Assembly: GCA_049970895.1 (NCBI GenBank)
Contig: JBMFMB010000013.1
Span: 1-45,723 of the forward strand
DNA: 45,723 nucleotides
Direction of reading: 5' to 3'
Origin: Candidatus Bathyarchaeia archaeon
Lineage (GTDB): Archaea; Thermoproteota; Bathyarchaeia; Bathyarchaeales; Bathycorpusculaceae
Position 1 is the first letter of the stretch, and the number at the start of each line of letters is the position of its first letter. The position numbers and the translations under genes are program-made. The notes under the pieces were generated by a model. The model worked only from the letters and a program-made list of their open reading frames with translations. It was not told where the DNA came from and searched no databases. Shown in pieces: positions 1-45,723 of the stretch.

Positions 1-84
1 GAGGCGAAACAGCTTGTAGAGGCGGGGTTTGACTATGTTTGCACATCCCCGGATGGCGTCATGCTTTTTAGGAAACGCAAGTGA
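1..84 (+). mobile_element. 3' end of probable tyrosine recombinase/integrase (truncated by window edge)
   Basis: Frame 1 reads EAKQLVEAGFDYVCTSPDGVMLFRKRK*, resembling the C-terminal tail I recall for Bathyarchaeia site-specific integrases. It stops 23 bp from a tRNA 3' end. Catalytic residues are outside the window. Confidence 0.6.
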
Positions 85-107
85 CGCGGGTAGGGTTCAT
101 CCTGAAA

Positions 108-182
108 CGGGCGGGGTGGGATTTGAACCCACGATCACAAGCTTAGGAGGCTTGCGCCCTATCCTTGCTAGGCTACCCGCCC
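108..182 (-). tRNA. tRNA-Arg(CCT), no intron, CCA not encoded
   Basis: Reverse complement: acceptor stem GGGCGGG/CCCGCCC, anticodon arm CAAGC-CT-CCT-AA-GCTTG, T-arm GTGGGTTCAAATCCCAC. Confidence 0.96.
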
Positions 183-272
183 AAGACAAAAGTAAACAAA
201 ATTTCAACTTAAATATTCCGTAAGAGAAAACTTAAACCAAAGCTAGAACATGAAAGTATTTGGACTGTTTGG

Positions 273-393
273 GCGGGGGTACCCGAGCCAGGTCTAAATA
301 GGCTGTTGGGGCTGGACCAGCCTAAGATATGGGGGAGGACTTAAGATCCTCTGGCGTAGGCCTTCGTGGGTTCAAATCCCACCCCCCGCACCA
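273..393 (+). tRNA. tRNA-Leu(TAA) with 33-nt D-arm intron (298-330), CCA encoded
   Basis: Acceptor stem GCGGGGG/CCCCCGC, anticodon arm GAGGA-CT-TAA-GA-TCCTC, long variable arm. BHB: GTCT/AGAT helix, AAA and ATG bulges, TAGGCTG/CAGCCTA intron stem. Confidence 0.93.
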
Positions 394-439
394 ATAATCC
401 TACCAGGCTCTAAGCAAAGACAACAGCGTTGGTTTAAGA

Positions 440-757
440 ATGGATGAGGCAACTAGGCGTATAGCCAGACAGCGAATTCAAACCCTTTTCACCTTGGCTA
501 GGGAAACCTACCATGATGATCCGCTTCTGGCTCAGCGCTATGTTGATATTGCCCGCAGAATAGCAATGGCGGCTAAAATTCGCCTACCAACAGAGTATAG
601 GCGCATGGTTTGTCGCCACTGCAAAAGCTTTATTTTGCCCGGTGTTAGTTGTCGTGTCCGCATAAAACAGCGGAGAGAGCCCCACGTGGTCATAACGTGT
701 CTAAAATGTGGGAGGCACATGCGCATACCCTTAAAAAGGAAGAAGAAGGATGAGTAG
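440..757 (+). CDS. rnp4: Ribonuclease P protein component 4 (Rpp21)
   Basis: A-R-I--LF helix, LAQRYV, CRHC...CLKC zinc ribbon; canonical position upstream of yhbY-rps19e. Confidence 0.93.
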   Translation: MDEATRRIARQRIQTLFTLARETYHDDPLLAQRYVDIARRIAMAAKIRLPTEYRRMVCRHCKSFILPGVSCRVRIKQRREPHVVITCLKCGRHMRIPLKRKKKDE

Positions 758-1043
758 ACTCACCCCTAGAATGAAACGTCGAATAAAAAGCGAGTTCGGC
801 GAAGAAAAACCCACCATTTGGATTGGGAAAAAGCAGATTTCCAACGAACTCGTAAAAGAGATTGAGAAGCAACTTGAGAAAAGGGAAATCGTTAAAGTCA
901 AAATTTTAAAAAGCGCCCTACAAGAGGCAAAAGTCAACGAAATAGCCACAGCAATTTCTAAGCGGATAGAAGCCGACCTGGTGGAGGTTAGTGGACACAC
1001 ATTCATCCTTTACAAACGACGAAGAAAAGCACTAGAAAAGTGA
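750..1043 (+). CDS. YhbY/CRM-domain RNA-binding protein
   Basis: KPTIWIGK, EIVKVKIL, GHTFILYK; synteny. Confidence 0.9.
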   Translation: MSRLTPRMKRRIKSEFGEEKPTIWIGKKQISNELVKEIEKQLEKREIVKVKILKSALQEAKVNEIATAISKRIEADLVEVSGHTFILYKRRRKALEK

Positions 1044-1101
1044 AAGCCTTTATATTGGGCTTAGCGAATTACTGAAGGAAACAACCTGGGGAAAACTGGA
1101 A

Positions 1102-1569
1102 TTGCCAACACCAAACGATGTACCAGCACCAGAATTCATCCAAAAACTAGCCAATTATTTAAAGGAAAATGTTGACGAGATAACACCTCCAGCATGGGCG
1201 AGCATAGTTAAAACGGGTGCCCACACGCAGAGACCGCCGGATAATCCGGATTGGTGGTATGTTAGATGCGCCTCGCTGTTGCGGAAAATATACATTCATG
1301 GACCTATAGGGATAGAGAGGCTTCGCGTAGAATACGGTGGTAGAAAGGACTTCGGTGTCAGACCAGAACACGCCGTAAAGGCTGGCGGCGCAATTATAAG
1401 AAAGGCTTTGCAGCAGCTTGAAGATGCTGGGCTTGTGGAAAAGTTCCAGAATAAGGGGAGACGGATAACAAAGGAGGGGAGAAAGCTTCTGGAGGAAATA
1501 GCTGAAGAGGTAAAGAAGGACTTGTTGAAGGAAATCCCAGAACTAGAAAAATACCAGAAGAGTGAGTAA
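1102..1569 (+). CDS. rps19e: 30S ribosomal protein S19e
   Basis: [30 protein letters not shown]; TTG start. Confidence 0.97.
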
Positions 1570-1570
1570 G

Positions 1571-1903
1571 ATGTCGGATGAAGAAGAGCTTGAGGAACTC
1601 CGCCAGAAAAAACTTTTGGCACTGCAAAGGAGGATAGCCGAAGAACAACGAAGAGCCCAAATGGAACAACAGCTCGAAATGCAAAAACAAGCCATTTTAA
1701 AAACCATCCTAACACCAGAAGCGAGGCAAAGGCTGGCAAACCTAAAACTTGTTAAGCCAGAATTTACGGCTCAGCTAGAGCTTCAGCTAATCCAGCTAGC
1801 CCAGATGGGAAAGCTGCCAGTGCCCCTAACCGACGAGCAGCTTAAACAAATACTAATTCAACTTCAAACCCAAAAGCGGGAAATAAAGATAAGAAGGGTT
1901 TAA
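1571..1903 (+). CDS. PDCD5-family DNA-binding protein
   Basis: [29 protein letters not shown]. Confidence 0.92.
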
Positions 1904-1904
1904 T

Positions 1905-2060
1905 ATGGCTAGATTCAAGCCTCCAGCCAAAAAGAGGAGACTGGCAAAAGCTGGAAAACAGAAAAAGGCTGTTCCAACATGGGTTATAGCCAAAACAGCC
2001 GGAAAATTTAGAACTCATCCAAAAAGGAGACACTGGAGAACCAGAAAGATAAAGGCGTAA
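1905..2060 (+). CDS. rpl39e: 50S ribosomal protein L39e (missing from ORF track)
   Basis: Manual translation [51 protein letters not shown] (51 aa), with the RRHWR motif. Confidence 0.96.
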
Positions 2061-2072
2061 TGGTGAAGTGGC

Positions 2073-2597
2073 ATGAAGACGGAAGAAGCAGAAGAAAGGG
2101 CTGGCGAAGAAGAAACCGCCGAAGAAAAAGCTGAAAAGAAAGAAGAAATCGAAGAAGCAGCAGAAGAAAAGATTACAGAGGAACCTTTAGAGGAAAAGCC
2201 TGAAGAGGCCGAGGCTGAAAAGCCGTCAGAGGAGGAGGTCGCTGAAGAGATAAAGGAAGAGGAGGTTAAGCCGCCGAAAGTGGAGGTTGAGGAGGAAATT
2301 GTTGAGGAAAGGTTTTACACTATTCCGCTTGGTAGGGCTTGGCTTGTGCCCCCGAACAAGAGGGCGCCCAAAGCCATTAGGATAATACGAGATTTTATTA
2401 AAAGGCACATGAAACTTGAAGCCAGAAAAGAAGGTGAAGAAGAGGAAGAAGCCGAGCCTAAAAGGCTTATTATAAGTAATGAGGTGAATGAGAGGGTTTG
2501 GAGCAGAGGCATAGAAAAGCCTCCGCGGAAAATACGTGTTAGAGCCGCCAAAGACAAGGATGGAAACGTTACTGTTTATTTGGCTGAAGGAGACTGA
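2073..2597 (+). CDS. rpl31e: 50S ribosomal protein L31e with long acidic N-terminal extension
   Basis: ERFYTIPL, RAPKAIRIIRDF, NERVWSRGIEKPPRKIRV. Confidence 0.94.
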   Translation: MKTEEAEERAGEEETAEEKAEKKEEIEEAAEEKITEEPLEEKPEEAEAEKPSEEEVAEEIKEEEVKPPKVEVEEEIVEERFYTIPLGRAWLVPPNKRAPKAIRIIRDFIKRHMKLEARKEGEEEEEAEPKRLIISNEVNERVWSRGIEKPPRKIRVRAAKDKDGNVTVYLAEGD

Positions 2598-2599
2598 GC

Positions 2600-3280
2600 T
2601 TGGCAATTTACCTAACAAGCCTTTTTGGAAGCGCCAGCATAGGGGTATATTCACTAGCCACCGAGAAAATGCTCATAATCCCAAAATTTGTCCCCCTCAA
2701 AAAGGCTGAGAGGATTGGAAACTGGCTTAAAGTCAAACTTGTACACACCAACATAGGTGGCTCAATACTGGTAGGCGCCCTAGCATGTGCTAACTCGAAT
2801 GGGATTTTGTTGCCCCACTTTGTAAGAGACGAAGAAATTGAAGCGATAAAGGCTGTATTTGACGGAAACATAACTGTGATGGAAACCAAGAAGACGGCAT
2901 ATGGAAACATGGTTTTGGCAAACGATTACGGCGCAATCGTAGACCCGAGGCTTAAGTTATCTGAGATTAGGAAAATTTCTGACACCCTCGGTGTTGAAGC
3001 CGTTCCAGGGGAAATAGCCCAGCTCCCCTATGTAGGCTCTTTGGCAGTTGCAACCAACAAGGGGGTACTTGCCCACCCACTCCTAAAAGAAGATGAGCGT
3101 AAACTTCTGCAAGACGTTCTTAAAGTGCCTGTGGATGTTGGCACAATTAACTGTGGTATACCATATGTGGGCACTGGACTTATAGGCAATAGTCACGCTG
3201 CTGTTGCTGGTTCGCTAACAACTGGTCCAGAAATGTTTATAATTGGACATGCCTTGGGTGTAGTAAAGGAAGATGAGTGA
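2600..3280 (+). CDS. eif6: Translation initiation factor 6 (aIF-6)
   Basis: GALACANSNG, GTINCGIPYVGTGL, TTGPE; synteny. Confidence 0.95.
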   Translation: MAIYLTSLFGSASIGVYSLATEKMLIIPKFVPLKKAERIGNWLKVKLVHTNIGGSILVGALACANSNGILLPHFVRDEEIEAIKAVFDGNITVMETKKTAYGNMVLANDYGAIVDPRLKLSEIRKISDTLGVEAVPGEIAQLPYVGSLAVATNKGVLAHPLLKEDERKLLQDVLKVPVDVGTINCGIPYVGTGLIGNSHAAVAGSLTTGPEMFIIGHALGVVKEDE

Positions 3281-3530
3281 AGTGAAAGTTTTCAGAGTTA
3301 TCGGAGAAATCAGAAAACCAAACCTTAAAACCCACTTTAGAAAGGAGGTCATAGCAGTTAAGCCAGAACATGCCATAGAGAAAGTCTACACAGAACTGGG
3401 CAGCAAACACCGCGTTAAACGCTTCCACATAAAAATAACCAGCGTTGACGAAATCTCGCCGCAGGAAATTGAGGACCCGCTGATAAGAAAAATGGTTGCA
3501 GGGGAAGAGGGATTTGGCAGCAAAAGCTGA
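3273..3530 (+). CDS. rpl18a: 50S ribosomal protein LX/L18Ae (eL20)
   Basis: KVFRVIG, AIEKVYTELGSKHRVKR. Confidence 0.94.
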   Translation: MSEVKVFRVIGEIRKPNLKTHFRKEVIAVKPEHAIEKVYTELGSKHRVKRFHIKITSVDEISPQEIEDPLIRKMVAGEEGFGSKS

Positions 3531-3960
3531 AGAGGAGCTTAGAAGGTTAAGCGTCGAAATGCGCATTCTGGAGCAGACAGCAGAAGCCCTACAATCTCGA
3601 ATAAGCATGATAAACGCCGTAATAACAGACCTAACCTACGCAAACATGACGCTGGAAGGTTTGGAAAAACAGAAGGAAAACGTGGAACTCCTTGTTCCAA
3701 TAGGGGGAAACTCCTATATAAAAGCGAGACTTGAAGCCCCAGACAAGGTGACCGTCGGAATCGGGGCAGGAGTCTCTATTGAGAAAACATTGCAGGAAGC
3801 TAAGGAAATCATTAGAAAAAGGCTTGAAGACCTAGAGAAGAGCAGGGCGTCCCTCCAACAGCAGTTTTCACAAGTTATTGACAGAATTAATGAGGATAGG
3901 GAACGCTTTGAGGAGTTGGCAGCCCAATTAAGAAAGGAGTCACTACAAAGGAATGTTTGA
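3514..3960 (+). CDS. pfdA: Prefoldin subunit alpha
   Basis: Coiled coils flanking LLVPIGGNSYIKA...VTVGIGAGVSIEK; probable TTG start at 3514. Confidence 0.93.
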   Translation: MAAKAEEELRRLSVEMRILEQTAEALQSRISMINAVITDLTYANMTLEGLEKQKENVELLVPIGGNSYIKARLEAPDKVTVGIGAGVSIEKTLQEAKEIIRKRLEDLEKSRASLQQQFSQVIDRINEDRERFEELAAQLRKESLQRNV

Positions 3961-4858
3961 GAAGCTTAAGTCAGGCTTAAGCAACCTCGTAAGCAAGATC
4001 ACGACAACGGAACTTAAACCAGAAAACCTCCGCCCAATCCTTTCAGATTTTAAGCTAAACCTAATAGAAAATGACGTTGCAGTCCCAGTTGCTGAACGAA
4101 TATGCGAAGAGATGGAAAAACGCCTAAACGGGGTCCAAGTAAAAAGGTTAGAGGATAAAAAGAAGATTGTGGAGCAACACCTCCGCGAAGTGTTATTGGA
4201 GGTTATGCGAACAAACAGCGAAATAGATTTGTTTAGGGCTATTGAGGAGAAAAGAAGAAGGAAGGAACCCTTTGTCATAGTTTTTGTTGGGATAAATGGC
4301 ACTGGGAAAACAACAACAATAGCAAAAGTTGCAAAACTCTTGAACGATAAAGGTTATACTGTTGTGCTGGCTTGCAGCGACACCTACCGGGCAGGCTCAA
4401 TTGAACAGTTGGAAACCCATGCAAAGCGTTTGGGCATAAAAATGATAAAGCATAAGTATGGTGCAGACCCAGCAGCCGTAGCCTACGACGCAATAAACCA
4501 TGCAAAGGCCCATGGAATACACGCTGTCTTGATTGATACGGCTGGTAGGATGCAGACAAACCGCAACCTAATGAGCGAACTTGCAAAAATCAAGCGTGTT
4601 GTAAACCCAGACCTAACCATTTTAACGGTTGACTCCTTAACAGGCAATGATGCGGTAATGCAGGCAGAAGAATTCCACAAAAGTGTTGGCATAGACGCAA
4701 CAATACTGACGAAAGTGGATGCTGACATTAAAGGCGGCTCAGCCTTAAGCGTAACATATGTAACGCAAAAACCCATATTGTTTGCTGGAACTGGGCAAAA
4801 GTATGACGATTTAGAGGAGTTTCAGCCTGAAAAATTTGTGGACATGATACTGAAATAA
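3953..4858 (+). CDS. ftsY: SRP receptor FtsY
   Basis: GINGTGKTTT, DTYRAG, DTAGR, TKVD GTPase motifs. Confidence 0.96.
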   Translation: MFEKLKSGLSNLVSKITTTELKPENLRPILSDFKLNLIENDVAVPVAERICEEMEKRLNGVQVKRLEDKKKIVEQHLREVLLEVMRTNSEIDLFRAIEEKRRRKEPFVIVFVGINGTGKTTTIAKVAKLLNDKGYTVVLACSDTYRAGSIEQLETHAKRLGIKMIKHKYGADPAAVAYDAINHAKAHGIHAVLIDTAGRMQTNRNLMSELAKIKRVVNPDLTILTVDSLTGNDAVMQAEEFHKSVGIDATILTKVDADIKGGSALSVTYVTQKPILFAGTGQKYDDLEEFQPEKFVDMILK

Positions 4859-4865
4859 GCCATTA

Positions 4866-5426
4866 TCACTGCTTATGCTTGTCTACTGTCAAACGCAACC
4901 TCTTGAAAATTTCTTCAAAACCTAATTTTTTAAACAGTTTCAAGGATGGAACGTTATTGGAGTAAACGTCAGCTTCTACACATTCCACGCCCTTATCTAT
5001 GAACCATTCAAGCATAGCCTTTACCAACGCCTTGCCAATGCCACGTCTTCTATAAGGTTTTTCGACGAAGCAGTCGCATATGTAGCCTCTCTTACCCTTA
5101 TAAGCCCATGGCTGACTGACCCAACCGAGCGAGTAGCCCACAATTTTACCTTCAACTTCGGCAACAAAAACCACAGTGTTCTCACCCTTTATGTTTTTGA
5201 GAATCCATCTTGGGCTTTGGAACTCGCTGGGCAAAGGCGAAATCATAGAGTCCATAGCGCTCTCGTCCCTTCCAAGCTTCTTCGAAAGCCTAACAATCTC
5301 CTCTAAATCCTTTTCATTTGCATGGCGAATCTTCACATTAACAAGAGCAGTGTCTGACTGTTTCGCTTTAATAGGCGACACAAAACTCACTTCCAAACTT
5401 AGGCTAATGCTGCACATCACCAACAT
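4866..5426 (-). CDS. GNAT-family N-acetyltransferase (true start may be internal)
   Basis: FVEKPYRRRGIGKAL acetyl-CoA motif, N--S--LFKKLGF. Confidence 0.88.
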   Translation of the reverse strand: MLVMCSISLSLEVSFVSPIKAKQSDTALVNVKIRHANEKDLEEIVRLSKKLGRDESAMDSMISPLPSEFQSPRWILKNIKGENTVVFVAEVEGKIVGYSLGWVSQPWAYKGKRGYICDCFVEKPYRRRGIGKALVKAMLEWFIDKGVECVEADVYSNNVPSLKLFKKLGFEEIFKRLRLTVDKHKQ

Positions 5427-5443
5427 TTAATTTCTTAAGAATT

Positions 5444-6475
5444 TCATGAGAGTTCTGGATGAGTTAAATCCTCGTCGGGGTCGATAAACTTTATCCGCAA
5501 TTTTCTGTCTGCACTGACTAGCAGTTTTGCTGTGCCAAGCACTTCAAATCTGAAGAGGGTTGATTTATACCAGTTGATTCCAGGGTTTTTGCCCACTTTA
5601 AAGCCTAGATTATAGGCGAATTCCTCGTAGTCCGCGGTGTCATAATTCATCGGATAGGCAGAGAAGCCTTGAATAACATCTGTGATGACACAGTTCATGT
5701 TAGCAAGCAGTTTCTGAACAGCCAACCACTTCTTCAGCGAAGCCTCGTAATGGGTTAAGCCAAAATATCCAACACCGTTCTCTTTAAGGCATGAAACGCC
5801 CCTAACGATGAAAGCCTTTAAGCCAGAAACAGTTTCAAGCGGCTCCGAGGAAAACACATCGAACTTCCCTCGAAGCTCCCTAGGCAATGGCTCAGCCACA
5901 TTGTATTGGAAAAACTCTATGTTAAAACCATAATCCTTGCTAACTGTTACTAGGAAATCGCCCAGCCGCCTATCAATGTCCAGAACTGTTATGCGGGAGG
6001 GCAAACCAGTTAGGGCTAGGGCAACACTCAACAAGTCGTCGTCGCCGATCAGAACGATGTTTTTTCCATCCAAGTCCCCATAATAATGCATTAAGGCTGC
6101 CCGCGCAACCACATCCCGCTCAAGCATATAACCCTGGAAAAAGTCTGGGGATGGACTTGGTCTTTTTTCGGCAATCCGTTTAAACTCTTCAAGAATTTCT
6201 TTAAACTTCGCTTCCGGAATTATTCGCTTGCCAAGACATGATGGGCAGATTTTCCCTTCAAAATCTAGGCTTCTTGGGTTAATTTTTTCTTTGCCCTTCT
6301 CAGTTATGTGGAAGCCGCTCTCATCAGAAGTTATAAGCCCCTCTTCATCAAGCCTTTTAAGGGCAACTACAAAATCTTTTAATGGACTGTTGATTTTATC
6401 AAGAAGCTCCCAGAAAGTTTTCCTCGAGGTGGCAAGTTCACGGAGTATTTTGGCTTTCAACCTTTCCAAGGACAT
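5444..6475 (-). CDS. bpsA: Branched-chain polyamine synthase (N4-bis(aminopropyl)spermidine synthase)
   Basis: N-terminal HTH, CPSC, GDDDLLS, VLDIDRRL, SEPLET, GVGYFGLT; overlaps speD. Confidence 0.88.
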   Translation of the reverse strand: MSLERLKAKILRELATSRKTFWELLDKINSPLKDFVVALKRLDEEGLITSDESGFHITEKGKEKINPRSLDFEGKICPSCLGKRIIPEAKFKEILEEFKRIAEKRPSPSPDFFQGYMLERDVVARAALMHYYGDLDGKNIVLIGDDDLLSVALALTGLPSRITVLDIDRRLGDFLVTVSKDYGFNIEFFQYNVAEPLPRELRGKFDVFSSEPLETVSGLKAFIVRGVSCLKENGVGYFGLTHYEASLKKWLAVQKLLANMNCVITDVIQGFSAYPMNYDTADYEEFAYNLGFKVGKNPGINWYKSTLFRFEVLGTAKLLVSADRKLRIKFIDPDEDLTHPELS

Positions 6476-6803
6476 CCCTCCTTATAACACGCTTCTCGAC
6501 GCTTTTAGGCTGAAACTCCTCCACCAGCAAATCAAAAGCCTTCAAGGCTGGACCATCATCCCCACATGTGAAAATGTCTAAAGCCATATAGCCATACTCC
6601 GGCCATGTGTGAACACTCAAGTGCGACTCGCTTAGAAGGTATATGGCAGAAACCCCGTGAGGCTCAAACTGGTGAAAACTTGAAGAAACAACATGCAAAC
6701 CAGATTTAGCAACTACCCTATCCAAAACCACCCGCAGATCTTCCACTCTTGAAATTTTCCGGGGATCCACACCCCGAAATTCGGCGATAATGTGGATGCC
6801 CAT
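6438..6803 (-). CDS. speD: S-adenosylmethionine decarboxylase proenzyme
   Basis: HQFEPHGVS, ESHLSVHTWPE pyruvoyl cleavage site, DIFTCG. Confidence 0.9.
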   Translation of the reverse strand: MGIHIIAEFRGVDPRKISRVEDLRVVLDRVVAKSGLHVVSSSFHQFEPHGVSAIYLLSESHLSVHTWPEYGYMALDIFTCGDDGPALKAFDLLVEEFQPKSVEKRVIRRDVLGKVESQNTP

Positions 6804-7007
6804 ATCGAACACCCAACATTATCGTCGAACTTCGGAAGCATGTCCCACATACTATTTGAGGCGAACTACGCATACGTTTTCTGTCCTCTGAATTTTCCCG
6901 AAAAATTTTCCTTTTATAAATTTTTTGCTCCAGCTCCAGAAACTCAACATTAAAGATACATGACTTAGGAATCCGCACCGCTTTGAGCAAAACGGTAAAT
7001 CACGAGG

Positions 7008-7502
7008 TTATCCGGAATCTTCCTCAAATTTAGACATGTATTCCTCAAACTTTTTAAAATCCATTGGAATTAGAACCTCCCTCTTCAACAACTCACAAGG
7101 CCGCTGCTTGCATTCATCACAGTATCTAATTCCCCTTTTCGCGGCGCAAGCCTTCCTTTTCTCCAACCATTTTTCTTTAGCTTTAAGAAACTTTGAAATG
7201 CCATAATCTTTGACTTGCTTCATGTTGCATAAAACGTCTAAAAACCATGCGCTTGACTCCAATGTTTTCGCCTTGAAAAAATCGAAAAACTTGCATGGGA
7301 AGCTTTCGCAATTCAAGCATATATCAAGGTTTTTGCCGGTAGCACACTTGTAGAATTTGCAGTGTTTCTGGTATTCTATGCTTAAGCCTTTATTGCTTCT
7401 GCAACCTCCACACTCGCCACTGAGGAAGCCGGTACATTCACCACAGTAAAGACCACAAGGAGCAACAAGATTCCAAATGTTTGCTTTCAAATTTTTAGCC
7501 AC
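7008..7502 (-). CDS. DUF3795-like cysteine-rich protein
   Basis: APCGLYCGEC, CGGC, C--C--FPC clusters; probable GTG start at 7502 (the ORF-track start overlaps the neighbouring gene). Confidence 0.75.
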   Translation of the reverse strand: MAKNLKANIWNLVAPCGLYCGECTGFLSGECGGCRSNKGLSIEYQKHCKFYKCATGKNLDICLNCESFPCKFFDFFKAKTLESSAWFLDVLCNMKQVKDYGISKFLKAKEKWLEKRKACAAKRGIRYCDECKQRPCELLKREVLIPMDFKKFEEYMSKFEEDSG

Positions 7503-7518
7503 AATAATTCGCCGTCTC

Positions 7519-8433
7519 CTAGAATTTCCCAAGCAGCTTGAGCAATACAGCCTTCGCCGAGTAGAGGCGGTTCTCGCTTTGCTCATAAATAATCGAGTTT
7601 GGGCTTTCAATAACGTCTTCGCTTATCTCGTAGCCTCTGTGGATTGGCATGTCATGCATAATGTAGGCATTGCTTCCTCGCAGTAATTCCTTATTTATCT
7701 GGTAGGGCATCATAAGTTTGATGCGCTTTTCCTTTTCAGCGGCAAATTTTGGGTCTGTGAAGAATTCCATGTCAACCCATGTGTCGGTATAGACAAAATC
7801 TGCGTCCTTCAAGGCTTCCTTAACGTCCAACGTTGTCTCGTACAGTCCGGTTTTCCTAGCCTCTTCAAGAAGCTCATCATCCCTCGAAGGCTCATTGAAT
7901 ATCGGTGTTACGGTGGTTATCTTCACACCAGTTTTTGTGCAACCCTCAATAAGGGAATTGCAAACGTTATTGTGAACCCCAATGTAGACCAGTTTTAAGC
8001 CCTTCAGTTTGCCCTTCTTCTCCTTCATGGTCATCAAGTCAGCTATTGCCTGACTTGGGTGGTATTTTTCATCGCAACCATTAATCACAGGAACCCGCGA
8101 GGCTTTAGCCATAACTTGCAAGTCAGCGTTTCGCAATAGTCTCGCCATTATGCAGTCAACATTCCGCGACAAGTATTGAGTTTCGTCATATATGTCGGCT
8201 ATTGTAAAGTTTGTTGTCCTCCAATCAATGTAAAGCGCGTGACCCCCAAGCTGGGTCATAGCCACCTCAAAAGAGACACGAGTCCTTGTAGAGGTTTTTT
8301 GGAATATCATGGCTAAGGATTTGCCGTCCAAAGCCTTACGATACTTTTCCGGATTTTGCTTCGCATCAATAGCCTTATCGATGATCTCTAAAAGCTGCTG
8401 ACCAGACATGTTCTTAAAGTTAATTAAGTGCAT
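7519..8433 (-). CDS. argF: Ornithine carbamoyltransferase family enzyme (atypical motifs)
   Basis: STRT, HPSQ and ENR present; DTWVDME and HDMP replace the canonical SMG and HCLP. Confidence 0.8.
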   Translation of the reverse strand: MHLINFKNMSGQQLLEIIDKAIDAKQNPEKYRKALDGKSLAMIFQKTSTRTRVSFEVAMTQLGGHALYIDWRTTNFTIADIYDETQYLSRNVDCIMARLLRNADLQVMAKASRVPVINGCDEKYHPSQAIADLMTMKEKKGKLKGLKLVYIGVHNNVCNSLIEGCTKTGVKITTVTPIFNEPSRDDELLEEARKTGLYETTLDVKEALKDADFVYTDTWVDMEFFTDPKFAAEKEKRIKLMMPYQINKELLRGSNAYIMHDMPIHRGYEISEDVIESPNSIIYEQSENRLYSAKAVLLKLLGKF

Positions 8434-8533
8434 TTTCCATCTTCTCCAGCCAAATTGAACCTAAAGCTTCAACAGTTTCAGGCATTATAAGTTTTATGGA
8501 AACCTTTATCCTTAAACTAGGCACATTGCTATC

Positions 8534-9352
8534 GTGAACAAAATGATACTAATAGCCGCATCAACGAAAGACCCTGCAAGCATAAATATTTCAAGAAAAA
8601 TTCTAAGCAACTACCCATTCAGCCAAGCAAGCGAAAAAGCGTACACAGCGGAGATTTCTGGTCAAAAAGTTGAACTTAGGATATTAGACGAAGAGCTGGT
8701 TTATGCACAAGACATAGTCAAGCTTTATCCTACACTTGACCTCATCATTTTCATTTCAAGACACAGCAGCCTAAGCGGAACCCCAACACTGTCGGTGCAC
8801 ACTCCCGGAAACCTTGGCGAGGCAGATCTGGGTGGAATTCCAAGAAAGGTGTCTATTGCACCAGCGAACGCCATGAAAACTGCATTATGCACTATGGCTA
8901 GTCTTGTTGAAGAGAAAAATTTGAATTACAAAGTTTCTTACGAGTGTACCCATCATGGTCCATCACTTGATACACCAGTAATGTTTGCCGAGCTGGGAAG
9001 CACCCCAAGAGAGTGGGAAGATTTAGAGGCAGCAGAGGCTGTTGCACATGCCACAATGAAAGCTGTTGAAAATTTCAGCCAACAAGAAAGCATAGCAGTG
9101 CTTGGCGTCGGGGGACCTCATTACAACGAAAAATTCACTAAAATGGCTTTAGAAAGCGACATAGCCTTCGGGCACATGATACCAAAATATGCCACTGCTA
9201 AAATTGATGAGGCTATTTTGAGGCATTGTGTTGAAAGAACTTTGGAAAGAGTCGAATTTGCAATTTTAGACTGGAAGGGGATAAAGGGCGAAGATAAACC
9301 AAACATTGTTAATCTGCTTAACAACATTGGGCTGAAATTCCAGAAAGTTTAA
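8534..9352 (+). CDS. dtdA: D-aminoacyl-tRNA deacylase (archaeal DTD2)
   Basis: SRHSS, SVHTPGN, ECTHHGP, ELGS, GGPHY, GHMIPKY. Confidence 0.93.
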   Translation: MNKMILIAASTKDPASINISRKILSNYPFSQASEKAYTAEISGQKVELRILDEELVYAQDIVKLYPTLDLIIFISRHSSLSGTPTLSVHTPGNLGEADLGGIPRKVSIAPANAMKTALCTMASLVEEKNLNYKVSYECTHHGPSLDTPVMFAELGSTPREWEDLEAAEAVAHATMKAVENFSQQESIAVLGVGGPHYNEKFTKMALESDIAFGHMIPKYATAKIDEAILRHCVERTLERVEFAILDWKGIKGEDKPNIVNLLNNIGLKFQKV

Positions 9353-9445
9353 CAACTGTGCCCAGTTTACCGTGATGTTTAGATAGAAAAGTTAATAGAA
9401 ATGCTTGTTTATCTTATCAAAGGCGCAACTTGCTGGTTGGCAAGA

Positions 9446-9613
9446 ATGGGTTTAAGGTCTTTCCTATCACAATGCGCGAGAACATTAAAACTTGCTGTTA
9501 AGCCCGGAAGAAGCGAGCTATGGCTATCAATAAAAATCTGCTTCTTAGGCATAGGCGCCGTTGGACTTATAGGGTTCATAATAGCCATGTTAACGAGGCT
9601 AATACCATTTTAA
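9446..9613 (+). CDS. secE: Protein translocase SecE/Sec61-gamma
   Basis: LKLAVKP..E followed by TM LGIGAVGLIGFII; upstream of spt5. Confidence 0.9.
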   Translation: MGLRSFLSQCARTLKLAVKPGRSELWLSIKICFLGIGAVGLIGFIIAMLTRLIPF

Positions 9614-9635
9614 ATTAAACGGAGCGAGAGGAAAC

Positions 9636-10109
9636 TTGGAAAAATTACCCACAAAAATTTTCGCCGTAAGAACCACAACGGGTCAAGAGAGAAACGTTGC
9701 TAAGCTTGTTGCAGCAAGGATAGAAATGAACAAAATACCAATAAAAGCCATCCTGGTCCCAGACACATTGAGGGGCTATATCTTCGTAGAAGCGGAAGGC
9801 CCCCACTATGTTGAGCAAGCCATAGCGGGCATAAAGCATGTAAGGTCAAGGGTTCCAGACTTTGTTAACTTTTCTGAAATTGAGAAGTATGTGGTTAGAA
9901 AGCCCATCATAGAGGAGCTGCATGAAAACGATATAGTGGAAGTCACAGATGGTCCCTTCAAGGGAATGCGTGCTAAAATCACTCGCATTGACAAGACGAA
10001 GGAAGAAGTAACCTTGGAGCTTCTCGAAGCCACTTTCACTTTGCCCATAACTGTTCATTCTGACTATGTTAAACTTGTTGAAAAAACGAAGGCTGAAGGA
10101 GGCACATAA
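9636..10109 (+). CDS. spt5: Transcription elongation factor Spt5
   Basis: GQERNVA, GYIFVEA, KOW motif VEVTDGPFKG. Confidence 0.96.
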   Translation: MEKLPTKIFAVRTTTGQERNVAKLVAARIEMNKIPIKAILVPDTLRGYIFVEAEGPHYVEQAIAGIKHVRSRVPDFVNFSEIEKYVVRKPIIEELHENDIVEVTDGPFKGMRAKITRIDKTKEEVTLELLEATFTLPITVHSDYVKLVEKTKAEGGT

Positions 10110-10604
10110 ATGGGTGAGAAAAAGGTTGTGGAATTACTTGTTAGCGGAGGGCAAGCGACAGCTGGTCCGCCATTGGGTCCCGCTCTGGGACCTCTTGGCG
10201 TAAATGTTATGGCTGTTGTGAACAAGATAAATGAGCTTACGAAAGATTATGCTGGAATGAAGGTTCCAGTGAAAGTTACCGTTGACCCTGAAAACAAAAC
10301 TTTTGAGGTCACTGTTGGAACGCCGACAGCCTCCGCTCTGATCGTCAGTGAGCTTAAAATCGAGAAGGGTTCGGGAAACCCGAAGGCGCAGAAGGTTGGA
10401 AACCTGACAATGGAGCAGCTTATTCGAATTGCGAAGATAAAGCGTCCAGAACTGCTTTCGAAGACATTGAAGTCAGCAGCCAAGGAAATCCTTGGAACAT
10501 GCGTAAGCATGGGTGTAACTGTAGAGGGAAAAGACCCCAAAGAGGTCATACGAGAAATCGACGAAGGAAAGTATGATAAAATATTCGCAGAAAGTGAGGC
10601 TTAA
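10110..10604 (+). CDS. rpl11: 50S ribosomal protein L11
   Basis: [22 protein letters not shown]. Confidence 0.97.
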
Positions 10605-10658
10605 GGGAACATTTTTATAACTGCTTTATAATCCATCAATGGCGCGGAGCTAGCGAAA

Positions 10659-11312
10659 ATGCCAATAGAACAGAAAACACTGCTTTCAGCTCTTAAAGAG
10701 GCTAAGGAAAAAAGCGGAAAAAGAAACTTCACTCAGTCAATTGAGCTTATCTTAAACTTGCAAGACATCGACATGAAATCTCCGGAGGGAAGGCTTCAAG
10801 AAAATGTGGAGCTACCCTATCCACCACCAGAGAAGACAAACAAGATTTGCGTGATTGCCACTGGTGAGCTAGCCCTTAAAGCGAAAAGGGCTAACGCGGA
10901 CTTGGTGCTGGATAGGGCTGAGCTTGAAGGATTGGCTGGAAAGAAAAAGGAATTGCGGAAACTAGCCAACGAATACGACTTCTTCATAGCTGAAGCCCCC
11001 TTAATGCCACTGGTGGGCAAGGTTTTAGGTCCCGCGCTTGGACCAAGAGGGAAAATGCCCATACCGGTTCCACCGACAGCAGATATTGAAAGCTTGCTAA
11101 ACAAGTACCGCAGAACGGTGGTCGTTAGAATGCGCAATCAACCAGTAATCCAATGCCGAATTGGGACCGAAAACATGAAAGAGGAGGAACTAGCAGAAAA
11201 CATACAGGCCGTATTAAGGGTTGTTGAAGGAAAATTGAAAAGGGGAATGAAAAACATTAAATCTGTATGCATAAAGACAACCATGGGCGCTCCGGTAAAG
11301 ATTAAGCTTTAA
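10659..11312 (+). CDS. rpl1: 50S ribosomal protein L1
   Basis: KRNFTQSIEL, LGPRGKMP, KTTMG. Confidence 0.97.
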   Translation: MPIEQKTLLSALKEAKEKSGKRNFTQSIELILNLQDIDMKSPEGRLQENVELPYPPPEKTNKICVIATGELALKAKRANADLVLDRAELEGLAGKKKELRKLANEYDFFIAEAPLMPLVGKVLGPALGPRGKMPIPVPPTADIESLLNKYRRTVVVRMRNQPVIQCRIGTENMKEEELAENIQAVLRVVEGKLKRGMKNIKSVCIKTTMGAPVKIKL

Positions 11313-11325
11313 AGAGGGGAAGCGT

Positions 11326-12204
11326 CTGCCGTCCCAACAAGTTTTGAAAGAAAAAATTGAAGAGGTTGAGGAAATAGCAAAAATTCTTAGGCAGTATAAA
11401 GTGGTGGGCATAGCAAGCCTACAAAAGGTTAGGGCTTCCCAGCTTCAAGAGTTTAAGAAAAAGCTGGCGGCAGACGTTTACATGCGAGTAATAAAAAACA
11501 CATCGATGAAAAGGGCTATTGAGAACTGCAAAGATGAAAAACAGGGGTTAGAAAAACTTGAAAAATACCTAACAGGACCAAACGTTTTCCTCTTCACAAA
11601 CCTTAACCCATTCAAATTAGCACTGCTCCTTGAAAAAGGGAAGGTTCGCCTAACAGCAAAGGCTGGTGACATAGCATCATTCGACATCATAGTTCCAGCT
11701 GGAAACACTGGACAGCCGCCCGGACCGATAATTAGTCAGCTGAACGCTGTGGGTTTGCCAACAAGGGTCGAGGCTGGAAGCGTTTGGATAACAAAGGACA
11801 CCTTAGTAGCGCGTAAGGGTGAGGTAATTTCTGAAAGGCTTGCAAGTGTTTTGTCAAAGCTTGGAATAAAAGCTGTTGAAGCTGGACTCATAATGAAAGT
11901 CGTGTATGATGAAGGCTTAATAATAGAGGGCGAGCAGCTCAAAATAGATTTGGAAGAAACAAAGAAGCAATTTGAGGCTGCCCACGCTGAAGCCTTCAAG
12001 TTGTCTTTAGGCGTGGCTTACCCAACAAAAGAAAACATACAAGTCTTAATCCAAATTGCCCATCAAGAGGCATACGCCCTCTCATTAGGTGCAGCTATAC
12101 CAACCAAGGAAACAATAAAAGACCTTATTAGAAAGGCTCATGCCGAAATGTTAAGCTTAAGTATGAGAATTCCCAATTTGGAAGGGGAAACCAAGCAAAG
12201 TTAA
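11326..12204 (+). CDS. rpl10: 50S ribosomal protein L10 (P0); start CTG 11326 or TTG 11344
   Basis: VIKNT, FTNLNPFKL, PAGNTGQPPGP. Confidence 0.93.
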   Translation: MPSQQVLKEKIEEVEEIAKILRQYKVVGIASLQKVRASQLQEFKKKLAADVYMRVIKNTSMKRAIENCKDEKQGLEKLEKYLTGPNVFLFTNLNPFKLALLLEKGKVRLTAKAGDIASFDIIVPAGNTGQPPGPIISQLNAVGLPTRVEAGSVWITKDTLVARKGEVISERLASVLSKLGIKAVEAGLIMKVVYDEGLIIEGEQLKIDLEETKKQFEAAHAEAFKLSLGVAYPTKENIQVLIQIAHQEAYALSLGAAIPTKETIKDLIRKAHAEMLSLSMRIPNLEGETKQS

Positions 12205-12231
12205 AATAGTTTGAGCAGAGGTGAAAGATGT

Positions 12232-12549
12232 ATGGAATATATATATGCTGCAATGCTCCTCCACAAGGCTGGAAAACAAATAAACGAAGAAAACCTAACA
12301 CAAGTTTTAACAGCTGCTGGAATAAACGTCGATGCCGTCAGAGTTAAGGCTCTAGTAGCTTCACTAGCAGAGGTTAATATAGACGAGGTTATAAAGTCGG
12401 CTCCAACAATGATGGCAGCACCAGTTGCCGTAACAGCAGCACCAGCATCAGAAGCCAAACCAAAAGAGGAAGAAAAGAAAAAGAAGGAAGAAGAGGAAAA
12501 AGCCAGAGAAGAAGCAGCACTTGAGGGGCTTGGAGCACTCTTCGGCTAA
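12232..12549 (+). CDS. rpl12: 50S ribosomal protein L12 (P1)
   Basis: [11 protein letters not shown]...GLGALFG; SD GAGGTGA upstream. Confidence 0.97.
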
Positions 12550-12639
12550 ACACCCTCTTATTTTGAAACAGTTTAAAAGCTTCTTAGTTAGAGAGAAGCT
12601 TAGCAACGGATATAAGTCCAGTTCTAAATTATTGGTATC

Positions 12640-13053
12640 ATGAAACTCTGCAGTGCCTGCTTGTTAGGAATAAGATGCAGATATAATGGAGAAGACGCCC
12701 GTAACGAGAAGGTAATAATGCTTCTGAAAACGGAAACCCTAATACCAGTATGCCCAGAACAGCTCGGTGGCTTGCCAACACCAAGGGAACCAGCAGAAAT
12801 TAGGGAAGGAAGAGTAATAACGAAATCTGGAAAGGATGTAACTGAGAACTTCAAGCGGGGAGCGGAAGAAGTTTTAAAGATTGCAAAGATGTTTGGGATA
12901 AAGGAAGCCGTATTAAAGCAGGGAAGCCCCTCGTGCGGTTGCGGGCGCATCTATGATGGCACATTCTCCGGCAAAATTGTAGAAGGCGATGGGGTCACCG
13001 TAGCCCTACTTAAAAGACATGGGATAAAAGTGATAACAGAAGAAGACCTATAA
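12640..13053 (+). CDS. DUF523 / 2-thiouracil desulfurase-family Fe-S protein
   Basis: SACLLG-CRY, CPE--GGL--PR, SPSCG, GDGVT. Confidence 0.88.
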   Translation: MKLCSACLLGIRCRYNGEDARNEKVIMLLKTETLIPVCPEQLGGLPTPREPAEIREGRVITKSGKDVTENFKRGAEEVLKIAKMFGIKEAVLKQGSPSCGCGRIYDGTFSGKIVEGDGVTVALLKRHGIKVITEEDL

Positions 13054-13078
13054 ATTTTGGCATGTGCCACACTCTTTT

Positions 13079-14098
13079 TTATTTGCCTTTCAAAAGTTTT
13101 GGCAACAGCAAAGGCAGCCACCCACAAACAATCATTAGGGTTCCTGGAAAAGCCCTCATCCTGAAGGTTAATATTAAGGCTTCAAAGATAAAGAAGGAGG
13201 CAGCCATTCCCAATGCTGATAGAATAGCAAGATTTTTTCCATATTTTTTGTAAGTTTGTACCGCTATGAGACCGGCAAAGAAGAAATCCCCTAAGCCAAG
13301 CGACATGTAAAGCGTGCCCCAATTTGTCCTTATTTCAGGAATTGTTGGCATGGTGACAAGCACTGGAAGCCTTAAAGCGGAAACATGTGTTGCCGCCGAA
13401 ACCATAGTTCCCGTTACAAGCACTAGGATTATGTCGGCTGCTGTCAAGAGCCCGGCGAAGATTAGTGTTGTTTTCCATGTGAAAAAAGCCGCAAGATATA
13501 GAACTACCAGAACAGCGAAAATTATGCCATACATGTTAAGAAGGTATGGAAACCAAATTGGGCTTCTGCTGTAAAAAGCGTAGAGAATTATGAATAGGGC
13601 GGATGGCAAAACAGCCAAATACCATCGCCGCCCAATACACTTTCTCGTCTCTTCATAGATCAGGGCTATGAAAGAAAAGCCGAACAAGCAGTAAAATGCC
13701 GCAGCACCATATGCGGATAGCCCCCTTAAAAACGCTATGTTGAAGAGGCTGATGGTTGCCGCCATAAAACTGATTATTAGAAAGATCGTGCAGAAAAACT
13801 GGCTTTTAGTTTTTTGAAAATCCGAAAAGATATATGTGAACATAAAAAGAAGAGCTGAATAAGCGAACAGGAATATTATCATAACAGCCATCTGTGGGAC
13901 AAAAACCATAAGCGAAACGACTATGCTTATTGATGCCACAAGCATAACAGCGTCTTTAACTTCAAATTCCCTTTCTTCGAAGGTCATTTTTAGCTTTCCC
14001 TCAACTTTATCATTTAGGAAAGTGGCTGCTATTGTGACTGCAAAAAGGGTTAGGGGCATGGCAATGTCAAAGTACATAAGCGCACATAAGCTAAACAA
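13079..14098 (-). CDS. Polytopic membrane protein, GxGD (presenilin/SPP-like) aspartyl protease candidate
   Basis: Many hydrophobic helices; AD in one TM, SLGLGDFF motif, FPGTL at the PAL position. Confidence 0.7.
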   Translation of the reverse strand: MFSLCALMYFDIAMPLTLFAVTIAATFLNDKVEGKLKMTFEEREFEVKDAVMLVASISIVVSLMVFVPQMAVMIIFLFAYSALLFMFTYIFSDFQKTKSQFFCTIFLIISFMAATISLFNIAFLRGLSAYGAAAFYCLFGFSFIALIYEETRKCIGRRWYLAVLPSALFIILYAFYSRSPIWFPYLLNMYGIIFAVLVVLYLAAFFTWKTTLIFAGLLTAADIILVLVTGTMVSAATHVSALRLPVLVTMPTIPEIRTNWGTLYMSLGLGDFFFAGLIAVQTYKKYGKNLAILSALGMAASFFIFEALILTFRMRAFPGTLMIVCGWLPLLLPKLLKGK

Positions 14099-14109
14099 AC
14101 ATTTAAACC

Positions 14110-14964
14110 TTAAACCCTAAATGCACAGTTAAAAACTGCCAAAGAGGCAATAAGAGCCTCTTCAGTCCGCACAGTCTCCGTCCACTGTCCAGGAACAGCA
14201 TTCACAACAAAATCAAAGATTTGATCTAGTTTTAGCCCCTCCTGCTGGACAATTTCATACAGCCCCTTTGTCGGTGCTCCAAAGGCAATCAGTATTTTTT
14301 CTGCACTTTTCCACTTTTCAGCGATTTTATCCTTGACTTCTGGGAAGGGAGAACCATATTTTGATGTGGCTATTTTCATGTCAAAATGCCTATGTTTCAC
14401 CAGTTCTCCAATCGAATTTTCCCATGTGGTTACGGTGTATCCCCAGTAGTAGGGGATTTCGCTGCGGTTTGCAAGGCATACCACAACATGCCTATCCAAG
14501 TCAATTATTTTTACGGTTACCCGTTTTCCGAGAGGTAATTTTGCTTCTGGGATTAGTGCAAGTTTGTCCACGCCTATATCTATGAGTATGCCTTTCTCCG
14601 ACTTTGATATTGTTACGCCTTCTCGATATTCGCCAACTTTTAGGTCTGTTGCACTTTTGCCTAGTGGATGATGGGGTGTTCTTAGGGGTGGTAGGATGCC
14701 AGCATAACGCAACTCTGGTTTGAGCTTAAACAATTTCTTCCGCAGATATTGCGGAGTCTCCATATAACTCAGCAGTGTGGCAACTAAATCCATTTCAACC
14801 TTTTGATTTAGCCTCAACTCGTCTTTGTAAATTATTATCTCTTCAACCCCGAAGATGGCGGCTGCCCTCCCAATTAAGCCTATTTTAGAGGTCTTCTCCC
14901 GCAAGTGTGGAGTGTCGGAGACAACGGACGCTGGAATCGCTATCGCAATCCTTTTTCTCTTCAA
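14110..14964 (-). CDS. SPOUT RNA methyltransferase (DUF171/C9orf114-like)
   Basis: YMETPQYLRK, GILPPL--PHH, YREG, YWGY, TVRTEEA. Confidence 0.9.
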   Translation of the reverse strand: MKRKRIAIAIPASVVSDTPHLREKTSKIGLIGRAAAIFGVEEIIIYKDELRLNQKVEMDLVATLLSYMETPQYLRKKLFKLKPELRYAGILPPLRTPHHPLGKSATDLKVGEYREGVTISKSEKGILIDIGVDKLALIPEAKLPLGKRVTVKIIDLDRHVVVCLANRSEIPYYWGYTVTTWENSIGELVKHRHFDMKIATSKYGSPFPEVKDKIAEKWKSAEKILIAFGAPTKGLYEIVQQEGLKLDQIFDFVVNAVPGQWTETVRTEEALIASLAVFNCAFRV

Positions 14965-15037
14965 CTCTTCCGCACCATTTGTGTTATATGATGGTTTTGC
15001 TTAAAAGCTAAAAACAAAAGCCACTAACTGCATACCG

Positions 15038-16168
15038 ATGAAAATGCCAAAAGCATCAATCTTAGACAACCTCAACGAGATTAAAAGGATAGATAAGAGT
15101 GGCATGCTTTCCTTTTATGTTGATGCTGCAAAACATTATGAAAATGCTGCTCGAATAGCCGAAAAAGTCGCTGTTGATTATCCCAAACCAAAATCAATAA
15201 TTGTAGCGGGCATGGGCGGTTCAGCAATAGGCGGAGAATTCCTAAAAGACTGGGCTAGGGACACCCTGACAATTCCGATAGAAGTCTGCAGAGAATACAC
15301 GCTACCAGCCCACGCCAACAGAAGCACCTTAACATTTGTTGTAAGCTATTCCGGAGAAACCGAGGAAACTCTAAGCGTTTTTCTGGATGCAATAAAGCGA
15401 AACTGCATGGTCGTCTGCATAAGCTCTGGAGGCACTCTTCTTGAGTTTGCGGAAAAACAGATTATCCCGAGCGTTCGCGTTCCAAGGGGAATTCCGCCGA
15501 GGGTAGCCCTTCCATACCTTTTCATTCCAATGCTAATGATTTTGGAAAAAATTGGCTTAGTTAAAAGAGTTGAAAATGACATTTATGAAGCCCTCACAGT
15601 GCTAGAGCATGTTTGCGGTGAAAACTCGCCAGAAAATCCATTAAAGGAAAACTTTTCAAAAAGGCTTGCCGTCGATATTTGCGGAACAGTCCCTGTTATT
15701 TATGGTTTTGGATTTTACAGTTCCGTGGCGCAGCGTTTCAAGCAACAATTTAACGAGAACAGTAAAGTTCCATCAAAATGGGAGGTTTTCCCAGAGCTAA
15801 ACCATAACGAGATTGTTGGTTGGGAGGAAGCTGAGGAAATGACAAAATATTTTTCAGCGATAATTATACGAGATAAAAATGAGCCAGAACATATTAAATA
15901 CAGAATAGAGGCAACTAAGGAGTTGTTAAACGGAAAAGTGGCGGGAACTCACGAGGTCTGGAGCAGAGGTGAGGGGAGACTGGCTAAAATGTTATCCACA
16001 GTCATCATTGGCGACTTCACAAGCGTTTACCTTGCAATTCTGCGAGGTGTTGATCCAACACCAGTAAAGACTATTTCTATGCTAAAGGATAAAATAGCCG
16101 AAACCGGGTTAAAAGAGAGAATCGTTGGCGAGCTGCAAAGCCTTGTTAAAAGCGGCAAAAGATACTAG
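15038..16168 (+). CDS. Bifunctional phosphoglucose/phosphomannose isomerase
   Basis: GMGGS, SYSGETEET, SSGG, ENSK, PELNHNEI. Confidence 0.92.
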   Translation: MKMPKASILDNLNEIKRIDKSGMLSFYVDAAKHYENAARIAEKVAVDYPKPKSIIVAGMGGSAIGGEFLKDWARDTLTIPIEVCREYTLPAHANRSTLTFVVSYSGETEETLSVFLDAIKRNCMVVCISSGGTLLEFAEKQIIPSVRVPRGIPPRVALPYLFIPMLMILEKIGLVKRVENDIYEALTVLEHVCGENSPENPLKENFSKRLAVDICGTVPVIYGFGFYSSVAQRFKQQFNENSKVPSKWEVFPELNHNEIVGWEEAEEMTKYFSAIIIRDKNEPEHIKYRIEATKELLNGKVAGTHEVWSRGEGRLAKMLSTVIIGDFTSVYLAILRGVDPTPVKTISMLKDKIAETGLKERIVGELQSLVKSGKRY

Positions 16169-16170
16169 AA

Positions 16171-17268
16171 TTAAAGTCTCTGGGCGATGAACTCTTCAAA
16201 CATTTTCTCGGCAACTTCCAAAGACAGAAATTGTGGCGGGTGTTTAAAGGCATACGCGCATATTGGGAGAATAGCTCCCTTCAATTTTCTGTTTAACGCG
16301 ATTTTAACAGCCCTTATAACGTCAAATAGCACTGAACCGGCGTTTGGCGCGTCCACCGTTGAGAGGCGCATGTCGATTTGCACGGGCGTTCCGCAGAAGT
16401 ATAGTCCCCTAATCCAGAAGTAGCTGTCACGTCTATTCTCTAAGAAGTCAACATAGTCCGTTGAGCCCGCAACCACCTCCGCCTTGTATGGCAGTGTAGC
16501 CTTAACAGTTTCAGTCTTAATAGTCCTTTTCAGCTCGCGTGTCCTATCCAAAGTGTCAAGGGATTCCGTTCCTCCGCCCACGTCGAGCTGATAAGTTTCG
16601 GTTATGCGCACACCATGCCTAGAGAGAAGGCGGAGCAATGTTTTATGTATTGTTGTGGCGCCAATCTGGTCTATGAGGTCATCGCCAACAAGTGGCAGTT
16701 CAGCCTCTTCAAAACGTCTCGCCCAATCAGAGTCACTCGCTATGAAGGTTGGTGTGGCGTTTACAAAGGCGCATCCAGCCTCTAATGACTCGCTTGCATA
16801 CCACTCAGAAGCTTTCACAGCGCCACTTGGAAGTAAGTTAAGCACGATTTCTGCGCCGCTTTCCTTTAGCGCTTCTGCAACCTTAACTTCTTTAAAATCG
16901 CTTAATTGGATAATCTCTTTCGCGTATTCGCCTATACCGTCTAAAATCGGTCCCTTCTGGACTATAACGCCAGATGGTGGCACATCCACAATTTTGGGGG
17001 CATTATTTGGAGGGGCAAATATAGCCTCTGAAAGGTCCCGGCCTACCTTTCGACTATCAATATCGAAAGCTGCAACAATTTGTATGTCCCTTGGGTGAAA
17101 GCCTCCAAGGAAAAGGTTGCGCAAACCTACGCATTCATCATCGCTATTGAAGTTCTTGTAGTATTGCAATCCTTGAACGAGGGCTGATGCGCAGTTTCCA
17201 ACTCCAACCAAGGCTACTTTAATGCTTGGCAAGCCTAAGCCACCATTTTGTCCCTTTTCATATTGCAT
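16171..17268 (-). CDS. myo-Inositol-1-phosphate synthase (probable start TTG 17232)
   Basis: VGVGNCASALVQG, AAFDID--KVG, GDD, GAT--H, D-PN-G, FKHPP. Confidence 0.9.
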   Translation of the reverse strand: MQYEKGQNGGLGLPSIKVALVGVGNCASALVQGLQYYKNFNSDDECVGLRNLFLGGFHPRDIQIVAAFDIDSRKVGRDLSEAIFAPPNNAPKIVDVPPSGVIVQKGPILDGIGEYAKEIIQLSDFKEVKVAEALKESGAEIVLNLLPSGAVKASEWYASESLEAGCAFVNATPTFIASDSDWARRFEEAELPLVGDDLIDQIGATTIHKTLLRLLSRHGVRITETYQLDVGGGTESLDTLDRTRELKRTIKTETVKATLPYKAEVVAGSTDYVDFLENRRDSYFWIRGLYFCGTPVQIDMRLSTVDAPNAGSVLFDVIRAVKIALNRKLKGAILPICAYAFKHPPQFLSLEVAEKMFEEFIAQRL

Positions 17269-17310
17269 ACGGGTTTATAAAGCTCTATGCCAACTCTGTA
17301 GCGGTTAAGT

Positions 17311-17559
17311 GTGATAAAAATGAGGACATGGTTAGATGTTTCAGTTCTACGATGCCCAAACTGCGGCCGCCACTATGTTGAGGCTTCTTGGTATGTGGTT
17401 GAAATGGAGGCGGACATAGAATGCGGTGAATGCGGAAAAGAGTTTAACAGCAAGAAAAATGCGCTAGACAGGGTTCTCCTAGAATTTGATATAGGCGAAG
17501 ATGGAAAACTCCAGAAAGTGGACATCGCCAAACATTTACGCATAGAAAAAAGCAAATGA
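17311..17559 (+). CDS. Small zinc-ribbon protein, unknown function
   Basis: CPNC...CGEC; fills the gap between genes with a TATA-like TTTATAAA upstream. Confidence 0.75.
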   Translation: MIKMRTWLDVSVLRCPNCGRHYVEASWYVVEMEADIECGECGKEFNSKKNALDRVLLEFDIGEDGKLQKVDIAKHLRIEKSK

Positions 17560-17565
17560 AGACAT

Positions 17566-18636
17566 TTAAGTTGCCAATCGACCGATTGGAACATACGCCT
17601 CAAAAATTCCAGACCTCACGAGCACATCGCGCCACAATTCAAGCCCTTTACTGGTTAACCATTTCTCTGGAGCAGGCAAACCCAAAACTGCCAGTCTATC
17701 TCCCTCCGCAATTTTTTCAGCTGTTATGCACTTGCCAGTTTCTGGATGAACAGGTGTAATTATATCTGGCGATATAGCAGCAAGCCGTCCATTTTTGTAA
17801 GCGACCAAAACCTCATTTTTGGCTTTAAATTCAAAAGTGCTTCCAGCAAATTCGCCGACTCCCTTAAGCTTCACATCAACAAAGGTGAAGCCACCTCTTG
17901 TTTCTCTTTCGGCAACATTCACAATTCCCTCAAAAAGTTTGTAACCTCCAGTTTCCTTCAGCACATCTCTAATGGGGTTTTTAGCCTCCCTTAAAATTCT
18001 CCCAATTTTTATAGCCTTTGACAAGCTCCGTTGTACGGGAGAAGTTTTTACTTGCACACCAGTCAGTATTCGCCTAGCAGTATATGCTGAGTGTTCCCAC
18101 TCGGCGGTGAGTGCACGAGCAATTCTTTCAGCAGCCCTTGCGTCGACAGTCTCTTTCACTATAACCATGTTTTTAGCGTGCACGTCAGCAACAACCATTG
18201 GAGTAAGCGGAATATCATCAATTGTGTAAACTTTTAGGTGAACCTCTGGAACAGACCTCCCAGCCCCATCAGCATCCACAACAGGAATGCCCCGTCTTGC
18301 GGCAACATCAACAGCCGCTAAAGTGTTAAACCCGCCCAATTCCACCGGGATTGTGGCAAAAGCGTGAAAGCCAACATATTCCTCCAACGCTTTTAAAGTT
18401 TTTACCGCAGCTTCAGAATCATATTCAATGGAGGTGGTGGCTCCAACACAGGCAAAATTTACAACTTTTGCGTCGTCGGGAACCTTTTGAGGATCAACCA
18501 TTTTAACTGGGATTTTATGCGAAGCAAGAGCCTCAACTATCTTATATCCAACCTCCGGGTCTCCCCCGCCCCCGGCTGAAAATATTGCAGCTCCATCAAC
18601 CAAATCCATTAAATCTTGATAGTCTAAATTCTTCAA
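17566..18636 (-). CDS. DUF917-family protein
   Basis: GGGGDP, ELGGFN, DADGAGR-VPE, NE motif. Confidence 0.88.
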   Translation of the reverse strand: MKNLDYQDLMDLVDGAAIFSAGGGGDPEVGYKIVEALASHKIPVKMVDPQKVPDDAKVVNFACVGATTSIEYDSEAAVKTLKALEEYVGFHAFATIPVELGGFNTLAAVDVAARRGIPVVDADGAGRSVPEVHLKVYTIDDIPLTPMVVADVHAKNMVIVKETVDARAAERIARALTAEWEHSAYTARRILTGVQVKTSPVQRSLSKAIKIGRILREAKNPIRDVLKETGGYKLFEGIVNVAERETRGGFTFVDVKLKGVGEFAGSTFEFKAKNEVLVAYKNGRLAAISPDIITPVHPETGKCITAEKIAEGDRLAVLGLPAPEKWLTSKGLELWRDVLVRSGIFEAYVPIGRLAT

Positions 18637-18734
18637 GTTTTACCACGCCACAAACACTTTATTTTGAAAATTTATTATTAAGGAAGCCTTTAAAGGCTTT
18701 AACCAGCCTAGCTTAAAACGGGTGGCAGAAAACC

Positions 18735-20492
18735 GTGAACAGCCAAGCACAAGACAAGTTCACTACAATAAACGAGTTGGCTCGCCGCAGAGGTTTCTTC
18801 TGGCAATCCTATGAAATATATGGAGGGGTAAGCGGCTTTGTAACCTACGGTTTCTTGGGGGCAAAGCTGAAGCAAAACATTGAAAACAAGCTTAGGGAAA
18901 TCTTCGTTAAAAAGCTTGGAATAATGGAGATAGAATCCCCAATAATAGCGCCAAGCAAGGTTTTTGAGGCTTCAGGCCACGTTGACCACTTTAAAGAGCC
19001 AATGGTTGAATGCCAAAAATGCAAGAGACGTTTCCGCGCAGACCACCTGCTTCAAGAAATGGCGAAACTTAGCGAGGCGGAAGTCGAAAAACTAAGCTTA
19101 GAAGAGCTGAAGGAGGCCATAGAAAGGCATGGTGTACACTGCCCTGAATGCGGAGGCGAATTTGGCGAACCAAAACACTTTCTAACAATGTTTAAGACAA
19201 CCATAGGCCCATATTCTGAGGCTGTTGGTTATGGTCGCCCAGAGGCTGCCCAAGGCATATTCGTTGAGTTTAGACGCCTATATGAGATGGCACGGGAAAA
19301 GTTGCCCTTTGGCGTGATGCAGATAGGCCATGCATTAAGGAATGAAATTTCGCCGAGGCAAGGCCTGATAAGACTTAGGGAGTTCACCATAGTGGACATA
19401 GAGTTCTTCTTCGACCCCGAAGACCCTAACTGCTTTCTTCTGGAAGAAGTTGGGAATGAGCCCTTAAGGCTTGTTTTAGCCGAAAGCAAGCTTCGCGGTT
19501 CAGAAGAAATAGTGGAAGTCTCGATTAAGGAGGCGCTTGAAAAAGGCTTCATCAAGGTTCCTTGGCAAGCGGCTTTTATGGCACTGGCTAAACGTTTGCT
19601 GATGGAGTTGGGCGTGCCAGCTGAAAAACAAAGGTTTATCGAGAAACTTCCATGGGAACGAGCGCATTACTCCCTCCAAAGTTTTGACCAAGAAGTTTAT
19701 GTTGACCGTTGGGGATGGATTGAAGTTTCCGGACACGCATACAGAACGGATTATGATTTAAAGCAGCACATGCAGTTCAGCGGAGCAGACACGAGAGTGT
19801 TTAAGGAATATGAAAAGCCGTTAGTGAAAGAGAAAAAAGCTGTTAAGCCTTTGATGGCGAAGCTTGGACCTACTTTCAAGGAAGAGGCCCAAAAAATCGC
19901 TGAAATGCTTTCTGAGGCTAACCCCGAGGAGGTTGAAGCCTCATTTAAGGAGAAAGGCTATTTCATGCTTGGCAAGTACAAGATTTTGCCAGAACATGTG
20001 GAAATTACAACATGCAAAGTTGAGGAAAGAGGAAGACGCTTCATACCACACGTTGTTGAGCCCAGTTTCGGCTCAGACCGGCTTGTTTATGTGACCCTTG
20101 AGTATGCATACCGAGTGAAAGATGACAGGGTGATGTTAAGCTTTCCAAGGGATATAGCCCCAATACAAGTTGGAGTTTACCCGTTGGTTAGCAAGAATGG
20201 TTTGCCAGAAAAAGCATTGCAAGTTTACAAAATATTGGTCGATGAGGGCTTTTCCGTGGAGTATGATGAGGCTGGCTCCATTGGAAGGCGCTATGCAAGA
20301 GCTGACGAGGTTGGCATACCGTTGGGAATAACCATCGACTATGAAACTTTGAAGGATGATACCGTAACCATTCGGGACCGCGACACCTGGAGACAAGTTA
20401 GAAACCGCATAGACGTCTTACCAGAACTTTTGCACAAATATTTTAGGTATAAGTTAGATTTCGAAGATTTAGGCATTCTTGTCAAGGAGTAG
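18735..20492 (+). CDS. glyS: Glycine--tRNA ligase
   Basis: RRGFFW, EIYGG, RPEAAQGIF, RNEISPRQGLIRLREF, EPSFG, SIGRRYARADE. Confidence 0.97.
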   Translation: MNSQAQDKFTTINELARRRGFFWQSYEIYGGVSGFVTYGFLGAKLKQNIENKLREIFVKKLGIMEIESPIIAPSKVFEASGHVDHFKEPMVECQKCKRRFRADHLLQEMAKLSEAEVEKLSLEELKEAIERHGVHCPECGGEFGEPKHFLTMFKTTIGPYSEAVGYGRPEAAQGIFVEFRRLYEMAREKLPFGVMQIGHALRNEISPRQGLIRLREFTIVDIEFFFDPEDPNCFLLEEVGNEPLRLVLAESKLRGSEEIVEVSIKEALEKGFIKVPWQAAFMALAKRLLMELGVPAEKQRFIEKLPWERAHYSLQSFDQEVYVDRWGWIEVSGHAYRTDYDLKQHMQFSGADTRVFKEYEKPLVKEKKAVKPLMAKLGPTFKEEAQKIAEMLSEANPEEVEASFKEKGYFMLGKYKILPEHVEITTCKVEERGRRFIPHVVEPSFGSDRLVYVTLEYAYRVKDDRVMLSFPRDIAPIQVGVYPLVSKNGLPEKALQVYKILVDEGFSVEYDEAGSIGRRYARADEVGIPLGITIDYETLKDDTVTIRDRDTWRQVRNRIDVLPELLHKYFRYKLDFEDLGILVKE

Positions 20493-20568
20493 CATTCGTT
20501 ACCTTTTTTAATACTTCCACAATATTATTGCTAGAAGCTTCACTCCCGGTTTTGCGGCGGGAAGAAAC

Positions 20569-21228
20569 TTGGTGCTTCCAGCAGAAACAGAGGAACGCGT
20601 TAAACGCAGAGCGTTAAGCGTTTGCCAAGAACACTTAAGAAAAGTGTTAGACCTAACGCGGAAAGTCCCTCAGATGATTGAATGCTTCATAAAAAATGAC
20701 AGGGCAAGGGCAAAGCAAATCTACAACGAGATCAGAATGGGCGAAGAAGACGTGGACAATGCTAGGCGCCTTGTCTCCCGCGAGCTTGCAGAGATAGGCG
20801 CCATACTCCTAAGCCGCGAAGACTTCTTAAGATTCACAAACTTGGCTGGGGAAATAGCTGACTTCTCAGAGGGAATAGCCTTCCGCATCCTCGAAATAAT
20901 GGAGCACAACTGGAACGTGCCAACGGAAATAAAAAAGGACCTTTTGAAGCTTTCAGAAGCCACTTTGGAAACAGTGCTCAAGCTTAGGGAAACAATGATG
21001 GTTTTGGCGTTTGGTTCTGAGAAAGCTATGGAAAAAGCCAGCGAAGTCGAGTCAGCCGAACGAGTCGTAGATGAGCTCTACCGAACCCTCGAAATAAAAC
21101 TCCTAAACAGTAAGCTGGAAATCCCAGCACTTATACTTCTAAGGGATATTTTACAGCTTTTGGAGGACTCTGCAGATAAGGCTGAAGATGCCGCGGACGC
21201 CGCAAGGGTCTTATCCTTCATAATGTAA
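20569..21228 (+). CDS. DUF47/PhoU-like phosphate transport regulator
   Basis: All-helical with E--VD, REDFL, ED--D-AED acidic motifs. Confidence 0.8.
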   Translation: MVLPAETEERVKRRALSVCQEHLRKVLDLTRKVPQMIECFIKNDRARAKQIYNEIRMGEEDVDNARRLVSRELAEIGAILLSREDFLRFTNLAGEIADFSEGIAFRILEIMEHNWNVPTEIKKDLLKLSEATLETVLKLRETMMVLAFGSEKAMEKASEVESAERVVDELYRTLEIKLLNSKLEIPALILLRDILQLLEDSADKAEDAADAARVLSFIM

Positions 21229-21250
21229 TTGCAAAGCGAAGGATAGTGGT

Positions 21251-21808
21251 ATGCCAAGAAAAATACCAGTAGAGTTTATCGAAAACTTTCTTGTGGTTTG
21301 GAACCCTAGCGACGGTTCCGAGCTTTACAAAATGGGCTTTTACGGTAAACCACTCGGAATACCAAAACCCAAAATCCCAGAGTTCAATGTCCCATTGATT
21401 CTTGATTTGATGGAGGGCTTATACCTTGCAGAAAAGGGAATAATAATAGTTTACGAGGGACCAGAAAAAACTCGTGTCAGCCTCAAAAAACTGCGGCAAA
21501 AGGCCAGAACATTGTATGAGGAGTTTGACGAAAAATATGCTGTTTACCGTGACCTACGGGACAGCGGGATGGTTGTCACGCCCGGAATAAAGTTTGGGTG
21601 CGACTTTGCCGTTTATAAGCATGGACCAGGATTGGAACATGCACCCTACATGGTTTCGGTTAAGAAGGCTACATCCGAGCTGACGGCCACAGAAATAGTG
21701 AAAGCCGGAAGATTGGCGACAACTGTGCGGAAACGGTTCATAATTGCAGTGCCAGACCTAGAACAGGGGAAAATAAGGTACATGATATTCAAATGGTTTA
21801 AGGCATAA
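21251..21808 (+). CDS. endA: tRNA-splicing endonuclease catalytic (alpha) subunit
   Basis: VYRDLR, GIKFG-DFAVY--GPG-EHA, R-A-TVRK (Tyr/His/Lys triad). Confidence 0.94.
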   Translation: MPRKIPVEFIENFLVVWNPSDGSELYKMGFYGKPLGIPKPKIPEFNVPLILDLMEGLYLAEKGIIIVYEGPEKTRVSLKKLRQKARTLYEEFDEKYAVYRDLRDSGMVVTPGIKFGCDFAVYKHGPGLEHAPYMVSVKKATSELTATEIVKAGRLATTVRKRFIIAVPDLEQGKIRYMIFKWFKA

Positions 21809-21811
21809 CCC

Positions 21812-22294
21812 CTACGCTTTGCCAGCGTTTTCCAGAGCTAATTGAAGAATTTCTTCTTCTAGAGTTAATCCTCTCCTTGGATTCTCAACTATTCTCCCCA
21901 ATTCCACTCCTTCCCTGTTCAAAATTAGAATTAGAGGAATCTTGTCCACATGAAATTTTTCAACCTCTGAGGGTGATGGCGGAATACTCCACTTTCGGCT
22001 AGGATTCAACGGGTCCCTCTTTAACCCTCCGAAAATTCTAACCTCTAACCCTGTGGCTTCTGATATCAATGCAAGCACTGGAATGTTTGCGGCGCAGTCT
22101 TTACACCATTCCGCGGAGAACGCGACCACCACTATGCCACTTACAAAATTCTTTAACCTTTCAACAACCTTGCTGTTCAGCTGGTACGTTATTTTCCGTT
22201 CTAGAAAACGTTGGCGGAAGGGTTCACGGATGCTGTCGATATACAGGTTTACGGGCACCGTTTTACGTCTGACTTCTTCTAAGTTGATTTCCAT
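21812..22294 (-). CDS. Thioredoxin-family protein
   Basis: WCKDC, IP, LGRIVENP. Confidence 0.82.
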   Translation of the reverse strand: MEINLEEVRRKTVPVNLYIDSIREPFRQRFLERKITYQLNSKVVERLKNFVSGIVVVAFSAEWCKDCAANIPVLALISEATGLEVRIFGGLKRDPLNPSRKWSIPPSPSEVEKFHVDKIPLILILNREGVELGRIVENPRRGLTLEEEILQLALENAGKA

Positions 22295-22296
22295 TT

Positions 22297-23577
22297 TTAG
22301 CCCGGCATTATTGTCTGGTTTATAAACTCGCCCCTAACATACTGGTGGGGATAAATTTTTGCCGCCTTAAGAATGCATCCTTCAGCTATTATGACGTCGT
22401 CGGCTATCACCGAGATTTCGCTTATCTTTGTTGGTTTTCTTGCACTAGAGCGCATTGTTACGTGTCGTCCTATAATGCTGCCTTTTATCTCGGCTTTTTC
22501 TCCTATTATAGCTCGGTCCATTATTGCAGAGTTTTCTATGGTTACGCCGTTCTCTATCTTGGTGTAGTTATCGATGCACGCGTTTGCAATGCGCACTCCG
22601 TCGCCTATCTCACAATGCCTCCCAATCAAAACTGAACCTTCAACTTGGATTTTTCCCTCTTTAATCTTCCTTATAATCTCTTTTCTTCGCCTTAGGGCTT
22701 CTGGGCTTTCACCTTGAACCCAAACTCTTGCTTTCTCGTCTATTCTCCCGCCAAAATCTGTTAGCGAGGAGAAATGTCCTTCAAGCATGTCCCGCATGGC
22801 TTCCAGATAACGTTTTGGGGTGCCAACATCATACCAGCTTCCTTTCAGAACATAACCATAAACTGGTCTGCCAGTTTCAATAACGTATGGGATAAAGTCG
22901 TAGCCAAAGTCCAAGCGTTTCCGCTCTTTCATTAGCCCTTTAACCCCCTTTTCTTTGAAGATCTTCCTTATTTCAGGTGAAACCATGTACAAGCCTGTAT
23001 TTGCCAATTTTGATGGTGCTTCCTTTGGCGTCGGCTTTTCCACAAACTTTCGAATTCTCATGTCTTTATCTATGTCGGCTATTCCATAGCCCTCAACATT
23101 TTCAACCTCTCGAAGGGCAATTGTTATAACAGCCTCTTTCTCGCGGTGAAACTCAATGAGCTCTTTTAAATTGACATCAAATATGTTGTCGCCTTGCACT
23201 GCAAAAACAGGATCCCTCACGTTATAGTATTCTATGTTTATTCTCGCTGAGTCAGCGCTTCCCAAATCGTCCACATTGGGCTGGTATTTAATGTGCACGC
23301 GGGGAGTTATCCCATAACGGGCTGAAAATCCATACCCAGACTCAAAGTAGTCGTGCAAATCTCTATAATTCGTGTAGCCCTTAACCCCAAAAATGAAGTT
23401 TCTAATGCCCTGACGGGCAAGGGACAGAAGCGAAAACTCAATGAGAGGTCTGTTTAGGAGGCGGATGCACGCCTTGCTGGTCTCAGCCGTTAAGGGCAAA
23501 AGCCTAGTGGCTTTGCCCCCCACCGGAATTATTACCCGCAGTCTTTCTGGTTCATAGTTGTAGCGCAAAAGCTCCAC
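22297..23577 (-). CDS. Sugar-1-phosphate nucleotidyltransferase (NDP-sugar synthase) with beta-helix C-terminus
   Basis: GGKATRL-PLT---SK, GDN, FVEKP, WYDVG, hexapeptide repeats. Confidence 0.9.
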   Translation of the reverse strand: MELLRYNYEPERLRVIIPVGGKATRLLPLTAETSKACIRLLNRPLIEFSLLSLARQGIRNFIFGVKGYTNYRDLHDYFESGYGFSARYGITPRVHIKYQPNVDDLGSADSARINIEYYNVRDPVFAVQGDNIFDVNLKELIEFHREKEAVITIALREVENVEGYGIADIDKDMRIRKFVEKPTPKEAPSKLANTGLYMVSPEIRKIFKEKGVKGLMKERKRLDFGYDFIPYVIETGRPVYGYVLKGSWYDVGTPKRYLEAMRDMLEGHFSSLTDFGGRIDEKARVWVQGESPEALRRRKEIIRKIKEGKIQVEGSVLIGRHCEIGDGVRIANACIDNYTKIENGVTIENSAIMDRAIIGEKAEIKGSIIGRHVTMRSSARKPTKISEISVIADDVIIAEGCILKAAKIYPHQYVRGEFINQTIMPG

Positions 23578-23684
23578 CAGCTTTTACAATGCATAATATT
23601 GTTAAGCGTATTAAACTTTCTAGAGAAAACGCGAATTTTATAACCAAAGCCAATTTATTTTAAGTGCAAAGGGCTTGGAACAGC

Positions 23685-24539
23685 ATGAACAAAATCCCTG
23701 GCTTCATTCGTCTAATGCGCCCCATAAACTGTTTAATGATGGGCTTCGCAGTCATAGTGGGGGCTGCAATCGCAAATTCGAGGATGCTGGCGGATTCGCT
23801 GGACAGCCTTATCTACGGCTTTTTTACCGGTTTTCTTTTAACAGCGGCAGCCATGGCCATAAACGACTATTATGATAGGGAAATAGATGCCATAAACGAG
23901 CCCTCTAGGCCTATCCCGAGTGGAACAATTAAACCAAATGAGGCTCTGGTTTTTGCCTTTTCGCTTACGACGTTTGGTTTTGTGTCCGTAGCCTTTACAG
24001 CATCTATCTACTGTTTCATAACAGCCCTGATCTTTTGGCTCATCTCAGTGGTGTACGCCACTGTCGGCAAAAAGACCGGGCTTTTGGGAAACTTTTTAGT
24101 CAGCGCTTGTGTTTCTGCCCCATTTATTTACGGAAGCTTAACAGTAACTGGCACCATTAAACTAAACATTTTGATTTTTGCCTCCATGGTTTTCCTTTCA
24201 AACACCGGGAGGGAGATAACCAAAGGAATTGTGGACGTCGAGGGCGACAAAACTCGGAACATTAAGACTTTGGCTGTACGTTTTGGACCGCGAAAAGCTG
24301 CAATTGCGTCGGCGGTTTTTTACCTAGTTGCGGTGGCACTAACTCCATTGCCGCCAATATTACATCTTGTCACTTTTTGGTTCATTCCGTTGGTGGCTAT
24401 AACGGACACAGGATTGGCTGCGTCTTCAATAATGCTTTTATTGGATTATTCAAGGGAGAATGCCAGAAAAATGAAAAACCAAGTTTTAGTGTGGTTTCTC
24501 GTGGGGCTGATAGCCTTTGTGGTTGGAAGCCTACGTTAG
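23685..24539 (+). CDS. UbiA-family prenyltransferase, probably digeranylgeranylglyceryl phosphate synthase
   Basis: RP-N, NDYYDREIDAINEP-RPIPSG, REI-K-I-D-EGD. Confidence 0.88.
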   Translation: MNKIPGFIRLMRPINCLMMGFAVIVGAAIANSRMLADSLDSLIYGFFTGFLLTAAAMAINDYYDREIDAINEPSRPIPSGTIKPNEALVFAFSLTTFGFVSVAFTASIYCFITALIFWLISVVYATVGKKTGLLGNFLVSACVSAPFIYGSLTVTGTIKLNILIFASMVFLSNTGREITKGIVDVEGDKTRNIKTLAVRFGPRKAAIASAVFYLVAVALTPLPPILHLVTFWFIPLVAITDTGLAASSIMLLLDYSRENARKMKNQVLVWFLVGLIAFVVGSLR

Positions 24540-24589
24540 GCATGTATCCGCTCGCGCCAAAAGGCGAAATAATCTTCTCTTAAAATCCT

Positions 24590-25954
24590 TTATTCTCCCT
24601 TTTTTGGCTCCATGTGGACGGTGACTATGGTTTCTGTAAATCTCCGCTTAACCCCGTTCTCGATTTTTGATGCGACTTTGTGGGCTTCCTCTATTGTTAT
24701 TTGGCTTGCGAAACAGCAGTCAATGTTTATGTAGCGTTTTCCACCAACAACATATGTGACTATCCGCTTAACCGTGAACACTTTTTGTAGGCTTTCAGCC
24801 GTTCTGTAGATTACCTGCTGAATTTCCCTTTCATCTACGGCTGGTCCCCGCTGTTTCGCGTCAAATGGTTCGATGTGGACTGTTACGTTGCCGATGTTTT
24901 CCAGTTTTTCGCTTAGCTTACTCTCTATTTTCTCAGCAAGCTCGTGGGCTTCGCTCACAGACAAAGAAGGATCAACATAAGCGTGCAATGTAACGTAAAG
25001 TTTGCCATGAGAATAAACAACATTTACATCATGAACCTCTTTGACGCCCTCAACTTCTCCAGCTAACTTTTCCACAAGTTGAGGGGTTAACATTTCCTTT
25101 TCTGGTGGTTCCACGTGAATTAAGACTTCAGCGTTTCCCAAGACTATCTTTAGCTTATCCTCCACTTGTGATGCAAGCGCGTGAGCTTCCTCCAGCCCCA
25201 TGTAGTCTGGAACTTGTATTGTGGCTTCAACGAAGGTTTTATCTCCAGCCCTTCTAACTCTCAACCCTTTAACATTGGAAACGCCCATTATTGAGGCTAT
25301 TTCCTTCCGCACTTTTTCTGCAACGTCTCTTGAGATTGCGTCGCTTAACTCCATTCCACTTGCTCTAACTAGCCTAATGCTTAGGTAGCCTATAGCAGCG
25401 CTCAGAACCAGAGAGACAACTGCATCCGAGGCTGGCAGGCCTATTGTTGCAAGTCCAAATCCTAAAAGGGCGACAATTGTTGAGCCAAAATCCGCTAGGG
25501 CATGGTAAAAGCCAGCTTTAACAGTGACGCTTTCCGTTTCCACAGTGTGTAATACTTTAATCCTTAAAATGTCTATGCAGAATGTGTAGCCTATTGCCGC
25601 ATAACCCGCCAGCTCCCACTCTTGATTTATGGGTTCGCCATGTAACAGCCTTTGGACAGCCCTAATGGTTAGGAATATCGCCGTGCCGAAGAGTATAACT
25701 CCGCCGATAAGCCCGCCAAGAGGCGCGATTTTCTCGTGTCCATACATGTGCTCCTCGTCTGGCGGTTTAATGGAAGCCCTCGCTGCCACTAAAAGAATAA
25801 ACATGCTTACGGCATCTAGTAATGCGTGCATGCCGTCGCTTAGGATGGCTAGGCTGCCAACAGCCAAACCTAAAACAACTTCTACAATTGCGACACTAGA
25901 TATGGCGCACGCTGAAATTTTTAGGCTTCTAAGCCCAGTCTCTTTTAATGGCAT
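24590..25954 (-). CDS. Cation diffusion facilitator with three C-terminal ZT-dimer domains
   Basis: SLAILSDGMH---D, PPDEEH-YGH, HALAD; three EAH...HxEP repeats; start ATG 25954. Confidence 0.9.
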   Translation of the reverse strand: MPLKETGLRSLKISACAISSVAIVEVVLGLAVGSLAILSDGMHALLDAVSMFILLVAARASIKPPDEEHMYGHEKIAPLGGLIGGVILFGTAIFLTIRAVQRLLHGEPINQEWELAGYAAIGYTFCIDILRIKVLHTVETESVTVKAGFYHALADFGSTIVALLGFGLATIGLPASDAVVSLVLSAAIGYLSIRLVRASGMELSDAISRDVAEKVRKEIASIMGVSNVKGLRVRRAGDKTFVEATIQVPDYMGLEEAHALASQVEDKLKIVLGNAEVLIHVEPPEKEMLTPQLVEKLAGEVEGVKEVHDVNVVYSHGKLYVTLHAYVDPSLSVSEAHELAEKIESKLSEKLENIGNVTVHIEPFDAKQRGPAVDEREIQQVIYRTAESLQKVFTVKRIVTYVVGGKRYINIDCCFASQITIEEAHKVASKIENGVKRRFTETIVTVHMEPKKGE

Positions 25955-26158
25955 TATTCCATCAAATAGACAGCCCAACACTCGGGATTTAAGGATTGTG
26001 AAGCGTTTAGCAAAACATTTAAAATAATAGCTGTGCATGATTATGTGGGTATTAAAGTGCAAGGTGAACGCTTTAACCCAGCAACATAAACCCAACAAAA
26101 TTTTCACCCAACACACTAGACTGGTTTTTCGCGTGTCTTTTTATGGAGGCATCAAAAA

Positions 26159-27451
26159 ATGAGCGTAAGCGACATTTTAGACGGGAAACTAACAGAAAAT
26201 GAGGTTGAAATAAAAGGCTGGCTCTTAAACAAACGCTCAAGCGGCGGAGTCCAATTCCTAATAGTCAGAGATGGGACAGGCTTTATACAGGCGACAATTC
26301 ACAAAGACGAGGTTCCAGCAAAAGTTTTTGAGGATGCTGAAAGGCTAACGCAGGAATCCTCTATAACATTGAGGGGTGTTGTTAAGGAGGATAAGAGGGC
26401 GCCTGGAGGCTACGAGATAAGGGTTAAGGATCTGCAAATTGTGCACTTGGCGGAACGCGAATATCCATTAGCGAAAAAGGAGCATGGCATAGACTTTTTA
26501 ATGAATTATAGGCAGTTGTGGATTAGAAGTCCTAGGCAGACAGCCATACTAAGGATTAGGGCTGAGGTCATAAAGGCTTGCAGAGATTTCCTCGACAGCC
26601 GAGGCTTCGTTTTAACAGACGCCCCAATCTTCACGCCAGCCGCAGTCGAAGGAACAACAACCCTTTTTGAAGTCCCATACTTTGGTGAAAAAGCCTACCT
26701 AACCCAAAGCGGACAGCTTTACGTCGAAGCCACAATAGCCGCCTTCGGAAAAGTCTACTGTTTCGGTCCAACGTTTAGGGCTGAGAAGTCGAAAACGCCA
26801 AGGCATTTGACAGAGTTTTGGATGGTTGAGCCCGAAATGGCTTTCTGCGAATTTGAGGAGAACTTGAAAATTCAAGAGGAAATGGTAACCTACATTGTCA
26901 AAACTGTTTTGGAGAAGCGCCGTAGGGAACTTGAGACTTTGAAGCGGGACATCGCGCCTTTAATGAAGGTGGAGCCGCCTTTTGAAAGGATAAGTTACAC
27001 GGAGGCTGTTGATATGCTGCAGAAGGCTGGCTTCCCAATACAATGGGGTGAAGACCTAGGAGCACCCCACGAAAGGTACATTTCCCTCCAGTTTGAAAAA
27101 CCTGTCTTCGTCCACAGATACCCAGCAAAGGCTAAAGCCTTCTACATGCAACCGGATCCAGAAAACCCAGGAGTAGTACTCTGCGCTGATTTGATGGCGC
27201 CGGAGGGTTATGGCGAAATAATTGGTGGAAGCCAACGTATCCACGACCTTAAACTGCTGGAAAAGCGCATTGAAGAGTTTGGTTTGCCAAAAAAAGCCTA
27301 TGAATGGTATCTGGATCTGCGAAGGTACGGTTCAGTGCCGCACTCCGGCTTTGGGTTGGGAATAGAGCGCACAGTCATGTGGATTTGCAAGCTAAAGCAT
27401 ATCCGAGAAACAATACCCTTCCCAAGAACGTTAACGCGCATATACCCGTAA
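26159..27451 (+). CDS. asnS: Asparagine--tRNA ligase
   Basis: [56 protein letters not shown]. Confidence 0.88.
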
Positions 27452-27466
27452 AGGTTTTAGCCTCTG

Positions 27467-30304
27467 CTACTCCCACTTCCAAACTTTTCTTCCCATGAAA
27501 ATTTCTGGTAATATTAAAAGTCCCCAGCTGGCCACTCCTGCAACGTATGCGAGGTCTGTTAGGCTTAGGCCTGTTAGATGGAATAGTTGCTGTGTTATTG
27601 GTATGTAGGTTATTCCAATGGTTAATGCCACAGATGCTAAGTCGGCTATGACGAAGAACTTGTTTTCAAAGGCTTTTCTTCCCATTCTCCAGACGCTTCG
27701 CTTTTCTGAGCGGCAGTTCCAAACAACAAAGAGCTCAAACAGCGCTGCTTGCACGAAGGCTGTTGTGGTGGCTTCTCTGTAGGTAAGCTGCCTTGCAGCT
27801 TCCCTTGCAACAGGGTCTAAAGGTGCCTGTGAACCAAACCACGGGTGAGACGGCCAAACATAATATTCTAGACAGAAGACGAGAATGGTTCCAGTGGCTT
27901 GAAGTATAAACGAGGTTATTATAAACGCTCCCATTCCGTGAAGGATGCCTTCTTCAGGTTTGCGTGGCGGCCTATCCATCACATCGACGTCTGGCGGGTC
28001 TGTTGCTAGGGCTACTGCCGGAGCGCCATCCGTAACAAGGTTAATCCACAATATCATTGCTGGCAAGAGAGGGAGCGGAAACAGCTCTGGCGAGAAAATT
28101 CCGCCTAGAATGGCAAACGTGCCTATAACTAACAGTTCATCAAAGTTGCATGAAATGAGAAATCGCGCATACTTCCGTATATTGTCATAGATAACTCTTC
28201 CTTGTTCCACAGCCTTAACAATTGTTGCGAAATTGTCGTCTGTCAGAACGAGGTCTGAGGCTTCTCTTGTAACGTCGGTTCCGCTTATGCCCATGGCCAC
28301 ACCGACATCTGCAGCCTTAACCGCTGGTGCATCATTGACACCGTCGCCTGTCATTGCCACTATGTGGCCTTTCTTCTTCAATGCATTGACTATTTTCAGC
28401 TTGTGCTCTGGCGAAACGCGGGCGTAAACCGTCACCTTTTCCACTATTTCTTCAAATTCTTTATCGCTAAGCTGGTCCATCTCGGCGCCAGTTAAAACCA
28501 AATCGCCTTCCTTGTATATTCCAACCTCTTTGGCAACAGCTATGGCTGTTAGCTTGTGGTCGCCAGTAATCATGACAGTCTTTATGCCCGCCTTTTGGCA
28601 TTTTTTGTTAGCTTCTATGGCTTCCTCTCTCGGCGGGTCTATCATCCCTTGGAGGCCTACGAAAACCATTCCCTTCTCAACAGCTTCAGCCTCATACTTT
28701 GTCGTGGTTTCTGGTAAACGCCTATAAGCCATTCCGAGAACCCGCAGTGCATTTCCAGCCAATTGCTCGTTTACTTCTAAAATTTTCTTTCGCTTATCCT
28801 CTGTTAGCCTTTTCTCCTTGCCCTCTTCAAATATGTGGGTGCATCTTTCAAGAACAACTTCTGGAGCGCCCTTCATGTAGGCGTGCACTTCGCCCTCGGG
28901 AGTTTTGTGGATGGTGGTCATGCGCTTCCTTTCAGAGGTGAATGGGATTTCACCAACTCTTGGAAAACTTTTCTCTAAAGCTTCTTTTTCAAGTCCGGCC
29001 TTGGCAGCCGCAACGATTAGGGCGCCTTCTGTTGGGTCTCCGAAAATTTCCCAACTATTGTTTTGGTCATTTTTCCTTAAGCTGGCGTTGTTGCATAAGG
29101 CTCCTATTCGCAACACAAGTTCAAGGCTTCCTTCGGGATTAATCGCATCTTCCCCTATGCGGAACTCTCCTTTTGGCTCGTAGCCAACACCTGTTACCTC
29201 GACAAGTTTTCCGTCAACATATATTTGGCGGACAGTCATCTCCCCTTTTGTTATCGTCCCAGTTTTGTCAGAGCATATAACCGTGACAGCACCAAGACTC
29301 TCAGCAGAGGAAAGTCGCCTCACGATGGCGTTGCGTTTGGCAAATTCTCTTGCGCCTAAAGCCAGCGCTATGGTGACTATTGCTGGAAGCCCTTCTGGAA
29401 CAGCTGATATTGCCAGAGAAATTGATGACATGAAGGCTTGGATGAAGCCCTCAACTTCAAAGTGCATCTTCATTATTACCTCAAAGGCTTCAAGGGCAAA
29501 GATTAGCACACAGACGGCAATTACAACCTTGGCTATTTTGCTTGCGAATCTGTCCAGCTTCCTTTGAAGTGGTGTTTCCTCCTCCTCGGCTGTTTGCACC
29601 ATCTCGGCAATTTTCCCAAATTCCGTGCTCATCCCAGTGGCGGTTACAACCGCTTTACCCCTACCATAAACTATGTGGGTGGCGGAGAAAACCATATTCC
29701 GCCTCTCGGAAATTGGGGTGTTCTCTGGTAGAACTGTTAACTCCTTATTAACTGGCGTGGACTCCCCAGTTAAAACAGCCTCATTAGCCTTAAGCTCCAC
29801 AACCTCTATGAGGCGAGCATCAGCTGGAACATGGTCGCCCTCCTCTAACGCAAGTATGTCGCCCGGAACCACCTCGCTTGCCGGAATAATAATCTCCTTT
29901 CCATCCCTTATTATACGCGCTTTAGGAGCAGCCAATTTTTTAAGGGCCTCAACAGCTTTTTCAGCCCTATATTCTTGGACGAAGCCCGTTATTGCGCATA
30001 AGAGGACAATGGCGCCTATTGTTATTGAGTCTGCATAAGCCTCTAGGAACTCCCCGCCCTGCAACATTTCATAGTAGCCAACAATCGCAGAAAATATAGT
30101 TGCCGCAATCAGCAACAAGATGAATATATCTTTAAACTCGTCCAAAAACATGTGGAGGGCCGTGCGCCTCTTCACCTTCTTAATCTCGTTAGGCCCATAC
30201 TTCTTAAGCCTCTCAAGGGCCTCCTGTGAAGATAAACCTTCGCGGCTAACTCCTAACTCTTTTAAAACTTCGTCAACTTCCATGGCATGCCAAGGCTTTG
30301 ACAT
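27467..30304 (-). CDS. Type II (Ca2+-like) P-type ATPase
   Basis: TGES, PEGL, DKTGT, KGAPE, DPPR, TGDGVNDAP, LWINLVTDG. Confidence 0.95.
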   Translation of the reverse strand: MSKPWHAMEVDEVLKELGVSREGLSSQEALERLKKYGPNEIKKVKRRTALHMFLDEFKDIFILLLIAATIFSAIVGYYEMLQGGEFLEAYADSITIGAIVLLCAITGFVQEYRAEKAVEALKKLAAPKARIIRDGKEIIIPASEVVPGDILALEEGDHVPADARLIEVVELKANEAVLTGESTPVNKELTVLPENTPISERRNMVFSATHIVYGRGKAVVTATGMSTEFGKIAEMVQTAEEEETPLQRKLDRFASKIAKVVIAVCVLIFALEAFEVIMKMHFEVEGFIQAFMSSISLAISAVPEGLPAIVTIALALGAREFAKRNAIVRRLSSAESLGAVTVICSDKTGTITKGEMTVRQIYVDGKLVEVTGVGYEPKGEFRIGEDAINPEGSLELVLRIGALCNNASLRKNDQNNSWEIFGDPTEGALIVAAAKAGLEKEALEKSFPRVGEIPFTSERKRMTTIHKTPEGEVHAYMKGAPEVVLERCTHIFEEGKEKRLTEDKRKKILEVNEQLAGNALRVLGMAYRRLPETTTKYEAEAVEKGMVFVGLQGMIDPPREEAIEANKKCQKAGIKTVMITGDHKLTAIAVAKEVGIYKEGDLVLTGAEMDQLSDKEFEEIVEKVTVYARVSPEHKLKIVNALKKKGHIVAMTGDGVNDAPAVKAADVGVAMGISGTDVTREASDLVLTDDNFATIVKAVEQGRVIYDNIRKYARFLISCNFDELLVIGTFAILGGIFSPELFPLPLLPAMILWINLVTDGAPAVALATDPPDVDVMDRPPRKPEEGILHGMGAFIITSFILQATGTILVFCLEYYVWPSHPWFGSQAPLDPVAREAARQLTYREATTTAFVQAALFELFVVWNCRSEKRSVWRMGRKAFENKFFVIADLASVALTIGITYIPITQQLFHLTGLSLTDLAYVAGVASWGLLILPEIFMGRKVWKWE

Positions 30305-30412
30305 ACGGCACCCTTCTGATTTTAATGTTAAATGAGACATGCAGCAACCTGCTTATAAAATTCTCTGTTTACAAACCTTCAAAACACCGGGTCATAAAAA
30401 GGAAAGGAGATG

Positions 30413-32488
30413 TTAGGCAATCAGCAGAAGGATTAGTGGAGCAAAGACTTCGGCCACCAGCGACATCACAGTAATCATAGTGTTCAGTGATGGCCCAGCT
30501 GTGTCCTTGAATGGGTCTCCAACAGTGTCGCCAGTCACAGCAGCCTTATGGGCTTCTGAGCCTTTTCCACCATGCGCCCCAGACTCTATGTATTTTTTGG
30601 CGTTGTCCCAAAGGCCGCCAGCATTAGCCATAAACAAGGCGAAGATTATGCCCGTAACAATGCTACCTGCCAGAAAGCCAGCCAAAGCCTCTTTTCCAAG
30701 CACAATCAGCGTTATTAGTGGGACGATTATGGCGAGTGAGCATGGCAGCATAAGCTCTTTGATGGCCCCCTTAGTGGCTATGTCCACACATCTGGCATAG
30801 TCAGGCTTGGCCTTACCCTCCATAAGCCCAGGAATCTCCTTAAATTGGCGCCTAACCTCCTCAACCATCCTCTCGGCGTTTCTTCCAACAGCCAGAATTA
30901 GCAGCGCTGAAAGAAGCGGAGGCATCATGCCACCTAAGAAAATTCCCGCAACAATTTTTGGGTCCATTAGATTGAGCGTTAACTCTGTGTCAAGTAAGTG
31001 CTCAACCAGTTCTTTATAAGCGCCAAAAAGCGCCAAAACCGTTAGGGCTGCAGCACCTATGGCAAAGCCTTTTGTTATGGCCTTTGTTGTATTACCAGCA
31101 GCATCCAACCTGTCGGCAACCTCGATAACCTCCTCACCTAAACCCGACTGTTCAGCTATACCCTTAGCATTGTCAGACACAGGCCCATAAGCATCAGCCG
31201 ATATTGTCATTCCAACAGTCGCAAGCATCCCCACAGCTGCTATGGCAATCCCGTAAACAGCGTCAATGTTAAATGCTTGAGCCAAATACCAAGCAGCAAT
31301 AGTCGCCGCACAAATACCAATCACTGGCGGAACTATGCTAACAATTCCATAGGAAAAGCCTGTAAGTATGTTGATTGCTGCACCAGTTGTTGAAGCCTCT
31401 GCCACTTTCTGCGCCGGTGACCTATCTATAGACGTGAAATAATCAGATGTTATTCCAATTATCACTCCAGCAACTAATCCAGCAACCGTTGGCAGAAAAA
31501 CTCCAAGCCACTGGTCATCTGGCAACCCCGAAAAGCGGGTGACAATGAATAGGAAGATAGCAAAGATTATCCATGTAGCAAAGGAACCTCTGTTAAGCGC
31601 CGCCCCGGGGTTACCCCTTATACTCAGCTTAACAACAAAAGCGCCTATTATTGAAGCGAAAAGTCCAACAGCGGAAACCAAAAGAGGCAATGCCACCAGA
31701 CTACTTACACCCATCGTGGCGCCAATTATCATTGCAGCTACAATGCTGGCAATGTATGAGTCAATTAGGTCAGCGCCCATCCCAGCGACGTCGCCCACGT
31801 TATCCCCAACGTTGTCTGCAATAACAGCGGGGTTTCGAGGGTCATCCTCCGGAATTCCAAGCTCAACCTTCCCAACAAGGTCCGCACTAATGTCTGCCGT
31901 TTTAGTGTATATGCCTCCACCAGCCTTTGCAAAAAGCGCTAAAGAGCTGGCTCCAAAACTAAAGCCCAAAACCACATTTGCAGCTTTAACAGCACTCCAC
32001 CCAAAAATTATGTTAAAGACATAGTAAAGTAGGCTTATTCCTAAAAGGGCTAAACCAACAATGAATAAGCCCATCACTGCGCCGCCGTAAAAGGCCACTG
32101 GAAAGGCTTTTTTCATTCCTTGTTTTGCAGCGTTAGCTGTTCTAACATTGGCCTCAACTGCCGCCATCATACCAACATAGGCAGCAACAGTTGTGCATAC
32201 AGAGCCAAAAATGTAGGCAACAGCCATGCTTAACCCAAACGGAAGCCCTTGCGGAAATCCCTCATAAAACGTGTAAAGCACCCCGAGAACCACCGCCATT
32301 ACAACGACGAAAACTGCCAATGTCATGTTCTGCCTTCTAAGATAGGCTTTGGCGCCCTCCTTTATGGCGTTGGCAATCTCCCGCATGCGCTCAGTGCCGC
32401 TATCTTGGCTTGTAACATACTTGTATAGGTAGCTAGCCAAACCAACAGCAGCCAAACCAGCTATGGGCGTAATATAAAACCACTCCAT
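30413..32488 (-). CDS. hppA: Membrane-bound pyrophosphatase, K+-independent H+-pumping type
   Basis: GGGIYTKTAD, EDDPRN, DNVGDNVGD, GNTTKA, GDTVGDPFKDT. Confidence 0.95.
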   Translation of the reverse strand: MEWFYITPIAGLAAVGLASYLYKYVTSQDSGTERMREIANAIKEGAKAYLRRQNMTLAVFVVVMAVVLGVLYTFYEGFPQGLPFGLSMAVAYIFGSVCTTVAAYVGMMAAVEANVRTANAAKQGMKKAFPVAFYGGAVMGLFIVGLALLGISLLYYVFNIIFGWSAVKAANVVLGFSFGASSLALFAKAGGGIYTKTADISADLVGKVELGIPEDDPRNPAVIADNVGDNVGDVAGMGADLIDSYIASIVAAMIIGATMGVSSLVALPLLVSAVGLFASIIGAFVVKLSIRGNPGAALNRGSFATWIIFAIFLFIVTRFSGLPDDQWLGVFLPTVAGLVAGVIIGITSDYFTSIDRSPAQKVAEASTTGAAINILTGFSYGIVSIVPPVIGICAATIAAWYLAQAFNIDAVYGIAIAAVGMLATVGMTISADAYGPVSDNAKGIAEQSGLGEEVIEVADRLDAAGNTTKAITKGFAIGAAALTVLALFGAYKELVEHLLDTELTLNLMDPKIVAGIFLGGMMPPLLSALLILAVGRNAERMVEEVRRQFKEIPGLMEGKAKPDYARCVDIATKGAIKELMLPCSLAIIVPLITLIVLGKEALAGFLAGSIVTGIIFALFMANAGGLWDNAKKYIESGAHGGKGSEAHKAAVTGDTVGDPFKDTAGPSLNTMITVMSLVAEVFAPLILLLIA

Positions 32489-32629
32489 ACACTGAACCCC
32501 TATTAGCAGCCCTCTTTACAAAGCGTTTGAAATGAAAACCCAAGCATATAAATTTACTGCAAAAACCTAGAGGGGGGTAGTGTATTTGCAAAGCAAAAAC
32601 AAGCACAAATATGACTTTTACTGGCAGAT

Positions 32630-32754
32630 TGGCGCCGGGGAGGGGATTCGAACCCCTGCGAGCCCGAAGGCCCACTGGCTTCCTTGTCAAAGCCCCATTT
32701 TAGACGTTTTAGTGGATCTCGAGGCCAGCGCGTTAACCACTCCGCCACCCCGGC
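32630..32754 (-). tRNA. tRNA-Ser(CGA) with 37-nt anticodon-loop intron (32681-32717), CCA encoded
   Basis: GCCGGGG/CCCCGGC acceptor stem, CTGGC-CT-CGA-G|intron|A-GCCAG, long variable arm, GGTTCGAATCC. Confidence 0.9.
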
Positions 32755-32793
32755 CTTCAAAAGGTTAAGAAGCGTGTTTATTCTAAAAAGGGT

Positions 32794-33597
32794 TTATGTC
32801 CTCAAAAGCGACGGATAAAGCCACTTCTTACCTTTAACTTGCTTCCTTTTATCCCATTCATGTAGAATTTTCACCGCCTCGTTGGCGACTTTTATGGCGT
32901 CTTCCTCACCCTCGCCCGGCTTGAATTCGCCAGTGCATCGGTTGGCGTAAACCGCGCAGACTGCTCCAGCCCTTAATCCGTAAAGGTTTGCAAGCGTGTA
33001 GAGAGCGGCTGTTTCCATTTCAAAGTTTAGGACGCCAGCCTTCTGCAAAACTGGGATGATGTTGGCTGTTCCGGTTTTGGTTGGGCGGTTCTGTCCAGCG
33101 TAGAAGTCAGACGTTGTGGCTGTAACGCCCACATGATAATTGCCTATGCCAAGGCTTTCAGCCGCCTCAATCAGCGCCAGCAAAACTTCGTAACTGGCGG
33201 TTGCGGGGTATTCTGGCATTATGTAACAGTTGCTTGTGCCGTCGAGGCGAACAGCAGCCGAAGAAATAACAATGTCACTGCATTTTACGTCCTTTTGAAT
33301 GGCACCGGAACTTCCAACACGGATGAACGTGTGGACTCCAATGGCTGAAGCCTCATTAACAACTATAGCCATACACGCCGGCCCAATGCCACTGGAAATG
33401 GCAGATATTGGAACACCTTTATAAGTGCCTGTGAAGCTTCGAAACTCTCTGTGGCATGAAACTTCCTTTGCTGAATCCCAGAACTTGGCTATTTTTGGAA
33501 CACGATCTGGGTCGCCGGGAACCAGCAGATACCCCGCCAAATCACCCTTTCCACACGCTATATGGTACTGCTTGTCGCTTGTTTTGGCCTGGTGCAT
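32794..33597 (-). CDS. Uridine/nucleoside phosphorylase
   Basis: QYHI, PGDPDRV, HREF, GIGP, IRVGS-G, NFEME. Confidence 0.9.
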   Translation of the reverse strand: MHQAKTSDKQYHIACGKGDLAGYLLVPGDPDRVPKIAKFWDSAKEVSCHREFRSFTGTYKGVPISAISSGIGPACMAIVVNEASAIGVHTFIRVGSSGAIQKDVKCSDIVISSAAVRLDGTSNCYIMPEYPATASYEVLLALIEAAESLGIGNYHVGVTATTSDFYAGQNRPTKTGTANIIPVLQKAGVLNFEMETAALYTLANLYGLRAGAVCAVYANRCTGEFKPGEGEEDAIKVANEAVKILHEWDKRKQVKGKKWLYPSLLRT

Positions 33598-33601
33598 AAG
33601 G

Positions 33602-34597
33602 TTACCTCTCAATTTGCAGCTTCTTAGGCATGACTAAGTCCGCTATGTCAACACTATGCTCGTATATTTGATGAAGTGTCGAAACCGCAGCCAGAAGATA
33701 GGGCATAATCTCACGGCTTTGCGCCTTGGCACTTTTTTCAATGGCGGCTAAAGCTTTTTCTACATTCTCCCTCATGTTCCGCACATCTTCCGCCAAACCA
33801 GCGTCCCCAGCAAAGAAAGCCTTTAATGCATTCTCGTGTGCCTCAAAGCAGAGGGAATGAAACTCAACAATAAGCCTCTTCAAGGCCTCATCCAGCTTTG
33901 CACCCTTCAACTCAGACACTTTAAAGGCCGTACGTACGCACTCGTCTCCAATGGTTTCCACAAGGCTTGCCGCTAAACGGTAGTCGAGGCACTCGATGGG
34001 CTGAACCCCAAGCTTTTCGCTCAGGCTCGGATTTTGAATAATTGTTCGCAGAATCCTAACAAGGAGGAAGTAAAGCCTGTTAACCTCCTCGTCGCGGGCC
34101 ATCACACTCTTTGCCATAGACAAATCGCCATCAACAAGCGCGTTTACAACATCTCTATGCATACCAGCAACAATTGAATAGCCCCTTTTCAGGATCTTTT
34201 CAGGCGGAAAACTGGAAGGCTCAAGCAGGCACTGCAAAACAATTTTTAAATAGTCCTCCTCAACTATTTCAAGGCCCACTAAGCGACTGGCCGCTTTCTT
34301 AACGCTTTCACGGATTTCAAAGCTTATAGGCTCCTTACCCTCCACACGGATAATGTCAAATCCAAGCAAATATTTACCAATGATTTCTCGGCTTAAATAC
34401 GGGCCGGGCTTTAAAACAATAGTGCGGGGGGAGGGAGTAGCCCCATACTCCGGGTCTATAAGAAGCTTGCCATCACTGGTTTCGTTTACCGCCACAACAG
34501 ATCCACGTTTCAATCCGTACCTTTCAGCCCAATCCTTAGGTATGCAAACAAAGAATGTGCCGCTTGGCGTCTGTTGGATCTTGCGAATTGTGCCCAA
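33602..34597 (-). CDS. AbrB-PhoU phosphate uptake regulator
   Basis: N-terminal RKIQ-T--GTF---IPKDW AbrB domain plus PhoU repeats. Confidence 0.88.
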   Translation of the reverse strand: MGTIRKIQQTPSGTFFVCIPKDWAERYGLKRGSVVAVNETSDGKLLIDPEYGATPSPRTIVLKPGPYLSREIIGKYLLGFDIIRVEGKEPISFEIRESVKKAASRLVGLEIVEEDYLKIVLQCLLEPSSFPPEKILKRGYSIVAGMHRDVVNALVDGDLSMAKSVMARDEEVNRLYFLLVRILRTIIQNPSLSEKLGVQPIECLDYRLAASLVETIGDECVRTAFKVSELKGAKLDEALKRLIVEFHSLCFEAHENALKAFFAGDAGLAEDVRNMRENVEKALAAIEKSAKAQSREIMPYLLAAVSTLHQIYEHSVDIADLVMPKKLQIER

Positions 34598-34680
34598 TTT
34601 ACATCACACCATAATGCATGTACGTTACTGCAAGTATTAACAGATTTAAACAAAACTTTAATATATAAACTTAAACGTAA

Positions 34681-35277
34681 GTGTTGAAATTGGAAGACAA
34701 AGTTATAATTGGTATAGATTTAGCGGGCAAAGAGGAAAACCCTACAGGTTTGGCACTCTGGCAAAACAAAAATGTGGAAACATGCCTAATTTACACAAAC
34801 AATGAAATTTTAGAAAAAGTTTTTAGCACAAACCCAAAAATCGTGGCAATAGACGCTCCGCTAAAACTTCCAAAAAGCGGAATTTTTAGAAAAGCGGATA
34901 AGGAGCTCATCAAAAAGGGTTACCGCGTTTTTCCACCGGGCTTGCCTGCCATGAAAAAGCTCACCCTTCGGGCAATTGAGCTAAATAGGTTAATAACAGA
35001 AAGGGGCATACAAACAATAGAAGTGCATCCTGCATCAACGAGAAAGGCTCTAGACATGCCAACAAAAGACTGGAAAACCATTCAAAGCATCCTAAAAAGC
35101 ATAGGTTTAGCTGGTTCTCTAAGCAAGCATATGTTAACGCCGCATGAGATAGACGCTGTAACCGCAGCCCTAACGGGCTATCTCTACATGGAAGGCTTAA
35201 CGGAATTTGTAGGCGACCATGAGGAAGGCTATGTTGTAGTCCCAATAAAACAGAATTGGAGGAAGATAAGGCTTTGA
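34681..35277 (+). CDS. DUF429 predicted nuclease (RNase H-like fold)
   Basis: GIDLAG, AIDAPL, R-AD-EL, IEVHP, HEIDA. Confidence 0.85.
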   Translation: MLKLEDKVIIGIDLAGKEENPTGLALWQNKNVETCLIYTNNEILEKVFSTNPKIVAIDAPLKLPKSGIFRKADKELIKKGYRVFPPGLPAMKKLTLRAIELNRLITERGIQTIEVHPASTRKALDMPTKDWKTIQSILKSIGLAGSLSKHMLTPHEIDAVTAALTGYLYMEGLTEFVGDHEEGYVVVPIKQNWRKIRL

Positions 35278-36857
35278 TCTTCTCAGAAAAGCTTCAAAAA
35301 GCTGTGGAACTCACCATAGCAGCGGGATATCAGCTCAACAAAGAAGCCTTCGAATTTCTAAATGATGTTTCCATAACCGAGGACCCCGTGGAAATTGTAA
35401 GCAAAGCCTTAGCAAAAATAGAAACGCTAAAGGACAAGCCGCTCTTTATCGAGCGAAGCTTTCTAGAGGAACTTGTAAAAAAGCCTGAGCATATAGAAGC
35501 CCCTATGGTAGAGCCCGAGATAAAGTACACCTTGGCCTCACCAATGCCTTCTCAAGAGCGAATAATACAGTCGCAGTTAATCCTTGAGGGAAAGAAGGTT
35601 TTCCGTCCTTACGCGAAAGACGTGGAAGCTGAAATCAAAGTAATTGAGGATGCTGGCAGTAAACTCAGTTCAAGCGGAACAATGGAGGATTACCTTGAAT
35701 ATTTTCGGGACCGGTTTAAGCGAATTGAAAAGTTGCTTAGGCAAAGGATGGATGTGAAAGGTGCAGTTTCAATTGCCGACGCATTAAACGCCGCTCCCGA
35801 CACAAGGCTTAAAGTAATTGGGATGATAACGGAGAAATGGGAAGCAAAACAAAAAGTTCTACTGACGATAGAAGATTTCAGTGCAAATGCCACCGTTTTA
35901 GTACCTCAGAACGCTCCACCCGACCTTTTGGCTAAGGCTAGAACACTTTTGCTGGATCAAGTCATTTGCGTTAGTGTGGTCAAAACCCGAGGAAAACTTT
36001 TGATAGCTGAAGACATTATTCTGCCAGACATCCCTCCCAAAAATCAAAACAGGGCTCAAGTTCCAGTTTATGCCGTCCTCACTTCAGACATGCATGTGGG
36101 CAGCACAAAATTTCAGGAACCCCTTTTCAGCAGGTTTGTTTCGTGGCTTAAGGGCGAATATGGGAATGGGCAAATGCGGGAAATAGCCAGCCACGTGAAA
36201 TATGTCCTGATTGCTGGCGATATTGTTGATGGAATAGGTGTCTACCCTAACCAAGCCAAGGAACTCGCAATAAAAGACATTTATGGACAGTATAGGTTAG
36301 CTACAAAACTCATCAAACAAATCCCAGACCATATCGAAGTGATAATTATTCCCGGAAACCACGACGCCCCAAGGAAGGCTCTACCCCAACCACCAATATC
36401 TGATGCTTTCCTCGAACTCATACAAGATGTAGGTAATGTCCACTCCTTCGGAAACCCATGCCTCATAAGCCTCCACAACGTCGAAGTGCTCATGTACCAC
36501 GGTCGAAGCCTCGATGACATAATATCCACAGTCCCTGGAATAAACTATGCTCAACCTGAAAAAGCAATGACACTACTTTTGCAGTGCCGCCATTTAGCGC
36601 CAGTCTATGGTGGAAAAACGCCCATAGCGCCAGAAAGCAGAGACTGCCTTGTCATAGAGCGGGTGCCAAACATCTTCCACGCAGGCCACATACACACCGT
36701 CGGACACACCAATTACAGGGGCGTCACCATCATTAACTCCGGTTGCTGGCAAGAACAGACAGAATACATGCGAAGGCAAGGGTTCACACCCATGCCAGGC
36801 CTCGTTCCTGTAGTAAATCTCCAAGCATTAGACGTTCGCATCATCTCATTTGCCTAA
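35274..36857 (+). CDS. polB: DNA polymerase D small subunit DP1 (proofreading exonuclease)
   Basis: OB fold, SDMHVGS, AGDIVDG-G-YPNQ, PGNHD, YHG, HLAP, GHIH; TTG start overlaps the upstream TGA. Confidence 0.95.
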   Translation: MIFSEKLQKAVELTIAAGYQLNKEAFEFLNDVSITEDPVEIVSKALAKIETLKDKPLFIERSFLEELVKKPEHIEAPMVEPEIKYTLASPMPSQERIIQSQLILEGKKVFRPYAKDVEAEIKVIEDAGSKLSSSGTMEDYLEYFRDRFKRIEKLLRQRMDVKGAVSIADALNAAPDTRLKVIGMITEKWEAKQKVLLTIEDFSANATVLVPQNAPPDLLAKARTLLLDQVICVSVVKTRGKLLIAEDIILPDIPPKNQNRAQVPVYAVLTSDMHVGSTKFQEPLFSRFVSWLKGEYGNGQMREIASHVKYVLIAGDIVDGIGVYPNQAKELAIKDIYGQYRLATKLIKQIPDHIEVIIIPGNHDAPRKALPQPPISDAFLELIQDVGNVHSFGNPCLISLHNVEVLMYHGRSLDDIISTVPGINYAQPEKAMTLLLQCRHLAPVYGGKTPIAPESRDCLVIERVPNIFHAGHIHTVGHTNYRGVTIINSGCWQEQTEYMRRQGFTPMPGLVPVVNLQALDVRIISFA

Positions 36858-37387
36858 GATAGGCCGCGGGCAATAAGCCTAGCAACGCGAAGGGGTTCTG
36901 GCACTCGGCCGCAAACGGCAAAACTTGTTATAAGGCGGCTAGCCCACTCTACTTCTGCGTCGACAACCTCAACATATAGTGGAGGCTCTTCAGCGAATAC
37001 CCTCACTTCATGGATTGGCCCTAATCTTTCAAAAACCTCCCAACGTCTCTTCCAATCCCTAAAGTGCCGAATTAGCGCCTGTTTTACCGCCCTATTGTCG
37101 GGTTTCACCCTCGACACAACAACAACGGGTTTGTGAAACTCGTCGTGAAGAACTACGGGGTCTATGACATTAAAGCCAGCAAAAGACACCCCCGCAAGCA
37201 TAACCACCTCAAAATCCCACCGCCTTAGGACACTGACAGCCTTTTCCGTCGCATCTAAACCGTCAACAGTTATCCTTTGGAAGGCTGCATCCTCAATTTT
37301 CAAATCCTTTAAAAGAACCGCTGCCAAGAGAGCCTTTTTCGTAAAGCCTTTTACAAAGCTTCCATCTTCAATTCCTACCACCCGCAA
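36854..37387 (-). CDS. DUF99 / endonuclease V-like protein
   Basis: GIEDG-F, VDGLDAT, G-SFAGFNV, PEPLRVA-LIA; overlaps the 3' end of cdc6. Confidence 0.87.
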   Translation of the reverse strand: MRVVGIEDGSFVKGFTKKALLAAVLLKDLKIEDAAFQRITVDGLDATEKAVSVLRRWDFEVVMLAGVSFAGFNVIDPVVLHDEFHKPVVVVSRVKPDNRAVKQALIRHFRDWKRRWEVFERLGPIHEVRVFAEEPPLYVEVVDAEVEWASRLITSFAVCGRVPEPLRVARLIARGLS

Positions 37388-38636
37388 CCTTTGAAAGGCA
37401 TTTGGGCTCATAATCAATCAGGCGTCCAAGCCTACTGTCATTAGAGAAGGCTTCTCTAATAAGGGTGCGCGTTACCTCCATGCGGATCTTCTTTGTCCGT
37501 CCATAACGCCCCATGCTAACAACTTGCGCATTCAACAGCCCTAAAGCATCAAGTTCATTAACCAAAGTGCTTACCCGCCTCTGAGTTAGGGGCGTCACAG
37601 CCAATTCGCTGCAAAGCTCATTGTACACCTCATATATTTCACCAGTGACTGCGCGGTAACCGTTCGCCCTAACAAGGTGGTAGACACTTAACATTACAAG
37701 TTTTGAATGCAGGGTCAAATTTGCCAAGGCATCAACAACACGATTATGCTCTATAAGCCTTTCAGCCTCGCGCACATGCTCCTCTGTAACAGTGTTAGCA
37801 CCTTTACGTTCAGCAACTTCACCAGCAACCCTAAGCAAGTCCAAGGCCCTTCTAGCATCACCATGCTCAGCAGCAGCCAAAGCTGCACAGAGGCTAAGGG
37901 CTCCTTCGCTAAGGGCACCTTCAAGGAAGGCCATCCGCGCCCGCTCAGCCAAAATGTTCCGCAGTTCAGTCGCATTGTAGGGTCTAAAAACTATTTCTTC
38001 CTCACTTAGCGAGCTTAAAACCCGCGGGTCCAAGAACTCTTTTAGGCGTAAGTCGTTGGATATGCCTATTAAAGAGACTTTGCTGCGGACCAATGTTTCG
38101 TTTATTCTTGTAAGCTCGTAGAGGAGGATGTCGCTTCGGGCCTTTACTAAAGCGTCCACCTCGTCGAGGGCTATAAGCAAGATTCTTTTAGTCACGTCCA
38201 AACCATGCTTAAACCTGTCAAAAACCTCGCCCAAAGAAAGCCCGGTAAATGGAACTGTTAGGTTAATACTGTGGCATAAGCTTGCAACAACTCGATACTC
38301 TGTCCCAGCCAAACGACAGTTTACATAGCAGAAACTCACAGGCGCCCCGATCTCTTTTGCTTTTGCCTCTAAACGGCTCAAAACATACTTTGTTACAGCC
38401 GTTTTACCAGTCCCAGTCTTCCCATAAACAAAAATGTTGGAACAGCGTGCACCTTTTAAAACAGGTGCTATAGCCTCCCCAAGCCTCCGAATCTGATCTT
38501 CACGATGGGGAAGCCTTTCAGGCAAGTAATCATGGCGAAGAACCTCTCTGTCCTTAAACACGCCCGTTGCACTGCAAATTCTATTGAATACCTCGTCAAG
38601 TATACCTAAATCGTTCATGAACTTACCCTTCCTCAT
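37368..38636 (-). CDS. cdc6: Orc1/Cdc6 replication initiator
   Basis: LPHRE, Walker A GKTGTGKT, Walker B LDEVD, GDARRA, C-terminal wHTH with GRYGRT. Confidence 0.97.
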   Translation of the reverse strand: MRKGKFMNDLGILDEVFNRICSATGVFKDREVLRHDYLPERLPHREDQIRRLGEAIAPVLKGARCSNIFVYGKTGTGKTAVTKYVLSRLEAKAKEIGAPVSFCYVNCRLAGTEYRVVASLCHSINLTVPFTGLSLGEVFDRFKHGLDVTKRILLIALDEVDALVKARSDILLYELTRINETLVRSKVSLIGISNDLRLKEFLDPRVLSSLSEEEIVFRPYNATELRNILAERARMAFLEGALSEGALSLCAALAAAEHGDARRALDLLRVAGEVAERKGANTVTEEHVREAERLIEHNRVVDALANLTLHSKLVMLSVYHLVRANGYRAVTGEIYEVYNELCSELAVTPLTQRRVSTLVNELDALGLLNAQVVSMGRYGRTKKIRMEVTRTLIREAFSNDSRLGRLIDYEPKCLSKVAGGRN

Positions 38637-38770
38637 GAATTCAGCTTTAACTGCAAAGTGCGTACACCCTCTGCATTAAGTGTTAAGATAAGGTCTGTCA
38701 TACAGAAAAGTGAACAAGCAACAGAAAAATCCTAAAAGTTTATGAAAAATCTCAAACCAGAAAGAAGGGA

Positions 38771-38792
38771 CACCCCTCAGTTTCTTCTGGAA
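38771..38792 (-). promoter_or_regulatory. Origin recognition box ORB1
   Basis: Reverse complement TTCCAGAAGAAACTGAGGGGTG matches the TTCCA---GAAA----GGGGT consensus. Confidence 0.88.
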
Positions 38793-38959
38793 AAATCTTA
38801 AATTGCTAGTTATTAACTCTCGTTTCTTTTAAAAAAGAAAATACTCTAAAAGGTTAAGCTTTCTTAAAGTTAAAAAGAGCTCTCGTAGAAGTTTTTATAC
38901 CTAAGTTAAAAATGTTTAATGGTCCAAAACCTCAGCTAAAACCCCTTTTTTAACTTGAT

Positions 38960-38980
38960 TTCCAGTAGAAATTATGGGGT
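38960..38980 (+). promoter_or_regulatory. Origin recognition box ORB2
   Basis: TTCCAGTAGAAATTATGGGGT. Confidence 0.88.
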
Positions 38981-39009
38981 ATCCCCGCAGCGCCTTTCAC
39001 CCTAAACAG

Positions 39010-39036
39010 CTCAATCATCAATTCCTCAATCATCAA
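39010..39036 (+). repeat. 12-bp direct repeat CTCAATCATCAA x2
   Basis: Copies at 39010-39021 and 39025-39036. Confidence 0.85.
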
Positions 39037-39176
39037 CTACACTGAATTGCATTAAATCATTTCTTAGTTTCCTTCACTGTTAGTGAAAACATTGTGAAGT
39101 TTAGTCGGTTTTGTTGTTTTTCCATCTTTAATTTCATCAATATTACCATTTTTGTGTCTCTCCTTCGTGAAAATGC

Positions 39177-39198
39177 CACCCTCCATTTTCTATTGGAA
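39177..39198 (-). promoter_or_regulatory. Origin recognition box ORB3
   Basis: Reverse complement TTCCAATAGAAAATGGAGGGTG. Confidence 0.8.
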
Positions 39199-39383
39199 AT
39201 TGCAAATTAAAATCGTTTTCCCTCCGTTTGCCTTGAGAGTTTTTCTGTGAAGTTTGTGATTCAAAATCTTTGCAAATTAACCTTATTATACAATTTCAAA
39301 GGTTTAATGACCTTTTCTATATTTCTATTTTCACCGTAATACCTATATTTTGTGAAGTGCAAACTTGTGAAACGACCTAACGG

Positions 39384-39833
39384 GTGCCATTAATAGTGCC
39401 AGCGAGGAAAATGCGGATCGAAGTATTCGACAGCGAAGGCAACAAATATAGTATAGCCTTTGAGGGGCAGATCACACGCGATAAAGCCCTTCGTTTATTA
39501 GACTTGGTGGAGTTGTTAGGTGGGGTTTCATCAAGTGTATCAAACCCTGGGGGCAGTGTTACGGCGGTTGTTGAGAAGTCCAAATATGACAAAATGTTAG
39601 CAGTCCTTCAGAAGCACTTTCCAATTGTTTGGTTCACGTCAAAGGACGTTCAAATGGCTTATGAACAAGAGTTTAATGAACCAATAAGCCTTAGCACCGT
39701 AGCCACTTACCTTTCCAGAATGGCTAATAAGGGAATGCTCATAAAGGCTGGGGCCTCCAACCGCCTCAAATATAGAATTGCACCCAGCCCGTCGCAAGTT
39801 ATAGTGAGGCATCATATGCCAAACGAGGGTTAA
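39384..39833 (+). CDS. Hypothetical protein with C-terminal winged-helix domain
   Basis: Small N-terminal beta-beta-alpha-like domain, Gly/Ser linker, then FTSKDV...ISLSTVATYLSRMANKGML...KYRI wHTH pattern. Confidence 0.8.
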   Translation: MPLIVPARKMRIEVFDSEGNKYSIAFEGQITRDKALRLLDLVELLGGVSSSVSNPGGSVTAVVEKSKYDKMLAVLQKHFPIVWFTSKDVQMAYEQEFNEPISLSTVATYLSRMANKGMLIKAGASNRLKYRIAPSPSQVIVRHHMPNEG

Positions 39834-39839
39834 CGTGTT

Positions 39840-40553
39840 TTAGGCAGCTTCTGTTTCAGCTCTTTTCAAAATTCTTTCCATCTCTCTCTTTAAGCTATAT
39901 TTGAAGGGAATTTTGCTTGCATCCCTTTCCAAATATCCTTCCTCGTAAAGCTTCTTCATGAGCCTAGCCGTGTGTTCCCGGCTCAACTTGATTCTTTCCT
40001 TAATTTCAGGGGCTGTTTTAGGGCCTTCAGCGGCCAGCATCTCTAGCACTGCCAGCTCCGTTTCTGTCAGTTGAGCTAATGCTTTTTCCCTCTTTATGGG
40101 TATGGCCGTTTCAACCCACAGTTCAGGGGAAGCCGACACTTTTTGAGTTTTCTCCTCAATGACTGAAACTTTTTTGAGGATCTCCTTATGCGACTCAGTG
40201 ATGTCACGCGTTTGCTTTTCCACGTCACTTAATCTTTTCAGCATTTGCTCCCTATCTTCAAGTAGCTTCTCCGCTTTGTTCTCCAAGAGTTTTAAACGAT
40301 TCTCCAGTTCTTTAACAACCCTTAATGCGTCGCTGCTCCTCGAAGAAGCGGCCTCAACCTTATAAGAAACAGTCTGCAAGTTCTCTGCTGCCCGTTTAAG
40401 TTCCCTACTAAAACTCAAGATTATATCGTTAAACGCTTCCTTAGCCTTCTCATACTCCCTCCTGATTTTAACAAGGCTTCTGTAATACTCAATGGCAGCA
40501 CCGACAGCCACAGCTAAAAAAATACAAGCGACAAAGATCAAAAGGTCAATCAT
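39840..40553 (-). CDS. Membrane-anchored coiled-coil protein with C-terminal winged helix
   Basis: SD GAGGTG then ATG at 40553; TM LLIFVACIFLAVAVGAAI; long heptad-like stalk; LTETELAVL...TAPEIK...SREHTARLMKKLYEEGYLER. Confidence 0.85.
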   Translation of the reverse strand: MIDLLIFVACIFLAVAVGAAIEYYRSLVKIRREYEKAKEAFNDIILSFSRELKRAAENLQTVSYKVEAASSRSSDALRVVKELENRLKLLENKAEKLLEDREQMLKRLSDVEKQTRDITESHKEILKKVSVIEEKTQKVSASPELWVETAIPIKREKALAQLTETELAVLEMLAAEGPKTAPEIKERIKLSREHTARLMKKLYEEGYLERDASKIPFKYSLKREMERILKRAETEAA

Positions 40554-40585
40554 GTAATGCACCTCGTGACTCTCCTGTAACGCGT

Positions 40586-40811
40586 TGTGACGGCCCAATC
40601 ATGTTACATCACACATCACAGTTTTAGCACGCAAAGAACATTTAAGTATTGCGGTTTTATGAAAGTATGACATCACAAGTCACAAGCATATGCTCGGGCT
40701 GTGATTGTGGCGAAAGAAAAACGCTTATTTTCCGCCCCTTTTTTGGCTACCAACCCTGTTTAATGCTAAAGTGCGCGTATGCTTCTAGTGTTGTGTGATT
40801 TGTGATGTCAC
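40586..40811. repeat. Cluster of TGTGA / GTGATGTCAC-like motifs
   Basis: TGTGAC 40586, GTTACATCAC 40603, ACATCACA 40613, ATGACATCAC 40667, TCACA 40680, TGTGAT 40700 and 40794, GTGATGTCAC 40802. Confidence 0.75.
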
Positions 40812-41323
40812 GCAAGGCCTTCCGAAGGCCTTGAAAGTATTTTTAGGCTATTTTCGAGCTCCTCTCTTAGCGTTTTTAGTAATTTTACTTGTTCTTCTGG
40901 TTGCTCCGTCTTATTTGGTAATTCTTTGTGGGCTTCTATGTATTCCTGCAGTTTGTTTGCAATTTCAATATATTGATCAAGAGCTGTGCTTTCAAATATT
41001 CCCAAGTACCCTAAAAGCAGCACAGTGTAGATAGCCTTTACCACGTTTTCTTGGGCTTGTCTTAATGTTCTGTTGAAGGCTCCGCGGCTTATTTTTGCCT
41101 TTGTTAGCCGTAATCTGGCTTTTTCATCGTACTTTAGTGGTTTTCCCGCAATATTTTCGGCTAAAATGTCTATTAAAAGTGTTTCTAGTTGCGTTTTTGT
41201 TAAGTGGCTGTTTTTTGCCAGTATTTTGACTATGGGGTCTTCTAGAGACTTTTTTAACCATAATTGAACGCTGTTCTTCAACATTTCTGCTTTACACTCT
41301 TGGCTCATGCTCATCGAATACAC
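40808..41323 (-). CDS. Hypothetical protein with probable HTH and C-terminal helical region
   Basis: SHLTKTQLETL...ISRGAFNRTLRQA HTH-like segment, short hydrophobic stretch YTVLLLGYLGIF, charged helix. Confidence 0.75.
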   Translation of the reverse strand: MYSMSMSQECKAEMLKNSVQLWLKKSLEDPIVKILAKNSHLTKTQLETLLIDILAENIAGKPLKYDEKARLRLTKAKISRGAFNRTLRQAQENVVKAIYTVLLLGYLGIFESTALDQYIEIANKLQEYIEAHKELPNKTEQPEEQVKLLKTLREELENSLKILSRPSEGLA

Positions 41324-41430
41324 TTTTGTATACTAGCGTTAAAAAGAGTTTTGTTTTTGACGTTAAAACGACACCCTTCGGGTCGCAACTATTATATGCT
41401 GAGCTGTGTAGCACGTAATAAGGAGAGCGT

Positions 41431-42612
41431 TTGAAATTGTCCTTTAAGGCGGCTGAACGCCTAAAAGGCATAAAGCCCTCTGGAATTCGCCGATTTTTTG
41501 CTGCGGCCCAAGAAATTCCAGGCATTATTAATTTAAGTGTTGGAGAGCCGGATTTTACCCCACCAATGCATGCTTTAGAAGGAGGCTGGAAGGCTACACT
41601 GACGGGTAAAACGCACTATGCTCCGACTAACGGCATTCCGGAACTTCGAGAGGCTTTAGCGGAGAAGGTCTATAAAGAATATGGCCTTGAGTATGACCCA
41701 AACTCTGAGATATTGGTGACAGTTGGCGCGACAGAGGCGATTTCCCTCGCCTTAATAGCACTCGTAAACCCCGGTGATGAGGTGCTGATCCCTAATCCTG
41801 GTTTTGTATGCTATGAGCCCAGCGTTAGATTGGCAGGCGGTGTTCCCATATCAATTCCATGTCTCGAGAAGAACAAATTTAAGCCCTCCATTGACAATGT
41901 GACGTCACTTATCACCAGAAAATCACGCGTGATTATTCTGAACTATCCAAACAATCCAACGGGAGTTGTTCTCTCCCGTGATGAACTTGCGGAGTTAGCA
42001 AAAATTGCTGTTGAGCATGACTTAATTGTGATTTCCGACGAAGTTTACGAAAAAATAATCTATGATGAAGAGAAGCATCAATGTTTGGCAACGTTTCCGG
42101 AAATGAGGGAGCGCACCCTCATAGTGAATTCGTTTTCTAAAACTTATGCCATGACTGGATTGAGGATCGGCTATGTTTATGGGCCCAAACAGCTTATAGC
42201 CCCACTTTGGCTTTGCCACCAGTACTTTGTTGCTTGTGTGGATACTTTTGCGCAATATGCCGCTTTAGCAGCCCTAAAAGGGCCCCAAGACTTTGTTAAA
42301 GATATGGTGGCTGAGTTTGATAGACGGAGGCGTTTTGTTTTCAAAAGGCTTAATGAGATTGGCGGATTTGGCTGCGTTCTTCCAAAAGGTGCTTTTTACA
42401 TGTTCCCTAGCATAAAGGCTTTTGGAATGTCTTCAGAGGAGTTTGCCCAATTCTTGCTTAAAGAGGCATGCGTTGCCACCGTTCCGGGCTCTGCTTTTGG
42501 TTCTTACGGTGAAGGCTACATTAGAATTTCTTATGCCGCAGCTTATGAACAGTTGGAAGAAGCTTTAAACCGCATAGAGAAAGCCGTGGAAAAACTTAAG
42601 GGCTCTATTTAA
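41431..42612 (+). CDS. PLP-dependent class I/II (aspartate-type) aminotransferase
   Basis: GEPDF, NPGDEV, PNNPTG, SDEVY, SKTYAMTGLRIG. Confidence 0.94.
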   Translation: MKLSFKAAERLKGIKPSGIRRFFAAAQEIPGIINLSVGEPDFTPPMHALEGGWKATLTGKTHYAPTNGIPELREALAEKVYKEYGLEYDPNSEILVTVGATEAISLALIALVNPGDEVLIPNPGFVCYEPSVRLAGGVPISIPCLEKNKFKPSIDNVTSLITRKSRVIILNYPNNPTGVVLSRDELAELAKIAVEHDLIVISDEVYEKIIYDEEKHQCLATFPEMRERTLIVNSFSKTYAMTGLRIGYVYGPKQLIAPLWLCHQYFVACVDTFAQYAALAALKGPQDFVKDMVAEFDRRRRFVFKRLNEIGGFGCVLPKGAFYMFPSIKAFGMSSEEFAQFLLKEACVATVPGSAFGSYGEGYIRISYAAAYEQLEEALNRIEKAVEKLKGSI

Positions 42613-43442
42613 AGTTCTTCCGCCTTTTCCTTCAGCTTATCAAAGAGTTCTGGGCGTAAGTCTTTCAAAGTTGGGACAAATGTTTCCACTGGCTTAATGT
42701 CCGCATAGTCCACTTCGCCCACCACGAGGTCTTCCTCATCATATTTTGCCTTTACAGTGATTTTTCCGTTGGGGGCTATTAGCCTGCTTCCACCCCAGAA
42801 CTGCAACCCGTCTTCTATGCCTACAAGATTGACATAAGCTAGAAATGCTGCATTTTCGATGGCTCTTGCAACAGTTAGTGTTTCGAAAAATGCTCTGCGG
42901 ACGGCTGGTGAGGCTGATATACAAACAATCATTTGTGCGCCTTCTAAGCGTGTTAGCCTGCAAACTTCTGGAAAGAATATGTCATAGCATATAATTAGCC
43001 CAATCCTTCCAATGTCCGTTTCAAATGCTTCAGCCTGATAGCCTGGCCTAAAATACCTCTTTTCCTCGAAAACGCTGTGAGTTGGGAGATGCATTTTCCT
43101 ATACTTTCCGATATAGCCTTCTGGTCCAACGAGGACTGCGGTGTTGTAAATTGTTGCTTGTGTTTTTTGGCTGATTTCTGGCATTCCAAAAACGATATAG
43201 GTTTCATGCTTTTTTGCGATTTTTTCCATGGCACTTGTTGATGAACCGGGAATTTTTTCTGCTAAATCGAAAAGTTCGTCCCTTATTATGTATCCCGTTA
43301 GCGAGAGTTCAGGGAAAATAACGAGGTCTGCTCCTCGCTGTTTTGCTTTGTCAGTGTACTCCTCCATTTTTTGTATGTTTGCCTTTTTGTCTCCTCTTTT
43401 GCAGCTTATTTGGGCTAGGGCGACTAAGAATTTCTCTTTCAC
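42609..43442 (-). CDS. Carbon-nitrogen hydrolase (nitrilase family), candidate glutaminase partner of NadE
   Basis: Glu-Lys-Cys triad: FPEL, YRKMHL, ICYD. Confidence 0.9.
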   Translation of the reverse strand: MKEKFLVALAQISCKRGDKKANIQKMEEYTDKAKQRGADLVIFPELSLTGYIIRDELFDLAEKIPGSSTSAMEKIAKKHETYIVFGMPEISQKTQATIYNTAVLVGPEGYIGKYRKMHLPTHSVFEEKRYFRPGYQAEAFETDIGRIGLIICYDIFFPEVCRLTRLEGAQMIVCISASPAVRRAFFETLTVARAIENAAFLAYVNLVGIEDGLQFWGGSRLIAPNGKITVKAKYDEEDLVVGEVDYADIKPVETFVPTLKDLRPELFDKLKEKAEEL

Positions 43443-43454
43443 AAGTTTCCTTCC

Positions 43455-44294
43455 TTAATATGTGAATGGTATCCTAAAATCAAATCCGACGGTCCTATAT
43501 TGAAGTTTTGTTGTTAAGGGCATTCTCCTCTTATGCTCCATTTTCTGCCAACGCTCTTTTACCCTTTCCACCAAGACTTTTTGCAAGCCCAACTGTTCCG
43601 CTATCTCTTCTGTTTTCATGAAATGCTCCAGCCCGTATAGAATGAGGTCTAATGTTTCATATTTTATCCCTAACTCTTCTTCTGCTGTTTGTCCAGGCCA
43701 AAGTGCTGGAGACGGCGGTTTTTCCACAATTTCTCTTGGTATGCCCATGTGCCTTGCAAGCTTTTGCACTTGGGTTTTGTATAGGTCCATTATTGGGGAT
43801 ATGTCTGCCGCCGCATCTCCCCATTTTGTGAAGTAACCCATCATTGTTTCCGACTTGTCAGAGCTTCCACACACTATTAAGTTTAGCTTGTTGGCGTAAT
43901 AGTAGAGATAGAGCATTCGTGTTCGCGCTTTTAAGTTGCCCTTGGAGAGCTTATCTTGATCATCAAAGACAAATATTGTCTTCTTAATCGCCTCTAATGC
44001 TGGTGTGATGTCTATGATTTCCGTTTTCAGTTCGAACTTTTCTGCCACGAGTTTTGCGTGTTTTATGTCTTTTGGGTTGTATGTTTCCTTCTCTGGGAGG
44101 ATAAGTCCCAAAACTTTATTTCCTCCGATGGCTTTTGCGGAGAGCGCTGCCACTGTGCTGCTGTCTATCCCACCGGAAAGCCCTAGCACTATGCCTTTTG
44201 CCTTCGCCTTTTCCACATAATCCCTTATGAAGCGTGTTATTTTCGCCTCTACTTCCATCCAGTCCAGTTCTAAAACTGATGGTGTCAGTTTCAA
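43455..44294 (-). CDS. nadE: NAD+ synthetase (single-domain)
   Basis: GLSGGIDS, N-KAR-RM, GYFTKWGD, KTQV, PSPAL. Confidence 0.95.
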   Translation of the reverse strand: MKLTPSVLELDWMEVEAKITRFIRDYVEKAKAKGIVLGLSGGIDSSTVAALSAKAIGGNKVLGLILPEKETYNPKDIKHAKLVAEKFELKTEIIDITPALEAIKKTIFVFDDQDKLSKGNLKARTRMLYLYYYANKLNLIVCGSSDKSETMMGYFTKWGDAAADISPIMDLYKTQVQKLARHMGIPREIVEKPPSPALWPGQTAEEELGIKYETLDLILYGLEHFMKTEEIAEQLGLQKVLVERVKERWQKMEHKRRMPLTTKLQYRTVGFDFRIPFTY

Positions 44295-44396
44295 GGGGTT
44301 TCATCCTCAATGCTTATGGGATTAGGCAAGTATTTAAGGACGAAGATGGAATAATGAATAGATGTGCCTTGAACACTATGCATGAAGGATTGGTGT

Positions 44397-44666
44397 ATGG
44401 GGCGTAGAAGGCGGAAAGTTATCCGCATTCCAAAGAAACGTTTGCCAAAATTTTTCTCTTGCCCCATTTGTGGAAAGGCGTCAGTTCGTGTTGAAATGTT
44501 TAGGGATGAAGGGAGAGCTATTGTAAGTTGCGGCAACTGTGGCGCAAAGGAAGAGTTTCCAGTTAAGGGTGCCCTCGGCGAGATAGATGTTTACTGCATG
44601 TTCACTGACAAAATCTACGGCGGAATAAAGAGACTGCCCGCCCCGGAAGTTAAGGGATCTCAATAG
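44397..44666 (+). CDS. Transcription elongation factor Elf1 homolog
   Basis: MGRRRRK, F-CP-C...CGNC, IDVYC-F-D. Confidence 0.88.
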   Translation: MGRRRRKVIRIPKKRLPKFFSCPICGKASVRVEMFRDEGRAIVSCGNCGAKEEFPVKGALGEIDVYCMFTDKIYGGIKRLPAPEVKGSQ

Positions 44667-44670
44667 AAGG

Positions 44671-45435
44671 ATGGTTAGCGCCTTGATAGGTGCTGTTGAA
44701 AAATATTTGCTTGATAGAATCAGCTCGGAAGGGTCAATTCACATAACCCTCATAGATCCTGAAAAGGTTACGCCTTCCCAAGCGTTGACCATTGCCAGAA
44801 AGGCTAGGGCAAGTGGGACGTCGGCAATAATGATTGGAGGCTCCACTTTTATTTCGACTAAACATTTGGATGATGTTGTTAAAACCATTAAGCGGGCTGT
44901 AGATGTCCCAGTAATTCTATTTCCAAATAATGTTACGAGCATAAGCCGCTATGCAGATGCCATATGGTTCATGTCCCTCCTAAACTCTGTCGATCCGTAC
45001 TTTATAATTGGCGCGCAGGTTTTAGGTGCACCTTTAATCAAGCGATATCGTCTTGAACCAATCCCATTAGGCTATATTATTGTTGGTGAGGGTGGAACCG
45101 CTGGCATTGTTGGGAAGGCTGTTCCAATACCCTATGACAAGCCAGAATTAGCTGTTGCCCACGCCTTGGCAGGGCAGTATTTGGGCATGCGCTTCATCTA
45201 TCTCGAGGCTGGCTCCGGCGCTAAAAAGCCAGTTCCAAAAGAGATGATCCACGCTGTGAAGAAAAGTATAGATATTCCACTAATTGTTGGCGGAGGAATA
45301 AGAACACGAGCGCAAGCGCTGGCGGCGGCGTCGGCTGGCGCGGATATCATCGTTACTGGCAATGTTGTTGAGAACGGGCAAGTTAAGGACAAAGTTTCGG
45401 AGATTGTGGAGGGCTTAAAGAGCTGTAAAACGTAA
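44671..45435 (+). CDS. Geranylgeranylglyceryl phosphate synthase
   Basis: LIDPEK, IGGST, ILFP, YLEAGSGA, VGGGIR, VTGN. Confidence 0.94.
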   Translation: MVSALIGAVEKYLLDRISSEGSIHITLIDPEKVTPSQALTIARKARASGTSAIMIGGSTFISTKHLDDVVKTIKRAVDVPVILFPNNVTSISRYADAIWFMSLLNSVDPYFIIGAQVLGAPLIKRYRLEPIPLGYIIVGEGGTAGIVGKAVPIPYDKPELAVAHALAGQYLGMRFIYLEAGSGAKKPVPKEMIHAVKKSIDIPLIVGGGIRTRAQALAAASAGADIIVTGNVVENGQVKDKVSEIVEGLKSCKT

Positions 45436-45575
45436 CCCTCAGCACCATCTAATGTTGCATATTCTTGTACAAAAATTGGTAGTTTAATGGTTTAAGGTAA
45501 TGAGGCTTTGCTTTTTATGTGTTAGAAAACAAAAATATGCCGCCGCCTTTAAAATGTGTACCGAGCGTTGGTTGA

Positions 45576-45723
45576 TTGAGCGTTCAAATGTGCAAGTCCT
45601 ATGAGAAATACGTTGAGGCTCTGGAGAGGCAGCTTGAACAGTTGTACAGCATAGCCGCAAAAGCTAGAGAGAAGGGTGTTGATCCAGAATCTAAGCCAGA
45701 GTGCATGGTTGCAATGGACATGG
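45576..45723 (+). CDS. polC: DNA polymerase D large subunit DP2, N-terminus (truncated by window edge)
   Basis: Manual translation (L)SVQMCKSYEKYVEALERQLEQLYSIAAKAREKGVDPESKPECMVAMDM matches the DP2 N-terminal pattern Y---L-----Y-IA--AR--G-DP---PE---A-D. Confidence 0.85.
   Translation, partial: MSVQMCKSYEKYVEALERQLEQLYSIAAKAREKGVDPESKPECMVAMDM

Follow-up and report, generated by a model that had tools for sequence, protein, structure and literature searches.

Introduction

In Bacillus subtilis, the DNA-binding proteins RacA and Noc act at clustered chromosomal sites (ram and NBS, respectively) and bring DNA to the membrane or to the pole; both are bacterial, and their folds are unlike those of the proteins described here. 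RicO of Staphylococcus aureus is described, in the available part of the preprint, as a site-specific DNA-binding protein with origin-proximal sites (ricS) and a membrane-binding element, and has been proposed to bridge origin and membrane for segregation (bioRxiv 10.64898/2026.03.06.710092). In Sulfolobus, SegB is a site-specific DNA-binding protein that works with the ParA-like ATPase SegA and has a proposed role in chromosome organization or segregation, and the 2024 review states, in its available part, that how segregation is achieved is not known even in this genus (PMC7617429). The origins of Sulfolobales and Desulfurococcales have UBP, a noninitiator protein that binds the short ucm motif between ORBs and is needed for origin function. 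UBP is a beta-rich, saddle-shaped protein of 111 aa that binds DNA via beta-hairpins at more than 300 sites genome-wide; the available part of the report does not describe it as origin-adjacent or membrane-bound, and its authors raise the question of analogous proteins in other archaeal lineages (PMC12141716). Chromosome segregation and origin regulation in archaea outside Sulfolobus remain an open question.

Here we analyze three adjacent genes (ORF1–ORF3, hereafter the trio) beside a predicted replication origin of a Bathyarchaeia archaeon, whose source habitat is a hot spring, its four DNA runs coming from hot-spring metagenomes; the window is the whole stretch of DNA analyzed, 45,723 nucleotides in length. 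The original prediction was of a three-gene HTH module abutting oriC that serves in origin tethering, segregation, or replication control. The presence of the module was confirmed and the functional interpretation is partly supported, such a role being plausible from the sequence. The observations that the prediction had named as refuting it were looked for, and none was made. We put at about even the chances that the trio is an ancient, self-regulated, origin-tied DNA-binding module, with a likely added role at the origin–membrane interface and/or in initiator access. ORF1–ORF3 are annotated as hypothetical proteins in all sources, as are all named matches, in agreement with the prediction that they are uncharacterized, and a literature search, judged from its listings, found no paper on the trio proteins or on Bathyarchaeia origins. 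The trio is a concrete candidate for study: its proteins and DNA sites are defined, the sites lie within a few hundred bases of the ORBs, and cultured ammonia oxidizers carry orthologues.

Results and Discussion

The Origin Region

The orc1/cdc6 initiator gene is followed by a 747-bp spacer containing three ORB elements and then by ORF1–ORF3 (table 1). The ORB pattern gave two matches against 0.03 expected, and the stretch between the inverted ORB1 and ORB2 (38794–38958) is AT-rich, with 27.3% G+C compared with 44.8% for the window. With an adjoining orc1/cdc6 and inverted ORB repeats around an AT-rich stretch, the spacer has the canonical makeup of an archaeal oriC and is predicted to be one; the Cdc6 domains, the three ORB-like elements, and the AT-rich stretch bear out the ORB-containing origin expected to the left of the trio. 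GC skew over the window has no clear turn at the origin and was therefore not used as origin evidence. The composition is not unusual, and the genes around the trio are housekeeping genes.

Table 1. Features of the predicted origin and the trio, by position in the window. Likely true starts of ORF1–ORF3 were set from alignments with orthologues.
Feature	Position	Strand	Remarks
orc1/cdc6 initiator gene	37368..38636	(-)	Pfam Cdc6_C 5e-29, Cdc6_lid 1e-26, AAA_22; divergent from ORF1 across the origin
oriC-type spacer	38637..39395		Reaches likely ORF1 start; 38637-39383 if counted to the ORF1 frame
ORB1	38767-38793	(-)	Inverted repeats I1 and I3 for the ORB set
ORB2	38959-38985	(+)	Inverted repeats I1 and I3 for the ORB set
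Single TGTGAAG site	39093..39097	(+)	Between ORB2 and ORB3
ORB3	39178-39200	(-)	Inverted repeats I1 and I3 for the ORB set
Double site TGTGAAGTTTGTGA	39246..39259	(+)	Directly right of ORB3
TATA-like CTATATTT, then immediately TGTGAAGTGCAAACTTGTGA	39343..39370	(+)	26 nt before likely ORF1 start
ORF1	39384-39833	(+)	Likely start GTG 39396; predicted N-terminal beta-beta-alpha domain, disordered linker, C-terminal winged helix
ORF2	39840-40598	(-)	Likely start ATG 40553; predicted N-terminal transmembrane helix, ~115-residue charged helical linker, C-terminal MarR/TrmB-type winged helix
ORF2 operator-like site 1, TGTGATGTGTGATGTAAC (minus strand)	40603..40620	(-)	~20 nt downstream of TATA-like box; repeats D19, I6
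TATA-like ACTTAAAT of ORF2	40640..40647	(-)	Read from sequence
ORF2 operator-like site 2, TGTGACTTGTGATGTCA (minus strand)	40668..40684	(-)	~20 nt upstream of TATA-like box; repeats D19, I7
Site 3, TGTGATTTGTGATGTCAC	40794..40811	(+)	Inverted relative to sites 1 and 2; overlaps ORF3 stop codon; I6, I7
ORF3	40808-41323	(-)	Likely start ATG 41284; predicted all-helical; HTH core related to DUF134/UPF0251, hydrophobic helix, C-terminal helical hairpin

Three Helix-Turn-Helix Proteins

ORF1 matches no Pfam model at cut-off, the best being Penicillinase_R (19.1 vs. 22.6). Its structure model places a winged-helix fold at residues 62–137, with a Foldseek probability of 1.00 to RosR, Fur, and MecI and a VIA structure search result of Z 10.4 and rmsd 2.2 over 69 aligned residues. 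The predicted fold has the three-helix bundle and beta wing that define winged helices, in a confident part of the model (pLDDT 86–91 over residues 70–130). For a relationship to WhiP/Cdt1-like proteins or to the MCM winged helix, the sole lead was MCM_C at E 0.021, below cut-off.

By its C-terminal domain, ORF2 belongs with the MarR/TrmB/Lrs14 archaeal regulators, matching Pfam MarR with 33.8 bits (3e-8; gathering cut-off 24.6), TrmB with 29.7 bits (5.7e-7; gathering cut-off 25.6), and Lrs14 at 4e-6. These regulators are usually soluble, whereas ORF2 adds a predicted N-terminal membrane helix, a helical linker of ~115 residues, and a location beside oriC. The N-terminal hydrophobic segment has a Kyte–Doolittle value of 2.67 over 19 residues, pointing to a membrane location, and the linker is 43% charged residues or Q with one Pro and no Gly; ORF2 probably dimerizes through this long helix. 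The domain architecture is kept in other classes, the anchor being retained in 11 of 15 homologues from other lineages (Kyte–Doolittle ≥1.8). A RacA relationship of the linker was dismissed as noise (NCBIfam RacA E 0.65, 10 bits vs. a cut-off of 165).

ORF3 on its own has no Pfam or NCBIfam match and does not reach the gathering score of DUF134 (PF02001), which is matched by 1 of 26 ORF3 family members (E 0.043). Its core (residues 28–86 of the 158-aa form) nevertheless aligns with the DUF134 HTH over 49 columns (hhalign probability 93.9%, E 1.6e-7). ORF3 thus shares a homologous HTH core with DUF134/UPF0251 but differs in its HTH, which carries an insertion, and in its additional hydrophobic helix and C-terminal hairpin, and true DUF134 genes exist elsewhere in genomes of this set, separate from ORF3. 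With a Kyte–Doolittle value of only 1.55, the hydrophobic stretch is not convincing as a membrane span. Foldseek returned nothing at E 0.001 or better for the whole model, and in the VIA wide search only the C-terminal helical hairpin (109–171) was matched, with Z ≤8.5, which is common for helical hairpins. A JGI record names one Calditenuaceae homologue "predicted DNA-binding protein (UPF0251 family)", and in the Atlas ORF3 falls solely into clusters named "hypothetical protein", apart from one weak lead to Sigma70_r4 (score 0.79, 14% of members). A search for fused long forms of ORF3 gave no Rosetta-stone support: the one protein recovered, 362 aa long, comes from a 1.4-kb contig and lacks a domain record. 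Complex prediction for ORF2 (residues 50–252) with ORF3 (14–171) scored 0.00, which is no answer and is evidence neither way.

All three proteins had been predicted to be DNA-binding, and the MarR match of ORF2 above cut-off, the modeled winged-helix fold of ORF1, and the alignment of the ORF3 core to the DUF134 HTH agree with this. The individual descriptions also held: ORF1 is a winged-helix protein, by its model, that is transcribed out of the origin; ORF2 combines predicted transmembrane and winged-helix parts; and ORF3 is HTH-like with a hydrophobic stretch. PDB sequence searches with the ORF1 and ORF3 profiles gave no significant match and no UBP-type chain, and the saddle fold, as far as the available description of UBP goes, is not matched by the ORF1 and ORF3 models, which are helix-turn-helix or helical, or by ORF2, which is MarR-type by Pfam. 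Regarding ParABS, no ParB-type Pfam family was found in the three trio proteins at E up to 1.

Conservation of Gene Order

ORF1 is present in 197 and ORF3 in 128 of 301 Thermoproteota genomes, and ORF3 has 3095 homologues. The trio is single-copy, 71–93% identical within the genus, and occupies the same position in almost every relative. Across Bathyarchaeia, cdc6 is divergent from ORF1 in 75 of 76 loci, with a spacer of 721–866 bp; within the order, by manual reading, 30 of 32 ORF3 matches lie ≤6.5 kb from cdc6, the other two being on different contigs. The original prediction had proposed profile searches and synteny relative to cdc6 as a check, and by these the trio is conserved as a set and tied to the origin across Bathyarchaeia. 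Its mention of similar proteins in Nitrososphaerota also proved correct, trio members occurring together in other classes including Nitrososphaeria. The order polD–cdc6–ORF1–ORF2–ORF3 is shared by all five Nitrosopumilaceae genomes examined and by three further families. Orthologues are also present in cultured ammonia oxidizers (Nitrosarchaeum).

Adjacency is kept despite internal change, as where ORF3 is flipped or NurA/HerA or another gene is inserted. The arrangement extends as far as the ammonia-oxidizing archaea, and the trio may therefore control or anchor the origin. Adjacency is not universal, which counts against this explanation: ORF1 and cdc6 are 505 kb apart in a Caldarchaeum genome and 190 kb apart in a Methanomethylicia genome, ORF3 is on another contig without neighbors in family f43, and the genes are spread over ~33 kb in family f31. 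Inherited synteny with polD and cdc6 may also account for part of the cdc6 linkage.

Candidate Binding Sites

TGTGA occurs over the whole window at chance level (71 vs. 72 expected), but there are eight copies in the 220 bp upstream of ORF2 (Poisson 2e-9) and five in the 278 bp upstream of ORF1 (Poisson 7e-5), and the densest TGTGA cluster of the 1.34-Mb genome is at this locus; the predicted density of TGTGA-type repeats thus holds for the intergenic DNA of the trio and not window-wide. The composite TGTGA-NN-TGTGA has five copies in 1.34 Mb, three of them within 40603–40811. Binding at dispersed promoters, as by ordinary transcription factors, had been named as an observation that would speak against an origin role; instead, most copies of the composite site are in this one spacer. 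The 14-mer TGTGAAGTTTGTGA has only two copies in the genome, the second on a 698-bp contig (C48). A further TGTGA cluster, at C30:8566, is in coding-looking sequence and was taken as chance.

Sites that flank a TATA box or cover the transcription start are the classic geometry of archaeal repressors and activators. Read from the sequence, the candidate sites bracketing the TATA boxes of ORF1 and ORF2 have the geometry of autoregulation, with the operator-like TGTGAAGTGCAAACTTGTGA positioned across the point where ORF1 transcription is expected to start, and the sites around its own TATA box fit autoregulation of ORF2, a member of the MarR/TrmB/Lrs14 group. TGTGA-type sites are also interleaved with the ORBs, and ORB3 of this window is flanked by CGTGA rather than TGTGA, which we count against our preferred explanation. 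The candidate sites resemble those of UBP, by its available description, in lying between the ORBs of an archaeal origin (PMC12141716). The trio differs in consisting of HTH proteins with nearly private sites.

The sites are conserved in relatives. All 19 loci of the order have 6–12 TGTGA copies in the ORF2–ORF3 spacer and 3–9 in the origin spacer, and in the wider set the frequency is 26.2 per kb in the former (54 spacers) and 8.7 per kb in the cdc6–ORF1 origin spacer (76 spacers), compared with 1.40 per kb in adjoining coding sequence. The heptad-spaced double site is found in 54 of 54 ORF2–ORF3 spacers of this set. Within the order, TGTGA lies 3–10 nt from the C-rich ORB end in 11 of 19 loci, the pattern TGTGA-N7-13-TGA is found just upstream of ORF1 in 11 of 19, and a double site occurs at the ORF3 stop in 14 of 19. 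A close TGTGA double site is present in the origin spacer in 14 of 19 loci, most relatives carrying it where the window has the single TGTGAAG. The TTTAAA-type element between sites 1 and 2 also occurs in the relatives compared, and in Nitrosopumilaceae the TCACA/TGTGA arrays persist upstream of ORF2, with 4–7 copies in ~220 bp. The origin spacers, by contrast, differ in motif between lineages, with TGTGAA in Bathyarchaeia and GTTAAC in Nitrosopumilaceae.

Possible Functions of the Trio

In our preferred explanation, three HTH proteins would act beside oriC: a soluble winged helix (ORF1), a membrane-anchored MarR-type protein (ORF2), and a DUF134-like protein with a helical hairpin (ORF3), at least one of which would bind the short GTGA-type repeats found almost only at this locus. 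The double sites flanking the ORF2 TATA box and the site over the expected ORF1 transcription start would provide autoregulation, and the further sites between and beside the ORBs would place bound proteins next to Orc1/Cdc6. The likeliest added role, because ORF2 has a membrane anchor without an outside domain, would be to hold or organize DNA near the origin at the cell membrane, to tune the access of the initiator, or both. The genes with their domains, the site arrays, the promoter geometry, and the deep conservation of all these beside cdc6 are observed; the assignment of proteins to sites, the membrane location of ORF2, and any effect of the trio on replication or segregation are inferred.

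The serious rival, quite possible in our judgment though short of an even chance, is that these are ordinary autoregulated transcription factors acting on their own promoters and perhaps on cdc6, polD, or the NurA–HerA pair, with no structural role at the origin, their location reflecting inherited synteny or an early-replication advantage for cell-cycle regulators. A MarR/Lrs14-type winged helix in ORF2 is what such a regulator would have, ordinary autoregulation fully explains the double sites around the ORF2 TATA-like box and the site over the expected ORF1 start, and the linkage to cdc6 is lost in the Caldarchaeum and Methanomethylicia genomes. However, the sites exceed the need of two promoters, some lying beside ORB3 or in the ORB2–ORB3 interval, well away from any start codon; adjacency to cdc6 survives internal rearrangement across several classes; and a membrane anchor without an outside sensor domain is unusual in a simple regulator. 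If the trio proteins are regulators only, they still form a widely conserved, unannotated regulatory unit beside key replication genes.

A more specific version of the preferred explanation, which we regard as speculative and rather unlikely in full, is an origin-to-membrane tether. Membrane-anchored ORF2 dimers on the GTGA arrays flanking oriC, with ORF1 and ORF3 beside the ORBs, would hold the newly replicated origin region at the envelope and gate the access of Orc1/Cdc6, in a system ancestral to the PolD-bearing Thermoproteota (Bathyarchaeia, ammonia oxidizers, and Aigarchaeota) and coupled at first to a DNA pump of the HerA type. If true, such a tether would give physical form to the membrane-attached origin of the replicon model; a centromere or membrane-tether function is one that we only infer. 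In combining DNA binding, a membrane element, and origin-proximal sites, the candidate would be analogous to RicO, which, by its available description, differs in being a single bacterial protein that binds DNA through its N-terminal domain and ends in an amphipathic helix at the C-terminus (bioRxiv 10.64898/2026.03.06.710092). Compared with that description, the trio comprises three proteins with an N-terminal transmembrane anchor followed by a long helical linker.

SegAB, as described in the available part of its source, is similar to the trio in having an archaeal site-specific DNA-binding protein with a proposed chromosome role (PMC7617429). It differs in its ParA-like partner SegA; no ParA-like family (e.g., CbiA, AAA_31) was found among the 45 window ORFs scanned by Pfam. 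The prediction that no ParA/SegA ATPase is visible thus stands for the window, but around half of the relatives have a HerA-like ATPase and a putative NurA-like gene between ORF1 and ORF2. The ORF1–ORF2 gap is ~2.6 kb in 11 of 19 loci of the order, and in 10 of these 11 it holds ORFs of ~335 and ~520 aa on the ORF1 strand. Both larger ORFs tested (L037, L038) have the HerA central domain DUF87 (3.4e-11 and 9.8e-13; 44.1 and 49.1 bits vs. a cut-off of 23.2); one of two smaller ORFs tested matches NurA weakly (0.00094; 19.2 bits, below the cut-off of 21), the other being without a match. HerA-like and NurA-like genes were not found in the present genome, and the lack of a motor ATPase in its module counts against our preferred explanation.

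These enzymes suggest another reading, which we consider improbable, namely that the trio is an accessory or regulatory set for an origin-side NurA–HerA machine for DNA processing or pumping, the enzymes having been lost in this genus and the regulators being relics. ORF1 would head an ORF1–NurA–HerA operon in many relatives, and ORF2 is 2–3 kb from ORF1 in 20 of 69 loci of the wider set. In 46 of the 69 loci, however, ORF2 is within 300 nt of ORF1, the Nitrosopumilaceae keep the trio without the pair, and the genes are intact, single-copy, and highly similar within the genus in genomes where neither enzyme was found.

Finally, an artefact or mobile element (chance ORFs, a prophage or plasmid remnant, or a toxin–antitoxin-like cassette near the origin), as the small size and missing annotation of the proteins might suggest, is highly improbable because it is contradicted by the conservation data, namely the single copy of each gene at a constant position in almost every relative and the thousands of ORF3 homologues, and the locus has ordinary composition and housekeeping neighbors.

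Gene Order at the Origin

ORF1, ORF2, and ORF3, the genes to the right of orc1/cdc6 and its origin-type spacer, form a real DNA-binding module that adjoins the origin, is deeply conserved and unannotated, and possesses cis elements of its own. They lie on contig C13, which is the window, of a source genome (G000) of 1.34 Mb that is 97% complete and whose DNA is found in hot-spring metagenomes; homologues are named Bathyarchaeia. The spacer contains three ORB-like elements (ORB1 to ORB3); a 165-bp stretch of 27% G+C separates ORB1 from ORB2, which stand in inverted orientation. Inverted ORBs flanking an AT-rich stretch are the usual layout of an archaeal origin. Another Orc1/Cdc6 paralogue, a distant one at 33% identity, is located at G000:C3:67230-68366. 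A PcrB/GGGP-synthase family gene (44671-45435, +) is found close to the window end, and a 339-aa ORF at 13079-14098 (-), surrounded by ribosomal and tRNA-processing genes, has no match in Pfam at E ≤1e-5.

Table. Origin region, trio and composite sites (window coordinates; true starts are the likely ones from orthologue alignments)
Feature	Position	Strand	Remark
PolD small subunit	35256-36857	+	
Endo_dU gene	36854-37417	-	
orc1/cdc6	37368-38636	-	
Spacer orc1/cdc6 to ORF1			747 bp
ORF1	39384-39833	+	true start 39396
ORF2	39840-40598	-	true start 40553
ORF3	40808-41323	-	true start 41284
Aminotransferase gene			next after ORF3 in gene order
TGTGA-NN-TGTGATGTMA, first copy	~20 nt upstream of TATA-like ACTTAAAT	ORF2 strand	17-18 nt
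TGTGA-NN-TGTGATGTMA, second copy	~20 nt downstream of TATA-like ACTTAAAT	ORF2 strand	
Third composite copy	overlaps ORF3 stop codon	inverted	

Three Helix-Turn-Helix Proteins

Judged from sequence and predicted structure, all three are helix-turn-helix (HTH) proteins, ORF3 through homology of its core alone, in agreement with the original prediction that each looks DNA-binding. In the predicted structure of ORF1, a disordered linker joins a short N-terminal beta-beta-alpha domain to a winged helix at the C-terminus (pLDDT 86-91 over residues 70-130). Its fold matches the DNA-binding domains of RosR, Fur, and MecI (Foldseek probability 1.00), a fold search with VIA gave Z 10.4, rmsd 2.2, and 69 aligned, and no Pfam model was matched at its cut-off. 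ORF2 begins with a hydrophobic helix of 19-23 residues (Kyte-Doolittle 2.67) followed by basic residues, and this membrane helix is kept in 11 of 15 homologues of other lineages. A linker of ~115 residues (43% charged or Q, one Pro, no Gly) leads to a C-terminal winged helix above both Pfam cut-offs, and the protein belongs to the MarR/TrmB fold family; we infer that it forms a coiled coil and a dimer.

ORF3 is predicted to be all-helical, ending in a helical hairpin, and has no match in Pfam, NCBIfam, or PDB sequences. In a profile of 26 family members, the conserved core aligns to the DUF134/UPF0251 HTH (probability 93.9%, E 1.6e-7), the only part shared with DUF134, and a homologue is entered in one source as “predicted DNA-binding protein (UPF0251 family).” That label excepted, named database records for the trio read “hypothetical protein” throughout, and literature searches returned nothing on these proteins. 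The hydrophobic stretch of ORF3 is unconvincing as a membrane span (Kyte-Doolittle 1.55, pLDDT under 50).

TGTGA-Type Sites

The intergenic DNA had been described as dense in TGTGA repeats. Across the whole window the motif occurs at chance level (71 copies vs. 72 expected), and the local clusters are real: 8 copies in 40586-40805 (Poisson 2e-9) and 5 copies, all on the + strand, in 39093-39370 (Poisson 7e-5), with the genome-wide 1.46 per kb as baseline. The densest TGTGA cluster of the source genome is found here, as are three of the five genome-wide copies of the composite TGTGA-NN-TGTGA. A TATA-like CTATATTT precedes ORF1, with TGTGAAGTGCAAACTTGTGA directly after it, and additional TGTGA copies occur between ORB2 and ORB3 and immediately to the right of ORB3.

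Related sequences occur elsewhere. GTGATGTCACGC at 40198-40209, within the ORF2 coding sequence, is identical to the end (40802-40813) of site 3, the inverted third composite copy, and GTGATGTCAC has only three genome copies. Unplaced contig C48 of the source genome (698 bp; outside the window) carries TGTGAA-N7-TGTGAAGTTTGTGA at 300-326, the only other genome copy of the 14-mer at window 39246-39259; it may represent the region upstream of ORF1 in a variant or collapsed form.

Conservation of the Trio and Its Sites

Across large evolutionary distances, the trio and its private GTGA-type arrays are kept next to the initiator gene, with a shifting internal order. When each protein was searched singly against 41 genomes from the order, the source genome included, ORF1 was matched in 33 and ORF3 in 36 (one copy each) and ORF2 in 32, with one main copy and, in G029, a weak second match (E 1.5e-5). 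Some misses reflect sensitivity or sampling: in two families where the one representative searched gave no match, the ORF3 profile finds 5/6 and 1/2 genomes. The relative order of cdc6, spacer, ORF1, ORF2, and ORF3 is constant in 19 of 20 fetched loci, the contig of the twentieth stopping 230 nt past cdc6. TGTGA/TCACA is present in all 19, with 6-12 copies between ORF2 and ORF3 and 3-9 across the origin spacer; at least two heptad-spaced double sites occur in 15 of these loci, a double site at the ORF3 stop in 14, a site just upstream of ORF1 in 11, and TGTGA 3-10 nt from an ORB C-rich end in 11.

A wider set, drawn from species genomes as the best 80 of 446 confirmed ORF1 loci (80/80 named Bathyarchaeia or Bathyarchaeota), comprises genomes akin to one another, so that its counts describe conservation and not independent trials: cdc6 is divergent in 75 of the 76 loci that have 1500 nt or more of upstream sequence (spacer 721-866 bp, median 792), and ORF2 lies within 3 kb of ORF1 in 69/69 loci that extend 2900 nt or more downstream, at up to 300 nt in 46, 2-3 kb in 20, and between these in 3. 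In the same best 80 of 446, TGTGA/TCACA density is 26.2 per kb in ORF2-ORF3 spacers (n=54, all with a double site), 8.7 per kb in origin spacers (n=76), and 1.40 per kb in aligned coding parts.

Among 301 Thermoproteota genomes, profiles matched ORF3 in 128 and ORF1 in 197, and a cdc6 orthologue was found in 255 at E 1e-70 or better. Among the matches listed, ORF3 is within 6.5 kb of cdc6 in 30 of 32 from the order, the other two having the genes on different contigs, and within 9 kb in 7 of 9 from other Bathyarchaeia orders. In three other families, the fetched loci L062, L064, and L065 contain polD, Endo_dU, cdc6, ORF1, ORF2, and ORF3. Conservation and origin linkage reach as far as the ammonia oxidisers of family f18 (Nitrosopumilaceae; one member named Nitrosarchaeum koreense), where ORF1 is present in 43/43 genomes and polD, cdc6, ORF1, ORF2, and ORF3 are ordered and oriented as in the window in all five complete genomes examined. 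The ORF2 upstream spacer of these five bears TCACA/TGTGA arrays (4-7 in ~220 bp). In the Nitrosopumilaceae origin spacers L097-L101, GTTAAC(A) repeats crowd between and after the ORBs, replacing TGTGAA, and may represent a lineage switch of the origin-side motif. ORF3 of L097 is followed by a 249-aa ORF and a 1124-aa ORF, which by eye reads as the PolD large subunit; a wider block around the origin may be conserved.

Proposed Role

Sites on both sides of a TATA box and over a start are the geometry of archaeal autoregulation. The sites flanking the ORF2 TATA-like element and the site over the ORF1 start would act in this way, and autoregulation is likely, being well supported by site geometry. 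We favor binding of ORF2 to its own promoter, because its recognition helix SREHTARLMKKL and the arrays upstream of ORF2 are both nearly invariant from Bathyarchaeia to Nitrosopumilaceae. The trio could consist of plain regulators. Some features exceed the needs of two promoters, namely additional sites among the ORBs, spacer lengths that vary little, and an ORF2 membrane anchor without an outside domain, and because of these the data suggest that the trio also acts on the origin region itself, which its proteins would hold at the membrane or where they would modulate Orc1/Cdc6. A role in tethering or replication control is plausible, and we weigh it about evenly with plain regulation. The HTH trio noted at oriC is confirmed; its interpretation as a tethering, segregation, or replication-control system is partly supported.

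The trio would work like RicO/ricS, SegAB, and UBP/ucm without being a member of any of these systems. It is likened to RicO/ricS of S. aureus, in which a protein with a membrane helix binds origin-proximal sites (bioRxiv 10.64898/2026.03.06.710092), and resembles SegAB (PMC7617429) but has no ParA-like partner among the 45 window ORFs scanned. In Sulfolobus, ucm is a motif between ORBs required for origin function (PMC12141716), and the fold of UBP differs from the trio folds.

Variant Loci

Of the 19 loci from the order, 11 have an ORF1-ORF2 gap of ~2.6 kb, which in 10 of these holds ORFs of ~335 aa and ~520 aa on the ORF1 strand, the eleventh having an assembly gap. The larger ORF has a HerA central domain above cut-off (2/2 tested) and the smaller falls just under the NurA cut-off in one of two tested; in NCBIfam, the highest score of the HerA-like protein is against CedD, a DNA-translocating ATPase (5.9e-18, far below the cut-off). 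Searches of the source genome found neither gene, so the trio is independent of the pair. The prediction that no ATPase is visible holds for this genus and fails for relatives with the HerA-like gene between ORF1 and ORF2.

Linkage is looser in family f31 (~30 kb, with one genome at 5.8 kb) and Calditenuaceae (13-22 kb). In Caldarchaeum, the linkage distance is 11-14 kb for ORF3-ORF2, with ORF1 505 kb from cdc6; a Methanomethylicia genome has an ORF1-ORF2 pair 190 kb from cdc6, and family f43 has ORF3 without neighbors. Family f25 (labelled Bathyarchaeia by NCBI; L102) is a natural “ORF1 only” variant, in which a solitary ORF1 adjoins cdc6 (7/7 among the matches listed) and ORF3 is found in 0/8 genomes. 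ORF3 is the member that occurs in both Bathyarchaeia orders without one partner. In L062, L064, and L065, from other classes, an extra opposite-strand ORF occupies the ORF2-ORF3 spacer, and in L062 and L065 a palindromic TGTGA-N10-TCACATGTGA lies at its end.
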